Source of the DNA: Candidatus Sungiibacteriota bacterium
GTDB taxonomy: Bacteria; Patescibacteriota; Minisyncoccia; Sungbacterales; JACQCQ01
Assembly: GCA_016201505.1 (NCBI GenBank)
Contig: JACQCQ010000002.1
Location: 76,750 to 140,749 of the forward strand
Direction: 5' to 3'
DNA length: 64,000 nucleotides
In this document: in pieces, positions 1-64,000 of the stretch
How the letters are laid out: the number at the start of each line of letters is the position of its first letter
Numbering within the stretch: position 1 is the first letter of the stretch
The notes under the pieces: generated by a model
Databases searched by the model: none
What the model was told of the DNA's origin: nothing
The model's input: the letters and a program-made list of their open reading frames with translations, nothing else
Translations under genes and position numbers: made by a program

Positions 1-161
1 GAATTCATCCGGAATTAACCATGCGCTTCGGCCATCTCTTTTCTGTTGATGGGTATGATCGTGCGGTACTATTAAAAATTAAGAGCCGACTTTTACGTCG
101 ATTTTCCCCGTAGGAGCATCCTAGCGGGAGTTCCGATTCGGTCGTATAATGTCCTCGTTCT

Positions 162-524
162 ATGGGGAAGGAATGGACAACCAAGCTGTATGAGGGCATA
201 GGCGTTGATCTAGTAGAGCTCGCTGCCATTAGAAGGGCTCGGTTTCCTTGGCGTGTCGCCGAGTATTTTTTAACCCCCCGTGAGTATAAAGAAGCCCAAA
301 ACTCATCAGATCTGTATCAATTTATTGCTTCGCGCTTTGCGGCAAAAGAAGCAGTCATCAAGGCCTTTCCGGCGGATCTTTCACCAAAAGACTTCGAAAT
401 CATTAAGGGCGGTAGGAAGCCAGAAGTGCGATTTATACATAAACAGCATGCGGGATTTCGGGCATTCGTAAGTCTTTCCCATTCAGAACACTACGTCATA
501 GGATTTGCCAAAGTTACCTCATGA
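162..524 (+). CDS. acpS: holo-[acyl-carrier-protein] synthase (4'-phosphopantetheinyl transferase, AcpS type)
   Basis: 120 aa. The N-terminal 'GIGVDLVEL' and 'FAAKEAVIKAF' motifs are typical of AcpS. Its stop overlaps the start of the next gene (ATGA). Confidence 0.75.
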   Translation: MGKEWTTKLYEGIGVDLVELAAIRRARFPWRVAEYFLTPREYKEAQNSSDLYQFIASRFAAKEAVIKAFPADLSPKDFEIIKGGRKPEVRFIHKQHAGFRAFVSLSHSEHYVIGFAKVTS

Positions 525-2242
525 ATGCGCTAGATTATCTAAAATTGGCTTCGCGTATCTCCGAAACCGATCGTGGACGATTTCCTTCAACCATTTCAGT
601 AAATATTATTACTAATTTTACTGATGATGTGTTTCTGAAAGTCTTGACCGGAATATGTCTTGAAAATTCAATCTATCCGGTCATTTGGAGAGCACCCTAC
701 AAGCAATATCATCTAGCGTTTAAATCAGGAGAAATTCCGAAAGATGTCGCCATCACGTTTATTTTCTTTTATCTAAATCCTTATCTTTACTCCGAATTCT
801 ATAATCCCGATCAGGTAAATGAACTATTCGACGATATTGAGAAGTTCGCCGAATCTACCAAAGGAACGGTGGTTATGAATTCGTTTATCACCCCCTACCG
901 AGGAGCATACGGCAATTTATTTGATAAAAGCGAGTTATTTAGCCTCGCTGAAAATTACAACCGGAGTTTATTTGAGCTTGAGAAAAGGTTAAAAAATTTC
1001 CGGGTCCTTGACGTAAATCGTCTCATGCACACACTCGGGGAACGACAGGCTCGTGATTTTAGGGGAATGTATGCCTTTGATTTTCCCTTTACGAATGATT
1101 TTGCAGTTGAGGTAGCGAAAGAATGGTTTTCTTATATTCGGGTGCTTTTGGGTAAAATCAAAAAATGCATTGTCGTGGACCTTGACGATACGGTATGGGG
1201 AGGGATATTGGGCGAAGTTGGGCCGCTGGGCATTCTTTTGGGAGAGGACTATCCGGGACGATGCTATCAAAACTTTCAGCGGGCTCTGGTTGAATTTCAT
1301 AACCGAGGCATTTTGCTCGCGATCAATAGCCGAAATAACTGGGAGGATGTAAAAGAGGTTTTTAATCAAAATCCGCACATGGTTTTAAAGGAAAGCCATT
1401 TTGCCTCAATTCAAACAAATTGGAATAACAAGGCCGATAATTTACGCGCCATTGCTGAAGAACTTAACATCGGCCTTGATAGCTTTGTCTTTTTTGATGA
1501 TGACCCCAATAATCGGGCGCTCGTCAAAACTATGCTGCCCGAGGTTTTAGTTCCCGAGTTTTCCATAGCGCCCGAGGAATATGTGAATATGCTCTATGGG
1601 CTTGACGAATTTAATCAGTTTGCGCTCACCGAGGAAGATACGGCCAGAGCCAAAATGTACGCCGAGGAACGCCAGCGCAAAGTAGTCGAGAAAGGCTCAG
1701 CGTCGTTCGATGAGTATATCGCAGGGCTCCAAATCGTGGTGAATGTTTCAGTAAATAAACTAGAGTATCTCACGCGTCTTTCCCAGCTAACATTAAAAAC
1801 CAATCAGTTTAATTTAACGACCAAGCGCTATTCAGAAAGCGAAGTTGCTGACTTAATCAAAAAAGGCTGTCGATTTTTTGCGGGCGATATCCAAGACAAA
1901 TTTGGTCGGTACGGAGTCACTATACTGGCTATTCTTTCTCCCCAAGAGAATGGAGTCGTTCGAATTGATAACTTTTTGATGAGCTGCCGCGTCGCAGGAC
2001 GAGGAGTTGAGTTTACTTTTTTTGATTACCTGCTTGAGCTCTTGGCCTCGGAAGGCGTAAAAAAAGTGACGGGACTGTTAATCGAAACACAAAAGAATCC
2101 TCCCGTAAGGGAGATTCTCCCCAATCTTGGATTCAAAATCAAAGAAAAAGGAGAAGGCGGGACTCTCTTTGAGATTAACCTAGAAGAGTATCAGATGTGT
2201 CAGCAACCGAACGTAAATCGGCATATCAAAATTGGATCCTGA
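521..2242 (+). CDS. FkbH-like HAD-IIIC family protein (N-terminal unknown domain + HAD/FkbH domain + C-terminal GNAT-like domain)
   Basis: 573 aa. The motif-I-like 'VVDLDDTVWGGILGEVG' matches the FkbH/HAD-IIIC signature (hhhDhDxTLWGG). The C-terminal ~150 aa look like an acyltransferase fold. It is co-oriented with ACP and MBOAT genes. Confidence 0.65.
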   Translation: MNALDYLKLASRISETDRGRFPSTISVNIITNFTDDVFLKVLTGICLENSIYPVIWRAPYKQYHLAFKSGEIPKDVAITFIFFYLNPYLYSEFYNPDQVNELFDDIEKFAESTKGTVVMNSFITPYRGAYGNLFDKSELFSLAENYNRSLFELEKRLKNFRVLDVNRLMHTLGERQARDFRGMYAFDFPFTNDFAVEVAKEWFSYIRVLLGKIKKCIVVDLDDTVWGGILGEVGPLGILLGEDYPGRCYQNFQRALVEFHNRGILLAINSRNNWEDVKEVFNQNPHMVLKESHFASIQTNWNNKADNLRAIAEELNIGLDSFVFFDDDPNNRALVKTMLPEVLVPEFSIAPEEYVNMLYGLDEFNQFALTEEDTARAKMYAEERQRKVVEKGSASFDEYIAGLQIVVNVSVNKLEYLTRLSQLTLKTNQFNLTTKRYSESEVADLIKKGCRFFAGDIQDKFGRYGVTILAILSPQENGVVRIDNFLMSCRVAGRGVEFTFFDYLLELLASEGVKKVTGLLIETQKNPPVREILPNLGFKIKEKGEGGTLFEINLEEYQMCQQPNVNRHIKIGS

Positions 2243-2243
2243 T

Positions 2244-2480
2244 ATGTCGAAACTTTCACATATTTTTTCTTCCATATTAGGTATTGATGAATCCCGCATC
2301 ACTCCAGATCTATCTCCCAATAATACTTCATCTTGGGATTCGCTGAATGCCATCATTCTTTTGACCGAAATCGAAAAAGCCTTTGCTACTAAATTTGATT
2401 TTAATGAGGCCATGTCAATTAAAAATTTTGGTGATGTTACTCAATTGATTGAATCGAAAGGACTCAATCCCCATGCCTGA
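2244..2480 (+). CDS. acyl carrier protein (DltC/ACP-like)
   Basis: About 78 aa with a 'SWDSLNAIILLTEIEKAF' Ser-containing DSL phosphopantetheine-attachment motif. The ATG at 2244 is preferred over the TTG at 2232 listed in the ORF track. Confidence 0.7.
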   Translation: MSKLSHIFSSILGIDESRITPDLSPNNTSSWDSLNAIILLTEIEKAFATKFDFNEAMSIKNFGDVTQLIESKGLNPHA

Positions 2481-2895
2481 AGCCATGGAACGAACCTACG
2501 AGGAACTAAAAACGGGTGAATCTTTTTCATTTGAAGTTCTTATCGACGAAGATCTCGTGGCAGCCTTTCGTCAACTTTCCGGCGACAGAAATCCGCTGCA
2601 TGAAAAAACAGAATATGCGCGAGCCTCTTCATTTGGGAAGCCTGTAGTACATGGCATGATTGCCGGCGCTTTCTTTTCTCGACTTGTCGGCATGCATCTG
2701 CCGGGAAAATTTGGGCTCTATCTTTCCCAGACGCTTCATTTTCGAAAGCCGATCTTCTTCGGAGATAAGGTTACGATCCGCGGAGAAATACTTGAAAAAA
2801 GTGAGGCCATGAAGACCATACGGGTCAAGACCGAGGCACTGACTCAAGACGGGATTTGTACGGACGGAGAAGCGCTGGTACGTTTGCTCAAATAA
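2473..2895 (+). CDS. MaoC-like (R)-specific enoyl dehydratase, hot-dog fold
   Basis: About 140 aa. 'NPLHEKTEYARASSFGKPVVHGM' is the MaoC/hot-dog signature (NPxH…VHG). The start was chosen at the ATG at 2473; the ORF-track start is a TTG. Confidence 0.65.
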   Translation: MPEAMERTYEELKTGESFSFEVLIDEDLVAAFRQLSGDRNPLHEKTEYARASSFGKPVVHGMIAGAFFSRLVGMHLPGKFGLYLSQTLHFRKPIFFGDKVTIRGEILEKSEAMKTIRVKTEALTQDGICTDGEALVRLLK

Positions 2896-2898
2896 GTC

Positions 2899-4341
2899 AT
2901 GGTTTTTAACTCATTTCAGTTTCTTCTCTTCTTTCCCGCGGTTGTGGCCATTTATTTTTTGTTGCCGCACTGCTGGCGCTGGGTTTTTCTCTTGCTTGCC
3001 AGCGGTTATTTCTATATGGCCTTTATCCCGAAATACATTTTCGTTCTGGGATTTTTGATTGTTATCGATTACTGGGCAGGGATCTTGATTGAACGAGCGC
3101 AAGCGCGAAAGCGATTTTTTTTGACTATCAGCATTCTCGCAAATGCCGGAATGCTGTTTGTTTTTAAATATTTCAATTTCTTTAATTCAAATCTCGATCA
3201 TCTTGCGCGTTTCCTTCACTGGAACTACCCCATCGGCTATTTGGCGTTGGCTCTGCCGCTCGGGCTCTCGTTTCATACCTTCCAGAGTCTTTCGTATGTC
3301 ATCGAGGTCTATCGCGGACGTCAAAAAGCTGAACGGAATTTCGGCATTTACGCCCTCTATGTAATGTTTTTTCCCCAGCTCGTCGCCGGCCCGATTGAAC
3401 GGCCGCAGAATCTGCTGCATCAGTTTTATGAGCGGCATATATTCCTGCCGGATCGCGTGGTTTTGGGACTGCGGCTGATGCTCTGGGGATTTTTCAAAAA
3501 GATTGTGGTGGCTGATAATATCGCCGGACTCGTGAATTTGGTATATGCCGCCCCGCCTCACTTTTCAGCGCCCGCAATACTGCTCGCCATCTTTCTTTTT
3601 ACCATTCAATTATACGCCGACTTCTCGGGATACTCGGACATTGCCAGAGGCTCGGCTCTGGTTCTCGGCTACCGCTTAATGGAGAATTTCAATCGCCCCT
3701 ATTTTGCAAAGTCGATAGCCGAATTCTGGAGGCGCTGGCATATTTCGCTTTCCAGCTGGCTTCGCGACTACATCTATTACCCGCTTGTTTTCAAAACCAG
3801 AAACCAGCCCGTTCGGGGCATGTATTTTGCGCTTCTTTTTACATTTCTTATATCCGGCGTCTGGCATGGAGCCGGTTGGACATTTTTAATTATGGGATTT
3901 TTATTCGGGTTTTATATTGTTTTTGGTTTAGTCACAAAATCATGGCGGGCATCAATACTGGAAAGTATCAAAATAGCGCGATGGCAGAACCTCCACGGCG
4001 CGATTCAGGCCTGTTTCACATTTTTGCTGGTTTCGTTCGCCTGGATTTTTTTTCGCGCCAGCTCGCTTCAGAACGCCTATGACATCATCCGCGGAACTTT
4101 TTTAAATTTTCGCTTCTCATACGCAGAGTTTAGTTCGCTCAATAAACTGCAAATCCTTTTTGGATTCATTGGAATTTCCGTTTTGTTCTTAGTTGAACTA
4201 ACTTCAAAAGATGCCGAGGTTTGGGGTCGGCTCCATTCTGTCGGGTCGCTTATGCGCTGGGGGATTTATAGCGGGCTCGCGCTTGCGATTTTGCTGCTGG
4301 GCTATTTTCGCGGCCAGACATTTATTTATTTCCAGTTTTGA
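2899..4341 (+). CDS. MBOAT family membrane-bound O-acyltransferase (DltB/AlgI-like)
   Basis: 480 aa and polytopic. The conserved His region 'ISGVWHGAGW' and the 'FWRRWHISLSSWLRDYIYYPL' block are typical of DltB/AlgI. Confidence 0.8.
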   Translation: MVFNSFQFLLFFPAVVAIYFLLPHCWRWVFLLLASGYFYMAFIPKYIFVLGFLIVIDYWAGILIERAQARKRFFLTISILANAGMLFVFKYFNFFNSNLDHLARFLHWNYPIGYLALALPLGLSFHTFQSLSYVIEVYRGRQKAERNFGIYALYVMFFPQLVAGPIERPQNLLHQFYERHIFLPDRVVLGLRLMLWGFFKKIVVADNIAGLVNLVYAAPPHFSAPAILLAIFLFTIQLYADFSGYSDIARGSALVLGYRLMENFNRPYFAKSIAEFWRRWHISLSSWLRDYIYYPLVFKTRNQPVRGMYFALLFTFLISGVWHGAGWTFLIMGFLFGFYIVFGLVTKSWRASILESIKIARWQNLHGAIQACFTFLLVSFAWIFFRASSLQNAYDIIRGTFLNFRFSYAEFSSLNKLQILFGFIGISVLFLVELTSKDAEVWGRLHSVGSLMRWGIYSGLALAILLLGYFRGQTFIYFQF

Positions 4342-4344
4342 TGC

Positions 4345-5292
4345 ATGAAAAATCTTACATTTTTTATTAAACTCGGCATTTTTTTGGGATTACTATCGCT
4401 CGCTGTTTTTTTAATTTCGGCAATCGGGCATGATTCAAATTCAGCCGCGGCCGTCATTTTAGATAAGCACGCGCTGCTTGCCGGCGCGCCATCGCCGAAA
4501 ATCATTTTAGTCGGCGGATCGAATATTACTTACGGTATTGACAGCCTGCGGATAGAGCGTGATGTCGGGCGTCCCGTCGTCAACATGGGTTATTCGCTCG
4601 GCGTTGGTTTGAGGTTCGCCCTAGAGGAAGTAAAACCAGATCTGAAAAAAGGCGACGCGGTTTTAGTGATTCCCGAATACGAACAATTTCAGGATTTATT
4701 TGAAGGCAATGGCGCGATCTTAGATTTAGTGCAGTATGATCCGTCGCTTGCGCGACACATAACTTCCTGGCGGCAGGTGCGCGAGATGGTTAAATATTTC
4801 CCGAACTTTTTGCAGAATAATTTTAAACGCGGCATGGTAGAGCCTCTCTTCCGTCGTTTCGGTCTTACCATTGGAAAAAGCGAACGCCGCTACTACCGCA
4901 GTGACTTTAATGCGGCTGGCGATCTCGTCGGCTATTTAAAAGATCCCCGATCCGATTCGATCGATATATCTCGATTAAATCCGGGGTATATCAATCCCGC
5001 TGCCATCGAGGCGCTCTCGAATTTCACCGCCTTTGCCAAACAAAAAGGCGCCCCGGTCGTTTTCATCTTCCCGTCTTACAGCACACCAGCCTATCAAGAA
5101 AATAAAGATACCGTCAATGCAATCTACAAAAAGCTCCAGCAGATTCGAGATCTGGTGATACCAGACTCGCCTAGCGATTTTATATTCTCCACGGGTCAAT
5201 TATTCGACAGCAGTTATCATTTGGTTGGCGCGGGTCGCGAAGATAGAACCTCTAGAATAATCGCGAAATTAAAAACGGTTTTGGCCCATTAA
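4345..5292 (+). CDS. DltD/AlgJ-like SGNH-fold accessory protein (membrane-anchored)
   Basis: 315 aa with an N-terminal TM helix. It has the block I 'ILVGGSNITYG' and a C-terminal 'DSSYHL' (DxxH) motif. It is positioned directly after the MBOAT gene, as dltD/algJ are. Confidence 0.55.
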   Translation: MKNLTFFIKLGIFLGLLSLAVFLISAIGHDSNSAAAVILDKHALLAGAPSPKIILVGGSNITYGIDSLRIERDVGRPVVNMGYSLGVGLRFALEEVKPDLKKGDAVLVIPEYEQFQDLFEGNGAILDLVQYDPSLARHITSWRQVREMVKYFPNFLQNNFKRGMVEPLFRRFGLTIGKSERRYYRSDFNAAGDLVGYLKDPRSDSIDISRLNPGYINPAAIEALSNFTAFAKQKGAPVVFIFPSYSTPAYQENKDTVNAIYKKLQQIRDLVIPDSPSDFIFSTGQLFDSSYHLVGAGREDRTSRIIAKLKTVLAH

Positions 5293-5327
5293 GCCAAAAC
5301 CCAAACAGGTATAGAATCAACCTGGCT

Positions 5328-6011
5328 ATGGAAAAGAAATCGGTGCCCTATATTCCGCAAGTTGAATTAAAAAAGCACGCCGGAGAAGTAAAAACCCAAC
5401 TGCGAGTTTCGGATACCTGGACTCTCCGAGAAAATATTTTTTGGGACTTCCTTGAGGCTCGCATTCCCAAAGAAGCGCGCATTTTAGATGTGGGCACGGG
5501 GCCGGGAACTCTCTTGCGCCAGCTGGAGAGCCGAGGCTGGCACAATTTAAAAGGCTTAGACATTGCTGACTTTATGGACGCTGACTTGAAGCCGAAGTTC
5601 GAGCTCGCCGTTACCGACTTGGATTTTGAGGCCGCACCCTTCGCCGCGAACAGTTTTGATTTAGTTTTCGCGCTTGAAGTTATTGAACACCTGGAGAATC
5701 CATTCCATTTTATTCGCGAAATGAGCCGTATTCTGGATGACGGGGGATATTGTATCTGTTCCGCGCCGAATCCATTTCACATCTGGAATAAAGTAAAATT
5801 CTTGCTGAAAGGGAATCTACAGCACTGGCACGTGTATAACGATCACATCACCTTTATGACAAAGGACGTTTTCAAAAAGACTGTGCTCCGCTATTTCTCA
5901 ATTGAAGAAATTAAATATCGCTGGGGCTATTTGCCGTATTTCCCAAAGATCAACATGCCGCGAACTGAATTATTTGGCAGGAATGTTTGCTATTTTCTTA
6001 AGAAGATTTGA
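5328..6011 (+). CDS. class I SAM-dependent methyltransferase
   Basis: 227 aa. Motif I is 'LDVGTGPGTL' and the motif II/III region is 'DLVFALEVIEHL'. Confidence 0.7.
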   Translation: MEKKSVPYIPQVELKKHAGEVKTQLRVSDTWTLRENIFWDFLEARIPKEARILDVGTGPGTLLRQLESRGWHNLKGLDIADFMDADLKPKFELAVTDLDFEAAPFAANSFDLVFALEVIEHLENPFHFIREMSRILDDGGYCICSAPNPFHIWNKVKFLLKGNLQHWHVYNDHITFMTKDVFKKTVLRYFSIEEIKYRWGYLPYFPKINMPRTELFGRNVCYFLKKI

Positions 6012-6032
6012 GGCCAGAACGATGGCTTAATC

Positions 6033-6052
6033 TGTGTCACAGCGTTGACACA
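6033..6052. promoter_or_regulatory. perfect inverted repeat TGTGTCA-N6-TGACACA upstream of the GC-rich transferase gene (candidate operator)
   Basis: The sequence tgtgtcacagcgttgacaca reads directly as an inverted repeat. An AT-rich stretch and a GGAG RBS follow. Confidence 0.35.
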
Positions 6053-6123
6053 TTTTAAATATTTATGTAAATTATCTCCCGGTACATTAAGTCGCCGGTT
6101 AAATCCGGAGAAAGAGGCGCGTT

Positions 6124-7227
6124 TTGCCCAAAAAGGTTGTATTCTGCCTCGGAGATGGCGGCAACGGTGAGTACTACCTCGCCCTTCGTCCGCATCTGGA
6201 AGCGGCCGGTGTCGAGCACGAGGTACTGATGGATCCGAAGGGGGCTGCGAAGGTTCTCCTCGAGAAGAGGGGAATTCCCTTCAGGCTGACAGAGGGTAAG
6301 GAGGACATCGACTGCAAACAGTACGACCATGTCCTGGTCGGCAGCGGCAACAAGGCGCGCGATCTGATTAGGAACGCGACGGAGAACGCCCAGAAGGCAG
6401 GCGTTCGTGTCACCTGGTTCTGCGACATTCCGCACTCTGGGTGCGAAGAAGCCTTTCGAGATCTTGTCCCGTCGTCGATGGCCGTCTTCGACGGCCTGAC
6501 ACGGGACCGGCTTCTCAAGATGAAGTCGGCGCTCGACGAGAGCAAGATCTTCGTCATCGGCAATCCCGCCTTCGACAACCTGCCAACGCTGAAGAAGAAT
6601 CATGCAGTCTTGCGCGCGGCGATCTTCAGCTCGACGGGCCTTCGGGACCTGCAAGATCAGCTCGTCGTTTACTTCGGCTCTTCTTCGGCGCAGTTTGATC
6701 TCGTCGGTGAGTCGCTAGAGCCGCAGATCGAGTGGGTGCAGAAGAATCCGCGCGTGAAGTACTACTGCGCCACTCATCCCGCCGACCTGAAGAAGGATGA
6801 GGTCACTGCGCTCGTCGCAACGCTCGGCAGTCAACTCATAACCGAGAGGTTTTCCAACGACGATCTCACAGTTGCGGCCGACATGGTTGTCACCGATTAC
6901 TCAACGCTGGGGATTCAGTCATGCCTTATCGGCACGCCAACGGTGTTCCTGATGGGTCCGTCAGCCCAGGCTTACCAAGAGAAAGAGCGAGGAGCGAAGT
7001 ACCCGGTATTCCCGGTACTCGACCTCGCGCGTGGCTTTATCTACCAGGGGAAGAGCTACACGCCAGCCCTCGGCGTCTGGAACATCGCTCGCATCACCGA
7101 AGCGCTTGACAAGGTCCTCCTGGATCCGGATCAGTGGAGGCTGATGCGGCTTGCCGCCCAGCTTCCTGAGTTCGAACGCATGGCCGACGGCCACGCTGGA
7201 GAGCGGTTCATCAAGAACGTCCTGTAG
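6124..7227 (+). CDS. GT-B fold transferase, TagB/TagF (CDP-glycerol glycerophosphotransferase)-like; compositionally foreign (GC-rich) gene
   Basis: 367 aa with a TTG start after GGAGAAAGAGG. The C-terminal 'VVTDYSTLGIQSCLIGTPTVFL' resembles the TagF-family nucleotide-binding block. GC content is visibly far above the flanks, which produces spurious antisense ORFs. A stem-loop terminator sits at 7252–7290. Confidence 0.45.
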   Translation: MPKKVVFCLGDGGNGEYYLALRPHLEAAGVEHEVLMDPKGAAKVLLEKRGIPFRLTEGKEDIDCKQYDHVLVGSGNKARDLIRNATENAQKAGVRVTWFCDIPHSGCEEAFRDLVPSSMAVFDGLTRDRLLKMKSALDESKIFVIGNPAFDNLPTLKKNHAVLRAAIFSSTGLRDLQDQLVVYFGSSSAQFDLVGESLEPQIEWVQKNPRVKYYCATHPADLKKDEVTALVATLGSQLITERFSNDDLTVAADMVVTDYSTLGIQSCLIGTPTVFLMGPSAQAYQEKERGAKYPVFPVLDLARGFIYQGKSYTPALGVWNIARITEALDKVLLDPDQWRLMRLAAQLPEFERMADGHAGERFIKNVL

Positions 7228-7251
7228 CAGCAAGTCTCGGCAGTCCGAACG

Positions 7252-7290
7252 CAAACGGCGGCGCACCAAGTGGTGCCCGCCGTTTTCTCA
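7252..7290 (+). terminator. Rho-independent terminator (GC stem + T-tract)
   Basis: aacggcggcgcaccaagtggtgcccgccgtttt. Confidence 0.5.
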
Positions 7291-7313
7291 TAACCACGTT
7301 TGCAGAACTCAAA

Positions 7314-7353
7314 CCGAATTAGTTCGATAGACTAGTCTATCGAACTAATTCGG
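7314..7353. repeat. 40-bp perfect palindrome (ccgaattagttcgatagactagtctatcgaactaattcgg) between convergent genes
   Basis: A perfect inverted repeat with a GACTAGTC centre. The core 'ttcgatagactagtctatcgaa' recurs at 62268–62299. Confidence 0.8.
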
Positions 7354-7356
7354 GAA

Positions 7357-8724
7357 TTATTGCAGATGCCTAAGCAGAAAATTCCCGATGCGCTCACCAG
7401 ATTTTCCGTCGATTTTCCAGACTTGCTCGTCAAATAATTTTTTTCTGCCTGCTTTGTGAATTGATGGATTTTCCACATATTTTTTGGTGGCCTCGACTAA
7501 TTCTTTTTCGTTGTTTACTCTCCAGCAAGCGCCCGTTTCCTGAACGTATTTATAATGCGTGATGTCCATGCTGTGGCGCACCGATATGTAATAGGGTTTA
7601 TTTTTGTAGCCGTCAAAAGCGATCAAAACAGTCGGCTTATCGTAAATGGCCGCCTCAATCGTCAGGGTCGACCCCGTGTTCATGGTGACGTCACTCCAGT
7701 AAATCGTAGAAATTAAAAGTTTTACGTCTTCTTCGTCGAACTCGCGATCGCCCTTGATCTCGGCAATGCTTTTCCCCGGAATATGGAAGACGACATTCTT
7801 CCAGCTTTTGAGATCGGCCAGGTCAACTTCATATTTTGGATGCGAGCGCACAAAAATGATCGATGGGGGCAGTTCGCCGCGCTCGATGGCATGGTTTAGC
7901 ATCTTTATGTGGTCCCGCGGGTCGTCAATCGCCAGCACCCCGCCCATGAAATAGGTGATTAATTTTTTTGACGGGTCGATGTTGAACATTTTAAAAAACT
8001 CATCGCGCGTGAGGCGCCACTCCGCTTTCAGGTAGTTGTCATATTGCGGCAGGCCGACAACCGTAACTCGATTTTCAGGCATGTCGCCGATCCTCATCGC
8101 CTCGCCTTTTATGTAGGGATTGTTCACGATTAACTGATCCGGCTTTACGCGGAGCATAGTTTTTGAGGTAAAATTATCCCAGCTTTTGGTCATGCCGATT
8201 GATGGAATGCCGCGGCGCCTGGCCGCCTTGATCAACGCAACAGAAGTTCCGTGGATCATATTCGTCCCGAAAACCAAAGATGGATTATATTTTTCAAAGT
8301 ATTTGTCCCAGATCGCGTCCTCATGGAACAGGGGATCAACGGCACGCACCAACTCGCGCCAGACGCGAAAATGACCGAGAAGCCAGATCGCCCGCTTTAA
8401 GGGCAGTATGACTTTATTGGCCAGCGACGGATTTTCGTAGACGAGTTTATTTTGTCTGATCTTAATCGTTCCCGTCGGGATGCTGTTGTATGAAACGGTG
8501 CGGACAAACTGGCGCATCGGATGTAAGTCGTACTCTAAATCCTCGATCGGCTCGACCATAAAATTCAAAGCCCTGAACCGGGCTTTATAATTAGTGACTT
8601 TTTTTTGGGGCACGAACAAGACGACGGAGAGATCCGGCGTACGCGCGAGCAGGGGATACATATCCGAGAGCATCAGATTTTTCGTCTCGGCTTGAGTGGG
8701 CAGCGCGATAAACAGAGTTTTCAT
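7357..8724 (-). CDS. TagB/TagF-like glycosyl/glycerophosphotransferase (GT-B)
   Basis: 455 aa. The C-terminal 'ISTIYWSDVTMNTGSTLTIEAAIYDKPTVLIAFDGY' resembles the CDP-glycerol glycerophosphotransferase family. Confidence 0.45.
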   Translation of the reverse strand: MKTLFIALPTQAETKNLMLSDMYPLLARTPDLSVVLFVPQKKVTNYKARFRALNFMVEPIEDLEYDLHPMRQFVRTVSYNSIPTGTIKIRQNKLVYENPSLANKVILPLKRAIWLLGHFRVWRELVRAVDPLFHEDAIWDKYFEKYNPSLVFGTNMIHGTSVALIKAARRRGIPSIGMTKSWDNFTSKTMLRVKPDQLIVNNPYIKGEAMRIGDMPENRVTVVGLPQYDNYLKAEWRLTRDEFFKMFNIDPSKKLITYFMGGVLAIDDPRDHIKMLNHAIERGELPPSIIFVRSHPKYEVDLADLKSWKNVVFHIPGKSIAEIKGDREFDEEDVKLLISTIYWSDVTMNTGSTLTIEAAIYDKPTVLIAFDGYKNKPYYISVRHSMDITHYKYVQETGACWRVNNEKELVEATKKYVENPSIHKAGRKKLFDEQVWKIDGKSGERIGNFLLRHLQ

Positions 8725-8796
8725 ATCAGGCGGAGTATAGCGAATTGACGTTCGATTGACAATTGAGCTTAGATACTGTTTTATAAGGCTGAAATC

Positions 8797-9513
8797 ATGA
8801 ATGTACTTGGCGTTATTGGCGCTCGATCCGGCTCGAAGACTATCCAGAATAAAAATATCAAGCTGCTTTTCGGGAAGCCGCTTTTGGTGTGGATCGCCGA
8901 GGCCGCTAAGAATTCGCAGTATGTCAACCGAGTTATTGTTTCCACCGATTCGCCGGCATACGCCGAGATTGCCAAACAGTATGCCATCGAGGCCCCCTTT
9001 ATGCGTCCGGCGGAATTAGCCGAGGACCATGTGCCGGATTTTGACTATCTCTATCACGCCGCGACCTGGCTGCATGAAAATGAAGGCTGGAAAGCCGATA
9101 TCATTTTGAGGCTCCCGCCGACCTCGCCCCTTTGCACGACGGAGCATATTGACGCCTGCGTTAAACTTTTAATGGATGATCCGGAGGCTGACTCATCCCG
9201 GACTATTACCCCGGCCTCAAAGCATCCTTATAAGCTCTGGCGCATAAACGGCAACTATATCGAGCCATTTCTCTCGGAAGAATATACTGGCTTGAAAGAC
9301 GCGCATAATATGCCGAGACAGGCCTTCCCCAAAGCTTTCCAGCATGTTGACGTGATTGCGCTCCGCTGGAAAACCTTGGTCGACGATAAATCCATGGCGG
9401 GGAAAAAGATTCGTTTTCACGAAATTCCCAAAATGAATGCCATTGATATTGACACGGAAGCGGATTTTAAAATTGCCGAAGAGTTGTTAAAAAAAAGAAT
9501 GCATGCCGAATAA
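8797..9513 (+). CDS. neuA: acylneuraminate/KDN cytidylyltransferase (CMP-nonulosonic acid synthetase, NeuA family)
   Basis: 238 aa. The N-terminal 'GVIGARSGSKTIQNKN' is typical of CMP-NeuAc/CMP-Kdo synthetases. Confidence 0.7.
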   Translation: MNVLGVIGARSGSKTIQNKNIKLLFGKPLLVWIAEAAKNSQYVNRVIVSTDSPAYAEIAKQYAIEAPFMRPAELAEDHVPDFDYLYHAATWLHENEGWKADIILRLPPTSPLCTTEHIDACVKLLMDDPEADSSRTITPASKHPYKLWRINGNYIEPFLSEEYTGLKDAHNMPRQAFPKAFQHVDVIALRWKTLVDDKSMAGKKIRFHEIPKMNAIDIDTEADFKIAEELLKKRMHAE

Positions 9514-10333
9514 AACGACGAGCGCCCTTTTTGATTTAACCGCTGAAGTTGCCATTGTCACCGGCGGGCAGGGACAACTGGGTTCGGAATATGTAAAAAC
9601 ATTGGCGGGCGCCGGTGCCTCGGTCGCAATTTTCGATATTGCTCCGCGGGTGCGGGATTCAAACCAAAATCTCATCGATCAGAAGTGGCCGGTCTCGACG
9701 CACGTGGTTGATATTTTAGAAAAAGATCAAATTGCCGGTGCCTTTGATGCAGTTGAAAAAACATTCGGGACGCCGACGATATTGATAAATAACGCCGGGC
9801 TGGACTCGCCGCCCGATGCTTCGGAAAAAGACAACGGCCCGTTTGAGACCTATCCCGAGTCCTCTTGGGATGCCGTCGTAAATTCGCACATCAAGGGAGC
9901 GTTTTTGATGTCGCAAGAATTCATCGGCCGGGCGAAAAAAGCAAAAAAGAAAGCCAGCATAATTAACGTCTCTTCAACCTACGGCCTGGTTTCGCCTGAT
10001 CAGTCGATCTACGAGTTTCGCCGCAAAAACGGCGCGTCATTTTATAAGCCCGTTGCCTATTCGGTGGCTAAATCGGGCATTTTGAATTTGACGCGCTGGC
10101 TGGCTGAATACGGCGGGCCGTTCGGGATTCGAGTGAATACTCTGGTGCCCGGAGGTGTATTCGCAAATCAAGATAAAGAATTTATCAAAGAATATTCAAG
10201 GCGCACCATGATCGGCCGCATGGCGAATGTCGATGAATACAACGGCGCAATTTTATTTTTGGCTTCCGCGAAAGCCTCTGCCTATATGACCGGCTCGATG
10301 CTCGTCATTGACGGGGGCTGGACCGCAAAATGA
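9503..10333 (+). CDS. SDR family NAD(P)-dependent oxidoreductase
   Basis: 276 aa with the 'VAIVTGGQGQLG' Rossmann motif and the active-site 'YSVAKSG' (YxxxK). Confidence 0.75.
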   Translation: MPNKTTSALFDLTAEVAIVTGGQGQLGSEYVKTLAGAGASVAIFDIAPRVRDSNQNLIDQKWPVSTHVVDILEKDQIAGAFDAVEKTFGTPTILINNAGLDSPPDASEKDNGPFETYPESSWDAVVNSHIKGAFLMSQEFIGRAKKAKKKASIINVSSTYGLVSPDQSIYEFRRKNGASFYKPVAYSVAKSGILNLTRWLAEYGGPFGIRVNTLVPGGVFANQDKEFIKEYSRRTMIGRMANVDEYNGAILFLASAKASAYMTGSMLVIDGGWTAK

Positions 10334-10340
10334 AAAAGCT

Positions 10341-11804
10341 ATGGCCTATCCGCGAAAAGTTCTGCACTGGATAAACGATGCAGAGGTGAAGGCCTCCTCA
10401 AATTCGGTATTTAAAAAAATAAACCCGGCAACGGGCGCGGTTTTAGCCGAAGTTGCCCGCGGCAATACGGCAGACGTCGAAAAAGCAGTTGCGGCCGGCA
10501 AAGCCGCACTCCCAGCTTGGTCGCGGACGCTGGTCGTGCGTCGCGGCGAGATTCTGCGAAATGCGGTCCTGCTGATGATGCAAAAAAAAGCTGAAATCGC
10601 CGAAATCACGGCGAGAGAAAGCGGCAAGGCGGCGGCGCTCGCTTTAGGTGAAGCCAGCGCGGCCATCGAATGCGGGTTTTTCTTTGCCGGAGAAGGACGG
10701 CGCTATTTCGGCGAGGTCTTAACGTCCGCGGAGGCGCATCGCGAAGTAACCATGGTGCGGCAGGCCAGCGGGCTCGGTGTGCTGCTGACGCCATTTAATA
10801 ATCCCGCGCCGGGGGTTGCCTGGAAACTTTTTCCGGCGCTTCTCTGCGGAAACTCCGTGATTATCAAATCGCACGAGGACGTTCCGTATGTCGCCGTATG
10901 GTTTGCTAAAATTTTAAAAGAGGCGGGGTTACCGAAAGGCGTACTTTCGGTGGTGCAGGGAACGGGTTCCGAAGCCGGTGAGCCGCTGACCCGGCATCCC
11001 GATGTCGCCTTCATTAGTCTTACCGGGTCCCCCGCAACCGGTAAAAAAGTTTTACACGCCGCAGCCGATCGGCTGGCCAAAGTTTCGATTGAATCCGGCG
11101 GCAAAAATCCATTTATTGTTTGCGATGACGCGGATTTAGATCGGGCCGCAACGCTGGCTTCGGCCTCAGCCTTCATTGATGCCGGTCAGCGCTGTGCGGC
11201 CGCGAGCCGCATTATCGTAATGGAGGCCGTCTACGAAGAATTTAAGCAGAAATTATTGGAGCGGGTAAAAGCGCTTAAAGTCGGCGATCAAGAAGGAGAT
11301 AATTACGGCGCCATTATCAACGAAAAGCGCATGCGAGCCATTCTCGATTCGATTGAAACAGCCAAGACTCGTGGTGCGCGTGTTGTATGCGGCGGCGAGC
11401 GGCTCACTGATGAATCTCATAAAAACGGATTTTTCATTTCGCCTGCCGTTCTTGAGGAGGTAGATCCGGATGACGAGATTTCACAAAAAGAAATCTTCGG
11501 ACCGGTGACGATTCTCTACCGCGTGAAGACATTTGACGAGGCGGTGGCGCTTGCCAACAATTCGCCGTTTCGATTATCGAGCGCTTTGCACACCAAAAGC
11601 ATCCATCGTGCGCAAGAATTTAAAGAGCAGTACCGCGGCGGGGTCGTGCGCATCAACGGCGCAACGCACGGCAGTGAGCCGCATATGCCCTTTGGCGGAC
11701 TCGGCCTTTCGGGCAACGGCTGGCGCGAGCCGGGAACGAAGGCACTCGACTTTTATTCCGAGTGGAAGCAAATCTCGACAGATCATGATCCGTTAAAAAT
11801 TTAG
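10341..11804 (+). CDS. aldehyde dehydrogenase family protein
   Basis: The catalytic 'ESGGKNP' and Cys region 'GQRCAAASR' are present, with an NAD-binding 'GSPATGKKV'. The ATG at 10341 is preferred over the TTG at 10308. Confidence 0.75.
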   Translation: MAYPRKVLHWINDAEVKASSNSVFKKINPATGAVLAEVARGNTADVEKAVAAGKAALPAWSRTLVVRRGEILRNAVLLMMQKKAEIAEITARESGKAAALALGEASAAIECGFFFAGEGRRYFGEVLTSAEAHREVTMVRQASGLGVLLTPFNNPAPGVAWKLFPALLCGNSVIIKSHEDVPYVAVWFAKILKEAGLPKGVLSVVQGTGSEAGEPLTRHPDVAFISLTGSPATGKKVLHAAADRLAKVSIESGGKNPFIVCDDADLDRAATLASASAFIDAGQRCAAASRIIVMEAVYEEFKQKLLERVKALKVGDQEGDNYGAIINEKRMRAILDSIETAKTRGARVVCGGERLTDESHKNGFFISPAVLEEVDPDDEISQKEIFGPVTILYRVKTFDEAVALANNSPFRLSSALHTKSIHRAQEFKEQYRGGVVRINGATHGSEPHMPFGGLGLSGNGWREPGTKALDFYSEWKQISTDHDPLKI

Positions 11805-11814
11805 ATTAATTTAT

Positions 11815-13746
11815 ATGGGAGAATTAGGCGGGGTTATTACCGAAACGGCGAAAAGCCTTCAGTTCATACCGCTGTCCGAAATAAAGCGCGTCAAGAAAAG
11901 TATTCATGATCCGGTAAGCCGGGCAAAAATCTTGGCCGATATCTTTCGCCTAAACGCTCTTTATATGATTATGAATGCTGGTTCGGGCCATATCGGATCC
12001 TCATTTTCGGCGATGGATATTGTCACCTGGCTTTGGACTGAAGTTCTTAAAAATCCTAACAATGTCCGCGCCCAAGAATCGGATATTTATTTTTCCTCCA
12101 AAGGACATGACGCGCCGGGCCTCTACGCGGTGATGGCGGGCATTGGCAAGCTCGATTTTGATTTGATTCACGCACTGCGAAGAATGAACGGGTTACCGGG
12201 ACATCCGGATGTGGCAACACCGGGCATCGCCGCAAATACCGGTGCGTTGGGGATGGGAATTTCAAAAGCGAAGGGCATGGCGCTTGCGCGAAGGCTCGAA
12301 AATAAAAAGGGCACGATTTATGTCTTGACCGGCGATGGTGAATTGCAGGAAGGCCAGTTCTGGGAATCGCTTCAGCCAACGGCCAATGCAAAATTATCCG
12401 AGATTGTCGTCATCATCGATCATAATAAAATTCAGTCTGACACCTGGGTGCGCGAGACGAGTGATCTCGGCGATCTGGAATACAAGTTAAGAGCTTTTAG
12501 CTGGGAGGTCGCGCGATGTAATGGAAATGATGTTTTGGAGATAAAAGAGAAACTCGAATATTTTAGAAGTATCACTGATAAACCAAAGATGTTAATCGCC
12601 GATACGAAAAAGGGAGCTGGCGTCTCATTCATGGAGGAAGTCGCCGAAGATGGATTTTATAAATTTCATAGCGGGGCGCCTTCGCTCGGTGATTATGAGC
12701 GGGCAACGCGTGAATTGGTTGAAAAGATTAATCAGAGGCTCGGTGAGGTTTGGGTTCAGCCAATACAGATTGAAACGCGGAGCATGCCGGCTCGAACGAC
12801 CCCACAAAATCCTGAGAGGCTCGTTTCTGCCTATAGCGATGAATTGATTGCGCTCGCGAAAGAAAATAAAGACATCCTAGCGCTCGACGCCGACCTCATT
12901 TTAGACACAGGACTCATCCCATTTAAAAAACAATTTCCCGATAGATTTTTCGAGTGCGGGATTGCCGAGCAAGACATGGTCTCCACCGCGGGAGGCATGG
13001 CGCTCGCCGGGAAAATTCCGATTGTGCATTCGTTTGCTTGTTTCCTTTCAACTCGGCCGAACGAGCAGATCTATAACAATATTACGGAAAAGAAAAAGGT
13101 GATTTACGTTGCCTCGCTTGCGGGAGTTCTGCCTGCCGGTCCCGGGCACTCGCATCAATCGGTGCGCGACATTTCAGCCGTCGGCGGAATGCCGGGACTC
13201 ATCTTGATTGAGCCGGCGAATGAAGCGGAGACGAAAATGGCGCTTCGCTGGGCGGTTAATGAGAATACAGAAAGCACCTATCTTCGACTAGTCAGCATCC
13301 CATCGGAAATCAATTATAAGCTTCCGCACGCTCACCAATTGATCCGCGGGCAGGGGGTAAAGATTAAAGACGGAAATAAGGCTCTTATCATTTCGTATGG
13401 CCCCTCGATGCTGATTCAGGCAGTGAAGGCGGCGGAGATTCTCGATCGAAAAAGTATTTCAACGGCAGTCATCAATATGCCGTGGTTAAATTGTGTTGAC
13501 GCAAGTTGGCTGGAAAAAGAAATTCAGGGATTTTCGCTGGTTATGACGCTCGACGATCACTATACGAATTTTGGCCAGGGGATGCTGATTGCTGGCGAGT
13601 TGGGAAAAATAAATTTTCGAGGGAAAATTATAACACATGGTATAATGTATGAAATCCCCGCCTCGGGACAAAACACGGAAGTTTTGAAATATCACAAACT
13701 GTATGCGGAGTCTTTAGCGGCGATGGTTCAGGAAGGTATTGGATAA
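11815..13746 (+). CDS. transketolase (fused N- and C-terminal sections, TPP-dependent)
   Basis: 643 aa. It has the 'GSGHIGSSFSAMDIV' TPP-binding N-terminal motif, 'LTGDGELQEGQFWE', and a C-terminal pyrimidine/transketolase-C region. Confidence 0.7.
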   Translation: MGELGGVITETAKSLQFIPLSEIKRVKKSIHDPVSRAKILADIFRLNALYMIMNAGSGHIGSSFSAMDIVTWLWTEVLKNPNNVRAQESDIYFSSKGHDAPGLYAVMAGIGKLDFDLIHALRRMNGLPGHPDVATPGIAANTGALGMGISKAKGMALARRLENKKGTIYVLTGDGELQEGQFWESLQPTANAKLSEIVVIIDHNKIQSDTWVRETSDLGDLEYKLRAFSWEVARCNGNDVLEIKEKLEYFRSITDKPKMLIADTKKGAGVSFMEEVAEDGFYKFHSGAPSLGDYERATRELVEKINQRLGEVWVQPIQIETRSMPARTTPQNPERLVSAYSDELIALAKENKDILALDADLILDTGLIPFKKQFPDRFFECGIAEQDMVSTAGGMALAGKIPIVHSFACFLSTRPNEQIYNNITEKKKVIYVASLAGVLPAGPGHSHQSVRDISAVGGMPGLILIEPANEAETKMALRWAVNENTESTYLRLVSIPSEINYKLPHAHQLIRGQGVKIKDGNKALIISYGPSMLIQAVKAAEILDRKSISTAVINMPWLNCVDASWLEKEIQGFSLVMTLDDHYTNFGQGMLIAGELGKINFRGKIITHGIMYEIPASGQNTEVLKYHKLYAESLAAMVQEGIG

Positions 13747-13756
13747 AAGAGAGATC

Positions 13757-14317
13757 ATGGAGGGACTGACAAAAATCCAGGGGGAACGACTAGCTGCCGT
13801 TAAAGCACTCATCACGGACTGCGATGGTGTTTTTAACACAGGACATGTGTTTGATGGGCCCGGTGTGCCATCACGCAAGATGCGCACGCATCATGACAGC
13901 ATGGGGTTTGAGCTCCTGCGCCGCGCGGGGATACCGGTTTTGATTTTAACCGCTGAAGCCGAGGACTACATCAAGCCGGTGGCCGAAAAAATGACGCGCG
14001 CCTTTCCGGCCGTGCCGGTTGAATACGCGGCAAACGTCAAGGGTAAGGCGAAAATCGAAGTCGCCGAGAATTGGCTCATTCCTAAAGGAGTTACACTCGC
14101 CGAGGCAGCCTATATGGGGGATGACATCGGCGATTACAAATTGCTGATGGCGGCAGGCTTTGCTGCCGCCCCGAGCCAGGCAAATCGGATTCTCGATCAC
14201 GTCCCAAATCTTTGGAGATCGTCTTGTCGCGGCGGCGACGGCGCCATCCGGGAACTCTGTGATCTGATCCTTGAAGCCAAAGGCATCGATCCATTGAACC
14301 TTGTCGCCGATCGCTAG
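13757..14317 (+). CDS. HAD-superfamily KdsC-like phosphatase (Kdo-8-P/KDN-9-P phosphatase family)
   Basis: It carries the 'LITDCDGVFNTGHVFDG' motif I (DxDG) of the KdsC subfamily and is adjacent to a NeuB-like synthase. Confidence 0.6.
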   Translation: MEGLTKIQGERLAAVKALITDCDGVFNTGHVFDGPGVPSRKMRTHHDSMGFELLRRAGIPVLILTAEAEDYIKPVAEKMTRAFPAVPVEYAANVKGKAKIEVAENWLIPKGVTLAEAAYMGDDIGDYKLLMAAGFAAAPSQANRILDHVPNLWRSSCRGGDGAIRELCDLILEAKGIDPLNLVADR

Positions 14318-14479
14318 TTTTTTTGGGGCTTACATTCTCATGGCTCCAGCAGTCGGGTTCGTTTTTGTCCGCCGCACGAGTGCAGCAGCCGCTTATTTTT
14401 TCACTAGACATTTTAGCCGAATCTGGTATTTTAACGCTGAAACAAAGTCGGTTGTATTTTCGTTGTAGATTGTAAAAGG

Positions 14480-15577
14480 ATGAGATTTCCCCTAGGAGCA
14501 AAACTAAAGCGATTAATCACGACCTTACCCCATAAGGTAAAGGTCGGGAGTCAGTATGTCGGCCAAGGCAAGCCGGTATTTTGCATTGCCGAGATCGGTA
14601 ACAACCACAACGGCGATTTCGAGCTGGCTAAAAGAACGATTGAGGCCGCTAAAGACGCGGGAGCCCAGGCCGTGAAGTTCCAACGCCGAGCCGTAGAAGC
14701 CGTATTTGTGCGCGAGATGCGCGAGATGGCGTACGATAACCCGCGCTCGATGGCTCCAACCTACGGCGAGCATCGAAAAAAGCTTGAACTCCCGATTGAA
14801 CAGCTCCGCGAGTTAAAAGAATTTTCGGAGAGTCTGGGTCTGGTATTTTTTGTGACTCCCTTTGATAAAAAAAGCGCCGACGATCTTGAATCAATCAATA
14901 TTGGGGCCTACAAAATCGCTTCGTTTGATGTGACCAATCTTTCGCTTCTGGGCCATGTTGCTAAAAAGGGCAAGCCGATTCTGCTTTCAACCGGCGGCTC
15001 GACGCTTGAAGAAATAGATACGGCCATTGAGACGATTTTAAAATACAACAATCGGCTGATTGTAAATCACTGCACCTCGATGTATCCCACACCGGATGAG
15101 AATTTAGATTTAAACATGCTGCCGGTATTGCGGGAGCGATATAAACCTTTGCCGATCGGCTACTCGGGGCATGAGCCGGATTTTCTGCCTTCTGTTATCG
15201 CAGTGGCGCTCGGCGCTTCGGCTGTTGAGCGTCATTTTACGATGGACAAAACCATGCGCGGATCGGATCACCACATGTCGATTGAGCCCCCGGAGTTTAA
15301 AAAGATGGTAGATGACATTAGACGAATTACGGTTGCGCTTGGCGCCAAGGAAAAACGCATCCATGCCGGCGAAATTCCCATCCGCGAAAAACATGCTAAA
15401 AGCCTAGCCACCCGTGTCCGCATTCCGAAAGGCGCCGTGATTACGCGCGCGATGCTGACCGTCAAAAGTCCGGGTACGGGGCTCAAGCCCTCGATGGTTG
15501 ATTTCATTGTCGGTAAAACGGCGCGCTACGACATTGACGAGGACGCATTGATTAAAACCGATTCATTTGAAGTCTAG
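14480..15577 (+). CDS. neuB: N-acetylneuraminate/KDN-9-phosphate synthase family (NeuB) with C-terminal SAF domain
   Basis: 365 aa. 'CIAEIGNNHNGDFELAKRTIEAAKDAGAQAVKFQ' is the NeuB signature. A C-terminal SAF (antifreeze-like) domain is present. Confidence 0.8.
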   Translation: MRFPLGAKLKRLITTLPHKVKVGSQYVGQGKPVFCIAEIGNNHNGDFELAKRTIEAAKDAGAQAVKFQRRAVEAVFVREMREMAYDNPRSMAPTYGEHRKKLELPIEQLRELKEFSESLGLVFFVTPFDKKSADDLESINIGAYKIASFDVTNLSLLGHVAKKGKPILLSTGGSTLEEIDTAIETILKYNNRLIVNHCTSMYPTPDENLDLNMLPVLRERYKPLPIGYSGHEPDFLPSVIAVALGASAVERHFTMDKTMRGSDHHMSIEPPEFKKMVDDIRRITVALGAKEKRIHAGEIPIREKHAKSLATRVRIPKGAVITRAMLTVKSPGTGLKPSMVDFIVGKTARYDIDEDALIKTDSFEV

Positions 15578-15582
15578 AAATT

Positions 15583-15609
15583 GAAAATCCGCCGAGAGCG
15601 GATTTTCAA
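15583..15609. terminator. hairpin terminator gaaaatccgccgagagcggattttc
   Basis: A perfect stem flanked by A/T runs, so it can act in either direction. Confidence 0.5.
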
Positions 15610-15765
15610 TTGCAATTTAGCTAATGCTTCGCTATCATTTTGTGGTATGCCAACTCAAGTTTCCCCCAAGTCTAATGCCGATCAATATCACGGAGTGATT
15701 TTGAGAACGGCGGACGTAACAAGGTCGGATAGGAATTTAGGTCTGGGGAAAATTTAAGCGGGTAT

Positions 15766-16347
15766 GAATCCCGTTAGAAGCCGCGATCGCATACACGGGG
15801 TACAATGGTATGAAGCTCCTCAACATGAATAGTTTAACTCGAGCGATAACGCGAATGATCGCGATCTGCTTCTAACGGGATGAATCCCGTTAGAAGCCGC
15901 GATCGCATACACGGGGTACAATGGTATGAAGCTCCTCAACATCCTCAACATGAATAGTTTAACTCGAGCGATAGCGCGGATGATCGCGATCCCGCTACCA
16001 CAAATCCTTCTTGGATCTGGCTACGGGACAAGCATACTATGACAGATGTATTATTAACTACGACTCGCCCCGTAGTCACCGAGTCTATGAGGTGTACTCA
16101 CGGGGTCTGCTTCTAACGGGATGAATCCCGTTAGAAGCCGCGATCGCGAAAACCAATCTTTCCGAGAGTTTATTTTAATACTTAATGTTAGGCAGACTCC
16201 GCGTTTGATCGCGATCCCGCTACCACAAATCCTCCATGGATTTGGCTACGGGACTAGAGAGCTATGACAGGCTTACTATTAACTACGGCTCGCCCCGTAG
16301 TCACCGAGCACGTGAGGTGTACTACTGGGGTCTGCTTCTAAACGGGA
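15766..16347. mobile_element. array of three MITE-like units bounded by the inverted termini GAATCCCGTTAGAAGCCGCGATCGC … GCGATC(T/C)GCTTCTAACGGGAT
   Basis: Unit junctions form 45-bp palindromes (ctgcttctaacgggatgaatcccgttagaagccgcgatcgc). Units 1 and 2 share a 5' module. Units 2 and 3 share a 140-nt 3' module (gatcgcgatcccgctaccacaaatcc…). A solo copy lies at 58884–58994. Confidence 0.6.
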
Positions 16348-18569
16348 TGAATTCAGGCAGGACTCTTGAGATCTGGCTTTCCAATATCGTGAAATGGGGC
16401 CTGTTTTTGATTTTGCCCCTGCCGCTGGTGGTTTGGGGCATCTTTTTATTTCCCTATATCACCGGGCGCAATTTTTTATTTCGCATCTTGATTGAAATTT
16501 TGGCGGCCCTGTGGGTCGGGCTGCTGGTTCTTTCTAAAACCTATCGGCCGCGGCTTACCTGGCTGACGCGCGCGGTCGCGGTCTTTCTGTTTGTCGTGAC
16601 CCTGGCTGACTTGTTCGGCATTAATCCCTATCGCAGTTTTTGGTCGAACAACGAACGCATGGAGGGGCTTATCGCTTTACTCCATATGGTGCTGTTTTAT
16701 TTCATTGCGAGTTCGGTATTTAGAAAGTACACGCACTGGAAAGCGTTTTTCTACACCTCAACGGCTATAAGCTTGTTGGTCGCGCTCTATGGGCTCGCGC
16801 AGAAATTCGGCCTGGCTCAATCTATCCAAGGCGGTACGCGCGTTGATGGAACGATCGGCAATCCGGATTATTTAGCCTCCTATTTGATGTTCCATATTTT
16901 CTTCTTACTCTTTTTTCTCTGGCGTGAACGAATTGCGTTGCTGCGGTGGTTTTCATGGGCGGTGATCGTCTTCGAATTCTACATTATTTATTTAACGGCC
17001 ACGCGGGGGGTTGTGCTCGCCATGCTCACGGCTTTCGGCCTGGTGACAATCGTATTTGCCATCCGCAGGCCGAAAGATCGGGTTGAAAACATTTTACGCC
17101 GGGTTTCTATATCGGCACTCGCCGTCATCATAATCGCGGTCGGTTCAATTTTTCTTCTGCGCCACGACCCGCGTATTTTACAAAATCCGGTGCTTTCGCG
17201 ATTCGCTACCATTTCGACTCAAGATCGGACCGTTCAGTCGCGATTTTTTATATGGCATATCGCTTGGCAGGGAGTAAAAGAGCATCCCGTGCTCGGCTGG
17301 GGTCAGGAGAACTTCTATTACGTGTTTAATAAATATTTTGATCCGCATCTCTGGTCATCGGAGCCGTGGTTCGATCGGTCACACGACATTTTCTTCGACT
17401 GGCTGATTCACGCCGGCGTCTTGGGGCTTCTTTCATATCTTTCGGTTCTGGCCGCCGGGTTTTACACCATCTGGCGGGCGCAAAAGCTAGAGGCGATCTC
17501 TTTCTATGAGATGATGATCCTGGGAGGTGTCTTGCTCGCCTATTTCCTGCAGAATATTTTTGTCTTTGATAATTTCCAGACGTACTTCTTATTGTTTGTA
17601 ACCTTAGGCTTTGCCGAGTTTCTAATACTCCGCGGCGAGGAAAGTAAAACACTGATGGCCCCAGTCGTGCCAAATCGGCTGCCTATGGCGCTTGGTATAA
17701 CATCCGGCGCAGGCATTGTTACACTCATTCTCATTTACCTCTTGAATGTAAAGCCCATGATCGCGTCAGCCGATTTGATCGGTGCATTGCAATTGCAAAG
17801 CCAGCACGCTTCCGTCAACGATGTAAAAGCCCAGTTTCAAAAGGTCTACGATGCGGATACCTTTGTCAGCGGCGAGGCAACGGAGCAGTTAGCCGCCATG
17901 GTACGAGGGGTATTGTCGTCAGCTACGCCGCAGGATGCCAAAAGTTTTATTGACTTTGCTGTTCTCCACCTGCAGGATCTTACTAATATAGCAAATCCGG
18001 ATGCGAAACACCTGCTTTTCCTTGGTTCTGCTTTTAACACGGGCGTCCGATTCGATCAGGCCTATGCCCAAAAGGCTCTCGATGCTCTCAATAAGGCTAA
18101 AAACCTGGCACCCCAAAAACAGCAGATTTATTTTGAACTAGCGAACACGTATTTGATCGCGGGGAATTTAAATGACGCCATCCAGACTCTGCAGCGGGTA
18201 GTGGATCTTGACCCAGCCTACCCAGGGGCAGAGTTAAATCTCGGCATTGTGGCGCTGCTTGCCGCTAGACGCGATATTGCCGATCCGGCCATCGCGAGAT
18301 ACGAAAGTCTTCCCAAAGCGCCGGACGCCAGTGAATTAGAGAGGCTCGTCCAGGTGTATATTCAGGTGAGCGATATGAAAGGCGCGAGACGTGTCATGGA
18401 AGAACTGTTGAAAATCGATGACCGCAACTCACAGTATTGGGCTCAATATGCCGCTATCCTGGCTGCACTGGGCGATAAGACTGACGCCAAAACGGCTGCG
18501 GAAAAAGCGGCCGAAATCGATCCCAGTCTCAACACCGAACTGCAGCAGTTTTTGAAGACGCTTAAATAA
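16347..18569 (+). CDS. O-antigen ligase/polymerase (Wzy_C)-like polytopic membrane protein with C-terminal TPR repeats
   Basis: About 740 aa with many TM helices and a 'TATRGVVLAMLTAFGLV' Wzy_C-like block. The C-terminal 250 aa are TPR-like. The ORF-track start at 16236 lies inside the repeat array, so the ATG at 16347 is preferred. Confidence 0.6.
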   Translation: MNSGRTLEIWLSNIVKWGLFLILPLPLVVWGIFLFPYITGRNFLFRILIEILAALWVGLLVLSKTYRPRLTWLTRAVAVFLFVVTLADLFGINPYRSFWSNNERMEGLIALLHMVLFYFIASSVFRKYTHWKAFFYTSTAISLLVALYGLAQKFGLAQSIQGGTRVDGTIGNPDYLASYLMFHIFFLLFFLWRERIALLRWFSWAVIVFEFYIIYLTATRGVVLAMLTAFGLVTIVFAIRRPKDRVENILRRVSISALAVIIIAVGSIFLLRHDPRILQNPVLSRFATISTQDRTVQSRFFIWHIAWQGVKEHPVLGWGQENFYYVFNKYFDPHLWSSEPWFDRSHDIFFDWLIHAGVLGLLSYLSVLAAGFYTIWRAQKLEAISFYEMMILGGVLLAYFLQNIFVFDNFQTYFLLFVTLGFAEFLILRGEESKTLMAPVVPNRLPMALGITSGAGIVTLILIYLLNVKPMIASADLIGALQLQSQHASVNDVKAQFQKVYDADTFVSGEATEQLAAMVRGVLSSATPQDAKSFIDFAVLHLQDLTNIANPDAKHLLFLGSAFNTGVRFDQAYAQKALDALNKAKNLAPQKQQIYFELANTYLIAGNLNDAIQTLQRVVDLDPAYPGAELNLGIVALLAARRDIADPAIARYESLPKAPDASELERLVQVYIQVSDMKGARRVMEELLKIDDRNSQYWAQYAAILAALGDKTDAKTAAEKAAEIDPSLNTELQQFLKTLK

Positions 18570-18612
18570 TCCCAAAGAAACTTTCTACTTTTCTCGTCGG
18601 TTATAAAGTAGG

Positions 18613-19539
18613 ATGAGACAGCAAAAGCTTGCGGTGGGCGTTGTGGGGGTTGGCATGGTAGGTACGCCCCTAGCTCGCTGGTTTTTAGAACGTCAGGGTT
18701 ACGTGCGCCGGGAGAATCTTTTTTTGTCTGACCTTAAGCCCGAAAAGGAAATGCCCGATGACGTCAATCAAGCTGACGTTATTTTTATTTCAGTTCCCAC
18801 GCCGTCCCTCGGCGATAGATCCTGTGATATCTCGCGGGTGGCACATGCGATCCAATCTATTAGCGGTGAAAAGATTATTGTTATCAAATCGACTGTGCCG
18901 CCCGGAACGACCGAACATTTCCAAAATCTTTATCCAAGACATAAGTTTTTATTTAATCCCGAGAATTTAACCGAACGGAATGCCTGGGAAGATTTTGTCC
19001 GGCCTGACGCCCAGATTGTAGGTTTTACCGAACACGCCAAAGATGCTGCTATGCCGGTCCTGGCGTTATTGCCGAAAGCTCCTTTCATGTCGCCTTGGGG
19101 GATACAGACCTATCGACGAACCAGTATTACGGCCACCGAGGCAGAGATAATTAAATATGCGCGGAACGTGTTTTTTGCGCGTAAGGTGGTCTTCGCCAAC
19201 CTTTTGGCGAAGTTTTCTAAAGCCATGGGCGCGGATTATGAAAACGTGCGCAGTGGCATGTCGGCTGACTTTCGTGTCGGCGACTCGCACCTGGATGTAC
19301 ATCACAACGCTTACCTAGGATTTGGTGGATACTGCTTGCCCAAAGATGTCGACGCGTTTATCGCCGAATTAAAGAAGAAGAATTTGACCAAGGAAGCAGC
19401 CGTCGTTCTGGCTGATCGGGAATATAATCGGAAGCTATTGCTATCCCAGGGCCTTACGCTTGAGGATGCGAGTGTTCATGACGGTGAGTGGATCAAGCGT
19501 AAAATTGCGCAGACGGCATCACTACCTTCCGGCGCGTGA
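18613..19539 (+). CDS. UDP-glucose/GDP-mannose dehydrogenase family protein (short form)
   Basis: 308 aa with an N-terminal 'VGVVGVGMVGTPLA' NAD-binding motif and a central Cys region 'GFGGYCLPKD'. It is shorter than a typical UgdH. Confidence 0.6.
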   Translation: MRQQKLAVGVVGVGMVGTPLARWFLERQGYVRRENLFLSDLKPEKEMPDDVNQADVIFISVPTPSLGDRSCDISRVAHAIQSISGEKIIVIKSTVPPGTTEHFQNLYPRHKFLFNPENLTERNAWEDFVRPDAQIVGFTEHAKDAAMPVLALLPKAPFMSPWGIQTYRRTSITATEAEIIKYARNVFFARKVVFANLLAKFSKAMGADYENVRSGMSADFRVGDSHLDVHHNAYLGFGGYCLPKDVDAFIAELKKKNLTKEAAVVLADREYNRKLLLSQGLTLEDASVHDGEWIKRKIAQTASLPSGA

Positions 19540-20856
19540 AATCACAATCGCAATCGTCTTTAAAAGAATTAAGAGATCCAGCGCAATCGAGCGGTGCGCG
19601 ATGTAGTAGAGCTCATACTGCAACTTCTTGTAGGCGTCTTGAACTGAAGCGTAGTAGTATGGTGGATTAATCTGCGCCCAGCCGGTGAGGCCAGGCAGGG
19701 CGATATGGCGAATATCGTAGAAAGGAATTTCCTTTCGCAGGGGCTCGACAAATTCCGGCCGTTCGGGGCGCGGACCGACAAACGAAAGATTGCCCTGAAG
19801 CACTGCAATTAACTGCGGCAGCTCGTCAATGCGCGTAACCCGCAAAAATTTTCCGACGCGCGTGACTCGGGGGTCATTTTCACCGGCCCACTTGGCGCCG
19901 TTCTGTTCGGCATCAGCAATCATGGAACGGAATTTATAAATTTTAAACAACCTGCCATAACGTCCAACGCGCGTCTGGCCATAGAAAATCGGACCAGGAG
20001 AGTCGAGTCGGATAAGTATCGCCAGAATCGGCGTCGCCAAAGCTGTGGGAATGAGCAAAATTAAAGCGGCGATAATATCAACCAGCCGCTTGAAGAGATC
20101 AAAAACCAGGCGCTTGGTCGCCATAGGATTTTCAAGAAACCACTGCTCCGTGATGAGCGAAATCGGAATCCGCCCCGTATTTTCCTCATAAAACTTGGCA
20201 AAATTTGCTATACGGACACCAAGCGGGATGAGTTCTACGAGTCTTTTGGCGATCGCGCCGTTGGCCGCAACTTGGGGTGAGACAACGACCAGCGAGATTT
20301 TATCTTGTAAAACAAATTCTTTTAAATTTTCAGGAATCGGCGCGGCGTCATCCATAATCTCTGTCACGCGGTAGCCGAGTGCCACATTCTTTTTAAGAGC
20401 ACTAGCGAGCTCAAGTACTTCATCGGTAATTCCCAAAAACAAAACGGACTCGCGCGGGATGGATTTGAATAGCGAGGCAATGATTTGCCGCCAGATAATG
20501 ACCAACATGGCGGAAAGCGCCAGAACCGCGAATAAGTTGAGTTTTGGCGCAATGCCAAAAAATGGAATGAAGTAAAACAAAATAACGCCGACCAGCGCGT
20601 TGATGGTGAAGGCGAGGAGAATGCGCTGGATGAAATCGGCCGCCGAAGAACGAATGATTTCGTAGAGCCCCAAGATGTAAAAAACAATCGCCCAAAAGAA
20701 AAAAAGGATTGAGAAGGGGAGCGCGTGGATGCGGATAGGCAAACCCGTCTCAAGTCCGGCGTAACGAATGAAAAGTACGGCGAAAAGGGAGATATAAAAA
20801 GCTACCAAATCTCCCAGCAGGAGTATCAATTTTCTGGTGTCAGTTGATTGGCTCAT
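19522..20856 (-). CDS. undecaprenyl-phosphate sugar phosphotransferase (WbaP/bacterial sugar transferase family)
   Basis: 444 aa with an N-terminal TM region. The C-terminal 'RIDELPQLIAVLQGNLSFVGPRPERPEFV' motif is conserved in this family. Confidence 0.8.
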   Translation of the reverse strand: MSQSTDTRKLILLLGDLVAFYISLFAVLFIRYAGLETGLPIRIHALPFSILFFFWAIVFYILGLYEIIRSSAADFIQRILLAFTINALVGVILFYFIPFFGIAPKLNLFAVLALSAMLVIIWRQIIASLFKSIPRESVLFLGITDEVLELASALKKNVALGYRVTEIMDDAAPIPENLKEFVLQDKISLVVVSPQVAANGAIAKRLVELIPLGVRIANFAKFYEENTGRIPISLITEQWFLENPMATKRLVFDLFKRLVDIIAALILLIPTALATPILAILIRLDSPGPIFYGQTRVGRYGRLFKIYKFRSMIADAEQNGAKWAGENDPRVTRVGKFLRVTRIDELPQLIAVLQGNLSFVGPRPERPEFVEPLRKEIPFYDIRHIALPGLTGWAQINPPYYYASVQDAYKKLQYELYYIAHRSIALDLLILLKTIAIVISRAGR

Positions 20857-22014
20857 TTAAAGGCCATATACGGCCCGCGTCTTTTCTAGCATGGTTTGAA
20901 GCGAAAAGTCACGCGCCACCGTCTCATACAGCGCTGCGCCATATTTTTCTCGCAATGAGCTATCTTCCAGTAATTTATCAATGGCTGATGCAAAACTTTT
21001 TGGATCTTTGGGGTTAGTGAGTATACCATTTTCGCCGGAGCGAATGATATCCGGAATGCCGCCCACCTTGGTGGCAACCACCGGCACTCCGGCGAGGCCC
21101 GCTTCTAAGATCGCGTAGGGCAGACCTTCTTTTATCGATGACATAGAAAATATATTGAAGGCTCTTATAAGCCGTGCGGCATCAGGCACAAAACCGGCAA
21201 AAAATACGCGCTGGTTCAGTTTTAGTTGATCAACTATGTGGGTTAATATTTCTTGTTCCTCACCATCGCCGATGATAATAAGTTTGAACATTCCTTTTAC
21301 ATTGGCTGCGGCCTCAAGCAGGGTCTCATAGTCTTTATTTTTCGTCAGCTCACCGTTGGCGCCGATCCAGACCTCGTCCGATAGAGCCGTGATCTCCGCG
21401 CCATATCGCTGGTTTATGATTGTCTGCAGCTCCTTCCGGGCTCCTTCCCGGTCAAGGAATGGTAGATATAACTCAGGATTTACTCCGATAGGAATATAGT
21501 GAATCTTTTTACCGACAAAAGGCATTTGTTTTCCTATAACAAAGTCGCATTTCGTAATCACGATAGTTTTATGCGCCAGCAATGACGTGATCCAGGAAAA
21601 AAACCAAATTATTATCTTTTGCCATCGGGGCCGATCTTCTAAAAACGTCCAGCCGTGAACGGTAACAATGATACGGGACACACCGAGCATTCGTCCGGCC
21701 AGCGCCCCCAGGCCGGCCATTTTGGCGCTATTGGCATGCAGGACATCGGGCCGCAATGTTTTTAAAACTTGATAGATCTTGGTGAAAACACGGTATTCGG
21801 AGCTTCGGATGTCTCGCTCTAATCCCCCGATTGTTTCAACGCGGATATTTTTTTCTTGCAGTTGGTTTGCCAGCAGACCCCACTCACCCAGAACTACCGA
21901 GATTTGGTTCTTGCGACCCCCAAAATGGCTCGCTAAAGTAAACACATAGCGCTGTGCCCCTCCCCAGGTGCCTTTGGTGATGGCAAACACAATGTGTGTA
22001 CGCCCTTTTTGCAT
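20857..22014 (-). CDS. glycosyltransferase family 4 (GT4)
   Basis: 385 aa with a GT-B C-terminal 'EGLPYAILEAGLAGVPVVATKVGGIPDII' motif (E-X7-E region). Confidence 0.75.
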   Translation of the reverse strand: MQKGRTHIVFAITKGTWGGAQRYVFTLASHFGGRKNQISVVLGEWGLLANQLQEKNIRVETIGGLERDIRSSEYRVFTKIYQVLKTLRPDVLHANSAKMAGLGALAGRMLGVSRIIVTVHGWTFLEDRPRWQKIIIWFFSWITSLLAHKTIVITKCDFVIGKQMPFVGKKIHYIPIGVNPELYLPFLDREGARKELQTIINQRYGAEITALSDEVWIGANGELTKNKDYETLLEAAANVKGMFKLIIIGDGEEQEILTHIVDQLKLNQRVFFAGFVPDAARLIRAFNIFSMSSIKEGLPYAILEAGLAGVPVVATKVGGIPDIIRSGENGILTNPKDPKSFASAIDKLLEDSSLREKYGAALYETVARDFSLQTMLEKTRAVYGL

Positions 22015-22224
22015 ATGGCTAGTCTATCATTTAAAACCACACAATCAGGCAAAAAGTTATCCGTTAACGTTCAAGCACCCGGAGGCAAAATCCGAAACAC
22101 GAAACACGAAATCCTAAACAAATTCCAATAGCTAAAATCAAAAATACAAAATGTCGTTTTAGATTTATTGCCTTAAAATTGAGATATTGTTTCGTATTTC
22201 GGATTTAGAATTTAAGATTTTCTG

Positions 22225-23172
22225 ATGTACTATGCCTGTATGCAAGAAAATGTCACTTTAGCACCGCATACAACCTATGGCATTGGCGGGCCGGCGCGAT
22301 TTTTTAGGGAAGCAGAAACCCCCGATCAAATCATCAACTCAATTCAATTTGCCAGAAAGAAGTCGTTGCCCTTTTTTCTTTTGGGCGCGGGATCAAACGT
22401 TTTAGTTTCTGACGAGGGATTTCCCGGGGTGGTCATTAAAATTAAAGATGCTCAGGTACGCGTTGAAGGGAATACGATCATTGCGGGGCCCGGCATAATG
22501 ATGGCGCGGCTTGTGCACACGGCGGTGGCGGCGGGATTATCAGATATTGAATGGGCCATCGGTGTTCCAGGGACGCTCGGCGGATCAATTCGCGGGAACG
22601 CAGCCTGCTTTGGCGGCGAGACGGCCGCCAGGCTCGATTCAGTTGAAATCTATGACGCGCGATTGGATGAGACTCGCACGATACCGGCAAAGATGTGTGA
22701 ATTTGGCTACAAAGACAGCATTTTTAAACGTCGTCCCGCATGGGTCATTCTGTCCGCGCGGCTTGTTCTGCCCAATGGCGATATACCCGTCTCGTATCAA
22801 AAGATTCTCGAACATTCGCGGGTGCGGACGGTGTCTCAATCTATCGGCCCGAAATCCGCCGGCTGTGTGTTTAAGAATATTCCCTGGTCGCGGAAAGATA
22901 TCGAACGCACCAAGATTTTAATGCTACACCCGGAATTGGCCCAGTTTATGAATCTGCCCGAGATTCCGGCCTCCTTTTGTCTCGATCGTTCGGGAATGAA
23001 GCGCGAGCGCATCGGAGCCGTCGAAGTGAGCCCGGTTCACGCCAATTATTTTTTAAACCACGGCGGTGCTTCGGCCGAAGAAATTATGATGATGATTGGG
23101 GTTGCCAAAGATCGGGTAAGAAGAACCTTCGGCCTTGAGCTCGAAGAAGAAATCGCCAAAGTCGGATTTTAG
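22225..23172 (+). CDS. murB: UDP-N-acetylenolpyruvoylglucosamine reductase
   Basis: It has the 'GIGGPARFF' and 'FFLLGAGSNVLVSDEGF' FAD-binding MurB motifs. Confidence 0.8.
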   Translation: MYYACMQENVTLAPHTTYGIGGPARFFREAETPDQIINSIQFARKKSLPFFLLGAGSNVLVSDEGFPGVVIKIKDAQVRVEGNTIIAGPGIMMARLVHTAVAAGLSDIEWAIGVPGTLGGSIRGNAACFGGETAARLDSVEIYDARLDETRTIPAKMCEFGYKDSIFKRRPAWVILSARLVLPNGDIPVSYQKILEHSRVRTVSQSIGPKSAGCVFKNIPWSRKDIERTKILMLHPELAQFMNLPEIPASFCLDRSGMKRERIGAVEVSPVHANYFLNHGGASAEEIMMMIGVAKDRVRRTFGLELEEEIAKVGF

Positions 23173-23440
23173 AAACCACAAATCTCTACAAATTTCTGCA
23201 CTAAGATATACGAAAACTATTTGTACAGTTTTCGTTTTTAATTTTTTGTAATGCTTTGTGGCGACTCTAGTAGTTATCCACACTTGCAATGAAATGCCCA
23301 TCTGTTAAACTGAAGTCAGTTTTTGCTTTCTCAACGTTCCAGAAATTTTATTACAGCGAAGTGCAACAAGCACCCGTGTACATGCGGTGGTCGGCGTGTA
23401 CTAATATCGGCAAGTGACGTGTCGTCGCTCGCATACCTAG

Positions 23441-23494
23441 ATGGCAAAGAAAAAAGCAGCAAAGAAAAAGAAAGGCGGAAAGAGACGCAGATAA
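23441..23494 (+). CDS. 17-aa poly-Lys/Arg mini-ORF (MAKKKAAKKKKGGKRRR) followed by a strong terminator
   Basis: Read directly from the sequence. A terminator at 23500–23537 (aaaaacagccctgccgatggtggggctgttttttt) follows it. Function unknown. Confidence 0.25.
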   Translation: MAKKKAAKKKKGGKRRR

Positions 23495-23499
23495 GCCTT

Positions 23500-23537
23500 A
23501 AAAACAGCCCTGCCGATGGTGGGGCTGTTTTTTTGAG
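23500..23537 (+). terminator. Rho-independent terminator
   Basis: GC stem cagccc…gggctg followed by T7. Confidence 0.6.
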
Positions 23538-23579
23538 CCGCTTGAGAAGGATGCCGAGTTTATAGATAATAAAGGCACC

Positions 23580-23969
23580 ATGCGCTATCAATTAAAATTT
23601 ACCAAGGTTGATCCGACCCTTTCTCTCAAGGAGTACGCCGAGGAGAAACTCGTCTCCGTTTTAGAAAAACACCTGGGCGCGGGCGAAGATCCCTGGCGGT
23701 TTTTAATCGAAGTCGGCAGAAACACGATGCACCATCGGAAAGGCGAGATCTGGTTTGCGGAAGTAACCGGTTCCTCTCCCTTCGGCCAAATTCGCGTGCG
23801 TGAAGAAGCCAGTGAAATCCATGAGGCCATCGATTTAGCTGAAGCGGAACTCAAGACTAAACTGACGAAGTCAAAGGAAAAAATTACCACACGAGGAATT
23901 CGCGCCGCGCGCCGCGTGAAAGACATGATGCGTCTCTCGCGTCTTGTCAGATTTTTTAGGAGAAAATAG
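23580..23969 (+). CDS. hpf: ribosome hibernation promoting factor / RaiA family
   Basis: 129 aa. 'MRYQLKFTKVDPTLSLKEYAEEKL' matches the HPF N-terminus. Confidence 0.7.
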   Translation: MRYQLKFTKVDPTLSLKEYAEEKLVSVLEKHLGAGEDPWRFLIEVGRNTMHHRKGEIWFAEVTGSSPFGQIRVREEASEIHEAIDLAEAELKTKLTKSKEKITTRGIRAARRVKDMMRLSRLVRFFRRK

Positions 23970-24113
23970 CCACGAATACTTACAAAAAGCTATACGAAAC
24001 AAAACAAAACTTTTTGTATATATTTGTAAAAACAATTTTTGTACAGATTTGTGGTTTCCAGAGTTATCCACCATTGAAATTCTTTGGCAATCTTGTCAAA
24101 ATGAATAGCAGAG

Positions 24114-24581
24114 ATGAAATCTTCAAACGCGACCACCAACTTTGGTCTCCATCTGACAATCGATGGATATAATGGAGACGCGACGAAGCTCAACAGTATG
24201 GAGCACGTTTTCAAGGTCCTTGATGATTTACCTTCGTTTCTGGCAATGACGAAGCTAATCACACCCTATGTGGTCGCAGCCCCGGGCAATGACAAAAAAG
24301 ACCCAGGGGGATATTCGGGGTTTGTCATGATCCAGGAGTCCCATATTTCAGTTCATACCTTTCCTAAACGTCGATTTGTATCCATAGATGTCTACTCGTG
24401 CAAAAATTTTGATACGGGTAAGACCAAAGAGTACTTAACGAAGGCTTTTGGGCTCGGCGAGTGCGAAACGAACATCATCGTTCGCGGCACGCGCTATCCG
24501 ACCGAAAATGCTTCTCGAAGGGGAAATGGCGAAAAGTTTACACATCCTCGCGGATCTCTACAACTGCAACGGCGAGGCTAA
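24114..24581 (+). CDS. speH: S-adenosylmethionine decarboxylase proenzyme, pyruvoyl-dependent (SpeH/class 1) paralog 1
   Basis: It has the 'IQESHISVHTFPKRRFVSIDVYSC' self-processing ES|H motif. Confidence 0.7.
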   Translation: MKSSNATTNFGLHLTIDGYNGDATKLNSMEHVFKVLDDLPSFLAMTKLITPYVVAAPGNDKKDPGGYSGFVMIQESHISVHTFPKRRFVSIDVYSCKNFDTGKTKEYLTKAFGLGECETNIIVRGTRYPTENASRRGNGEKFTHPRGSLQLQRRG

Positions 24582-24900
24582 GTATCTCTCAAACGTAAAA
24601 GTTATAAAAGAAAAAGTCCTGGAGATGATCAGACGATCCGGGTTTACGGTCGTCGATTCGCGTTTTCATAAATTTGCACCCGGGACCAATGCAACAGATG
24701 GAGGCATCACGGGCGTGATCGTCGTCTCGGAATCTCATGCCGCCATACACACTTGGCCCGAGAAAGGGTTTGTAAATATCGATATCTTTTTTTGTAGCTA
24801 TTCGCGCGATAATTCAAAAAAGACCGAAAAGATTTTTAAGAAATTAACTGACCTCTATAAGCCCCGGAAGATGCGCCGCCGCGACGTCTGGCGGGATTAA
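24526..24900 (+). CDS. S-adenosylmethionine decarboxylase-like proenzyme paralog 2 (SpeH/arginine decarboxylase-like)
   Basis: 'MAKSLHILADLYNC…VVSESHAAIHTWPEKGFVNIDIFFCS' is the SpeH signature. The ATG at 24526 was chosen, which overlaps the C-terminal extension of paralog 1. Confidence 0.65.
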   Translation: MAKSLHILADLYNCNGEAKYLSNVKVIKEKVLEMIRRSGFTVVDSRFHKFAPGTNATDGGITGVIVVSESHAAIHTWPEKGFVNIDIFFCSYSRDNSKKTEKIFKKLTDLYKPRKMRRRDVWRD

Positions 24901-24906
24901 ACAAAT

Positions 24907-24930
24907 CCCCCCGCGCGGGGTCTGTTTTTT
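24907..24930 (+). terminator. Rho-independent terminator ccccgcgcgggg + T-run
   Basis: A palindromic GC stem followed by tctgtttttt. Confidence 0.55.
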
Positions 24931-24960
24931 AAGCCTCATCTAGGCTACAATAGCCCAGTT

Positions 24961-27651
24961 ATGGCTTGGTTTTCAGCCATTTTAGGGAACGCCAATCTCC
25001 GGGTCGTAAAAGACCTCGAGCCTTTGGTTGTGGATATTAATGCGCGTGAAGCTGATTTTGAAAAACTATCCGACGCCGAGCTACAAGCAAAAACAGTTGA
25101 ATTTAAAAAACGTATCGAGGCTGGAGAACTTTTAAATGATCTGCTCCCGGAAGCTTTTGCCGCAGTCCGCGAGGCTTCGAAGCGCACGCTCGGTCAAAGG
25201 CACTTTGATGTCCAATTGATGGGAGGCGCCGTTTTACATCAGGGCCGAATTGCTGAAATGCGCACCGGAGAAGGCAAGACGCTGGTGGCGACGCTGCCCA
25301 GCTATTTAAACGCGCTTTCGGGTAACGGCGTCCACATCGTGACCGTGAACGATTATCTTTCGCGGCGCGATGCTGTTTGGATGGGCCAAATTTATGCGGC
25401 TCTCGGCCTTTCGACCGCCGTCATCAATCACGATACTTCCTATATATATGATACGAGCGCCGAAGCCGAAGCCGAGGACGCGAAGCGCGACTTGATCGGC
25501 GGGTTTAAAATTGTCTATGATTTCCTGCGCCCCGTCACCAGACAAGAAGCTTACCGCGCCGATATCACCTACGGCACCAATAACGAGTACGCCTTTGATT
25601 ATCTGCGTGACAACATGGTCTATGCCGCAGCCGATAAAAGGCAGCGGGGGTTTACCTACGCCATCGTTGATGAAGTGGATTCGATTTTAATTGATGAAGC
25701 TCGCACCCCGCTCATCATTTCAGCCCCCGATGAAGAATCGGGCGAGCTCTATAAAACATTCTCGCGCATTGTCCCAAGACTAAAACGCGACGCCGACTAT
25801 ACGGTTGATGAAAAATTAAGAGCCGTCTCGCTCACCGAGCCGGGAATTGATAAGTTAGAGGAAATTTTAGGCAAAAAATTGTATGAGGGCGGGCATGAGG
25901 CTGAATCGATGCGGCTCGTGCATCATGTGGAGCAGGCTTTGAAGGCCGAGACTTTATTTTTGCGTGATCGCGATTACGTCCTCACTAAGGGCGAGGTCAT
26001 TATCGTTGATGAGTTTACCGGCCGTCTCATGCCGGGGCGGAGATGGTCGGAGGGACTGCATCAGGCGATTGAAGCTAAAGAAAGCGTCGAGGTCCAGAAA
26101 GAGTCGAGAACACTCGCGACCGTCACCTTCCAAAATTATTTCCGTATGTATAAGAAACTGGCCGGCATGACGGGAACCGCAGCCACCAACGCCGAGGAGT
26201 TCCATAAAGTCTATAATCTCGATGTCGTCACCATCCCGACGCACCGAGAAAATGTTCGGCAGGATCTAGCAGATCTGGTATTTCGCACCGAGAAGGGAAA
26301 ATTTCTGGCGCTCGCCCGGAAAATCAAATCTTTAAATGAAGCTGGCGCGCCGGTTTTAATCGGCACCGTCTCAATTGAAAAAAACGAGCGGCTTGCAGAA
26401 GTTTTAAAACGCGAAGGCGTGCCGCATGAAATTTTAAATGCTAAAAATCATGAAAAAGAAGCCGAAGTCATCGCCCAAGCCGGTGCGCCGGGCGCGGTGA
26501 CCGTTGCCACCAACCTCGCCGGCCGGGGCGTCGACATTATTTTAGGCGGCAATCCTCCCGCGTCGGAGGACGCGGAAAAAGTAAAAAACCTCGGCGGGCT
26601 GCATGTTTTTGGCACCGAGCGGCATGAGGCGCGGCGCATCGATAATCAGTTACGCGGCCGTTCAGGCCGGCAGGGCGATCCCGGAGCAACTCAATTTTAT
26701 CTCTCGCTCGATGACGATTTAATGCGTATCTTCGGCTCGGGTCGTATTAAGAAGATGATGGAGAGTTTTGGCATCCCCGAAGATGAGCCGATTGAAAATA
26801 AAATGGTCTCGAAAGCCATCGAGTCGGCGCAGGCCAAAATCGAAGGCTTCCATTTTGATGCCAGAAAACATGTCTTGGAATTTGACGACGTGATGAACCG
26901 GCAACGCGAGGCGATTTATCGCCTGCGGTCTGAAATCTTAGAGTCGGGCGAGGATAAGGAAAAACTGCAGAAGCGCGTATTTAGCATGATCGATGAAGAG
27001 GCGAGTATTATTTTAAATAATTATTTAAACGCTGAAGATTTAAACCAAGGCATTGATGAATTAAAACAGTTTATGCAGGTCTTTTTGCCGGAAGAAACTG
27101 ATCTTAATAAATTTGATGAGTTAAAAGAATTAAATAGCGGAGAACTATTTGATTCGGCGCGAGAGCTGGTAGCGGGGAAGTTGAAAAATGCCTATCAAAA
27201 TAAAGCAGCGAAATTCGGCGAGGGATTTATGACCACCGTGCGCGCATCTCTGCTTCAGACGATTGACATGTTCTGGATGGATCACTTAACGACCATGGAT
27301 CATTTGCGCGACTCGGTCCGCCTTCGGGCCTACGGCCAGCGCGATCCGCTGGTGGAATACAAAAATGAATCGGTGCGACTTTTTCGAATGTTGCAGGGGA
27401 CAATTCGCCAATATGCCCTACAGATTATCTTCCGCATCGGAAATGTTGAGCGGCAAGCAGCGGGAGACAAGAGACAAGCGGCTCAACCTTCGCAGAATTT
27501 GATATTCGAGTCAGCAAAAAATCAGAATCCAGAATCAGGAATTAATAATCAGGGAATGGAACGTCCCGCCTCCGCTAAAGCCCTGGCGGGCCGGAATGAT
27601 CCATGTCCCTGTGGAAGCGGTAAAAAATATAAGAGATGTCACGGGGCTTAA
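24961..27651 (+). CDS. secA: preprotein translocase ATPase SecA
   Basis: 896 aa. It has DEAD-motor motifs and a C-terminal zinc finger 'CPCGSGKKYKRCHG'. Confidence 0.95.
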   Translation: MAWFSAILGNANLRVVKDLEPLVVDINAREADFEKLSDAELQAKTVEFKKRIEAGELLNDLLPEAFAAVREASKRTLGQRHFDVQLMGGAVLHQGRIAEMRTGEGKTLVATLPSYLNALSGNGVHIVTVNDYLSRRDAVWMGQIYAALGLSTAVINHDTSYIYDTSAEAEAEDAKRDLIGGFKIVYDFLRPVTRQEAYRADITYGTNNEYAFDYLRDNMVYAAADKRQRGFTYAIVDEVDSILIDEARTPLIISAPDEESGELYKTFSRIVPRLKRDADYTVDEKLRAVSLTEPGIDKLEEILGKKLYEGGHEAESMRLVHHVEQALKAETLFLRDRDYVLTKGEVIIVDEFTGRLMPGRRWSEGLHQAIEAKESVEVQKESRTLATVTFQNYFRMYKKLAGMTGTAATNAEEFHKVYNLDVVTIPTHRENVRQDLADLVFRTEKGKFLALARKIKSLNEAGAPVLIGTVSIEKNERLAEVLKREGVPHEILNAKNHEKEAEVIAQAGAPGAVTVATNLAGRGVDIILGGNPPASEDAEKVKNLGGLHVFGTERHEARRIDNQLRGRSGRQGDPGATQFYLSLDDDLMRIFGSGRIKKMMESFGIPEDEPIENKMVSKAIESAQAKIEGFHFDARKHVLEFDDVMNRQREAIYRLRSEILESGEDKEKLQKRVFSMIDEEASIILNNYLNAEDLNQGIDELKQFMQVFLPEETDLNKFDELKELNSGELFDSARELVAGKLKNAYQNKAAKFGEGFMTTVRASLLQTIDMFWMDHLTTMDHLRDSVRLRAYGQRDPLVEYKNESVRLFRMLQGTIRQYALQIIFRIGNVERQAAGDKRQAAQPSQNLIFESAKNQNPESGINNQGMERPASAKALAGRNDPCPCGSGKKYKRCHGA

Positions 27652-27654
27652 ATT

Positions 27655-28263
27655 ATGATTACTGACTTACAGAAAATTAACGAAGAGGAGATGTTGAAAA
27701 ATTGGGCTTTGGCGGAGGTGTCGAGTGTCAGAAGGCAGAAATATCTAAGCGACATACTTCCCGAAAGTTTGATTCAGAAAATATCGCAAGAAGGGTACGA
27801 GTTTACGCAAGGTGAATGGAAACGACTTATAGAAATGATACGATCTACCCGGTCGCAATTGCTAAATGGTTTACTTCAACTGGATATGGAGTGGCACGAG
27901 GGAAAATTGCCGATACAAGAATTAAAGGACTTAGAGATGATGAACTGGCCGCCATTCGTAAATTTGGCAGGATCTAAAAGGTTTTTAGACCTCGTCAACA
28001 CCTTCCGAAATGGAAAGATGCCACCGAACCACCACGAATTTGCAGAGAATCTGGGACGCATACGAAAAGAACTGAAAATTGAGAATATGAAAGGTAAGCC
28101 GATTGTATTGAGCCGAAGCAGTGAGCCACCATACATTTTAGTCGAAGGATTTACACGATTATCTGCAATGCTAATGAATATACTTGACGGAAAATCGTAC
28201 GGAACGGATGTTCCTGTAATTCTAGGAGTAAGCAAGCAACTGGATGAATGGGAGTACGCTTAA
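27655..28263 (+). CDS. hypothetical protein
   Basis: 202 aa. It starts 4 nt after secA. No recognisable motif. Confidence 0.4.
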   Translation: MITDLQKINEEEMLKNWALAEVSSVRRQKYLSDILPESLIQKISQEGYEFTQGEWKRLIEMIRSTRSQLLNGLLQLDMEWHEGKLPIQELKDLEMMNWPPFVNLAGSKRFLDLVNTFRNGKMPPNHHEFAENLGRIRKELKIENMKGKPIVLSRSSEPPYILVEGFTRLSAMLMNILDGKSYGTDVPVILGVSKQLDEWEYA

Positions 28264-28396
28264 AAAGCGTTGCCAAGTATAAATTTATCCGCATGACATT
28301 TTCTATAATTAGACAAATCCGAGAGTGTCGCAGCAGGGAAAACGGCTTAAAATAAGGAAAATCCGTGCGTGACAGTATTTAAAGTGTAAAAGTGTC

Positions 28397-28861
28397 ATGG
28401 AAAGTAAAAATAAAAAGGTCATGGTCGCAGTTTCCGGCGGATTTGACCCGGTGCATATTGGGCATGTTCGGATGTTTTGCGAGGCGCGAAAACTCGGAGA
28501 CTCCCTCGTTGTCATATTGAATAACGATCATTGGTTAAAAAAGAAAAAAGGGTTTAGTTTTATGCCCGAGAAAGAACGCAAAGAGATTCTGGAAAGCTTT
28601 CGCTGGGTGGACAAGGTAGTGCTGACATCCCATCCCCGGAATCCAAAAGATATGAGCGTTTCGCGAGAGTTGTTGAAAATAAAGCCAGCCATTTTTGTGA
28701 ACGGCGGCGACCGCAATCAGCATAATACGCCAGAAAACGAGGTCTGCAAGCAAATTGGCTGCCGCATAGTATTCGGAGTCGGGCGGGGCGGCAAGGTGCA
28801 GTCAAGCTCCTGGTTGCTTGGAAAACATTTAGGAAGGCATAAAGTAGGTAAGAAAAATTAG
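28397..28861 (+). CDS. cytidylyltransferase-like nucleotidyltransferase (TagD/RfaE domain II-like, HIGH motif)
   Basis: It carries 'GGFDPVHIGHVRM' (the H-x-G-H motif). Confidence 0.6.
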   Translation: MESKNKKVMVAVSGGFDPVHIGHVRMFCEARKLGDSLVVILNNDHWLKKKKGFSFMPEKERKEILESFRWVDKVVLTSHPRNPKDMSVSRELLKIKPAIFVNGGDRNQHNTPENEVCKQIGCRIVFGVGRGGKVQSSSWLLGKHLGRHKVGKKN

Positions 28862-28862
28862 C

Positions 28863-29729
28863 ATGAAAGTTATCACTCACAGCGGACATTTTCAGCCGGA
28901 TGATGTATTTGCCATAGCCGCGCTTTCCTTAATGCTCGGCGATTTCGAGTTGGTTCGGTCGCGTGACCCCGAAGTTATAAAAACCGGAGACTATGTGGTT
29001 GATGTAGGTCGCGAGTATGACCCGGAGAAAAATCGGTTTGATCACCATCAAGCAGGCGGCGCGGGGACAAGAAAAAATGGCGTGTCGTATTCGTCCATTG
29101 GGCTTATCTGGAAACACTACGGTATTCAGCTTTCTGGAAGCGAAGAAGTGGCAAGTCGTATTGATGAAAAATTAATTCAGCCGCTCGATTTAAACGATAA
29201 CGGCCAGACTTTTTTTACGGCAGATGCGGTCTATCCCTATCTGGTTGATGATGCGCTATACGCGTTTCAGCCGACCTGGAAGGAGGGAGATGTTTTCGAT
29301 GAGCGTTTTGGAGAAGCGGTCGAAATTGCTAAAAAGATTTTAGCGCGCGAAATAAAAAGGACGAGAGAAGAGTTAGAAGCTCGCGAGTTAGTTGAGGCTC
29401 TCTATCAAGCAATGCCGGATAAGAAGCTCTTAGTCATGGATCAGAATTATCCGGCGGGAGATTTGTTTGAAACGCATCCGGAAATTTTATTTACGGTAAA
29501 ACCCGATGCCACAAATGCGACTTGGAAAGTTACGGCAGTGCGTGAAAATAAACACGACTTTAAAAACCGAAAGGATCTGCCGGCTGCGTGGGCCGGAAAG
29601 ACTGATCAAGATTTGCAGGAACTCACCGGTGTCGCTGACGCCACCTTTTGTCATAATGCCCGGTTTGTTGCCGCAGCAAAATCAAAAGAAGGCGCAATAA
29701 CGCTTGCAAAACTAGCACTCGAGTCTTGA
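28863..29729 (+). CDS. MYG1/UPF0160 family metal-dependent hydrolase
   Basis: 'MKVITHSGHFQPDDVFAIAAL' matches the MYG1 N-terminus. Confidence 0.6.
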   Translation: MKVITHSGHFQPDDVFAIAALSLMLGDFELVRSRDPEVIKTGDYVVDVGREYDPEKNRFDHHQAGGAGTRKNGVSYSSIGLIWKHYGIQLSGSEEVASRIDEKLIQPLDLNDNGQTFFTADAVYPYLVDDALYAFQPTWKEGDVFDERFGEAVEIAKKILAREIKRTREELEARELVEALYQAMPDKKLLVMDQNYPAGDLFETHPEILFTVKPDATNATWKVTAVRENKHDFKNRKDLPAAWAGKTDQDLQELTGVADATFCHNARFVAAAKSKEGAITLAKLALES

Positions 29730-31000
29730 TGACGCATTCGGTCCTGATTATTGGCGGCGGGGGAAGAGAGCATGCACTTGCCTGTAAGTTGCAGCAATCG
29801 CCGAATGTCGAGCGCATTTTTATTTTGCCGGGGAATGCCGGAACGGGAATGATCGGCGAGAATGTGGAGATTGGTATAAAGAATCACGCTAAAATCGTTG
29901 AGTTTGTAAAAGAAAATAATATTGATTTGGTCGTTGTTGGTCCGGATGATCCATTAGCCGATAGTATGGTTGATGATCTTGAAGCGGCAGGCATAAGCAT
30001 CTTTGGCCCGACGAAAGCCGCCGCCGAGATCGAATGGTCCAAAGTATTCGCTAAAGAATTTATGCAAGCCGAAGGCATTCCGACGGCAGAGTTTCAAGTT
30101 TTTAGCGACCAAAAAGAAGCCAATGAGTATGTAAAGCGTCAAAATTTCCCGGTCGTTATTAAGGCGAGCGGCTTAGCCCGGGGAAAAGGCGTCATAATTG
30201 CAAAAAATTTATTGGAGGCAGAGAAGGCAATTCAAGATCTTATGGAGCATAAGATCTTCGGCGAGGCGGGAAAGGAAATCGTGATCGAAGAATTTTTGCG
30301 TGGGGATGAAATCTCAATTCACGTATTTTGTGATGGGAAGAATATTGCCATGTTCCCGTCCGCACAAGATCACAAGCAGATTTTCGATAACGATGAGGGG
30401 CCGAACACCGGCGGTATGGGAACGATTACACCCGTGCCCTGGGTGAATAAGACCTTGATGGACCAAATTAAACGAACAATTGTTCTTCCAACTATTCGCG
30501 GGCTTGAAAAACGCGGCAGAAAATTCGTCGGTGTTTTGTATCCTGGTCTGATGATTACAAATCATGGGCCCAAAGTAATTGAATTTAATGCGCGATTCGG
30601 AGATCCGGAGGCCCAGTCCTATATGCGGGTTTTAAAAACTGATTTATTTGAGATACTATCGGCATGCGTCGAGGCAAGACTCGATCAAATCAAGATCGAA
30701 TGGACGTACGAGTCCGCCTGCTGTGTTGTTCTCGCGTCCGGCGGCTACCCGGGAGAGTATAAAAAAGGCATTTCAATTGATGGCTTAGAAACTACCAGCT
30801 CGGATGCGATAATTTTTCATGCCGGGACTAAGATGCAAGATGGAGCAATCGTAACCAACGGCGGCCGAGTTTTGGGAGTTACGGCAACCGGTAAGGATCT
30901 ATCGTCGGCCTTAGGAAAAGCGTATGCAAGGATCAAAATGATTCGCTTTGGCGGCATGCAGTATCGGAGGGATATCGGTGCCAAATCATCTGGAAAATAA
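29729..31000 (+). CDS. purD: phosphoribosylamine--glycine ligase
   Basis: It has the 'VLIIGGGGREHALACKL' motif and ATP-grasp motifs. Confidence 0.9.
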   Translation: MTHSVLIIGGGGREHALACKLQQSPNVERIFILPGNAGTGMIGENVEIGIKNHAKIVEFVKENNIDLVVVGPDDPLADSMVDDLEAAGISIFGPTKAAAEIEWSKVFAKEFMQAEGIPTAEFQVFSDQKEANEYVKRQNFPVVIKASGLARGKGVIIAKNLLEAEKAIQDLMEHKIFGEAGKEIVIEEFLRGDEISIHVFCDGKNIAMFPSAQDHKQIFDNDEGPNTGGMGTITPVPWVNKTLMDQIKRTIVLPTIRGLEKRGRKFVGVLYPGLMITNHGPKVIEFNARFGDPEAQSYMRVLKTDLFEILSACVEARLDQIKIEWTYESACCVVLASGGYPGEYKKGISIDGLETTSSDAIIFHAGTKMQDGAIVTNGGRVLGVTATGKDLSSALGKAYARIKMIRFGGMQYRRDIGAKSSGK

Positions 31001-31039
31001 AAATCTTGCGGATCTTTTGACTCAGTGTATTCTTCCGAT

Positions 31040-32152
31040 ATGGCACGCATTGTCCTGCATATTGATATGGATGCTTTCTTTGCTTCGGTGGAGGAGCGCT
31101 ATAATCCGCAGTTTCGCGGCCGGCCGTTAGTCGTGGGTGCTGATCCCAAGGGCGGTCAAGGGCGAGGGGTTGTTTCAACTTGTAATTATCTGGCGCGGAA
31201 GTATGGCATCAGGTCTGCCATGCCGATTTCAAAAGCTTGGAGTCTCGCCGAAGCCGCACAGCGCCGCGGCGAACCGGCAACCATTTTTGTTGAAGCCAGT
31301 TACGAAGCCTATGCAGAAATTTCGCGCCGTATCATGGATTTTTTACGAACGCAGGCGGCAGGATTTGAGTCCGGCGGGATTGATGAGGCCTATCTGGAAC
31401 TAAGAATTAAGAATAAGGAATTGGGAATTAAGGCAACTGACTGGATAGAAGCCGAAAAGCTGGCGCAAAAAATAAAGTTACATATCAAAAAAACTGAAGG
31501 GCTGACGGCCTCGGTCGGCATCGGTCCGAATAAATTAATTGCTAAAATCGCCTCCGATTTTAAAAAGCCCGATGGACTGATGGTGGTGCGACCCCCGGAA
31601 GTTATTGAATTTTTAGCCCCTCTTTCAATTCGAGTTATACCCGGTATCGGACCCAAAGCAGAAATTGACTTGAATAAAAATGGCATCAAACTGATCGGCG
31701 ACTTGCAGAAGTTATCGGAGGCCGAACTCTATGATACCTTCGGCGATTGGGGGTTGTGGCTTGCCCGAAATGCGCGGGGTGAGAGCGACAGCCCCGTATC
31801 TGATGAGGGCGAGATAAAATCCATCGGCGAGCAGGCAACCTTTGAGACCGACACGTTGAATCCGGGGGCCCTGCTTGATAGGCTAGATAAGCTTTGCTCT
31901 CACGTATTCAAGCGCTTTCGCCACTCCGAGTTTAATACCTTTCGCCAAGTTACCATTACCGTGCGGTTTTTTGATTTCATAACCCGGACGCGCTCGAAGA
32001 CTCTCCCTAAAGATGAAAACTCCAGCCTCATCTTAAAACGCGAGGTCATCCTGAGCTTTCTGCCATTCCTGGATGATCGTGAAAATCCCAAACGAAAAAG
32101 GATCCGGCTCCTCGGCGTGCGTATAGAGAAGTTCGGCCGGACGAGTAAATAA
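31040..32152 (+). CDS. dinB: DNA polymerase IV (Y-family)
   Basis: 'IVLHIDMDAFFASVEE' is the canonical DinB N-terminus. Confidence 0.85.
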   Translation: MARIVLHIDMDAFFASVEERYNPQFRGRPLVVGADPKGGQGRGVVSTCNYLARKYGIRSAMPISKAWSLAEAAQRRGEPATIFVEASYEAYAEISRRIMDFLRTQAAGFESGGIDEAYLELRIKNKELGIKATDWIEAEKLAQKIKLHIKKTEGLTASVGIGPNKLIAKIASDFKKPDGLMVVRPPEVIEFLAPLSIRVIPGIGPKAEIDLNKNGIKLIGDLQKLSEAELYDTFGDWGLWLARNARGESDSPVSDEGEIKSIGEQATFETDTLNPGALLDRLDKLCSHVFKRFRHSEFNTFRQVTITVRFFDFITRTRSKTLPKDENSSLILKREVILSFLPFLDDRENPKRKRIRLLGVRIEKFGRTSK

Positions 32153-32186
32153 TCATGAGACGCCATCCATCTTCGTCTTAAGACAT

Positions 32187-32216
32187 ACCTATACCGTACT
32201 ATAGTACGGTATAGGT
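32187..32216. repeat. 30-bp perfect palindrome acctataccgtactatagtacggtataggt
   Basis: Read directly. It lies 3' of dinB, has a GTACTATAGTAC centre, and is related to the palindrome at 48065–48098. Confidence 0.8.
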
Positions 32217-32253
32217 ACTTTGCGGCCGCGATGGTTTTGCGGGCCTGAGGCCT

Positions 32254-32778
32254 ATGAAAGAAATTGAAATAAAATTCATGGTTGCTAGTTTCGATGCGAT
32301 TATCCCGAAATTAAAAAAACTCGGGGCGCGTTGCGAATGGAAAGGACTCGAGGAGAGTTATTTTTTTGATACTAGGTCAAAAACGCTTAAGTCAAAACGT
32401 CAAATGCTGCGGCTGCGCCGCTGGCAGGGGCACTCCAATTCTCTGACCTTAAAATTAGAACCCGAGAAAGACTCGGCTAAATTCAAGATCCGCGATGAAT
32501 ATCAAATTACGATTAGCGATATCAATGTCATGCGCAACATTTTAAAGTTCTTGGGATTTCGCGAGTACATGCGATACAAAAAATGTCGCGAGCATTGGAG
32601 AGTGCAAGATGCGGCAATCGAACTTGACACGGTATATAATCTCAAATTTGTCGAGATCGAAGGCTCTCGTGAGGCGATTCATAAAATGGCCGCCGAACTT
32701 GGCCTTGACTGGTCGGCTATGACGACGAAGGGCTATCTTTCAATCATTCGCGATTTGCGGAGAAAGCCAGGACGGTAA
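32254..32778 (+). CDS. CYTH domain protein (triphosphate tunnel metalloenzyme / class IV adenylyl cyclase-like)
   Basis: It has the 'MKEIEIKF' ExExK motif at the N-terminus. Confidence 0.65.
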   Translation: MKEIEIKFMVASFDAIIPKLKKLGARCEWKGLEESYFFDTRSKTLKSKRQMLRLRRWQGHSNSLTLKLEPEKDSAKFKIRDEYQITISDINVMRNILKFLGFREYMRYKKCREHWRVQDAAIELDTVYNLKFVEIEGSREAIHKMAAELGLDWSAMTTKGYLSIIRDLRRKPGR

Positions 32779-32805
32779 TATGCTGAAGTAAAAGGGGGTG
32801 ATCCG

Positions 32806-32988
32806 ATGTTGGTTTTACTTCTCGCCATCTGGGAGTCTTTGAAGAAAACTTTCAATGGAAGCTCGACAGTCTCAACGGGTGAATCGCCCCATGATCTATC
32901 GCATGGCTGCCGGGGCATGTCGGACTGCCCCAGTATCGCCTGCGAGGGTAAGACTGAAAAGGATCCGACACCTGACGCGCGGCATTGA
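32806..32988 (+). CDS. small Cys-containing hypothetical protein (60 aa)
   Basis: A strong RBS (aaaggggg) precedes it and a terminator follows at 32977–33008. Confidence 0.3.
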   Translation: MLVLLLAIWESLKKTFNGSSTVSTGESPHDLSHGCRGMSDCPSIACEGKTEKDPTPDARH

Positions 32989-33042
32989 ACCTAATGCCGC
33001 GCTTTTGATTTGAATAATTTTTTGTATTACTATCGCCGCATT

Positions 33043-35616
33043 ATGCCAACGAAAGCTATCCGCCTCCATCCCGGCAATTTAATCCCCGAGCGGTATCGGA
33101 TTAGGCTACACCCGAATTTACAAGCTTCTACTTTTAGAGGCGAGGAGACGATATATCTGGTGCTCAAAAAACTGACCAAGCGCATTACTCTGCACTCAAA
33201 AGACCTAAAGCTTTCAGGGGTTATTTTTAGGAGTAAGAATAGAGAGGTAAAAATAACGAGTGTTCAATACGACAGAGAGGGCGAGATGGCGCATCTCCGC
33301 TTCGGTGGGTTACTGCCGGCGGGCAAAGCCGAACTCAATCTTGTGTTTGCGGGGAAGTTAAACGACTCGATGCGAGGGTTTTATCGTAGTAGGTACGAAA
33401 AAAACGGCGCTGCTTTTTATATGGCCGTCTCCCAGTTTGAAGCGACCGATGCCAGGCGCGCATTTCCCTGCATTGATGAACCAAAGGCCAAAGCCATTTT
33501 TGATATCTCGCTGATTGTGGCGGACGATCACGTCGCTATCTCAAATACCTACGAGACAGAAGTCCGTCAGCACTCGCCAGGATTCAAGGTCATCAAATTT
33601 GCTCCGACGCCCATGATGTCAACCTATTTGGTTGCTTTTATTATCGGTGATCTTGAGTTTATAGAAACTAAAACTAAAGAAGGCGTCTTGGTGCGCGTAT
33701 TTACGACGCCAGGCAAAAAGCACCAGGCAAAATTTGCCCTCGATGTGGCTGCAAAGTCGCTATCCTTTTATGCAAGTTACTTCGGCATCGAGTATCCCTT
33801 GCCGGTGCTCGATATGATTGCCATTCCCGACTTTGCCGCCGGGGCCATGGAAAATTGGGGAGCCGTAACCTATCGCGAGTCGGCCATTTTAGTTGATCCC
33901 GATAACTCTTCGACGGCTAACAAACAGTGGGTGGCACTCGTGATTGCGCATGAACTGGCGCATCAGTGGTTCGGGGATCTCGTCACGATGGAGTGGTGGA
34001 CGCATTTATGGTTAAACGAGGGATTTGCTTCCTACATTGAGTTTCTGGCGGTTGATCATCTTTTTCCGCAATGGAACATCTGGAATCATTTTATCACCTA
34101 TGATTTTGAGGCGGCGCTGCAGTCGGATGCTTTAAAAAACACGCATCCGGTTGAGGTCAAGGTTCATCATCCCCACGCCATCAGCGAAATTTTTGATGCC
34201 GTCAGTTATCAAAAGGGCGCGGCCATCATCCGGATGCTGGCGGGTTACCTGGGTGCGGAAAATTTTAGACGGGGACTCAATCACTATTTAGCAAAGCACC
34301 AATACGCAAACGCCACGACCGAAGATCTCTGGCGCGCCTTCGAGCACCATTCCCAAAAACCGGTGGCGAAAATCATGGCAGGCTGGACGGGGCGTCCCGG
34401 GTATCCGCTGGTCTCGGTTTTACAAAAAGGGGCAGATCTTCGATTTCGTCAGTCGCGTTTTTTCCGCAGTGCGCTTGCTCGCAAGTCTTCAAGGGACAAA
34501 ACCATTTGGCGCATCCCGCTTTCATTTATTCAAAATGGTACGAAACCAAAGCATATTCTTCTAGAGAATAGTCAAGCAGCTCACGTGGTAGCGAAGGCGA
34601 GCGGTTGGATAAAACTGAACATAGGATCGATCGGCGTTTATCGCGTCAAATACGAACCTGAAAATCTTGATTTGTTGAAGCCGCTCGTTCGATCGAAGAA
34701 ATTAGCGCCGCGGGATCGATTTAATCTGGAAAGCGATATATTCGCGCTGGCCGAAGCCGGTGAGATTTCAGCAGCTCGCGCGCTCTCATTCGCCGAATCT
34801 TTTAAAAAAGAAACCGAGTACATGATTCTGGCCGATCTCGCAGCTAATCTCGGCCTGCTCCATCAGCTTTTCTATCACGAGCACTTTATCAACGATTTGC
34901 GCGCTTTCGGCCGGTCAATCTTTCAACCGCTAGAGAAAAAACTCGGCTGGCAGAAGAAAACAGGCGAAGGGCACGAGACAACGCTGCTGCGCAGTTTGGT
35001 CATCGCGGCGCTCGGCGTCTATCAGGATCGCGCCGCCATCCAAAAAGCCAAGAGGCTGTTTTACCATTTAGTCCAGCGAAAACAGCCGATCTATCCCGAT
35101 ATTCGCGGCGCGGTCTACGGCATGGTAGCGCGGCATGGGAGCGGGAAGGCATATACTCAATTTTTGAGAATGTATAAAGCGGCGAACCTCCAGGAAGAAA
35201 AAAATCGCATTGCGCGGGCGCTCGCCATGTTTCCTAATCCCGCATGGATTGAAAGATCACTCGAATTTGCATTTTCGAAGGGGGTCCGGCCGCAGGATAC
35301 AGCATTTTTCTTTGGGCCAGCATGTATGAATCCAGAGGGGCGAGAAATGGCCTGGAAATTCATGCAAAACCGTTGGCCGACGATCCTCGACCGCTACGGC
35401 GAGGGCGGCCATATGCTGCCTGCGTTTATAAAACCCCTAAAAGTATTTCACACCAAAGAAAAAGCGGCCGAGGTCCGCGCATTTTTCAAAACTCATAAAG
35501 CCCCAGGCGGCGAGCGGACGGTTCAACAAGTGCTGGAAGAGATTGAATCTAACGCCGATTGGCTGATGCGCGATCGAGAGGAACTGCGAAACTGGTTTCT
35601 GTCCCGGCGTGGATAA
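33043..35616 (+). CDS. pepN: M1 family aminopeptidase N
   Basis: It has 'GAMENWG', the zinc site 'HELAHQWFG', and 'WLNEGFA'. The ATG at 33043 is preferred because the track's 33010 start is a TTG inside the terminator. Confidence 0.9.
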   Translation: MPTKAIRLHPGNLIPERYRIRLHPNLQASTFRGEETIYLVLKKLTKRITLHSKDLKLSGVIFRSKNREVKITSVQYDREGEMAHLRFGGLLPAGKAELNLVFAGKLNDSMRGFYRSRYEKNGAAFYMAVSQFEATDARRAFPCIDEPKAKAIFDISLIVADDHVAISNTYETEVRQHSPGFKVIKFAPTPMMSTYLVAFIIGDLEFIETKTKEGVLVRVFTTPGKKHQAKFALDVAAKSLSFYASYFGIEYPLPVLDMIAIPDFAAGAMENWGAVTYRESAILVDPDNSSTANKQWVALVIAHELAHQWFGDLVTMEWWTHLWLNEGFASYIEFLAVDHLFPQWNIWNHFITYDFEAALQSDALKNTHPVEVKVHHPHAISEIFDAVSYQKGAAIIRMLAGYLGAENFRRGLNHYLAKHQYANATTEDLWRAFEHHSQKPVAKIMAGWTGRPGYPLVSVLQKGADLRFRQSRFFRSALARKSSRDKTIWRIPLSFIQNGTKPKHILLENSQAAHVVAKASGWIKLNIGSIGVYRVKYEPENLDLLKPLVRSKKLAPRDRFNLESDIFALAEAGEISAARALSFAESFKKETEYMILADLAANLGLLHQLFYHEHFINDLRAFGRSIFQPLEKKLGWQKKTGEGHETTLLRSLVIAALGVYQDRAAIQKAKRLFYHLVQRKQPIYPDIRGAVYGMVARHGSGKAYTQFLRMYKAANLQEEKNRIARALAMFPNPAWIERSLEFAFSKGVRPQDTAFFFGPACMNPEGREMAWKFMQNRWPTILDRYGEGGHMLPAFIKPLKVFHTKEKAAEVRAFFKTHKAPGGERTVQQVLEEIESNADWLMRDREELRNWFLSRRG

Positions 35617-35676
35617 GTAAGTTGCCGGACTCACTAAAAAAGATACAATAGAGATATCATACCTAACACATTGGGA

Positions 35677-36285
35677 ATGAAGTCTTCACACATCGGCATC
35701 GGTATAATATTCTCTTTTCTGCTGGCTTCGCCGTTGGCGGTCATGGCCGAAGGCACGACCACCACAACCATAACCGCAAGTTCGACGCCCTATACGGTCA
35801 TGCGCCAGAATATTCGAGCCAAAATTGAAGAAAAAAAGGCTAGTTTAACCAAGAAGTTCGGCGAGGCTAAACTCCAGAGAGTTGAAAAATTAGCTGAAGC
35901 GATGTTCCGCAAGTTTGAGGCGTCCGCTCATCAGATGGAAACGTTATCAGGTAAAATCGGCAGGAAATTGAGTTCGTTTGGCTCGAAAGGCGCTGATGTC
36001 ACGGCGGCCAAAGCCCAGCTTGATACGGCGAACGGATTGATAGAAGCGGCAAAACAGAAACTTGAAGATGCAAAAAATCAGCTGACGAAGACACTCGATG
36101 CCTCGAATCCATTAGCATCGTACAAAAACGTGCAGACTCTTTTAAATGATGTGCGCGACTCTTTGAAAACCGCGCGGAAGAATCTCGATATGGTTCTGCC
36201 GCTGGTGATTCGCGGCTATAAGACCGCTTCGACCACTCCCGCAATGACCGCTTCCACAACCGCCTCAACCAGCCGATCATATTAA
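35677..36285 (+). CDS. secreted coiled-coil hypothetical protein (signal peptide)
   Basis: The N-terminal sequence 'MKSSHIGIGIIFSFLLASPLAVMA' is followed by Thr-rich and coiled-coil segments. Confidence 0.45.
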   Translation: MKSSHIGIGIIFSFLLASPLAVMAEGTTTTTITASSTPYTVMRQNIRAKIEEKKASLTKKFGEAKLQRVEKLAEAMFRKFEASAHQMETLSGKIGRKLSSFGSKGADVTAAKAQLDTANGLIEAAKQKLEDAKNQLTKTLDASNPLASYKNVQTLLNDVRDSLKTARKNLDMVLPLVIRGYKTASTTPAMTASTTASTSRSY

Positions 36286-36293
36286 TTTTATTT

Positions 36294-36668
36294 ATGGAAC
36301 CATCGCAAAATTCAGCCTTTTCCACCCAACCATCGCCTCAACCGATGCCGCATCTGTCCATGGTACCGCCGGTCATGCCCGATGGGGCAAAGACGGCGGG
36401 ACATCATCGCTGGTATGGATATTTGCTCTTAATCCTTCTCGCTGTCGCCGTGTTTGGCGCGATCTGGGTTTGGTATGCAAATCAGGATTATTTTGATAAC
36501 GCACTGACAGATCAAATGAATCAAAGTGCCCGGTCAGCGGCCATCTTCCAAGCGGCGGCCCAGGATAAACGCATTGAGTCTTTAAACGCCGAAGTCCAAT
36601 CAGCCGATCTCGACGCGCTCGGCAGTCAGGACTCACAAGATTTGAAAGCGGAGTTGAGGAGTAAGTAG
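36294..36668 (+). CDS. hypothetical membrane protein
   Basis: It has one TM helix, 'YGYLLLILLAVAVFGAIWVWY'. Confidence 0.4.
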   Translation: MEPSQNSAFSTQPSPQPMPHLSMVPPVMPDGAKTAGHHRWYGYLLLILLAVAVFGAIWVWYANQDYFDNALTDQMNQSARSAAIFQAAAQDKRIESLNAEVQSADLDALGSQDSQDLKAELRSK

Positions 36669-36722
36669 GAAATAGGTAATAGGAAATAGGTAATAGGAAA
36701 TGGGAAATAGGTCATAGGTAAA
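36668..36722. repeat. tandem 14-bp repeat GGAAATAGGTAATA ×4
   Basis: Read directly. The same motif recurs inside the next CDS at 36994–37040. Confidence 0.8.
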
Positions 36723-36783
36723 GAAGGCGCCGCGGCGCCTTCTTTAATTTGGCGAAATAGGGAATTTATAGAAAAATGGCTGT

Positions 36784-37182
36784 ATGCACCAGAAATTGCC
36801 GAAAGATGATGCCAGATACCAATGGACCAATCACGTGGTCCATAAGATGCGCCAGTATGCGTTGTCCGAAAGCCGCGTGAAGCGCGTGGTTTTAAATCCT
36901 AAGCGCATCGAGGCAGGCATTGCGCCGAAAACCATTGCCGTCATGCAGTCGGTGGGAACAATGAAAAAACCATTTGAAATTTGGGTGATGTATCAGGAAT
37001 TAGGAAATAGTAAAAAGGAAATAGGTAATAGTAAAAAGAAAACGTTTGCGGCGTTTCAAAATTTTCAGCCGGTTCGCAAACGAATTATTACCGCCTGGAG
37101 ATATCCGGGGAAATCAAAGCCGAGAGATAAGCCGCCGGTGCCGCAGGATATTCTCGATGAGCTTGTCAATGGACTTAATTAA
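36784..37182 (+). CDS. hypothetical protein containing a repeat-derived 'ELGNSKKEIGNSKKK' insert
   Basis: 132 aa. The internal DNA repeat 'aggaaataggtaatagtaaaaag' matches the upstream tandem repeat. Confidence 0.35.
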   Translation: MHQKLPKDDARYQWTNHVVHKMRQYALSESRVKRVVLNPKRIEAGIAPKTIAVMQSVGTMKKPFEIWVMYQELGNSKKEIGNSKKKTFAAFQNFQPVRKRIITAWRYPGKSKPRDKPPVPQDILDELVNGLN

Positions 37183-37221
37183 AGAGTACGGGAACGTTGG
37201 CCTTCAAAAAATGGAGTTTAC

Positions 37222-37923
37222 ATGCTAGCCTATAGGCTGAGTTTGGAGGCTATGAAACAGGCTGGCAGCATAACGGGAATTGTGGCGGCGATTATCGCGC
37301 TGGGTGTAATTTATTTCTGGCGTGCTGAAAAACAAAATAATGAAGCCGCGTCAGTCATAAATTCTCAAAGCTCTCAAACTGCGCCTTCATCAGGACAAAC
37401 TATCATTATGGCAACCATTAAAACAGCCAAAGGGGATATTAGTTTAGAATTATATCCCAAGGCCGCGCCGCATACGGTGGATAATTTTATAAAACTGGCC
37501 GAATCCGGATTTTATAACGGCATTACGTTTCATCGCGTCGTTCCCGGGTTTGTGATTCAGGCGGGAGACCCCTATTCGAAAACCGGCGACTCTCGCGTTG
37601 GGACCGGTGGACCCGGCTATGCTTTTGATGATGAAATTAATCCCAAAGCCCAAGGGTTAACGGACGGAGAGATCAAAACACTCGAAGCCCGCGGCTACAA
37701 ATTTGATTTTAATCTGCCTTCACTTCCAGTGACGGTTGGTGTCAGCGCTATGGCAAACGCCGGGCCGAATACGAACGGGTCGCAATTTTTCATCGTGACT
37801 GACAAAGATCAGCCGGCTTTAAACGGCCAATACACCGTATTTGGCAAAGTGACCGCCGGCCTGGACGTCGTTAAAAAAATAACCCAAGGCGATGCCATCG
37901 AAACCATCCGCGTCACGAAGTGA
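37222..37923 (+). CDS. ppiB: peptidyl-prolyl cis-trans isomerase, cyclophilin type, membrane-anchored
   Basis: It has 'GFYNGITFHRVVPGFVIQAGDP' and 'GSQFFIVT' motifs, with an N-terminal TM helix. Confidence 0.85.
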   Translation: MLAYRLSLEAMKQAGSITGIVAAIIALGVIYFWRAEKQNNEAASVINSQSSQTAPSSGQTIIMATIKTAKGDISLELYPKAAPHTVDNFIKLAESGFYNGITFHRVVPGFVIQAGDPYSKTGDSRVGTGGPGYAFDDEINPKAQGLTDGEIKTLEARGYKFDFNLPSLPVTVGVSAMANAGPNTNGSQFFIVTDKDQPALNGQYTVFGKVTAGLDVVKKITQGDAIETIRVTK

Positions 37924-38590
37924 TCGGGCTTCCCGCGGTGAGGCCAAAAAAAAGACTTGGCTTTCGCATACGGGACTCGAAGGATTTGAACGCTGCCCGC
38001 GTTGCTTTTGGCTGCAATACAACAAAAAGATCAGGCAGCCCGAAGGTATTGTCTCGCGACTGGCTAATCGGTTTGATCGATTGTTTAAAGCCTATTTTAA
38101 TGCCTATCGGCCTGAATTGCCGCCGATTATAAAGGGGAAAATTACGGGACACCTAGAGCAGCCATTCACCGAAACTTATTTTTTTCATGTGGATAATGAT
38201 TTCGGCTTCTACGGAAATTTAGATGAGTGCATTGTAGAAGAGGATGGAAGCAGGACGCCGGTCGATCACAAAACTTCAACCTCCGATCCGAGAAAAGAAA
38301 AAGCTTTAATCCCCGCCTATCAGGCGCAACTCGACAGTTATGCTTTCCTGCTCGAGCAAAACGGGAAGCCAACAAGCGGCCGCGGACATCTGATTTATTA
38401 CTATCCGGATGATAGTCTCGAGATGCACAACGGCGTGCCGCTCGCAGTTGTGATAAAAACGCTCGAAACGCATCCGGCAAATACCATACAGCGCATTCAG
38501 CGCGGCATTGAGGTTTTAAAATCTGAAATTCCCGAGCCCTCCCTAGATTGTCCTTTTTGCACCTGGAGAAAAACACTCGATCTCTTATGA
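37892..38590 (+). CDS. Cas4/RecB-like PD-(D/E)XK nuclease with 4-Cys cluster (DUF83-like), orphan
   Basis: It has an N-terminal 'CPRC', a 'D…VDHK' core, a 'QAQLDSY' (QxxxY) motif, and a C-terminal 'CPFC'. No CRISPR array or other cas genes occur in the window. Confidence 0.5.
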   Translation: MPSKPSASRSDRASRGEAKKKTWLSHTGLEGFERCPRCFWLQYNKKIRQPEGIVSRLANRFDRLFKAYFNAYRPELPPIIKGKITGHLEQPFTETYFFHVDNDFGFYGNLDECIVEEDGSRTPVDHKTSTSDPRKEKALIPAYQAQLDSYAFLLEQNGKPTSGRGHLIYYYPDDSLEMHNGVPLAVVIKTLETHPANTIQRIQRGIEVLKSEIPEPSLDCPFCTWRKTLDLL

Positions 38591-38719
38591 CCCGCTCGAG
38601 CAACCTCGAACGCTTCCGCCGTGGCAGAGCGAGCCATCAAAATAAAACTGCGCTATGAATTTCTACAGCCTACCGAGTCAACCTTTCAGCCTAACAATTC
38701 GAGGTTCTTCTCACCGGGC

Positions 38720-39778
38720 ATGAATCCTAAGCGGCTCCTCGTTTTCGGCATACTCTTAGGATTATTTTTTGCGCCCATTCTTAATTACCTGGTGACGGAA
38801 CGGATTCTCTTTGAAGGGGGCGGTGGAGTCAGTCTAGAAAAGAGTTTGATGCAGTCGCTATGGGCTAAAATTCTTTTAAATCCGAATCTCTATACGTCAA
38901 ATACGGCTGCACCCGCTGGCGCAACCTCGACCGGAAAGAAGCCGGTGCATGCGACTCCCCTTAAACTTCCCGTAGAAAAGAAAAAGCTAGCAGAGTCAGT
39001 AAAACCTGCCCCCGCGAGCCAAAAATCGACTGAGCCCATGACAGCCGAACCGCGGCAGGCTTTCTTAACTTCTCAAGTGGTCTATTCGCGCATTGATACC
39101 GCCGTGGTTCAGATCATTTGCCACCTATCAGCCGATGTGCTCGTTACCGGAAGCGGGTTCGTTATTTCAGCCGACGGATTGATTCTCACCAATGCCCATG
39201 TTGTAGAAGGCGGGACCGATTGCGTGGTTAAAACCGGAGACCCGGCCCAGTTCTCGGGAAATTTTAAAATTCTCTATGCCGGAGATTCGTCAGAAAAAAT
39301 TGAGGGCACCTCTGTTTCGAAACGAGATTATGCCATCGGAAAAATTACTGAATTATCCGAACATTCGCTGTTTCATCAGCCCTTTTGGTATTTAAAATTG
39401 AATACAAATTTTCCCGCGCATGATGGTGATCGGTATTATCTGGCGGCCTATTCATCTGAACTGATCGGCAGTTCGGGACTCCGCGGCGCGCAAAACTTGG
39501 TGTTCAGCTCAAGTGCGCTGCTTAATCTTTACCTACCCGGCATCATGGAATTAGCCGGCAATATTTCAACGCAGGAGGGTGCGTCAGGCAGTCCGGTGAT
39601 TTCTCCCGTGGATGCGAGTGTCATCGGGCTTGTCTTCGGTCAGGATAAAAGCCAGGAAACAAACCCCAATACGTCAGCCCGTACCGAATTTGCTTTTACG
39701 ATGAGTTCTATTGCTTCATTAATTCAAAAAGACACGGGTAAATCTTTGGCCGAGTTTTTGAGTTCCATCGATCAGTAA
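38720..39778 (+). CDS. trypsin-like serine protease (S1 family), membrane-anchored
   Basis: The His block is 'GSGFVISADGLILTNAHVV' and the Ser block is 'GASGSPVI'. An N-terminal TM helix is present. The ATG at 38720 is preferred over the GTG at 38621. Confidence 0.7.
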   Translation: MNPKRLLVFGILLGLFFAPILNYLVTERILFEGGGGVSLEKSLMQSLWAKILLNPNLYTSNTAAPAGATSTGKKPVHATPLKLPVEKKKLAESVKPAPASQKSTEPMTAEPRQAFLTSQVVYSRIDTAVVQIICHLSADVLVTGSGFVISADGLILTNAHVVEGGTDCVVKTGDPAQFSGNFKILYAGDSSEKIEGTSVSKRDYAIGKITELSEHSLFHQPFWYLKLNTNFPAHDGDRYYLAAYSSELIGSSGLRGAQNLVFSSSALLNLYLPGIMELAGNISTQEGASGSPVISPVDASVIGLVFGQDKSQETNPNTSARTEFAFTMSSIASLIQKDTGKSLAEFLSSIDQ

Positions 39779-39839
39779 ATTATTGCTCCCATCTTGCAGA
39801 TACGTGATTGATTTGCTAGTTTTTTAATGCAGTAAATCC

Positions 39840-41225
39840 ATGTCTGATCGAAAAGAGGCCCTATCTATTTCTTCACGCCGAATCATCGCCGGCTTAATCG
39901 TTCTCCTGGCTTTGGCACTCGCGGTCTTTGACGCGCCGGGCTTTTGGAATAAACATGTCCCAGCGTTTTTTGGTCTGCCGAAATCAATCATAAAACCCTT
40001 TCGCTTGGGTCTTGATTTGCAGGGCGGCACGCACCTCGTCTATCAAGCCGATTTTTCGCATACGAACGTTCCTGACCAAGCTGAAGCCATGGCAGGCCTG
40101 CGCGATGTCATCGAGCGCCGCGTCAACACCTTCGGCGTGGCCGAGCCCTTGGTCGAAGTCAACCACGTCGGCAGTAACTGGCGGCTGATTGTGGAGCTCG
40201 CCGGCATCCGCGATATTAATCAAGCTATCAAGTACATTGGCCAGACTCCGTCGCTTGAGTTTCGTGAATTAAAAACGGGCACCTCGACGGTTACAGGCTT
40301 CAATGCCGCCTCAGCTAAAGGCAATATTGATTACAATCAATATTTCCTTCCCGCTCTACTTACCGGCCGATACTTCGATAAAGCCGAGCTCGAGTTTGAT
40401 CCGAATGTCCCGAATACGCCGATCATCGGCATTCAATTTAGTGCCGAGGGCGGAAAGCTTTTTGAGAATATGACCAAGCGAAACGTCGGACGCCCGATCG
40501 GGATTTTTGTGGATGGAGAGCTTCTGTCTGCACCGAACGTCAACGAGCCGATTTCAGGCGGGAGGGCGGTTATCACGGGTCAATTTACCACAGATTACGC
40601 CAAAGCTTTGGTGCGCAATTTAAACTCCGGCGCCTTGCCTGTTCCCATCGGTCTTCTCTCACAGCAGTCGGTTGAAGCCTCACTCGGCATCGCCTCACTT
40701 GAATCATCGCTGCGCGCCGCGCTGGCGGCCTTCCTGCTTGTTACGCTCTTCATGATTATTTGGTATCGGCTGCCGGGGTTACTGGCCGTACTTGCCCTCA
40801 CCATATATGCCGTCATTACGCTGGCCTTGTTTAAACTTGTCGGTGTGACGCTGACAACCGCCGGCATCGCAGGATTTATCTTATCGGTTGGCATGGCGGT
40901 CGACGCTAACATTTTGATCTTTGAGCGCATGAAAGAAGAATTGAGTAGAGGAAAACCTCTACAGCCAGCGATGGAGGAGGGGTTCGAGCGCGCCTGGACC
41001 TCGATTCGCGACTCAAATGTTTCAAGTCTGATCACTTCGGCTATTCTCTACTGGCTCGGAACATCCGTCGTCCGCGGATTTGCTACGACCCTTGCCATCG
41101 GCATCATGGTCAGCATGTTCACGGCCCTCACCGTCTCCCGCACGTTTTTAATCGCCAGCCTCCGCCGAAACGCGAGCACCACATGGTATCTTTCGGGCTT
41201 TTCTCTTAGGCATAATCAATCATGA
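39840..41225 (+). CDS. secD: protein translocase subunit SecD
   Basis: 461 aa. It has the periplasmic domain and the C-terminal 6-TM SecD/SecF family core. Confidence 0.85.
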   Translation: MSDRKEALSISSRRIIAGLIVLLALALAVFDAPGFWNKHVPAFFGLPKSIIKPFRLGLDLQGGTHLVYQADFSHTNVPDQAEAMAGLRDVIERRVNTFGVAEPLVEVNHVGSNWRLIVELAGIRDINQAIKYIGQTPSLEFRELKTGTSTVTGFNAASAKGNIDYNQYFLPALLTGRYFDKAELEFDPNVPNTPIIGIQFSAEGGKLFENMTKRNVGRPIGIFVDGELLSAPNVNEPISGGRAVITGQFTTDYAKALVRNLNSGALPVPIGLLSQQSVEASLGIASLESSLRAALAAFLLVTLFMIIWYRLPGLLAVLALTIYAVITLALFKLVGVTLTTAGIAGFILSVGMAVDANILIFERMKEELSRGKPLQPAMEEGFERAWTSIRDSNVSSLITSAILYWLGTSVVRGFATTLAIGIMVSMFTALTVSRTFLIASLRRNASTTWYLSGFSLRHNQS

Positions 41226-42127
41226 CTTTGATCCGTTATCGAAAACTGACCTATATTTTTTCCGGGACGTTAGTGCTGCTTTCACTCATTGCGCTCCTGG
41301 TTTGGCACCTGAAACTGGGTATTGATTTTACCGGGGGCTCGCTGATTGAAATCGAATATCGATCCGACCGCCCAAGTTTGGATGAGCTGAACAAAGATTT
41401 AGTTGGGTCCGGATTTCACACGGAAATTCAGCCGACCGAAGCCCGGGGTGTTTTTATTCGAACACAAAGTTTAATGGAACCGGAGCATCAAGCGCTGCTT
41501 TTCGCCTTGAGCCACGGCGATAAGAATCTATTCACGGAAAAAAAGTTTGACTCCATCGGGCCGACTATTGGAGCCGAACTGGCGCGAAAGTCAGTCTATG
41601 CGATTTTCCTGGTTATTCTTTTAATCGTGCTCTATATTGCTTTTGTTTTTCGTAAAGTTTCGGAACCCGTGGCTTCATGGAAATACGGCATCGCAACCGT
41701 CATCGCCTTAATCCATGACGTGATGATTCCCGTCGGGGTATTTACCGTGCTCGGTCATTTTTTTGGCTTTGAAGCCGACACCTTATTCGTGACCGCGCTG
41801 CTCACAATTCTCGGCTTTTCGGTTCACGATACTATCGTGGTCTTTGACCGCATTCGCGAAAATTTGAAGATTGGTAACAGAAATCAGTCCTTTGAGGATA
41901 TTGTCGGGAGAAGCATCTCCCAGACAATCACGCGCTCGATCAACACCTCAATGACCGTCCTGCTTGTTCTCTTTGGCGTTTATTTCTTCGGCGGCGAGTC
42001 GGTCAAGACCTTTGCCCTCACCTTGATCATTGGCATTTTCTTTGGTACATATTCATCGATCTTTTTGGCAAGCCCCCTGCTCGTTACCTGGCACGGGCTG
42101 ATCACGCGCCGAGGTAGGCGCCTGTAA
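41222..42127 (+). CDS. secF: protein translocase subunit SecF
   Basis: 301 aa. It overlaps secD (ATGA) and has the SecF TM core. Confidence 0.85.
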   Translation: MTLIRYRKLTYIFSGTLVLLSLIALLVWHLKLGIDFTGGSLIEIEYRSDRPSLDELNKDLVGSGFHTEIQPTEARGVFIRTQSLMEPEHQALLFALSHGDKNLFTEKKFDSIGPTIGAELARKSVYAIFLVILLIVLYIAFVFRKVSEPVASWKYGIATVIALIHDVMIPVGVFTVLGHFFGFEADTLFVTALLTILGFSVHDTIVVFDRIRENLKIGNRNQSFEDIVGRSISQTITRSINTSMTVLLVLFGVYFFGGESVKTFALTLIIGIFFGTYSSIFLASPLLVTWHGLITRRGRRL

Positions 42128-42270
42128 GGCGACAAGTAGCTCAATTTTGAAAAAATGGACGCTGAGTTGACATATTGTCAAGCTAGTGCTACTTTATAGC
42201 TACCTCTAGACTTAGCCTAAAAACGGCCCGGATTTGCGGCTTCGGCTTCTCTGTTTTAAATTTTAAATCA

Positions 42271-43320
42271 ATGTTGCAGCCTATTAAGACACAATTGAAA
42301 CTTAAAGAAACTTCACAAGACCTGCTGAAGCATATTGAAAATAAGCGCGTGCGGGAGGTTTTGGAGAAGCGTTTTGGATTGAAAACCGGAGATAAGAAAA
42401 CGCTGGAAGCCATTGGGAAAGAGTATGGCATTACGCGTGAACGAGTCCGCCAAATTGAAGCCGATGGTCTTCGTGCGCTGGTTCTACCCGCAGTCTATTC
42501 GACGGCTGATTTGGTATTTAAAGCATTACGCGAACACATTGAAGAGCATGGCGGCGTGGCAGCCGAGCATAATTTGCTGTTTAGCCTGGCGGATGCTAAA
42601 TCGCATGCGCATGCCACCTTTTTACTGACCGTCGGCAAACCTTTTTCCAAGAAACAGGAAACCGACCGCGCTCATCCAACCTGGTATACTGATAAATCAG
42701 CGCATGACGTGCTGGAGAAAGTTTTAGACGGCGTCTATCGTGACCTCGAGATAAAGAAAGTGCCGGTGAGAAAGGAGGCTCTCATCGCCCTGTTTGCCAA
42801 AGAGGCAGAAAAAGTTCTGGGTCATCGTCCCAAAGATCATGTCCTCTTAAATTATCTTGGGGCGGCCAAATTGATCGGCGAAAATCCTTACGGAGAGTTC
42901 GGCCTTATTTCCTGGCCGACCATCCGACCCAAAGGTGTTCGCGATAAGGCTTATATGGTTTTGCAAAAGTCCGCCAAACCCATGCATTTTCGCGCAGTAG
43001 CCGAAGCCATTAATAAAATGAATTGGGCTAAAAAGGCGGCGCATCCCCAGACGGTGCATAACGAATTGATTAAGGCGCAAGACCGGTTTGTCTTGGTCGG
43101 CCGCGGACTGTATGCCTTGCGGGAATGGGGGTATCTACCGGGCACCGTCGCCGATGTGGTCAAGGGAATAATCAATGAGGCGGGCAAGCCCCTGGGCCGT
43201 GAGGAAATTGTTTCGCGGGTTCTCGCTAAACGATTCGTTAAAGAAAACACGATCTTGCTGAATTTGCAGAATCGCAATCTATTTACCAAAGAACCCGACG
43301 GAAAATATTTCGTCGCCTGA
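42271..43320 (+). CDS. sigma-70 region 4 (HTH) domain-containing protein
   Basis: 'TLEAIGKEYGITRERVRQIEADGLRAL' is a canonical sigma region 4.2 sequence. The C-terminal 250 aa are of unknown function. Confidence 0.55.
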   Translation: MLQPIKTQLKLKETSQDLLKHIENKRVREVLEKRFGLKTGDKKTLEAIGKEYGITRERVRQIEADGLRALVLPAVYSTADLVFKALREHIEEHGGVAAEHNLLFSLADAKSHAHATFLLTVGKPFSKKQETDRAHPTWYTDKSAHDVLEKVLDGVYRDLEIKKVPVRKEALIALFAKEAEKVLGHRPKDHVLLNYLGAAKLIGENPYGEFGLISWPTIRPKGVRDKAYMVLQKSAKPMHFRAVAEAINKMNWAKKAAHPQTVHNELIKAQDRFVLVGRGLYALREWGYLPGTVADVVKGIINEAGKPLGREEIVSRVLAKRFVKENTILLNLQNRNLFTKEPDGKYFVA

Positions 43321-43395
43321 AGTTGACTACAGACTACTGTCTACAGTCTACGGCGCAAGCGGTAGTCAGTAGACTGTCAGTGGTAGTCAGTCAGT
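43321..43395. repeat. imperfect palindromic repeat element (gactacag / gtctacagtctac / gcggtagtcagtag modules)
   Basis: The same 13- and 14-mers recur at 52221–52305, inside a 23S rRNA insertion. Confidence 0.7.
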
Positions 43396-43414
43396 AAATA
43401 GGGGAAGCCCCTCT

Positions 43415-44887
43415 ATGCAGATTCTTTTAGAAAATTTTGGGATAGTCTATACCGTAGCTGCCAATAGCTGGTGGTTTATTTTGCCGGCATTTTTTCTGTA
43501 TCTGGCCGCGGAAGCTCACAAATATTCTCTGATTGCGGAAAAAATAAAAGAAACAAAATGGCTGTTGCTTGAGATTAAAGTACCGCGGGAAATTTTAAAA
43601 TCACCCGAGGCCATGGAGCGCGTATTTGCGGGCCTCCACGGGCCCTACGATCCGCCGGAAAAATTTAAAGAATATTATTTGGAGCCAAAAATCCGCTTGT
43701 GGTATAACTTTGAAATTGCCGGCCAAGCCGGCGATATTCGGTTTTATGCCTACGTGCCGGTCAAGTGGCGCAATCTGGTCGAAGCCCAGATGTACGCCCA
43801 GTATCCAGACATCTCGATTGCCGAAGCCAAAGATTACACTGCGTCCGTCCCCGATGACATTCCGAATGCTGATTATGATATGTGGGGCATGGAGTTGACT
43901 CTGGCGCGGGACATGTATTATCCGATTTTAACCTATAAGGAGTTTAAAAGTTTGGCGGAGCCGAATGCTACGAAAGACAATATCGGTGAGGCCTTAAAGA
44001 TTGACCCGCTCTCGGCGTTTGCCGAAAGCCTGGCGAAACTCCACCCCGGCGAGCAAATTTGGTTTCAGTTGCTCGCCCGTCCCTGCGGCAAGCCGGGCCA
44101 GGGTCCGAATGACAATTGGGCGGAAAAAGGTCAGGAACTGGTGGATAAACTGGCCGGACGGGAAAAACCAAAGCCAAAACCCTGGTACGCCTCACTGGTT
44201 GAAATCATCGCCGCATTTTTTGAGGAAGGCGGTGAACTGATTAAAGAGGGCATCAAGCCCTTATCGTCTTCCGGCGAGCGTGGACTCGGCCGCCTGATGG
44301 CTCTACCCGTGAAAGAAGAAAAAAAAGTTGATCTGTCCGAGCTCATACATAAGACTCAAGGCGAAAAGGATGTGATGTCCGCCGTTGAGGAGAAAATTTC
44401 GAAACTGGGCTATGAGACGGTTGCGCGCGTCATCTATGTGGCGAGACGCGATGTTTTTGATATGGCGACCGTCGGATCATTGTTTGGCATGGTCAAGCAA
44501 TTTAACACCAACCATTTAAATGCTTTTAAGCCGAATGGCGATACGATTACCAAAAAAAAGGATTACTTCTGGGGTTTTGTCACTTCCGAGACGCACCAAA
44601 ACCGCATTAAACAGGGCCTAATCTACTCATACAAAAAGCGCAGTCTCTTCTGGGACTTAAAACCGATTGTGCCGTTTTTGCCGAAATCTCCGCTGCCGGC
44701 GCTGCAGGCGGCTTTGTACCACTTCATCCCTAATGCCATGGAGTATTCGCGTTCCAAACCCTTTGTTTTAAACACCGAAGAAATGGCAACATTGTTTCAT
44801 TTTCCGGGTTCGACCGTTTCTTCGCCCTCAATGCCCAGAATCCAGGCCAAAGCCTCGGAACCGCCGATTAATTTACCCACCGGGTAG
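43415..44887 (+). CDS. hypothetical membrane protein (N-terminal TM), partner of VirD4-like ATPase
   Basis: 490 aa with no recognisable motif. It is co-oriented with the downstream ATPase. Confidence 0.4.
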   Translation: MQILLENFGIVYTVAANSWWFILPAFFLYLAAEAHKYSLIAEKIKETKWLLLEIKVPREILKSPEAMERVFAGLHGPYDPPEKFKEYYLEPKIRLWYNFEIAGQAGDIRFYAYVPVKWRNLVEAQMYAQYPDISIAEAKDYTASVPDDIPNADYDMWGMELTLARDMYYPILTYKEFKSLAEPNATKDNIGEALKIDPLSAFAESLAKLHPGEQIWFQLLARPCGKPGQGPNDNWAEKGQELVDKLAGREKPKPKPWYASLVEIIAAFFEEGGELIKEGIKPLSSSGERGLGRLMALPVKEEKKVDLSELIHKTQGEKDVMSAVEEKISKLGYETVARVIYVARRDVFDMATVGSLFGMVKQFNTNHLNAFKPNGDTITKKKDYFWGFVTSETHQNRIKQGLIYSYKKRSLFWDLKPIVPFLPKSPLPALQAALYHFIPNAMEYSRSKPFVLNTEEMATLFHFPGSTVSSPSMPRIQAKASEPPINLPTG

Positions 44888-44891
44888 AAGT

Positions 44892-45290
44892 ATGAATAAA
44901 GAATTAAGAATAATGGAAAACCGAAAAATAGAAAATTTTAAAGATCTAGAGGCCCGGAAGAAAGGTCAGGCTTTTGTACTCAATATCTACCAGGTTACCA
45001 AACAATTTCCAAAAGAAGAGCAGTTCGGTCTTATTGCTCAGCTTCGGCGGGCTGGTGTCTCCATTACTTCTAATATTGCAGAGGGATTTAGTCGAAGATC
45101 ATATCGAGAAAAATCTCAGTTCTATGCCATCGCATTAGGATCTTTAACCGAGGTCCAAAGCCAGCTTCTAAGTGCACGTGATATTGGATATTTGGACCCA
45201 GATATCAATAACGCTTTGGATAGCGCAGGTGTCGAAATTCATAAAATAATTAACGGACTTATTAAGTCGTCCTTTATTCTTTATTCTTGA
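44892..45290 (+). CDS. four-helix-bundle protein (23S rRNA intervening-sequence protein family)
   Basis: 132 aa. 'LIAQLRRAGVSITSNIAEGFSRRSYREKSQFYAIALGSLTEVQSQL' is characteristic of this family. Confidence 0.65.
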   Translation: MNKELRIMENRKIENFKDLEARKKGQAFVLNIYQVTKQFPKEEQFGLIAQLRRAGVSITSNIAEGFSRRSYREKSQFYAIALGSLTEVQSQLLSARDIGYLDPDINNALDSAGVEIHKIINGLIKSSFILYS

Positions 45291-45305
45291 TTCTTTATTC
45301 TCAGA

Positions 45306-47318
45306 ATGAACGACGTAACCTACTTTGGCGAAACGAACTTTAGAAACGAGCGGAGGCGCTTCGGGATTAAGCGCGCCGACCGGAGACGGCATATGTACAT
45401 CATCGGGAAAACCGGCACCGGCAAAACAACCCTGCTCGACAATATGACCGTCCAGGATATCGCGCATGGCAATGGCGTCGCCGTGATTGACCCGCACGGC
45501 GAGTACGCCGAACGCATGCTCGCTTTCGTGCCGCAAAACCGCATCCAGGACGTTGTCTACTTTAATCCGGCCGATCTTGATTATCCTTTCGGATTCAATA
45601 TGTTAGAGCAGCCAAAAGCCGAAATGCGCCACTTTGTGGCTTCCGGTTTGATGTCGGTTTTCAAAAAACTCTGGGTTGATGCCTGGTCGGCGCGCATGGA
45701 GTATTTTCTCTCCAATTCAATTCTCTCGCATCTGGAAATGCCGGACTCGACGTTGATGGGAGTGCATCGGATTTTTGGCGATAAGGCCTATCGAAGATCA
45801 CTGGTCTTACAGCTGCAGGATCCGGTTTTAAAGGCCTTTTGGGAAAACGAGTTCGACAAGCTTCCAGAGCAATTTATGCGCGAGGCGGTGGCCGCGATTC
45901 AAAATAAAGTCGGCCAGTTTATTGCCAATCCCTTAATCCGCAACATTATCGGTCAACCCCGTTCCACCTTCAACATTCGCGAAATCATGGATTCAAAAAA
46001 GATTTTAATCGCGAATCTTGCCAAGGGCCGCATCGGCGAAGAAAACTCAAAATTGCTCGGCGCCATGCTGGTCACGCGAATTTATCTTGCCGCCATGTCG
46101 CGGGTTGACGTACCCGAAGATGCCCGCGAGGATTTTTATGTCTATGTGGATGAGTTTCAGAACTTCGCCACCGAATCGTTTGCCTCGATCCTTTCCGAGG
46201 CGCGCAAATACCGCCTCAATTTAACGCTCGCCAATCAATACATGGCGCAGCTGGTTGATGATAAAACAAAGTCCGCCGTGCTCCGCGACGCCATTATCGG
46301 CAACGTCGGCAGCATGATTTCGTTTCGCATCGGCGCGGAAGACGCGGAAGTTTTAGAAAAAGAATTTGCGCCCGAGTTTTTAATTCAGGATTTCGTAAAC
46401 TTGGGATTCGCCAACGTCTATCTGAAATTAATGATCGATAACGTGGCTTCGCGGCCATTCTCGGCAGTTACTCTCGCGCCGATTGACACACCAACCATTA
46501 ATTACGCCAAAGAAATTATTGATTACTCGCGGCTGACCTACGGCCGGTCCCGCGAAGTAGTTGATCAGTCAATCCGGGACTGGGGTGGCTTTGCGATGAA
46601 ATCAGGGGCTTCAGTTTTTTCTGGGGTTCCCGTAGCGCCTCGCCCCGTGCCACACGTATCCGCGCGGGATTCATCTAACGCTTCGGTAATCAACCAGGCG
46701 CCCACCGCCGCCGTTTCCCCGCCAGCAGTCGCATCTGTAGCACGCCCCATCGTTTCAAAAGATGAAAATGGCCAGAAAATGTATCGCGCGACCTGCGCGA
46801 TTGATGGACAAGAAATTTGGGTGCCGTTTCAGCCTGACGGCCGGCGGCCGGTGTATTGCAGTGAACATTTAAGCCAGATTCAGCGTGGGCAAGGCCAAAG
46901 TCAGAACCAAGAATCAAAAAATATGAATCAGGGTTCCGTTGCGACGAGCGCTCTAATGCCAGCAGGAGAAGGAGAGAAGAAACGAAAACGCCGCCGCAAT
47001 CGTAATCGCAATAGACATCGCGAAGGAGCGGCGAGTTCCCATACCCAGGCTTTTCAGTCTGCCCCGGTCGTTCGCACATCAGATCAAACGATCTCGCTCC
47101 GCGACCTTTCACCAAAAAATGACTCAAGCCTGAATACCTTGCGAAAAGATCATGAGCCGCGTCCTCCGATGTCGCCCAAAAAACCAGTTGACCTTGGCGA
47201 GCTTCGCAAGGTGTTGCAAGAGACGATCACACGCTCTGCTCCCCAAACCCCACCGCCGGATTCTCAAAACGAACGAGAGTCAGGCACATTAAAACCGGGG
47301 GAGTCAATTAAGTTTTAA
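45306..47318 (+). CDS. VirD4/TraD/TraG-like P-loop ATPase (type IV secretion DNA-binding domain family, DUF87-like) with basic disordered C-terminal tail
   Basis: Walker A is 'IIGKTGTGKTTLL' and Walker B is 'YVYVDEFQNF'. A 'LTLANQYMAQL' block is present. The C-terminal 200 aa are low-complexity and K/R-rich. Confidence 0.6.
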   Translation: MNDVTYFGETNFRNERRRFGIKRADRRRHMYIIGKTGTGKTTLLDNMTVQDIAHGNGVAVIDPHGEYAERMLAFVPQNRIQDVVYFNPADLDYPFGFNMLEQPKAEMRHFVASGLMSVFKKLWVDAWSARMEYFLSNSILSHLEMPDSTLMGVHRIFGDKAYRRSLVLQLQDPVLKAFWENEFDKLPEQFMREAVAAIQNKVGQFIANPLIRNIIGQPRSTFNIREIMDSKKILIANLAKGRIGEENSKLLGAMLVTRIYLAAMSRVDVPEDAREDFYVYVDEFQNFATESFASILSEARKYRLNLTLANQYMAQLVDDKTKSAVLRDAIIGNVGSMISFRIGAEDAEVLEKEFAPEFLIQDFVNLGFANVYLKLMIDNVASRPFSAVTLAPIDTPTINYAKEIIDYSRLTYGRSREVVDQSIRDWGGFAMKSGASVFSGVPVAPRPVPHVSARDSSNASVINQAPTAAVSPPAVASVARPIVSKDENGQKMYRATCAIDGQEIWVPFQPDGRRPVYCSEHLSQIQRGQGQSQNQESKNMNQGSVATSALMPAGEGEKKRKRRRNRNRNRHREGAASSHTQAFQSAPVVRTSDQTISLRDLSPKNDSSLNTLRKDHEPRPPMSPKKPVDLGELRKVLQETITRSAPQTPPPDSQNERESGTLKPGESIKF

Positions 47319-47385
47319 TTGTTGACGCCGAGTCTCTTTCGCGATAGTTTCAAAATAACGAACAGATACTCTCAAAGGAGGGCAT

Positions 47386-47520
47386 ATGTGCGTTCGATGC
47401 GGCCTGAATAAAGGCGAAGTGACCTGTATCTGCGGCGACTTTCTTTGCAAAGACTGTATGAGAGATGAGTGCGTCGAATCCGATGGTGAACACCATGCGG
47501 TGATAGCGTGTCTTTCGTAA
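47386..47520 (+). CDS. 44-aa Cys-rich mini-protein (MCVRCGLNKGEVTCICGDFLCKDCMRDECVESDGEHHAVIACLS)
   Basis: It follows a perfect RBS (AAAGGAGG, 6 nt spacer) and contains 8 Cys. Confidence 0.45.
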   Translation: MCVRCGLNKGEVTCICGDFLCKDCMRDECVESDGEHHAVIACLS

Positions 47521-47534
47521 GCGCTATCATTGAA

Positions 47535-47666
47535 ATGCTCTATCCGTGCGGCAATGCGGATTGCAATAGCAAGGTTTCGTCGCTCAACTTCCTTTCTTGC
47601 CCACGGTGCTTTACGCACGTCTGTTCACTGAAGTGCCTCGAGAATCACAACTGTCCGGAGGCCTAG
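47535..47666 (+). CDS. 43-aa Cys-rich mini-protein (MLYPCGNADCNSKVSSLNFLSCPRCFTHVCSLKCLENHNCPEA), zinc-ribbon/HIT-finger-like
   Basis: It sits in tandem 14 nt after the previous mini-ORF. It has 8 Cys and 2 His. A hairpin terminator follows at 47675–47706. Confidence 0.4.
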   Translation: MLYPCGNADCNSKVSSLNFLSCPRCFTHVCSLKCLENHNCPEA

Positions 47667-47674
47667 GGCCGAAA

Positions 47675-47706
47675 GGGGTAGGGAAGAAGCCGTTTCTTTC
47701 CTACCC
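47675..47706 (+). terminator. hairpin terminator ggggtagggaagaagccgtttctttcctaccc
   Basis: A stem-loop read directly from the sequence. Confidence 0.45.
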
Positions 47707-48028
47707 TTGACTTTTAATATAAATAGTGTATTATTGCTTAACTAAAGAGCGCCGCGGTTCTTGCATACTTCCGCGCCGCTTCCGCTGGACGTTGATCCGA
47801 AGGAGGAGTTCCGGTTCTAGTTCTTTGGGCTCGCAGACCCCAACATAGTCTTCAAATTCACCAGTGAATGGAATCAAATCAATCTTAATTCATGATTCTT
47901 TATTCTTGATTCTAGTCAGTGGTGAGATCAAAGACTCTTAGCTATTAAATTTATAGAAGAGGCAATACACGATGAGACAACTGTATTCTTTGCAACACGC
48001 GGGTACTGATCATCTAATCTCATAAATC

Positions 48029-48053
48029 AAAAAACCGCGAACGCGGTTTTTTG
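48029..48053. terminator. bidirectional Rho-independent terminator aaaaaaccgcgaacgcggtttttt
   Basis: A perfect stem flanked by A6 and T6. It serves efp on the minus strand. Confidence 0.7.
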
Positions 48054-48064
48054 ATTTCATTCCT

Positions 48065-48098
48065 ATACCTATACAGTACTATAGTACTGTATAGGTAT
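48065..48098. repeat. 34-bp perfect palindrome atacctatacagtactatagtactgtataggtat
   Basis: Read directly. It is related to the palindrome at 32187–32216. Confidence 0.8.
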
Positions 48099-48101
48099 AT
48101 T

Positions 48102-48671
48102 TCAGGCTTTTTTGACTCGCTCAACGTATTCGCCCGTTTCAGTGTTCACGCGCACCACGTCGTCTGGATTGATAAATAGAGGCGCCGAAACAACGGCGCC
48201 AGTTTCGAGAGTTACTGCCTTTGTTCCGCCTTGCGCCGTATCGCCGCGAAGCCCCGGCGGGGCTTCGGTCACTTTTAAGTCCATCTTAATGGGGAGAACG
48301 ATAGATATAATTTTGTCTTCCAGCATAACAGCCGTCACTTCAATATTCGGTTTCAGCCATTTTGTTTTTTCCCCGAGCACTGACTCTGGAATGGGGAATC
48401 GCCTTGACCGATCTTTGGGGTCACAAAACATGTATTCTCCGCGATGGCCGTATAAAAACAAAATCGACTTTTTTTCGATGTCGGCCTCTTGGAAGGCATC
48501 GGCTTGCTTGAAGGTCCGAGTTAAGACCTGGCCGGAAACGCAATTTCGAATGCGTGCTGTCGTATTTGACCCACCGCGTCCAATATGCGAGTGCGAAATC
48601 TCAAGCACCTCAAAAGGGCCTCCTTCGAGGATAATCAGTGAGCCGTGTTGTAAGTCATTCATGGAAAGCAT
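48102..48671 (-). CDS. efp: elongation factor P
   Basis: It has 'GGSNTTARIRN', 'PPGLRGDTAQGGTKAVTLETGAVVSAPLF' and 'GEYVERVK' motifs. The start was chosen at MLSMNDL (48671). Confidence 0.85.
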   Translation of the reverse strand: MLSMNDLQHGSLIILEGGPFEVLEISHSHIGRGGSNTTARIRNCVSGQVLTRTFKQADAFQEADIEKKSILFLYGHRGEYMFCDPKDRSRRFPIPESVLGEKTKWLKPNIEVTAVMLEDKIISIVLPIKMDLKVTEAPPGLRGDTAQGGTKAVTLETGAVVSAPLFINPDDVVRVNTETGEYVERVKKA

Positions 48672-48954
48672 GCCGGTCGAATTATGAACTAGGAATTGAG
48701 AATTACGCAAGTTGGGTTCTTGTTTTCTTACTAATTCTGGCTTCATGATTCAAGATTCCAGCCAATGTGGATAAAACGTTTCGGTTATTGGGTGTTTCAT
48801 CATAAAATTAAGATAGGTCAATAGATCTTCTTTTTGCCCTGACGCGTGTGGTCGGTCTTTGGGGATAGACAAAAGGAAGCTGACATGAAAATTTTGGAGG
48901 TTCTAAAGCTTTGATCTCCAGAATGATAGTTCATTATCGTTAACTCCAATTCAC

Positions 48955-49635
48955 ATGATACTTCAATACGGAGGAGACGCGATTGTCTCCTCACTCTACA
49001 ATACGTGGGCCTCGGTTATCTCTTTCATCCCCATGTTTTTGATAGCGTTAATTGTTTTCCTGATCGGCTGGATTGTGGCGGTGGCCATCGGCAAGCTTGT
49101 CGAAGAAGTGGTTAAGTCGCTTAAGATCGACAGCGTTCTGGAAAAACTCGAAGTCCACAAAGGACTTGATCGAGCCGGCATCAAATTAGATTCCGGCGCG
49201 TTTCTCGGCGGCCTGGTGCAGTGGTTTTTGGTTGCTGTCTTTTTGCTGGCGGCAGTTAATATTCTTAATCTGAATGAAGTCTCCGGATTTTTGCGCGATG
49301 TGCTCCTTTACATCCCGCGTGTCGCGGTGGCGGTCTTGATTCTGGTTATCGCGGCTCTTGTCGCGGAGACGGTAGAGAAAATTGTGCGCGCCTCGGTTGA
49401 GTCGGCCGGATTAAAAGGCGGACTGGTTGGCGCGGTCACGCGCTGGGCGATCTGGATCTTTGCGCTGATTGCAGCGCTCCAGCAATTGGGCGTTGCTTCC
49501 GCTCTCTTGGAAACATTGCTGACAGGTCTTGTCGGCATGATTGCGCTGGCCGGTGGACTGGCCTTTGGCCTTGGCGGAAAAGACGTGGCAGCTGATATTC
49601 TCTCCAAAGCTCGCCGCGAGATTCAGAATAAGTGA
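48955..49635 (+). CDS. membrane protein with repeated 'conserved TM helix' segments (MscS-associated type)
   Basis: 226 aa with 4–5 TM helices. No catalytic motif. Confidence 0.45.
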   Translation: MILQYGGDAIVSSLYNTWASVISFIPMFLIALIVFLIGWIVAVAIGKLVEEVVKSLKIDSVLEKLEVHKGLDRAGIKLDSGAFLGGLVQWFLVAVFLLAAVNILNLNEVSGFLRDVLLYIPRVAVAVLILVIAALVAETVEKIVRASVESAGLKGGLVGAVTRWAIWIFALIAALQQLGVASALLETLLTGLVGMIALAGGLAFGLGGKDVAADILSKARREIQNK

Positions 49636-49661
49636 AGCCAAAAATTGGTCGAAAACCAAGC

Positions 49662-49689
49662 AAAAATCCCGCCCTTAGGCGGGATTTTT
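49662..49689 (+). terminator. Rho-independent terminator aaaaatcccgcccttaggcgggattttt
   Basis: A perfect stem with a T-run. Confidence 0.7.
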
Positions 49690-50438
49690 GCGGGTTACGA
49701 GTCTATCCAAGAGTCAGCTTGACTTGCATTACGCTACTATAGTAGTATTTCTGAAGCTAGATTAAGGTAATTATTCGAAGCTATTTGATCAAATGCAAAC
49801 GTACTTCCAATTGAATACCACTGCGGCCTCGGATGAAAGAACATAAGCCCCTCTCGTAGGGAGACTTAGGTAGATGAGGTCGCCGGAAGGCGATTTTTCG
49901 TTCGAACGTCTTTTTAAAAACATTTGATTTCCCACCGAGAAATCAGATTCGCCACTCTCCTCGCGATCGCTTCGCGAACCGTGGTCGCTTCGTCGAGTGA
50001 GCGTTCTAAAAAGATATTCTTCACTTGAGCTTCGTAGGAAAGGTCGCTTCGCTCCCCACATTCAAGAAGTTGGAGATGACGACTAGTTAACTAGAAAACT
50101 AGAAAACTAATCGGTGTCTCTGAAAACGTTTTCGTACGCTTACGGAAAAAGTAGGAGGCAAGATTTTTGACATAAGGCTAATAATTGCAAAAGGGTAATA
50201 AACCGATGCTTCGCATCGGAATGTCTAATTTTCAATTTCTAATTTCTAAACTTTTTACGCCACATCGCTTCATTAGAAATTAGGTATTAGGAATTTGGAA
50301 TTTCCGATGCGGAGCATCGGAAAATTGTATTTTCAGTAAACTCTTTGGAGTTTATTGAAGCGTGATTCGATACAAATTTGTTATGTACCTGAATTGTGGA
50401 ATGTAGAAGTAACTAGACGAGAAGAGGGGAGACACTCT

Positions 50439-50675
50439 ATGACGATCGAAGCAGTGCGGAATCTGGAGAAGCGTCTCGGCGACGTAATCCATGTGGAGCT
50501 TGAGAAATTCTCGCGGCAGCACGCTTTCGTGGAGGGGCGCGGCTGGCTCTTGAAGGACGCTGACCACCACCTTCTTTTCCGGACGTCGCAGCAGATGGCT
50601 AGGGTGGCAGCTGGTATCTGCGCTCATCTCTGCACAGAGCGCCAGCCAATCTCGAAGCCGAGAAGAAGCACGTAG
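50439..50675 (+). CDS. hypothetical 78-aa GC-rich ORF in the rRNA leader region
   Basis: An RBS-like 'gagggga' precedes it. No motif. It may be non-coding leader sequence. Confidence 0.2.
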   Translation: MTIEAVRNLEKRLGDVIHVELEKFSRQHAFVEGRGWLLKDADHHLLFRTSQQMARVAAGICAHLCTERQPISKPRRST

Positions 50676-51133
50676 CGTTCATCATGGGGAAGGTCAGTAC
50701 GACTTCCCCTCCACAATTCAGGTACATACAAACATAAGTCGAATCGCAAATGGTTCGGCAGGCTCACCACAAGTGAATCTGTCGAACTTTCTCTCGATGA
50801 TTCTTGAGACTCGTAATTACATTACTTGTCCCGAGCGAAGTCGAGGGATCTCACTCGTTCTCTGATGAATGTCAGAGGACAAGAAAATAAAAAGCGGTTA
50901 TTAAGGGCGCATGGTGGATGCCTTGGCTTTAAACAGCGATGAAGGACGTAGCGTGCTTGCGATAAGCATCGGGGAGGTGGCGAGCAACCTTTGATCCGGT
51001 GATGTCCGAATGGGGAAACCCTAGGGGAGTAATGTTCCCTAACCCGTCGTGTAATAGCGATGTGGAGTCAACCTGGTGAAGTGAAACATCTCAGTAACCA
51101 GAGGAAAAGAAAACAAGTTGCTTCGCAACTTTT

Positions 51134-51203
51134 ATCAGCGAATAGCGAATCCCGTACGAATAAGCGAATTCGTTTATTCGAAAAGATTCGTAATTCGTTG
51201 ATG
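51134..51203 (+). repeat. IVS hairpin element copy A (71 nt)
   Basis: The sequence is atcagcgaatagcgaatcccgtacgaataagcgaattcgtttattcgaaaagattcgtaattcgttgatga. It is identical to the copy at 55191–55261. Confidence 0.75.
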
Positions 51204-51610
51204 ATCGAGCGCAGTGAACATTCCGTCAGTAGCGGCGAGCGAACGCGGAACAGCCTAGAGGAATCAGTTTGCTAGTTTACTAGTTCGCTGGTTCCAGTTG
51301 TAAGTTTAGTTCGTAAAAGAGCAATCTTTTGAAGAGTGTAAAAATTAAGACTTCGTTAGGAGAATGGTCCTGGAACGGCCAACCACAGAAGGTAATAGTC
51401 CTGTACACGAAAACGGTCTTATACTCTTGGAACTTTACTTGAGTACTGCCCAGTATGACGACTGGGTAGGAAGCAGGGAGAACTAGTCTCCCAAGGCTAA
51501 ATATGTTTAAAGACCGATAGTGAACCAGTACCGTGAGGGAAAGGTGAAAAGCAGCCCGGTGAGGGCGGTGAAATAGTACCTGAAACCATGTGCTTACAAG
51601 GAGTCGGAGC

Positions 51611-52110
51611 TCGCTTCGCTGACGAAGCGGTAGATTCAAAATCTTAAAACTGCAAAATCAAATATTTCCTTTTGTGTATCTGAATTGAAAAAATAAGGAG
51701 GTGTCAATGGCATACCCCCAAGATGAAATCGCACGCCTGCGGGAAATGCTGCGGCTTGATCAGATGTCGCCGGAAGAGCTGGTACGGTTTCTTAAACTGT
51801 TTTGGGAGATTACGGAGAGCAAGGTTCTCGAGCGCGGCGCCGAAGGCAAGGATGTCTTTAACGCCGGGTTGGCTGAATGGCTGCTCACGATTGCTGTAGT
51901 TGCCATCGTGCGGTCTTTTATTGATCGCGCTGACAAGAGAGCGATTGTCCGAACCCTCAAAGCCTCGTTACCGGCGAAGATTTGGGAAGTTTGCCGGCCG
52001 CTTTGCGAGCCCTTGCTCTCAATTCCCGGGGAGTGATCCGTCAGCCGACGGACTCCCCGTTCAATTCAGATACATAAAAATAGTTTTGAATTTTGTAGTT
52101 TAGTTTTTAA
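51611..52110 (+). mobile_element. helix-25 intervening sequence carrying a 110-aa ORF, flanked by perfect 12-bp inverted repeat gtatctgaattg / caattcagatac
   Basis: The insertion follows 'cttacaaggagtcggagc', the classic H25 IVS site. The inverted repeats lie at 51682–51693 and 52060–52071. Confidence 0.6.
51707..52036 (+). CDS. hypothetical 110-aa protein encoded inside 23S rRNA IVS (MAYPQDEIARLREML…)
   Basis: It has a strong RBS (AAGGAGG, 5 nt spacer). It is followed by the hairpin gatccgtcagccgacggactcccc. No known homing-endonuclease motif. Confidence 0.45.
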   Translation: MAYPQDEIARLREMLRLDQMSPEELVRFLKLFWEITESKVLERGAEGKDVFNAGLAEWLLTIAVVAIVRSFIDRADKRAIVRTLKASLPAKIWEVCRPLCEPLLSIPGE

Positions 52111-52389
52111 ATTTAGCGACGCGTCAGCGGAGCGAGTAACGGCATGCCTATTGAAGAATGAGCCAACGAGTGTATGGAGATTGCTTGCTTAACCCCGCCC
52201 TTTGCGCAGTAGCGCAAAAGGCGGAACTGACAGTCTACAGTCTACCGACTACAGCAGATGTTGTTGTTCATGCGGTAGTCAGTAGTCCGTGGTCAGTAGT
52301 CCGCCCCTTGTTAGTGAACAAAGGACGGGGGGAGGCGCAGGGAAACCGAGTGTTAACAGCGCGTAAGCACCTCACTTTGTTCGGTGCCT

Positions 52390-52461
52390 ATCAGCGAATA
52401 TCGAATCCAAAACGAATAAACGAATTCGTTTATTCGAAAAAGATTTGTAATTCGTTGATGA
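52390..52461 (+). repeat. IVS hairpin element copy B (~90% identical to A)
   Basis: atcagcgaatatcgaatccaaaacgaataaacgaattcgtttattcgaaaaagatttgtaattcgttgatga. Confidence 0.7.
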
Positions 52462-53030
52462 CCGAGCGAAGCGAGGCTGCATGTAGTCTTCATACGACCC
52501 GAAACCAAGTGAGCTACCCATGGGCAGGGTGAACTTTGAGTAACATCAAAGGGAGGCCCGAACCGGTTGGTCGTACAACGCCTTCGGATGACCTGTGGGT
52601 TGGAGTGAAAAGCTAATCGAACTTGGAAATAGCTGGTTCTCTTCGAAATAGCTTTAGGGCTAGCGTCAAATCACACCGTAATGGAGGTAGAGCACTGGAT
52701 GGACTGTAATGGGGCAACCCAGGCAGTCCAATCAAACTCCGAATGCCGTTACGCGTTATTTTGGCAGTCAGCAGGCGGGGGCTAAGCTCCGTCGTGCAAG
52801 AGGGAAACAGCCCAGACCGCCGATTAAGGTCCCTAAATCAATGCTAAGTGTATAAGGCGGTGGAATTTTTAAAACAGCGAGGAGGTTGGCTTAGAAGCAG
52901 CCATCCTTTAAAGAGTGCGTAACAGCTCACTCGTCAAAAGATTCTGCGCCACAAATGTAGCGGGGCTAAGCATTGTACCGAAGTCGCGGGTTGCGCGCTT
53001 CACTTTTGTTCAGCGCGCTCATCATCGAAT

Positions 53031-53116
53031 AGCGAATCACGAACGAATAAACGAATCACCATAACCGTATTCGTATATTCGCAGCAAATTCGTTATTCGC
53101 TGATAGAGCGCCGAGC
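53031..53116 (+). repeat. helix-45 IVS hairpin (diverged palindromic variant)
   Basis: The sequence is atcatcgaatagcgaatcacgaacgaataaacgaat…attcgttattcgctgatag. It lies at the canonical H45 IVS position, between 'gaagtcgcgggttgcg' and 'gagcgccgagcagc'. Confidence 0.6.
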
Positions 53117-54034
53117 AGCAGCGAGGCGCGTAACGGTAGAAGAGCATTTGCATCAGCAGTGAAGGAGGACCCGCGAGGGCCTCTGGAGCGGTGCGAAGAG
53201 AGAATGTTGGCACTAGTAACCGCAAGTTAGGTGAGAATCCTAACCGCCGAAAGTCCAAGGTTTCCTTGGCAATGCTAATCAGCTAAGGGTTAGTCGGTCC
53301 TAAGGGAATGGTGAAAACCGCACCCGATGGATACACGGTTAATATTCCGTGACTCGAGTTTTGATCGATGGCGGGACGGAGCGTTGTACATTCTATGGAT
53401 TATTGGATTTCCATTTCTGTTATGAGGAAAGCGCGTAGGCAAATCCGCGCGCTGGGTTAGACCCGCTTCCAAGTAATGGGATAATGCGTTTCTTCGGATT
53501 CGCAAATAGAAAGGAGCACGCTTCCCAGAAAAACGTCTAAGATTATCTTGACTCGAACCGTACCGCAAACCGACACAGGTGGACTAGTGGAGAACACTAA
53601 GGCGAACGGGTGAGACCTCGTTAAGGAACTCGGCAAAAAAGCGGCCGTAAGTTCGCAATAAGGCCTGCCTCATTGAGGCTGATAGAAGGAAAGAAAGCAC
53701 TGCACAGTGTTGGTTTTTGAATTTGTGTTTTGTGCAACGTATTCTCGAAAAGCGTTTGCATTTGTTCCAGCGACAAATGCAACTCGCCAAGCTCGCAAAA
53801 ACTTTTTGTTTCGACAAAAAGACCAAGCTTTTCGCTCGCTTGAGCGTTTTCTTAAATACGTTTGCACCGATATGGATTCTTGATCGAACACTGTGCAGTG
53901 CAAAAGAGAAAGGGCAGATTTTTGCTGATGCAAAAATCTGAAACTAGAAAACTAGAGCCGCGAAAGCGGCGTAACTAGAAAACTATAGTTGTAACTCTGA
54001 ATTGCGGAGTTAAATAGTTCGCTGGGGAAAAGGT

Positions 54035-54130
54035 ATGAACTCGCAAGGAGAAGTAACGCCACTGGCGTTGATGGGACTTGCGACCGTTTTTGCCATATAT
54101 CTTCTCTGCCAGCTCATCTGGGCGGGATAG
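54035..54130 (+). CDS. 31-aa hydrophobic mini-peptide MNSQGEVTPLALMGLATVFAIYLLCQLIWAG
   Basis: An RBS-like 'ggggaaaagg' precedes it. It lies inside the rRNA insertion. Confidence 0.3.
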   Translation: MNSQGEVTPLALMGLATVFAIYLLCQLIWAG

Positions 54131-54142
54131 TGGAGGATATGA

Positions 54143-54271
54143 ATGTCCAGGCTGGCGGCATATCCGCTGTTCCTTGTCTGTTGGACTCCGTTCATGATTG
54201 TGATCGGGTTCATCATCGGGATCATGATCGAGCGATCGGGTCGGATTCTTGCGGCCGAGGAGGAGGTATGA
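54143..54271 (+). CDS. 42-aa single-TM mini-peptide MSRLAAYPLFLVCWTPFMIVIGFIIGIMIERSGRILAAEEEV
   Basis: The RBS 'tggagga' precedes it. Its stop overlaps the next start (ATGA). Confidence 0.35.
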   Translation: MSRLAAYPLFLVCWTPFMIVIGFIIGIMIERSGRILAAEEEV

Positions 54272-54390
54272 GAACAGCCATCGGTTTTATGATCACTATT
54301 GGGATCATGGCTGCTGTTGTGATCATCGATCGGTGGTGCAAGCGGCGCCTGCCGATGCGCGGCATCTTCGGGCCGTATCGGCAGGCATAA
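54268..54390 (+). CDS. 40-aa single-TM mini-peptide MRTAIGFMITIGIMAAVVIIDRWCKRRLPMRGIFGPYRQA (paralog of previous)
   Basis: The RBS 'gaggaggagg' precedes it. It shares the 'IGF.I.IGIM' core with the upstream peptide. The hairpin gatccgtcagttgacggagactcccc follows. Confidence 0.35.
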   Translation: MRTAIGFMITIGIMAAVVIIDRWCKRRLPMRGIFGPYRQA

Positions 54391-55190
54391 GGAGACGAGG
54401 GAGTGCGATCCGTCAGTTGACGGAGACTCCCCCAACCCTACTAAAAATGTAGGGCCGCAATTCAGGGTTACAACAGGTCTAAGTTTAGGCGCGATTGCGC
54501 GAGCGAGCGGTAAGTTCTTAAAGAAAGGAGAAGTACGCGGACCGAAGAGGATCTGCCGAATCGAGGGCAGCACATGTGCATACCGGAGTAGTCGACGGTC
54601 ATTCGGCAAGACCTTACGCCCCTCCGCATAGTTCTTTGATCGCTCGTGCAAAAAAATATGGAGGGCGCAGACCTTCGGGTCTCGGTATAGGCAGGTAGCC
54701 TGCCCCTCCGCCATTCGCCAACTGGTGAAGCCAACTGGTGAAGCCAACTGGTGAACTCGAGCAGAGAGTCTCCCGCCAGGGTCTCTTCTCTGTAAAAGAT
54801 GGGCGGTCCCGCCGCCCGTTACTCGAGCACCCCAGCGGCCTCCCTAGCCCGGGGCCGCTGGGGTTCGAAAATCACTATGTCGGGCGCGACGTGAGCTCTC
54901 CTGGTAGGGGATTGCGTCGACTCACCCGGCAGAACGCGGCGGCGGTTCCCCCCGGAGCCGCCGCCGTCGTAAACACTTTTCTCTTATTTTTCTCCTCGAA
55001 ATTCGAAGTCGGATTTCGATCCTTCTATCAGCCTCTTTGAGGCCGCAGCGAAAGATTCTCTGGCGACTGTTTACCAAAAACACAGGTCCCTGCTAAACAC
55101 GTAAGTGGATGTATAGGGGCTGACGCCTGACCAATGCGAGAAGGTTAAAGATTGTGGTTGCTTCGCTCTTGCTTCGTAACATCAGCGAAT

Positions 55191-55261
55191 AGCGAATCCC
55201 GTACGAATAAGCGAATTCGTTTATTCGAAAAGATTCGTAATTCGTTGATGAAAAGCTGTGG
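55191..55261 (+). repeat. IVS hairpin element copy C (identical to copy A)
   Basis: The 71-nt sequence is identical to 51134–51203. Confidence 0.75.
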
Positions 55262-55329
55262 AGCGTGAGCGGAGCAGCTAACGGTCCCAAGCCCTCGTCA
55301 ATGTCAGCGATAACTATAAGTAACGATTG

Positions 55330-56140
55330 TAGTTATAAAATTTGGCTATATGTTCCCAATTTGTCTGCGAGCGTTAGCGAGTGGCTAACAAATCGCAATC
55401 CCGTGGCCTTACAGTCACGAGACAAAACAAATTCGGGAAACCCGAAGTCACGCCGCGCAATACGAAAGTGTTGGTTGCGGGGGAAGGCTTTGGGGACTGG
55501 AAAACCCGCGAATGCAGAAGTACTTCAATACCACGTAGTATTGAAGTAACAATCTTCTGCCGATTCGTGAAGGTAAGATGGATGTATTCCGCTCGCAATA
55601 TGAACGGATGTATCCGCCGAAGCCTTGGCGAAGGCGGACAATCAGCAGGAAAGATTCTAATTGGTAAAAATTAGAAAATCCTCAGAGACTACACGCCAAA
55701 CTCTTCAATGCACTCGAGTCTGTCGAGCTAATTGGATAGATGATATAGTCCGAACTCTATGGTGACATAGAGAGTTGACCCGAGAGAGGGTCAGAGTAAC
55801 ACTAAATGAATCGTTCTAAGGTGAATAACACTGCCTTAGTAAAATCTAGCTATATCGGTGAACACCTTACACTTTAATACTTTAAAGTATTAAAGTGTAA
55901 GACAATACCGAGGCAACCCCGCCAAAATTTTGCACGAGCAAAACTTAGGCGGGTGAGTCCGTAGAGACTACACGCTAGACTCCAATCCGCAGTTGGCGGA
56001 GGAGAAGATATAGTCCGGCCTCTATGGCGACATAGAGAGATGCAGAGAAATCGTGCATCCGGATTCATGATTCATAATTCTTGCTTGCCCTTCCGTAGCT
56101 CTAGAGAGCAAAGGAGGGATTCATGATTCTAGTAACAATT
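55330..56140 (+). mobile_element. ~0.8-kb ORF-less insertion (group I intron-like) at the 23S 1917–1931 (I-CeuI site) region
   Basis: It interrupts 'taactataa | …gcgtaattccttgtcgggtaag'. It contains an internal ~100-nt duplication (55680–55800 versus 55958–56060). It also contains the 36-bp perfect palindrome cttacactttaatactttaaagtattaaagtgtaag (55866–55901). Confidence 0.45.
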
Positions 56141-56739
56141 CGAGCGTAATTCCTTGTCGGGTAAGTTCCGACGTGCACGAAAGGCGTAACGACTGGAGAA
56201 CTGTCTCAACGAGGTGCCCGGTGAAAATACAATATCGGTGAAGATGCCGATTACCCACAGATAGACGAAAAGACCCCGGGAGCTTTACTGCAGCTTGATA
56301 TTGGCAATGAATACTTTATGCGTAGCATAGATGGGAGACTTTGAAGTCGTGGTTTCGGCCATGATGGAGTCGCCAGTGAAATACCATTCTTAAAGAATTC
56401 TTTGTCTAACTTGTAGAGACGAAACTCTATGCAGACAGTGTCTGGCGGGCAGTTTAAGTGGGGCACTTGCCTCCCAAAAAGTAATGGAGGCGTTTATTAA
56501 GGTTGGCTAGCGCCGGATGGAAATCGGCGTCGTCCCGTAAAGGGAAATGCCAGCTTGACTGCAAGGCGGGTATGCCGCGCAGGTGCGAAAGCAGAACTTA
56601 GTGATCCGATGGCTATGGTTGTTTAGTTTACTAGTTTCGGTCTTTATTGACCTACTGGTTTTCTAGTTTTCGAACTAGTTAACTAGAAAACTGGTGAACT
56701 GATCAATTTCTTGCTAGAACAAGGCCAAAGCTCATCAGC

Positions 56740-56770
<31 letters not shown>

Positions 56771-56903
56771 GCTTCCAAGAGTTCATATCGACGAAGCGGT
56801 TCGGCACCTCGATGTCGGCTCGGCTTATCCTGGAGGTGGAGAAGCTTCCAAGGGTTTGGCTGTTCGCCAATTAAAAAGTCACGCGAGCTGGGTTCAAACC
56901 GTC

Positions 56904-57741
56904 AACAAAAGAACCCGAAAATGACATCGAAACATTCAACAAGTTTTTGATAGGAGCTTGTTTGAAACACACGGCGGCCCCTGGTAGCAATGCCGGGGAG
57001 CGAAACCCGTAGAATCCCAAGGGGGTCCGGGTAAGAAAACCGACTCATATCGATGAAATCCACGTATGCATTCAACCTGTCATATGTTAGGATAATATCG
57101 AGGGAAGTCGTGTATGTTGCAATCGTTAACGCAAAATCAAAGGGCATATATTGCAGGTTTTCTTGATGGAGATGGAAGCATTTATGTGCGAGCAAAACCA
57201 AACCCTACTTATCGGTTTGGCTTTCAAATTGCTCCATATATAGTATTTTTCCAGTCACAATCTAGTCAGGAAAGATTTGGGGAGATATGCAAGTTGATTA
57301 GCGTGGGACATTTACGCATTCGAAGTGACGGTATTCTTGAGTACATCATAAATCGTATTGATGAAATCAAGATGTTGCTGGAATGTGTTCGTCCCTTCGC
57401 AATTCTCAAAAGGCGACAGATAGATTTGATGTTGAAAATAATTGAATCAAAGTCGCAAGTAGAGAACGAAGACGATTTTGAGAAACTTCTTCAACTAGTA
57501 AATTCTTATCGAGAATTAAACTATTCTAAGAAGAGAAAGCAACGTTCATTGACCCCGTAGAGACTTGTCGTGAAAGCGGCAGAGTAATTCAGAAATGATT
57601 TGCTAACACGTCGGTCACCCATTAAATGTAGATACTGTTTAATGGGTTGGTGGTATAGTCCAATCCCTCTAGTAATAGAGGAAGGTTAAGCATTTAGTAA
57701 CCTTAATTCTTGACTCTAAATTCTTAATTCTAGTAAACAGC
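56904..57741 (+). mobile_element. group I-type intron at 23S position 2593 (I-CreI homing site) encoding a LAGLIDADG endonuclease
   Basis: The exon junction is 'gggttcaaaccgtc | gtgagacaggttgg', which corresponds to the E. coli sequence AACGTC^GTGAGACAG. Confidence 0.7.
57114..57560 (+). CDS. single-motif LAGLIDADG homing endonuclease, I-CreI-like
   Basis: The motif is 'YIAGFLDGDGSIYVRAKPNPTYRFGFQ'. Overall similarity extends to I-CreI ('LAGFVDGDGSIIAQIKPNQSYKFKHQ…LVLKIIE' versus 'IDLMLKIIE'). Confidence 0.8.
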   Translation: MLQSLTQNQRAYIAGFLDGDGSIYVRAKPNPTYRFGFQIAPYIVFFQSQSSQERFGEICKLISVGHLRIRSDGILEYIINRIDEIKMLLECVRPFAILKRRQIDLMLKIIESKSQVENEDDFEKLLQLVNSYRELNYSKKRKQRSLTP

Positions 57742-57883
57742 GTGAGACAGGTTGGTCTCCTATCTTCTGTGGGCGTAGAAATTTGAGAGGGCTTCTGGAC
57801 AGTACGAGAGGACCTTCAGGAACAAACCTCTGGTGTACCAGCTGTTCCGCCAGGAGCATCGCTGGGTAGCTATGTTTGGTTGT

Positions 57884-57914
<31 letters not shown>

Positions 57915-58294
57915 ACGCCTCAAGATAAGATTTCATAGATCCCTGAGAGATTATCAGGTTGATAGGGTGCAGGTGTACATGGAGTAATCCATTCAGCCGA
58001 GCACTACTAATAGATCATCACCACTTTTTATTTTCCTTTGCCCGCCGAAGCGTTATGCGACGGCAGGACGGTGAGAATAATACAATTCTTGCCCGCCTAA
58101 GTTTTTCGTTAGAAAAATTTTGGCGGGGTTTATTACCCTTTTGCAGTTATTAGCTTTGAATGTGCGTTTCTCCAAAATAAAACTTGCCGACCTCGAACGC
58201 GCCGGACTCGGCCGCGAGGTCTGAGAGGGAAAGGAGAGCCTCTAAGCTCTTATCCTACCCTCTCTCTAACACCGAGTTTCGTATTTTAAAATTC

Positions 58295-58336
58295 CATCTA
58301 GTACAATATATCCGATCGGATATATTGTACTAGATG
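58295..58336. repeat. 42-bp perfect palindrome catctagtacaatatatccgatcggatatattgtactagatg in 23S–5S spacer
   Basis: Read directly. Confidence 0.8.
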
Positions 58337-58500
58337 AGTGAGGAATAATAGATAGCAATAATATAAAGCATTGTTTTGGTGGCTTACAGGTACGTGGCAC
58401 CACCCCCGCCTGCGCTAAGGCTTCGGCGGGTAAGCCTTTCTCTGCTACACAACGCAGTTGTGCCACGGGACTTAGCATTCCGACTGTGCCCCGTACCAAA

Positions 58501-58621
58501 TTTGCTATTTGCTGGTGTCTTTCATCTTTTGGGTACCACCCCTTCCCATTCCGAACAGGGCCGTTAAACCAAAAGTAGCCGATGATACTCGGAGGTTTAG
58601 CCTCCCGGGAAAGTAGGTGAT
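58501..58621 (+). rRNA. rrf: 5S ribosomal RNA
   Basis: '…gggtaccaccccttcccattccgaacagggccgttaaacc…gccgatgatactcggagg…gggaaagtaggtgatgccagcat' aligns with the 5S consensus. This includes helix I pairing of gctggtg with caccagc. Confidence 0.6.
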
Positions 58622-58883
58622 GCCAGCATATAAAAGATTTGGTTCGGGGACCCCGAGCAATCGCTCCCGCGATATTTGGAGGCAGGGGGCAGGGTCTCAC
58701 TTCGGAAAGCATAGCAGGGCGAAGTCCCGCATCGAGCTTTGCTCTGGTGCGGGATAGCTGCCGCCAGAACAATGCTTTTTATTTTTCCCACGAAGTGGGA
58801 AAAATAACCCTGAGCGCAGTTGAAGGGTCACACTATTCTCATTATTCCTAATTCCTGATTCATAATTCATAATGAAGGGCATG

Positions 58884-58994
58884 GATCCCGTTAGAAGCCG
58901 CGATCGTCGAATGATAGGATAAAATATAACTGATTTAAATATCATTAACACTACGCAGATTCCGCGCAGAATCGCGATCTGCTTCTAACGGGAT
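58884..58994. mobile_element. solo MITE-like element of the 15766–16347 family
   Basis: atcccgttagaagccgcgatcg…(60 nt)…gcgatctgcttctaacgggat. Its 3' terminus ends at the ATG of the next gene. Confidence 0.6.
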
Positions 58995-59778
58995 GGACTG
59001 GCGTACCGCTCGACAATTGACCGTGATTTTTATCGCCGTTTTGGTTGTCGGCGGCATTCTTTTTTTTCTCACCTACGGCTATTTCCATCAGCCGGCATCG
59101 TGTACTGATAACAAGAAAAATCAGGGAGAAGAAGAAGTTGATTGCGGCGGCCCCTGCGAGCCGTGCGCCTTCAAGCATCAAAAGCCAGCAGAAGTTTTTT
59201 TCGCCCGAGTTTTGCCGTTGCGGCCGGGGAACTATGATGTCGTGGCTGAAATTCAAAATCCCAATGATCATTTAGCAGCGAATCCCTTAGCCTATCGGGT
59301 GCATGTGTTTGATGATCACGGAGTTGAAATTGCAACGCGGGAAAATCTAACCTTCGCCTATCCCAGTGACAAGATCTATATCGTTGAAAGCAACTTTCTA
59401 ACCGAGCGCAAACCAGTTCACGCGAGCCTTGAAGTCATTGACCAGGCAACTTTGTGGACATTCACCAATGACTTGCGTCCGGAATTTCAAATTGGCAATA
59501 AAACCTATGTAGTTTCGGCCGACAATGAGGTCAAAGTGACGGCTGATGTGATGAGTCGAGCTGATTTTGGGTTTAATCAAGTTGAAATCCGGGTGGCCCT
59601 GCTCGACAACGCGGGAAATGTCGTAGGGGCGGCTAAAACCATTCTGGATCATGTGAGTCCCCGCCAGTCTCGGCGGGTTGAATTTACCTGGCCGCAGGCG
59701 CCACAAGATTTGGTGGCTCACGTCGACATTGAAGCCAAAGCCAACGGCCTCGATAAAACCAATGTCTTTCTGCCGTAG
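58993..59778 (+). CDS. hypothetical membrane-anchored/secreted protein
   Basis: 261 aa with an N-terminal TM helix and a Cys-rich 'CGGPCEPCAF' segment. Confidence 0.45.
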   Translation: MDWRTARQLTVIFIAVLVVGGILFFLTYGYFHQPASCTDNKKNQGEEEVDCGGPCEPCAFKHQKPAEVFFARVLPLRPGNYDVVAEIQNPNDHLAANPLAYRVHVFDDHGVEIATRENLTFAYPSDKIYIVESNFLTERKPVHASLEVIDQATLWTFTNDLRPEFQIGNKTYVVSADNEVKVTADVMSRADFGFNQVEIRVALLDNAGNVVGAAKTILDHVSPRQSRRVEFTWPQAPQDLVAHVDIEAKANGLDKTNVFLP

Positions 59779-59780
59779 CG

Positions 59781-60941
59781 GTGAATTTCGACGCTCGTGA
59801 CATGCTAAAATCTTTTTTGGAATTGGCGCGGCAAATGGATTGGATATTGGCCGGATCCGTATTTGTATTGCTTTTATTAAGCCTCGTGTCGCTCGCCAGT
59901 TTCTCAACCACCACGCCCTTCCCGTATTTTTCGAGACAAATTATTTGGATCTTACTTGGTATCGCGGCTTTTTTTACCGTCAGCTTTTTTGACTACCGGA
60001 TTCTTAAAAATTATGGCGGCTTGCTGCTGTTGATTTATTTACTCTTGCTCGTGCTGCTTCTCGTTTTAATCGTCGTAGGGCGCGAGGTTCGCGGCGTTGT
60101 CTCGTGGTTTCGGTTTGGCTCGTTTGCGTTAGAGCCCGGGGAATTCATGAAAATTGCGCTGGTGCTGATTCTGGCCAAATATTTTTCGCGCCGGCATGTT
60201 GAAATTTATCGCCTGCGGCATCTCATTATTTCCGGCCTCTATGCCGGTATGCCGGCTTTTCTCGTATTACGCCAGCCCGATCTTGGTATGGCTGTAATTC
60301 TTGGGTCTATCTGGCTCGGTATCGTTTTGTTTTCTGGAATTAAATTTAAGCATCTGGCGATTTTTTTTCTGCTGCTTGCCGCTCTTTCGGTTTTTGGTTG
60401 GTATTTTATGTTAGCGCCCTACCAGCATGCGCGCATTATTTCATTTCTGAATCCCTGGAATGACCCCCTACATTCCGGCTATAATGCCATTCAAGCCATG
60501 ATTGCGGTCGGATCCGGTAAGATCTGGGGCAAGGGTTTGGGATACGGTTCACAGACCCACTTAAATTTTCTCCCCGAGCCGGCAACCGATTTTATTTTTG
60601 CCGGGTTTGCCGAAGAATGGGGACTTATCGGTGTTTTATTTCTACTGCTTATTTATTTTGTATTTTTTTTACGCTTATTTCGCATTGGCATGCGAGCAGG
60701 GGATAATTTTGCGCGGCTCGTGATTCTCGGTGTAACGACTGTGTTTTTTGTCCATGTCATGATTAATATTGGCATGAATATGGGCTTATTTCCGATAACT
60801 GGCATCACCCTGCCCTTTGTTTCTTATGGAGGATCCTCGATTTTGACGGACATGATTCTCGTCGGGCTGGTCCAAAGTATTTCGGTTCGTTCGTTAAAAA
60901 GTACTGCCTTTACCACTCGCGAGAGCCTGGTTGCGGCTTAA
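59781..60941 (+). CDS. FtsW/RodA/SpoVE family peptidoglycan glycosyltransferase
   Basis: 386 aa and polytopic. It has 'PGEFMKIALVLILAKYF' and 'TDFIFAGFAEEWGLIG' SEDS-family blocks. The start is GTG, so its exact position is uncertain. Confidence 0.8.
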   Translation: MNFDARDMLKSFLELARQMDWILAGSVFVLLLLSLVSLASFSTTTPFPYFSRQIIWILLGIAAFFTVSFFDYRILKNYGGLLLLIYLLLLVLLLVLIVVGREVRGVVSWFRFGSFALEPGEFMKIALVLILAKYFSRRHVEIYRLRHLIISGLYAGMPAFLVLRQPDLGMAVILGSIWLGIVLFSGIKFKHLAIFFLLLAALSVFGWYFMLAPYQHARIISFLNPWNDPLHSGYNAIQAMIAVGSGKIWGKGLGYGSQTHLNFLPEPATDFIFAGFAEEWGLIGVLFLLLIYFVFFLRLFRIGMRAGDNFARLVILGVTTVFFVHVMINIGMNMGLFPITGITLPFVSYGGSSILTDMILVGLVQSISVRSLKSTAFTTRESLVAA

Positions 60942-61081
60942 TCGTAGCTAGTGGCTAAGGGCTAGTGGCTATATACTAGTTTTAATGATCCCTCGGCGTT
61001 GCTCGGGACGAGTTTTAGAAAAGGGTCTATTAATATTTTCAGCTCTCCCATGTGTCCAACTTGTGGTGAGCTCATCGAACC

Positions 61082-61540
61082 ATGACTATCTATCTTGGGG
61101 CAGACCATCGCGGCTTTGGTTTAAAAGAGCATGTCAAGGCTCAATTAACTGAGGCCGGCTATGACGTTCGCGACATCGGCGCTGCGCAGATAGACGTAGC
61201 CGATGATTATCCTGATTTTGCGATTATAGCCCTCGAGGCCCTTAGTCAGGATTTAAAAAATAGAGCCATTTTAATTTGCGGTTCCGGGCATGGCATGGAT
61301 ATGATTGCCAATAAATTTTCCGGCGTTCGGGCGGCGCTTTGTTTTAATACAGCGGTGGCTAAACAATCGCGCGAGCATGAGGATGCCAATGTGTTAGTTT
61401 TGGCTTCCGACTGGGTAAAAGAACAAGAGGCCTGGAATATCATCGAGATCTGGCTTGAGACAGAGTATGGGAAGGCGGAAAGAAATGAAAGAAGACTTCG
61501 AAAAATAAAGGAGATTGAGGAAAAACATTTTAAAGAGTAA
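61082..61540 (+). CDS. rpiB: ribose-5-phosphate isomerase B
   Basis: 'MTIYLGADHRGFGLKEHV' matches the RpiB/LacAB family. Confidence 0.8.
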   Translation: MTIYLGADHRGFGLKEHVKAQLTEAGYDVRDIGAAQIDVADDYPDFAIIALEALSQDLKNRAILICGSGHGMDMIANKFSGVRAALCFNTAVAKQSREHEDANVLVLASDWVKEQEAWNIIEIWLETEYGKAERNERRLRKIKEIEEKHFKE

Positions 61541-61602
61541 TCGCCAATATACGAATCTACACGAAATATACCAATATACAAATTCGTATATTCGTGATTA
61601 CT

Positions 61603-62271
61603 ATGAATCTTGAAATCATCCCCGCCATTAACGCGGAAACGTTTAAAGAAGTTGAGAAAAAAATAAGACAAGTTGAGCCCTATGTTCGCTGGGTGCATTT
61701 GGATGTAGCGGACGGCACATTTACACCAAACACACTCTGGCATAATGCCGCAGAACTTTTTGTTTTAAAGACGAATGCGCTCGTTGAGGTGCATTTAATG
61801 GTCGAGGAGCCGGAGAAAGTCATTGATGCTTGGATCGGCGCCGGGGCCAAGCGCATTATTATACAAGTCGAGACCATCGAAGATTTTACATTCCTCAAAT
61901 CGCGCTGCGATCAACATAAAGTTTTTTTGATGGTATCCGCCGCGCCGCAAACCTCATGGCAAGAACTCAAGCCCTATGCCGCAAAAAATGTTGTCTCGTA
62001 TCAATTTTTGACAGTCTGCCCGGGACTTCCCGGCCAGTCGTTCATCGAAGGCGGGACCAGTGAATATCCTGAAAATATTTTCGATAAAATTAAAGGCTTG
62101 CGAGCAAAATGCAGTTACTGCGACATTGAAGTCGACGGTGGAGTAAGGCCCGGCATTGCGCGCCGCTGCCGCGAGGCCGGCGCTAATCTGTTTGCTGCGG
62201 CTTCGGCGATTTTTAGCGGACTGGAAATCAAAACCGCCATAGACGCGTTAAAAAACGATGTTGCGCTATAA
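61603..62271 (+). CDS. rpe: ribulose-phosphate 3-epimerase
   Basis: It has 'VHLDVADGTFTPN' and the conserved 'VDGG' motif. Confidence 0.8.
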   Translation: MNLEIIPAINAETFKEVEKKIRQVEPYVRWVHLDVADGTFTPNTLWHNAAELFVLKTNALVEVHLMVEEPEKVIDAWIGAGAKRIIIQVETIEDFTFLKSRCDQHKVFLMVSAAPQTSWQELKPYAAKNVVSYQFLTVCPGLPGQSFIEGGTSEYPENIFDKIKGLRAKCSYCDIEVDGGVRPGIARRCREAGANLFAAASAIFSGLEIKTAIDALKNDVAL

Positions 62272-62299
62272 ATTCGATAGACTAGTCTATCGAATTTAT
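62268..62299. repeat. 32-bp perfect palindrome ataaattcgatagactagtctatcgaatttat overlapping rpe stop codon
   Basis: It shares the 22-bp core ttcgatagactagtctatcgaa with 7314–7353. Confidence 0.8.
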
Positions 62300-62423
62300 A
62301 GCGTTTTGGCGTTTTAGTATTTCTAGTTCACAAGATTGGCCCGTGATGCTATAGTGAACCTAACATAGAGGCTGGTCGAAACTCTATATTCTTATTCCTT
62401 TTTCGTGATTCTATTTTTATTTT

Positions 62424-62696
62424 ATGATGGACATAGCAAAAGACGGCATGCAGCATGATAAAATGCATTGGCACTGCTGCTGGATGCCGATGCTGGGGAA
62501 ACTTCTCTGGGTGCTGGCGTTTCTGGAAATGATCGGGGCACTGCTTGCCTATTGGAGTGGCGGAGAATTCTTGGGCGTTCACGGCATGACCTGGCTCTGG
62601 TTCTCCTTGGTTAAAGGCGTTCTTGCGACAGGAGCCAAGATGAAGCCTCACTGGTGCAGCTGCACGCAATGCTCGAGCGGAAAGCCGATGATGTAA
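62424..62696 (+). CDS. small His/Cys/Met/Trp-rich membrane protein (90 aa)
   Basis: It has 'HDKMHWHCCWMPM' and 'HWCSCTQCSSGKPMM' segments and one TM helix. It could be metal-binding. Confidence 0.35.
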   Translation: MMDIAKDGMQHDKMHWHCCWMPMLGKLLWVLAFLEMIGALLAYWSGGEFLGVHGMTWLWFSLVKGVLATGAKMKPHWCSCTQCSSGKPMM

Positions 62697-62885
62697 TCAA
62701 AAAGCCCCAGTCGATTTATCCCGGATGGTGTCGCAGGGATATTGAGGGGCTTTTTGATTTGCCCGCCTAAGTTTTTGTTAGAGGTTTATATCTTGAGATT
62801 CTCCTTTTATTAATATCCCCATGACAAAGACTTAGACGGGTGTGTGGATTCGCTCTCACGCGGGCCTGGGATACAATAGAAACTA

Positions 62886-63743
62886 ATGCGTTTAGATGAC
62901 GAAAAACTTAAATTTCTAGAAACAAAAGCCAACGAGATTCGCCAGTCGATTATTGGGATGCTGGTGGCTGCGGGCTCCGGCCATTCTGCCGGACCATTGG
63001 GGATGGCCGATGTTTTTGCGGCTCTTTATTTTCACTCGCTTGCGCTGGACCCTAAAAATCCGTCGTGGGAGGGACGCGATCGGCTCGTCCTTTCAAACGG
63101 GCATATTTGCCCGGTGTTATATGCGACCATGGCGCATGCCGGATATTTTCCTGTTGAAGAATTAAAAACACTGCGTAAATTCGGGACTCGTCTCCAAGGT
63201 CATCCACATAGGACTAGTCTTCCCGGGCTCGAGACCTCATCTGGTCCGCTTGGTTCCGGCCTTTCGCAAGCCATTGGTATGGCCCTGGGACTTCGCATGG
63301 ATAAAAAATTAAACTGGGTTTTGTGTTTGATGAGCGATGGCGAACAGGATGAGGGGCAAACTTGGGAAGCCGTACTCCAGGCGGGAAAAGAACGACTATA
63401 CAATCTGATCTGCATCATGGATCGCAATAATATCCAGATTGACGGCAACACCGAAGACATCATGCCGCTTGAGCCCTTGAAGGCCAAATACGAGGCTTTT
63501 AACTGGCATGTTTTAGAGATTGACGGGCATAATTTCGACCAAATTATCTCGGCCATTGACGAGGCCAAGGCCATTTACGAAAAACCGAAGATGATTATTG
63601 CCCACACCATTCCCGGGAAGGGCGTTGATTTCATGGAGCGCAGATTTGAGTGGCATGGTGTTCCGCCCAACAAAGAACAGGCCGAAATTGCCCTTGAGGA
63701 GCTACGCACTCTGGGCGGTAGAATAACCAGTGAACATCAATAG
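62886..63743 (+). CDS. transketolase, N-terminal (TPP-binding) subunit
   Basis: It has 'GSGHSAGPLGMADVFAALYF' and 'DGEQDEGQTWEA' motifs. It is in operon context with rpiB and rpe. Confidence 0.8.
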   Translation: MRLDDEKLKFLETKANEIRQSIIGMLVAAGSGHSAGPLGMADVFAALYFHSLALDPKNPSWEGRDRLVLSNGHICPVLYATMAHAGYFPVEELKTLRKFGTRLQGHPHRTSLPGLETSSGPLGSGLSQAIGMALGLRMDKKLNWVLCLMSDGEQDEGQTWEAVLQAGKERLYNLICIMDRNNIQIDGNTEDIMPLEPLKAKYEAFNWHVLEIDGHNFDQIISAIDEAKAIYEKPKMIIAHTIPGKGVDFMERRFEWHGVPPNKEQAEIALEELRTLGGRITSEHQ

Positions 63744-64000
63744 TCATTAGTTTTTTAGCTGTGGTCTTAAGTCATCAGTTCGAGTTAAACTAAAACCAGC
63801 GACGAGTAACTAAAAAGAAGAATTAAAAACCAAGAACTAAAACGATGTCAAACCTTTATACCCAATCACTAGAGTCCAAGCTTTATTTTGTCGTTTTCTT
63901 TTTATCTTCAAGCTTTTTAGCGGTTCAAATTTATCGGTCGGGTCTCTACACTATTGTTCTCGACGCTGAAACACATCAAAGCCAAAGTTTAACAGCATTA

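Follow-up and report, generated by a model that had tools for sequence, protein, structure and literature searches.

A hairpin-closed ORF cassette nested within a larger helix 63 insertion in the 23S rRNA gene of a CPR bacterium

This CPR bacterium has a single 23S rRNA gene, which carries an insertion of 1,377 nt (~1.38 kb; positions 53667-55043 of the window, the term used here for the whole 64-kb stretch of DNA analysed) at helix 63 (H63). Three mini-ORFs within it are the cargo of a hairpin-closed element, cassette B, which is nested in the larger insertion, and the segment as a whole is interpreted here, with moderate confidence, as a composite, non-intron insertion of the IVS/expansion type with a nested ORF cassette. 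Cassette B is one of three look-alike cassettes (A, B, and C) of the same rRNA operon, which share a shell while carrying unrelated ORFs. Two related metagenome contigs have the conserved 5′ scaffold of the insertion, which shows covariation across them, while the interior of the insertion is hypervariable. An earlier sequence-only reading of this DNA missed both the two sister cassettes and the conserved, covarying scaffold.

Host gene and architecture of the H63 insertion

About 4.2 kb of the 23S gene is made up of insertions, spread over at least eight sites. The gene end given by Rfam (57015) is wrong, because 57690-58030 matches positions 2513-2925 of RF02541. A blastn comparison with E. 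coli rrlB aligns E. coli 23S positions 1560-1704 with 53520-53664 and positions 1770-1854 with 55063-55148; the flanking alignments are therefore 1,398 nt apart here versus 65 nt in E. coli. The part replaced is the tip of H63 (E. coli 1704-1770), a variable 23S helix, as is usual for IVS sites. Tsurumaki et al. (2024) define CPR rRNA insertion sequences as stretches of at least 100 bp by which the rRNA of a CPR genome exceeds that of E. coli, and the segment (1,398 nt vs 65 nt) is one of these; the relatives of RodA are CPR MAGs, and NCBI labels the genome Ca. Sungbacteria. PMC11270868 and PMC9297842 describe CPR rRNA insertions as common, with non-intron uncharacterised types of 500-1,000 bp among them, and their removal from transcripts is thought to occur. 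It had been suggested that a protein-coding module inside an rRNA helix is highly unusual, a view at odds with the presence of insertions of at least 100 bp in 82% of CPR 23S genes (PMC11270868) and of GIY-YIG ORFs in the H63 of relatives.

Table 1. Positions of the 23S rRNA gene, the three cassettes, and the parts of the H63 insertion in the window
Feature	Position	Strand	Details
23S rRNA gene	50889..58030	+	~7.1 kb; Rfam LSU matches and blastn vs E. coli rrlB
Cassette A	50384..50727	+	rRNA leader, 160 nt upstream of 23S gene; perfect 18-bp arms
Cassette A ORF, 78 aa	50439-50675	+	annotated hypothetical protein MBI3627260.1
Cassette C	51670..52079	+	H25 insertion site; 20-nt arms, AAGGAGGTG SD
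Cassette C ORF, 109 aa	51707-52036	+	annotated MBI3627261.1
H63 basal stem 5′ arm	53667..53696	+	30 nt, 87% complementary to 55014-55043; same stem in L061 and L072
Domain 1	53697..53903	+	branched conserved hairpin, TTCCAGCGA loop; fold z -9.4; homologous in L061, L072
Central helix 5′ strand	53904..53913	+	AAGAGAAAGG; pairs with 54976-54985 in MFE structure
Hairpin CAGATTTTTGC/GCAAAAATCTG	53915..53940	+	also in L061
Cassette B	53988..54474	+	487 nt, hairpin-closed; 20-bp arms 53988-54007 / 54455-54474; core CTGAATTG/CAATTCAG
Mini-ORF1, 31 aa	54035..54130	+	TM-like; weak SD GGGGAAAAGG
Mini-ORF2, 42 aa	54143..54271	+	TM-like; GGAGG SD pairs with 54096-54105
Mini-ORF3, 40 aa	54268..54390	+	TM-like, basic tail; GGAGG SD pairs with 54170-54176
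3′ nested hairpin of cassette B shell	54399..54432	+	GGGAGTGCGATCCGTCAGTTGACGGAGACTCCC; shared with cassette C 52027-52058
Domain 3	54476..54716	+	GC-rich, weakly structured; fold z -1.8
Tandem repeat GCCAACTGGTGAA x3	54717..54755	+	100% identity
Domain 4	54756..54975	+	GC-rich hairpins incl. 54829-54864, 54937-54966; predicted helices
Small terminal hairpin	54996..55019	+	adjoins basal stem 3′ arm; predicted; analogous hairpin in L072
H63 basal stem 3′ arm	55014..55043	+	pairs with 53667-53696

Terminal duplexes of the kind that bound IVSs close both levels of the structure, with the 30-nt arms (87%) around the insertion and a 20-bp stem around cassette B. The 12-bp stem gctgatagaagg/ccttctatcagc recognised in the sequence-only reading is part of the longer 30-nt arms. 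That reading had placed the insertion in H63, behind a long closing stem and with strong structure, and all three points are borne out by the alignments to rrlB, the arms, and a folding energy of the whole insertion far below that of shuffles (z -17.5). The GC-richness that it ascribed to the entire insertion holds for the 3′ two-thirds (52-66%); 53700-54000 has a GC content of only 40-43%, under that of the rRNA exons (~48-50%). The threefold tandem repeat and the long GC stems that it described are both present, the latter within Domain 4. The stretch 54717-55013 folds with a z of -6.1. A match of Domain 4 to BjrC80 scored 33 bits against a cut-off of 80 and was disregarded.

No match to Domain 3 was obtained in any collection searched, and blastn returned no match pointing to a plasmid or phage origin of the insertion. 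Apart from the shell and a 15-nt motif, neither the insertion nor its peptides have paralogues at other places in the window or among the comparison loci. A database search with the 245-aa antisense ORF returned only itself; the antisense flank ORF, used as bait for relatives, had as its sole return a CPR 23S gene with a minimal H63.

The comparison set comprised at least 120 metagenome stretches, of which about 118 are related H63 regions. In most of the at least 118 related regions, the H63 spacing is 40-47 nt and the hairpin there is 14-20 nt long; in seven of them, the region extends to ~330 nt and holds GIY-YIG ORFs or their decayed remains. Among the matches listed, the basal stem is common only to the contigs L061 and L072, a sporadic presence like that of IVSs. 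The H63 of L072 measures 618 nt and has the same basal stem around an unrelated interior. In L061, the closest relative among the matches listed, the closing stem of cassette B surrounds a loop of only 41 nt, in keeping with the earlier impression that a discrete ORF module has been added on.

Aligned with L061 and L072, Domain 1 has 92.9% of cells paired, and both sides have changed in 23 of 56 pairs, compared with 3-5 in slid controls; the observed values were reached by none of 500 shuffles. Domain 1 is the only part for which covariation-supported structure, the mark of an expansion segment, was found. The purine and pyrimidine tracts of the central helix occupy the same places in L072 and L061, as read from sequence.

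The cassette family and its cargo

Cassettes A, B, and C follow one plan—5′ arm, SD, ORF(s), 3′ hairpin, and 3′ arm—in 343-487 bp. All three have the core CTGAATTG/CAATTCAG in common, and such shared TIRs are a feature of MITEs and mobile insertion cassettes. The motif CTGAATTGYGGA occurs four times in 64 kb, as two inverted pairs (three exact copies and one with a single mismatch), and the third inverted pair is GTATCTGAATTG. Stem positions beside the invariant core co-vary among the cassettes. The 3′ hairpin of the shell, GATCCGTCAGnnGACGGA, is nested and common to B and C, with none expected by chance, and a shorter version is found in A. No direct repeat abuts the cassette arms as a target-site duplication, the flanks instead extending the inverted repeat. 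No transposase is seen within the 64-kb window, and the shell pattern has no match in viral contigs.

The ORF of cassette C is gene-like: its codon log-likelihood of -3.92 equals the gene mean (-3.94 ± 0.06), it fills the cargo space (P 0.0035), its SD is perfect, and its protein is predicted to form a helical bundle (model pLDDT 77). The codon score of the cassette A ORF is null-like (-4.19), and those of the mini-ORFs (-4.05 to -4.06) lie between the null (-4.22 ± 0.11) and genes. Neither the cassette A nor the cassette C ORF matches any Pfam family at E up to 1, PF05635 included, and the same holds for ORF1-3, which thus have no match to PF05635 (23S_rRNA_IVP/S23p). Comparison of the cargoes of A and C gives a z of 0.2; ORF3 against the cassette C protein, and ORF2 against ORF3, each give P ~0.02, uncorrected. 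The paralogy proposed for ORF2 and ORF3 is not established, since BLASTP finds no alignment and the shuffle P of ~0.017 precedes correction for 10 comparisons.

The mini-ORFs of 31, 42, and 40 aa lie where the sequence-only reading had them, as does the ATGA overlap of ORF2 and ORF3. Each was credited with its own Shine–Dalgarno sequence, which is true of ORF2 and ORF3, whereas ORF1 has only its weak one. The number of ORFs in the insertion is ordinary relative to chance (P 0.37); three TM-like ORFs appeared in 0 of 2,000 dinucleotide shuffles. With a Kyte–Doolittle 15-residue maximum of 2.4-2.6, the three resemble the small hydrophobic peptides of type I toxins. Their SDs are mostly paired, and cassette B folds with a z of -7.2 including the closing stem and of -4.0 for its interior, which makes the interior more structured than typical mRNA. 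The suggested translational coupling is compatible with this fold, in which each downstream SD pairs inside the preceding ORF. Translation of the mini-peptides is plausible, although we lean slightly against it. Among 1.84 billion representatives, no homologue of ORF2 was found, the one match being a spurious repeat protein. The 86-aa frame containing ORF3 has no words in common with any database protein.

Origin and processing of the insertion

As a composite insertion, the segment would consist of three layers. The first, a scaffold of basal stem, Domain 1, central helix, and small hairpins, would be inherited within the lineage and selected for RNA pairing. The second is cassette B, which occupies the place of the short hairpin loop in the nearest relative (among the matches listed). 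The GC-rich, repeat-bearing distal tips would form a third layer, possibly grown by slippage, for which no relatives were found. The whole H63 segment would be transcribed within the pre-rRNA, and its long double-stranded stems would be cut by RNase III as in classical bacterial IVSs, with no re-ligation. Such cleavage would remove the insertion from the ribosome and could free the cassette RNAs for translation of their ORFs. Since the preceding ORF masks each downstream SD in cassette B, its mini-ORFs would be translated by coupling. Excision of the segment, synthesis of the mini-peptides, and movement of the cassettes belong to the inferred part of this account. Cassette release by cleavage of the double-stranded stems is probable by analogy with the Coxiella IVS, which is 428 nt long, contains an ORF, has a terminal stem of 28 bp, and is cut by RNase III (PMC4990558). 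Within the 64-kb window, rnc was not found among the 20 ORFs scanned (Pfam/NCBIfam), and a full-text search for H63 as a classical IVS site found the phrase ‘helix 63’ with IVS terms in no paper. RNase III requires no specific sequence; hence, processing by itself does not account for an 8-bp core that is invariant or for a 3′ hairpin that is shared.

The covariation and conserved loops of Domain 1 would suit an RNA with a role in the ribosome just as well. They would be expected if the whole 1.38-kb RNA remained part of the mature 50S subunit, forming a flexible arm on the helix that bears ES27L in eukaryotes, with the ORFs as by-products of RNA evolution. The base of the native helix is indeed intact below the H63 tip from which the segment emerges, its stepwise nested growth relative to L061 and L072 is like the accretion of expansion segments, and its distal tips are GC-rich and repeat-bearing. 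Against retention, CPR ribosomes are mostly reduced and usually lack H63 (PMC9297842), in line with the short H63 of most of the at least 118 related regions, and transcripts of CPR bacteria were reported to lack the insertions (Brown et al. 2015, cited in PMC9297842). Furthermore, RNase III naturally acts on perfect duplexes of 18-30 bp, the same shell is found in the leader, outside mature rRNA, and the cassette C ORF looks truly coding. Retention in the 50S subunit is therefore considered unlikely, though it deserves serious weight.

The mini-ORFs had been likened to type I toxin or holin-like peptides, which would make them a membrane module whose expression is held down by RNA structure or an antisense RNA. 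The mRNAs of hok-type systems have sequestered SDs and a long fold-back closing stem. Cassette B likewise combines sequestered SDs with a long fold-back stem around three single-TM-like peptides, of which the ORF3 product carries a basic tail following the TM segment. The likeness nevertheless goes unsupported: Pfam, PHROGs, and PADLOC gave no match to a toxin, holin, or defence family, and the mini-ORFs are without homologues in the database searches. No sigma-70-like site, from which an antisense RNA might start, lies on either strand of 53500-55200, in a consensus-only scan from which CPR promoters may differ. Sister cassettes A and C carry unrelated ORFs, that of C being a predicted helical bundle, and thus the shell is not specific to toxins. 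Taken together, a toxin or holin module is improbable.

A comparably poor candidate, and if anything a slightly poorer one, is splicing with exon ligation, the segment being an intron whose class is degenerate or has escaped recognition. CPR rRNA insertions are often called introns (PMC9297842), and group I-like insertions occur in this very gene at E. coli ~1917-1931 and 2594 (RF00028 matches at 55517-55772, 55802-56037, and 57418-57682). Inside 53667-55043, however, neither RF00028 nor group II models match at E up to 1, and the group II Rfam models (domain V/VI) have no match in 50500-59000 at the same limit. The Rfam search thus gives no intron or ribozyme match inside the insertion to bear out the ‘ribozyme remnant’ of the sequence-only reading. 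Moreover, the site is the tip of a variable helix rather than a conserved core site, the ends of the segment pair together, and no homing-endonuclease gene is present; a decayed GIY-YIG gene was also considered, and tblastn with GIY-YIG proteins was negative.

An assembly chimera, in which the GC-rich part would not be contiguous with the rRNA, is very hard to credit in spite of the GC shifts inside the insertion and a Logan contig that ends at 54985, 35 nt short of the 3′ junction, because that independent contig is 100% identical over 53627-54985 (5′ junction and GC-rich part included), the insertion ends are complementary over 30 nt across both junctions, the 3′ junction sequence is the same in L072, the NCBI contig spans 211 kb, and independent Logan assemblies contain cassettes A and C, and B plus the 5′ junction.

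To our knowledge, CPR bacteria have the most interrupted rRNA genes known, and about half of their rRNA insertions are neither introns nor annotated. As a composite insertion, the locus offers a concrete, testable model for one class of these: a lineage-conserved RNA scaffold that would grow by nested hairpin-closed modules, with one module type present three times in this one operon and carrying different small ORFs. Should release and translation of the cassettes occur, the rRNA operon of a minimal genome would serve to express accessory small proteins; should the insertion instead be retained, it would be a bacterial expansion segment of kilobase scale, on the same helix as eukaryotic ES27L. 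Either way, the invariant stem core points to a putative sequence-specific partner. A bolder proposal, which we regard as tentative and doubtful, is that the cassettes are a new class of element in which promoterless ORFs within a sequence-specific hairpin shell colonise pre-rRNA (leader, H25, and H63). Such elements would use rRNA transcription and a double-strand RNase as an expression platform for small proteins, the coupled membrane-peptide trio included, with cargo exchanged and shell kept.

Relation to known systems

The ORF-bearing 23S IVSs of Coxiella burnetii and Leptospira (PMC4990558) are likewise elements of a few hundred nucleotides in a variable 23S helix, with terminal inverted repeats, a stem of 20-30 bp, and a promoterless ORF inside. 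They too are sporadic among relatives, differ from the host in GC content, and have a proposed transposon-like origin. Unlike these IVSs, the cassettes described here carry cargo outside the S23p/23S_rRNA_IVP family and are present as three copies in one operon, one in the leader and one nested in the H63 insertion. Their stems have an invariant 8-bp core, B and C share the 3′ hairpin, and the site of cassette B is H63 rather than H9, H25, or H45. RNase III excision, documented for the Coxiella element, would apply here by analogy.

The CPR insertions of Brown et al. (2015) and Tsurumaki et al. (2022, 2024; PMC9297842 and PMC11270868) resemble the present case in that a single 23S gene is heavily interrupted, conserved sites being occupied by group I introns and variable helices by insertions that are not introns. 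For the latter, ‘Long sequences (500-1,000 bp) of unknown function’ as well as GIY-YIG ORFs are already described. Compared with that uncharacterised class, the 1.38-kb insertion is longer and has a conserved covarying scaffold; the repeated ORF-cassette shell was not found described in the available parts of the two papers.

Eukaryotic ES27L also extends from H63, by long flexible helices that become GC-richer towards the tips, and its length is lineage-specific through accretion. The H63 insertion differs from ES27L in that its host is bacterial, its ORFs are preceded by SDs, and one of its repeats also occurs in the leader, outside the rRNA.

Mobile insertion cassettes and MITEs are TIR-bounded, may hold passenger ORFs, and lack a transposase. 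Cassettes A, B, and C resemble them in their TIRs, small size, and several copies with different ORFs. Unlike MITEs, however, they show no target-site duplication, have no known cognate transposase, and all lie in one transcription unit, and covariation in their stems suggests that pairing, as RNA or as hairpins, is important.

[quoted passage not shown] Its distinctive points are nesting at the kilobase scale, a conserved scaffold, and the carriage of a hairpin-shell ORF cassette with two paralogues in the same rRNA operon.

That the organism is a bacterium follows from SecA, RodA, and EF-P, all encoded in the window; CPR MAGs give the closest RodA matches (a 'Ca. Saccharibacteria' MAG at 68% identity). 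Over the window, Rfam detects a single LSU rRNA and a single 5S rRNA, placing the 3′ end of the former too early, at 57015; the extent of the 23S gene (~7.1 kb) derives from alignment to E. coli rrlB and a separate Rfam run. Insertions occur at E. coli positions about 230, 546-617 (H25), 652-669, about 1170, 1704-1770 (H63), 1854-1932, 2400-2414, and 2594, and thus, the H63 segment is one among many. Group I intron-like sequences lie at about 1917-1931 and 2594, sites already reported in CPR (PMC11270868); the same paper gives insertions of at least 100 bp in 82% of CPR 23S genes. No homing-endonuclease ORF was found at the two adjacent matches in the 1854-1932 gap. A second repeat family consists of an AT-rich palindrome, CGAATAAGCGAATTCGTTTATTCG, present in three or four separate 23S insertion sites (8 matches versus 0.18 expected). 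Should the promoter-like site upstream be the rRNA promoter, the leader would be about 1.1 kb long and include cassette A.

Positions of features within the window
Feature	Position	Remarks
Promoter-like TTGACT-18-TAGTAT	49719-49748	directly 3′ of the terminator of the MscS-like gene
AACTAGAAAACTAG(A), leader copy	50088-50109	5′ of the 23S gene
Terminator-like hairpin	50301-50323	between promoter-like site and 23S gene
Cassette A	50384-50727	leader, 160 nt upstream of the 23S gene; 78-aa ORF
CTGAATTGYGGA inverted pairs	50389/50721, 53997/54465	
23S rRNA gene	50889 to about 58030	3′ domain 57690-58030
CGAATAAGCGAATTCGTTTATTCG	51157-51180, 52413-52436, 55204-55227	possibly also 53066-53081
Cassette C	51670-52079	H25-site insertion; 109-aa ORF
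GTATCTGAATTG inverted pair	51676/52073	
7-nt tandem arrays	52230-52301	ACAGTCT x3.6 and GTAGTCA x3.9; within another 23S insertion
H63 insertion	53667-55043	
Basal stem arms	53667-53696/55014-55043	30 nt, 87% complementary
Domain 1 (predicted)	53697-53903	
Central helix (predicted)	53904-53913 with 54976-54985	encloses all parts beyond domain 1
AACTAGAAAACTAG(A), two copies	53942-53988	flank a GCCGC/GCGGC hairpin
Cassette B	53988-54474	H63 insertion; predicted 487-nt domain, 20-bp closing stem; three mini-ORFs
Mini-ORF1	54035-54130	31 aa
Mini-ORF2	54143-54271	42 aa
Mini-ORF3	54268-54390	40 aa
13-nt x3 tandem repeat	54717-54755	
Group I intron-like matches	55517-55772, 55802-56037	38.8 and 49 bits (cut-off 50); E. 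coli 1854-1932 gap
3′ part of the 23S gene	56904-58030	holds an 837-nt insertion at about E. coli 2594; weak group I intron match at 57418-57682, 29 bits

The 12-bp stem of the sequence-only reading is present as part of the longer basal arms, as are the tandem repeat and both GC-rich hairpins downstream of the mini-ORFs. The GC-richness it described holds for the 3′ two-thirds (52-66%) but not for the first 300 nt, which at 40-43% fall below the rRNA exons. Against shuffled sequence, the whole segment folds with a z of -17.5. In the predicted structure, the basal stem leads into domain 1 and then the central helix, followed by small hairpins, the ORF-bearing domain, a GC-rich 3′ part, and a terminal hairpin.

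Relatives and the conserved scaffold

A metagenome scan with a lineage-specific H62 motif returned at least 120 stretches, and the spacing from this motif to the next conserved block varies among the loci. Among the matches listed, most loci have a spacing of 40-47 nt, corresponding to an H63 hairpin of 14-20 nt; about 15 have 100-200 nt (short insertions), seven about 330 nt (86-94-aa GIY-YIG ORFs or decayed remains), locus L072 has 618 nt, and the window 1,402 nt. The GIY-YIG ORF is intact in L091, L084, L028, and L077 (PF01541, E about 1e-17) and pseudogenised in L055, L097, and L132. This variation in spacing, together with the GIY-YIG ORFs, marks the H63 tip as a recurrent CPR insertion site, and an ORF inside H63, previously called highly unusual, is not unprecedented.

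Among the matches listed, the basal stem of the window is common only to L061, the closest relative (rRNA identity 86-95%), and L072 (81-93%), the interior of the latter being unrelated. Domain 1 is homologous in both, and loop motifs such as TTCCAGCGA are kept. Its stems co-vary, with 92.9% of cells paired across the three sequences and both sides changed in 23 of 56 pairs (3-5 in slid controls), values reached by none of 500 shuffles; selection therefore acts on the scaffold at the RNA level.

No relative of the H63 interior was detected in plasmid and phage collections (by blastn), elsewhere in the window, or in the related loci. L061 has the stem that bounds the ORF domain at the corresponding position, with a compensatory exchange of C-G for U-A, around a loop of only 41 nt; the ORF-bearing stretch was thus added as a nested element. 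The earlier proposal of a foreign coding module holds in part. In the L072 insertion, too, the distal part is GC-rich (L072 880-1200), and it lacks sequence similarity to that of the window; GC-rich tips may thus recur among these H63 extensions.

Three hairpin-closed cassettes and their reading frames

The closing-stem sequence CTGAATTGYGGA has four copies in the window (three exact; that at 54454-54465 with one mismatch), arranged as two inverted pairs, and with the third pair, GTATCTGAATTG, these define cassettes A, B, and C. All are built in one order: a 5′ arm, one or more SD (Shine-Dalgarno)-led ORFs encoded on the same strand as the rRNA, a G/C hairpin, and a 3′ arm. An 8-bp stem core is invariant, and stem positions either side co-vary. 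Cassettes B and C also share a nested hairpin, GATCCGTCAGnnGACGGA, flanked by GGGAGT/ACTCCC, where none is expected by chance. The cargos are unrelated.

The ORF of cassette C behaves like a gene in its sequence characteristics: it follows a perfect SD (AAGGAGGTG-N5-ATG), fills its cargo (P 0.0035), and has a codon log-likelihood of -3.92 (-3.94 +/- 0.06 in window genes). A single-sequence AlphaFold model gives a helical bundle (pLDDT 77); no family or fold assignment was obtained, and the ORF is deposited as a hypothetical protein. The inverted arms of cassette A are perfect over 18 bp, contain the CTGAATTG core of the H63 cassette, and enclose 309 GC-rich nt; the ORF of this cassette, annotated as hypothetical protein MBI3627260.1, has a null-like codon score of -4.19.

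In cassette B, the three mini-ORFs and the ATGA overlap of the second and third are present as first described; the SD of mini-ORF1 is weak. Three transmembrane (TM)-like ORFs arose in 0 of 2,000 dinucleotide shuffles, which counts for coding; the mini-ORFs lie side by side across the cargo, sharing the strand of the A and C ORFs, and a 17-nt repeat lies in the same codon phase in mini-ORF2 and mini-ORF3. In the predicted fold, the SDs of mini-ORF2 and mini-ORF3 are each paired with part of the mini-ORF before them, as would be expected for translational coupling. Codon scores (about -4.05 each) fall within the top 6% of shuffled-sequence ORFs and the lowest 10% of gene chunks. Counting against coding, these scores are unremarkable beside antisense or off-frame ORFs, 23% of which match them, the interior is more structured than usual mRNA (z -4.0), and neither a homologue nor a protein-family match was found. 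The mini-ORFs are absent from L061. Translation is accordingly possible but somewhat doubtful. The supposed paralogy of mini-ORF2 and mini-ORF3 is not significant (BLASTP gave no alignment; shuffle test P 0.017 before multiple-comparison correction). With no homologue (mini-ORF2 against 1.84 billion representatives) and no match in Pfam, PHROGs, or PADLOC, the suggested type I toxin or holin-like role is highly improbable.

Proposed excision, possible retention, and contiguity

The sequences show the architecture, the repeat family, the covariation, and the hypervariability. By inference from bacterial IVSs (PMC4990558, PMC8708148) and CPR insertions (PMC9297842, PMC11270868), RNase III probably cuts the pre-rRNA within long duplexes, the pieces not being re-ligated. 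Cutting would remove the H63 segment and possibly free cassette RNAs, from which the ORFs might in turn be translated. RNase III action leaves the invariant core and shared 3′ hairpin unexplained; both point towards a sequence-specific partner or recent copying. Recent copying of the shell would resemble that of MITEs or mobile insertion cassettes; unlike the MITE-type expectation, no target-site duplication was seen at the cassettes.

H63 is the helix carrying ES27L in eukaryotes, and the main rival to excision is that the segment is retained in the rRNA as a true expansion segment, which is considered unlikely. An assembly chimera is very unlikely: the H63 junctions are complementary to each other, the 3′ junction is the same in a related contig, and a 1,359-nt Logan contig (run SRR12113409), identical to window 53627-54985, covers the 5′ junction and nearly the entire insertion. 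Cassettes A and C are independently present in Logan assemblies from two runs.

Follow-up and report, generated by a model that had tools for sequence, protein, structure and literature searches.

The chloroplast 23S rRNA gene of Chlamydomonas reinhardtii carries the Cr.LSU intron with its endonuclease I-CreI, of which I-MsoI and I-CvuI are isoschizomers. It is inserted after E. coli U2593, the same site as the insertion described here. In CPR 23S genes, LAGLIDADG_1 genes are found predominantly at positions 1917, 1931, 1952, 2593, 2604, and 2657 (PMC11270868). The source of that distribution is a survey (Tsurumaki et al. 2024); the CPR enzyme studied there, I-ShaI, cuts its site in vitro and forms dimers, but it comes from another site (23IS7) and is a relative of I-CeuI, and no CPR enzyme of the L2593 site was tested (PMC11270868). 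The class of element is already catalogued: CPR introns at 2593 with LAGLIDADG genes in 2024, and the cyanobacterial trio L1917, L1931, and L2593 in 2007.

The window, that is, the whole stretch of 64,000 nt that was analysed, comes from a metagenome-assembled genome of Candidatus Sungbacteria (CPR/Patescibacteria). Its 23S rRNA gene contains an 838-nt insertion directly after E. coli U2593 (U2593/C2594). We are highly confident that what is inserted here, at position 2593 of the 23S rRNA, is a self-splicing group I intron of the ordinary kind with an I-CreI-like homing endonuclease gene.

Interruption of the 23S gene at U2593

In a blastn comparison with E. coli rrlH, Ec 2414-2594 aligns with window positions 56723-56903 and Ec 2594-2803 with 57741-57949; the E. 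coli numbering was checked, and the U at 56902 is U2593. Since the junction carries a duplicated C, the intervals 56904-57741 and 56903-57740 are sequence-equivalent. We favour the second, one base to the left of the boundaries first proposed, because under group I rules a U ends the 5′ exon and a G ends the intron (the terminal, or omega, G at 57740), and because the 3′ exon always begins CGTGAGACAG in 60 related loci, even where the intron does not start with C. The sequence-only reading was thus right to place the insertion at the I-CreI site, but its junction aaccgtc/gtgagacag has to be shifted to aaccgt/cgtgagacag, after U2593.

The 60 related loci counted are those that carry both exon motifs. 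In these, the homologous ORF is located between GGGTTCARACCGT and CGTGAGACAG, the 5′ exon motif GGGUUCAAACCGU is found as well, and the intron ends in G in all but one (59/60). Intron-less alleles with identical flanks also exist: the uninterrupted 28-nt junction is present in at least 120 metagenome stretches.

The gene holds in total three group I introns and at least five other insertions, ∼4 kb. An upstream stretch (55330-56140) had been taken for a single ORF-less insertion at the I-CeuI site. It is indeed ORF-less, but it consists of two group I introns, L1917 and L1931 (junctions at 55317/55809 and 55822/56143), one on either side of the I-CeuI site (L1923), which itself is not occupied; Pfam scans of the ORFs in the other insertions, these two introns included, returned no matches. 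A similar motif had been noticed at the ends of the insertions, and it is there: ATTCATGATTCTAGTAA at 56119-56135 and ATTCTTAATTCTAGTAA at 57720-57736 agree at 15 of 17 positions, both copies sit 4-7 nt ahead of an intron 3′ end, and ATTCTTAATTCTAGTAA lies in the 3′ tail (repeat family D19). The window shows no excess of 10-mers of this motif (3 matches vs. 3.3 expected). What is notable about it is only the degree of match and the place near two intron 3′ ends; the motif is real but unexplained.

The putative ribozyme

The sequence-only reading depended on a group I catalytic core. The core that we read from the sequence is complete, with a P3/P7 pseudoknot, a guanosine-binding pair, an internal guide, P2-P9, and the terminal G, and it is backed by covariation (Table 1).

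Table 1. Features of the L2593 insertion and its flanking exons (window coordinates)
Feature	Position	Strand	Basis
5′ exon end, GGGUUCAAACCGU	56890-56902	+	blastn vs. E. coli rrlH
Predicted group I intron at L2593, 838 nt	56903-57740	+	Boundaries, Rfam 3′ core match, covariation in 52 homologues
GAACCC, possible extra exon-intron helix upstream of P1	56911-56916	+	Complementary to exon GGGUUC (56890-56895)
Hairpin in expanded P1 loop	56935-56966	+	Fold; missing in most homologues (comparison of 5′ parts)
Putative internal guide sequence, CACGGCGG	56970-56977	+	Read from sequence
P2 hairpin, GCAA tetraloop	56979-56998	+	Fold; different-sequence hairpins at same place in homologues
P2.1 extra hairpin, this intron only	57005-57032	+	Fold; gap in all 51 other aligned sequences
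P3 5′ strand, ACCGAC	57039-57044	+	Pairs with 57610-57615
P4-P5 domain	57050-57101	+	Covariation, fold, alignment
P6 5′ strand, GGG-AA-GUC	57102-57109	+	Covariation, inner pair C-G 30 / U-A 22
Predicted homing endonuclease gene, 148 aa, I-CreI family, within P6 loop	57114-57560	+	Pfam, phmmer, structure
P6 3′ strand, GAC-CCC	57551-57556	+	Covariation
P7 5′ strand, G-(A bulge)-GACU	57560-57565	+	GACU/AGUC invariant in 52/52 introns
P7.1 (57565-57582, GAAA loop) and P7.2 (57583-57604), between P7 and P3′	57565-57604	+	Fold z -2.7
P3 3′ strand, GUCGGU	57610-57615	+	Covariation
P8 hairpin, ACCCAUUAAA with UUUAAUGGGU	57617-57647	+	Fold z -3.6; covariation
J8/7 and P7 3′ strand, UAUAGUCC; AGUC = 57657-57660	57654-57661	+	Rfam alignment with high posterior probability; invariant
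P9 hairpin, CCUCUA-GUAA-UAGAGG	57666-57681	+	Several standard pair types in 5/6 pairs
3′ tail, further pairing (P9.1-like), terminal G at 57740	57682-57740	+	Fold
3′ exon start, CGUGAGACAG (E. coli C2594 onward)	57741-57750	+	blastn, related loci

At the gathering threshold, Rfam found no intron in the window; relaxed thresholds gave three sub-threshold Intron_gpI matches. The L2593 intron scores 29.2 bits (RF00028; E 2.3e-5), short of the gathering score of 50, in a match that covers the 3′ core; posterior probability is high throughout P8, J8/7, P7′, and P9. The Rfam alignment of P1-P6 falls inside the ORF, because with an ORF of 447 nt in the P6 loop the 5′ half is pushed out of register. 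That alignment was replaced by a manual model tested by covariation, on which the 5′ half of the core therefore rests. With a score of 29.2 against 50 and a mis-aligned 5′ half, a cmsearch run, which had been suggested as a check, is insufficient alone. The sub-threshold score is a limit of the model and no sign of a missing core.

Covariation was assessed in a MAFFT alignment of ORF-deleted cores from 52 homologous introns. The modelled helices show 93% standard pairs there, vs. 29-42% in slid controls, in which the 3′ partner is shifted by 1-3 columns. Compensatory changes occur in P3, P4, P6, P7.1, P8, and P9, and P7 is invariant; P2, P5, P7.1/7.2, P8, and P9 are also backed by local folds. 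Five of the six P3 pairs have compensatory double changes (e.g., C-G 15 / U-A 32; C-G 39 / U-A 11; G-C 46 / A-U 6). P4 is formed by UCGAUG (57050-57055) and UAUCGA (57096-57101), with one pair G-C in 45 introns and A-U in 6, and P5 by AUCC (57058-57061) and GGAU (57090-57093), extended by P5a; the loop AACCUGUC of this domain is conserved. We had considered GCGAAACCCG...CGGGU as J3/4-P4-P5, but set against the homologues this stretch proves to be an intron-specific insertion (P2.1), and P3 and P4 proper are further downstream.

In P7, G57560 pairs with C57661, A57561 is bulged, and G57562 pairs with C57660. By analogy, this last pair would bind the guanosine; the geometry matches that of Tetrahymena (C262-G312, bulged A263, G264-C311). 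Judged by its sequence, the intron is group IA-like, from two extra hairpins, P7.1 and P7.2, that separate the P7 5′ strand from the P3 3′ strand. P7.1 covaries, and the P7.1/P7.2 feature is missing in about 22 of the 52 homologues.

The guide is one contiguous block, of which CACG is complementary to CGUG at the 3′ exon start (P10) and GCGG to CCGU at the 5′ exon end (P1; 56899-56902), with a U.G (G.U) pair at the splice site. P1 is just 4 bp long, or 5 counting the first intron base. GGCGG occurs in all 52 aligned introns, being the anchor by which the cores were cut out and chosen; the guide consensus across homologues is ACACGGCGGC, and CAUG variants still pair.

Upstream of P1, GAACCC is complementary to an exon segment that lies 7 nt before the splice site. 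The exon-complementary segment is 10 nt long in 20 of 60 related introns, and it follows the exon variants: exon GGGUUUAGAC occurs with AUCUAAACCC, and exon GGGUUAAAAC with AUUUUAACCC. Whether the intron uses a second, longer exon-binding helix besides the minimal P1 is a tentative suggestion that we regard as doubtful. If it does, the GAACCC helix could form alongside P1 here, in a pseudoknot that clamps the exon. In the relatives with a long helix it could compete with P1 and serve as a switch, holding splicing back until the rRNA or the ORF has been taken care of. The long helix was also considered as the real P1 and rejected, because only GCGG yields the U.G pair plus a contiguous P10; introns that lack the long helix (L002, L006, L030, L042, L055) keep GGCGG. 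By eye, the complementarity extends across the splice site to 13 nt in some related introns.

In the transcript, the guide would line up both exon ends through P1 and P10, and the core P3-P9 would fold with the group IA extras P7.1/P7.2. An external guanosine held in P7 would attack after U2593, and the terminal G would then replace it; ligation of the exons would make the 23S rRNA continuous across this part of the peptidyl-transferase centre (junction AACCGU-CGUGAGAC). On this reading, the L2593 intron would be spliced and the rRNA intact despite the ∼4 kb of insertions.

The encoded protein and its predicted target

The ORF product has, as the sequence-only reading said, 148 aa and a single LAGLIDADG motif (YIAGFLDGDGSI, in the context YIAGFLDGDGS), and Pfam agrees (LAGLIDADG_1, 1.2e-8); its D20 aligns with D20 of I-CreI. 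It shows 100% identity with HY220_00725, a Sungbacteria protein at NCBI ("hypothetical protein"), and has >2,300 homologues, nearly all of ∼148 aa. A phmmer search against PDB gave full-length matches to I-CreI (E 8.7e-20) and I-MsoI (E 2.6e-15), with 38% identity to I-CreI over 139 aa. The collinear similarity to I-CreI that had been noticed by eye runs over the full length, including LMLKIIE against LVLKIIE.

Structure gives the same picture. The AlphaFold2 model (pLDDT 89.7) has an alpha-beta-beta-alpha-beta-beta-alpha topology, and Foldseek superimposes it on I-CreI and I-MsoI with a TM of 0.85 and an rmsd of ∼2 Å (for I-CreI, 2.0-2.2 Å over 140 columns); the matches listed, through rank 46, are all I-CreI, I-MsoI, I-CvuI, or engineered derivatives. 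The protein matches best with these active nucleases of the L2593 site, and not with maturases that lack nuclease residues.

D20, K28, Y33, Q38, Q47, R68, R70, and K99 are invariant across 22 family members. K99 is the equivalent of I-CreI Lys98; the protein thus keeps both Asp20, which binds the metal, and the Lys of the active site. The equivalent of I-CreI Gln47 is Q49 in the BLAST register and the family-invariant Q47 in the ungapped register, and a conserved counterpart of Arg51 is absent.

The protein should work as a homodimer on a ∼22-bp pseudo-palindromic intron-less site, with CAAACCGT and CGTGAGACAGGTTG on either side of the insertion point; the predicted target is GGGTTCAAACCGTCGTGAGACAGGTTGG. 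Relative to the I-CreI site, this target is changed at 2 of 22 positions (-7, A to C; +8, T to G). The endonuclease would make a staggered cut in the intron-less allele, and repair off an intron-containing copy would then transfer the intron to the allele that was cut (homing). From these comparisons we would predict splicing in vivo, nuclease activity with its exact specificity, and dimerisation.

The P6 5′ strand overlaps a Shine-Dalgarno-like GAGGG that precedes the ATG by 9 nt. At the other end of the ORF, the final codons (L-T-P-stop) form P6′ and J6/7 and run into P7. Translation and ribozyme folding should therefore exclude each other, which would couple the two.

The practical value of all this is small, and current understanding is unchanged. 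The 838-nt insertion deserves annotation as an intron, and HY220_00725 should be renamed an I-CreI-family homing endonuclease. The locus is one further example of the heavy colonisation of CPR 23S genes. It also offers a natural relative of I-CreI in which the predicted target differs at -7/+8 and the contact residues at 26, 32, 40, and 44, and which, together with its >2,300 homologues, could inform the engineering of meganuclease specificity.

Alternative readings and known relatives

It is worth asking whether a real intron might be home to a protein that now acts mainly or only as a maturase, or is an inactive relic, in an element that is fixed, vertically inherited, and immobile. A maturase role is known for some LAGLIDADG proteins (I-AniI and yeast bI3), and a short P1 with unusual extra domains might require a protein cofactor; Arg51 of I-CreI is not conserved, and both neighbouring introns are already without ORFs. 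We nevertheless consider this unlikely. The ORF is intact at full length, with D20 and K99 invariant and the DNA-contacting residues shared with I-CreI conserved (K28, N30, Y33, Q38, R68, R70), and the family is widespread over CPR lineages at one site for which intron-less alleles exist. A published phylogeny, moreover, points to horizontal spread, and nuclease activity is established for a related CPR enzyme (PMC11270868).

The group I features could also be vestigial, the insertion being an intervening sequence that RNase III cuts out while the ends stay unjoined and the 23S rRNA remains in fragments. Such sequences are known from bacterial 23S genes, several other insertions in this gene, including a repeated 71-nt hairpin, have no ribozyme signature, and the class is expected in CPR too (PMC11270868). 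This we hold to be very improbable: the site is in the peptidyl-transferase ring rather than on the tip of a helix, conservation extends to the guide, P3/P7, the G-binding pair, and the terminal G, and only selection on the fold explains the compensatory changes. Nor do we give more than the slightest chance to a chimera of the rRNA gene with another organism's intron. The source is metagenome-assembled, and rRNA regions mis-assemble readily, but the ORF-in-intron arrangement between the same exon motifs recurs in at least 60 independent assemblies, the guide fits the gene's own exon ends, and GAACCC fits the gene's own exon variant. By far the most probable reading is that a CPR 23S rRNA gene has here acquired a mobile group I intron of the type known from I-CreI (L2593).

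As in Cr.LSU, the ORF of this intron lies in the P6 loop of a ribozyme with P7.1/P7.2, and its product shares the fold of I-CreI (TM 0.85) and, like I-CreI, has ∼150 aa and one LAGLIDADG domain. The two proteins have D20, K28, N30, Y33, Q38, R68, R70, and the active-site Lys in common, and the central target sequence GTCGTGAGACAG is identical. However, they share only 38% identity, and the host is a chloroplast there and a bacterium here; residues 26, 32, 40, and 44 are R, T, A, and V here vs. Q, S, S, and Q in I-CreI, and Arg51 has no counterpart here. The intron itself differs from Cr.LSU in its expanded P1 loop, its extra P2.1 hairpin, and its long 3′ tail.

The CPR class 23IS12 (position 2593) has LAGLIDADG_1 genes and is the same in clade, gene, and site (Tsurumaki et al. 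2024, PMC11270868). The protein family and single-domain architecture are also the same, as is the presence of several introns per gene, including those at 1917 and 1931.

The cyanobacterial L2593 introns (Synechococcus sp. C9, S. lividus C1, and Thermosynechococcus elongatus) likewise carry a single-motif LAGLIDADG gene (Haugen et al. 2007, PMC1995217). Their enzymes are longer (159-189 aa) and their hosts belong to another phylum, but they have the short P2 and P5, the P7.1/P7.2 hairpins, and the ORF running into the core, and Synechococcus sp. C9 has the same trio of L1917, L1931, and L2593 (PMC1995217).

Insertion site and boundaries of the L2593 intron

Alignment with E. coli rrlH (blastn) places E. 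coli 2414-2594 at window positions 56723-56903 and 2594-2803 at 57741-57949, and direct reading of that gene confirmed the numbering (T2593, C2594). Because one C is common to both junctions, the sequence alone does not distinguish 56904-57741, as given by a sequence-only reading of this DNA, from 56903-57740. Since group I splicing calls for a 5' exon ending in U and an intron ending in G, the boundaries are 56903-57740. More than 575 relatives of the intron's 148-aa ORF turned up when one genome per species was scanned; of the 80 loci kept, 60 have both exon motifs, with the homologous ORF between GGGTTCARACCGT and CGTGAGACAG. Among these 60, C2594 is the first base of the 3' exon throughout, also at introns that lack the initial C, which removes the ambiguity; 59 of the introns end in G. 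The junctions place the insertion exactly at L2593 (E. coli numbering), the site of the I-CreI intron, so that the site first proposed stands and its coordinates shift by 1 nt. At 838 nt this is the longest of the 60 introns compared (range otherwise 665-824), the surplus being due to an enlarged P1 loop, to the P2.1 hairpin, and to the length of the tail.

Records titled Gammaproteobacteria, Bdellovibrionales or Draconibacterium are among the related loci (L005, L019, L028, L041, L046, L048, L065, L069) and carry the CPR-type exon GGGTTCARACCGT; mis-binned or mislabelled contigs are a more likely explanation than real transfers.

The ribozyme core and the encoded endonuclease

Rfam Intron_gpI scores the L2593 intron at 29.2 bits (gathering score 50; E 2.3e-5 on a short stretch), with a convincing alignment over P8, J8/7, the P7 3' strand, and P9. 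Its placement of P1-P6 falls inside the ORF and is wrong; we used instead a manual model derived from a comparison of homologous introns in their non-coding stretches on either side of the ORF; local folds support the hairpins of this model. When the ORF-deleted cores of 52 introns were aligned and pairs counted, standard pairs made up 93.0% of cells, versus 29-42% in a control with the 3' partner slid 1 to 3 columns in both directions. Compensatory double changes occur at 5/6 P3 pairs (e.g., U-A 32 / C-G 15; C-G 39 / U-A 11), pair types also vary in P4 (G-C 45 / A-U 6) and P6 (C-G 30 / U-A 22), and four of the six P9 pairs show three to five types. P7 is invariant, as expected of the guanosine-binding helix. 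This covariation bears out the earlier claim of a group I intron, its catalytic core having been found.

Coordinates of features in the window (23S alignment breaks were placed by blastn vs E. coli rrlH)
Feature	Position	Detail
Large-subunit rRNA start	50889	Rfam
5S rRNA	58511-58628	Rfam
23S alignment break	51116-51220	
23S alignment break	51616-52329	
23S alignment break	52364-52496	
23S alignment break	around 53000	
23S alignment break	53664-55063	
23S alignment break	55148-56143	
23S alignment break	56612-56723	
23S alignment break	56903-57741	
71-nt hairpin copies	51134-51204, 55181-55251, 52390-52460, 53020-53056	Repeat search
CTAG-containing repeats	53942-53988, 56673-56696, 51266-51291, 54008-54025, 56119-56135, 57720-57736	
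L1917 intron	55318-55808	Rfam Intron_gpI 38.8 bits
Exon between introns	55809-55822	14 nt; E. coli 1918-1931
L1931 intron	55823-56142	Rfam Intron_gpI 49.0 bits, just below threshold of 50
L2593 internal guide CACGGCGG	56970-56977	Pairs contiguously with ligated exons CCGU-CGUG (P1 + P10), one G.U at splice site
P2	56979-56998	GCAA loop
P2.1, extra hairpin	57005-57032	Only in the window's L2593 intron
P3		ACCGAC with GUCGGU
P4		UCGAUG with UAUCGA
P5/P5a		Loop AACCUGUC conserved
P6		GGG-AA-GUC with GAC-CCC; closes loop containing ORF
148-aa ORF	57114-57560 (+)	
P7		G-(A)-GACU with AGUC-C
P7.1 and P7.2		Between P7 and P3 3' strand
P8	57617-57647	
P9	57666-57681	GUAA loop
3' tail		59 nt; last base G, 57740

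Upstream of the splice site, exon GGGUUC(AAAC) at 56890-56895 is complementary to a P1-loop segment (56911-56916). This pairing measures 6 bp in the window; of the 60 relatives compared, 20 have a 10-nt version. It is seen at loci L005, L015, L025, L032, L033, L073, and others, and shifts along with exon variants; in some relatives, judged by eye, it reaches 13 nt, across the splice site. Such a helix may be an exon clamp or a competitor of P1.

The ORF matches Pfam LAGLIDADG_1 (1.2e-8) and is 100% identical to NCBI "hypothetical protein HY220_00725" of a Candidatus Sungbacteria MAG, an identity that places the window in a CPR/Patescibacteria genome. In a search of all sequences in the PDB, the natural proteins it matched best were I-CreI (8.7e-20), I-MsoI (2.6e-15), and then I-CvuI (3.8e-11), all three of which cleave the L2593 site. 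Alignments to I-CreI and I-MsoI are collinear and nearly full length, with 38% identity to I-CreI over 139 residues (BLASTP). The AlphaFold2 model (22 family members; pLDDT 89.7) has the expected alpha-beta-beta-alpha-beta-beta-alpha order, and a Foldseek search of the PDB gives I-MsoI and I-CreI as hits (TM 0.84-0.85, rmsd 2.0-2.2 A); the I-CreI-like LAGLIDADG assignment is thus upheld by collinearity and fold alike. The alternative, a maturase-like ORF lacking nuclease residues, does not fit, nuclease residues being among those kept: D20, K28, Y33, Q38, Q47, R68, R70, and K99 are invariant in the family alignment and N30 nearly so, the I-CreI counterparts being D20 (metal binding), K98 (active site), and K28, N30, Y33, Q38, R68, and R70 (DNA contacts). 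I-CreI Q47 aligns with Q47 or Q49, depending on the placement of a two-residue gap, and I-CreI R51 has no conserved counterpart in this alignment.

Gene and ribozyme overlap at both ends. On the 5' side, the P4'/P6 strands include GAGGG, a Shine-Dalgarno-like sequence 9 nt ahead of the ATG; on the 3' side, the closing codons (L-T-P-stop) make up P6', J6/7, and the first P7 pair. L146 and T147 are nearly invariant; the strong conservation of the C-terminal LTP is probably due to this overlap of the coding end with core helices. At one related locus, L025, the ORF has decayed in an intron that is itself intact: only 37 aa precede a stop, the remainder being readable in frame, and the ribozyme core is preserved.

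Other insertions in the 23S rRNA gene

At about 7.1 kb in length, the 23S gene must hold about 4 kb of insertions; Rfam and tRNA scans of the whole 64 kb window found neither 16S rRNA nor tRNA. The sequence-only reading had described one ORF-less insertion at the I-CeuI-site region (55330-56140). It consists of two tandem group I introns, L1917 and L1931, and the I-CeuI site (L1923) lies uninterrupted in the 14-nt exon between them. Each has a canonical P1 that includes a U.G pair (AUAACUAU of the exon pairing with GUAGUUAU, and CUAAGGU of the exon with GCCUUAG), and a repeat comparison shows 88% identity between the two over P7-P9. Pfam matches neither of the two largest ORFs that overlap them, which have 94 and 97 aa and are both located in the L1917 intron, and the L1931 intron has no ORF of 70 aa or more. 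The similar terminal motif reported in the insertions was recovered, with 15/17 bases matching and each copy 4-7 nt before a terminal G; there is no excess of its exact 10-mer in the window, and in the L2593 intron part of it can pair with 57684-57699 (local fold).

A 71-nt near-perfect hairpin (ATCAGCGAATAGCGAATCC...GATTCGTAATTCGTTGATGA) is present at three or four separate 23S sites. Two copies are 100% identical, fold z with flanks is -6.5 to -8.3, and the 24-nt core was found nowhere else in the window; this looks like one element, of the intervening-sequence or miniature mobile element type, spread into several rRNA helices. Between E. coli 1704 and 1770 lies an insertion of about 1.35 kb (53664-55040) in which Rfam finds nothing significant (BjrC80 comes highest, at 33 bits against a gathering score of 80) and Pfam matches none of the ORFs, among them one of 245 aa on the minus strand. 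This insertion carries the short tandem repeat GGTGAAGCCAACT around 54724-54755. Another of about 640 nt (51616-52329) maps close to E. coli 546-617, in the helix 25 region, where intervening sequences are known in bacteria. Short repeats containing CTAG (AACTAGAAAACTAG, AGTTTACTAG, ATTCTAGTAA) recur across several unrelated insertions of the gene, and some related introns (L027, L038, L004) have them in their 3' tails.

Proposed target and relation to known introns

Splicing by the standard two-step group I pathway would restore the peptidyl-transferase-ring sequence, and the encoded protein, as a dimer, would cleave the site that lacks the intron, which reads CAAACCGTCGTGAGACAGGTTG in this genome. 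This site differs from the native I-CreI target at positions -7 and +8. The enzyme also differs from I-CreI, at contact positions 26, 32, 40, and 44, which would be in keeping with a slightly shifted specificity. Targets exist, since at least 120 metagenome stretches contain the exact 28-nt junction without interruption. As the gene ends overlap core helices, translation of the ORF and ribozyme folding should be mutually exclusive, a known theme for intron-encoded endonucleases.

With the 1-nt boundary and the upstream insertion corrected, the observation is confirmed and its interpretation supported. Of 348 CPR 23S genes surveyed, 82% have insertions, 45% of which match group I; CPR LAGLIDADG_1 genes cluster at 1917, 1931, 1952, 2593, 2604, and 2657, and the CPR enzyme I-ShaI, from another insertion site, cleaves its target and dimerises (Tsurumaki et al. 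2024, PMC11270868). The L2593 intron resembles cyanobacterial L2593 introns, which have P7.1/P7.2 with short P2 and P5, and the window's 23S gene has the same site trio, L1917/L1931/L2593, as Synechococcus sp. C9 (Haugen et al. 2007, PMC1995217). Given the CPR survey and the cyanobacterial trio, the L2593 intron is therefore one more member of a described class.
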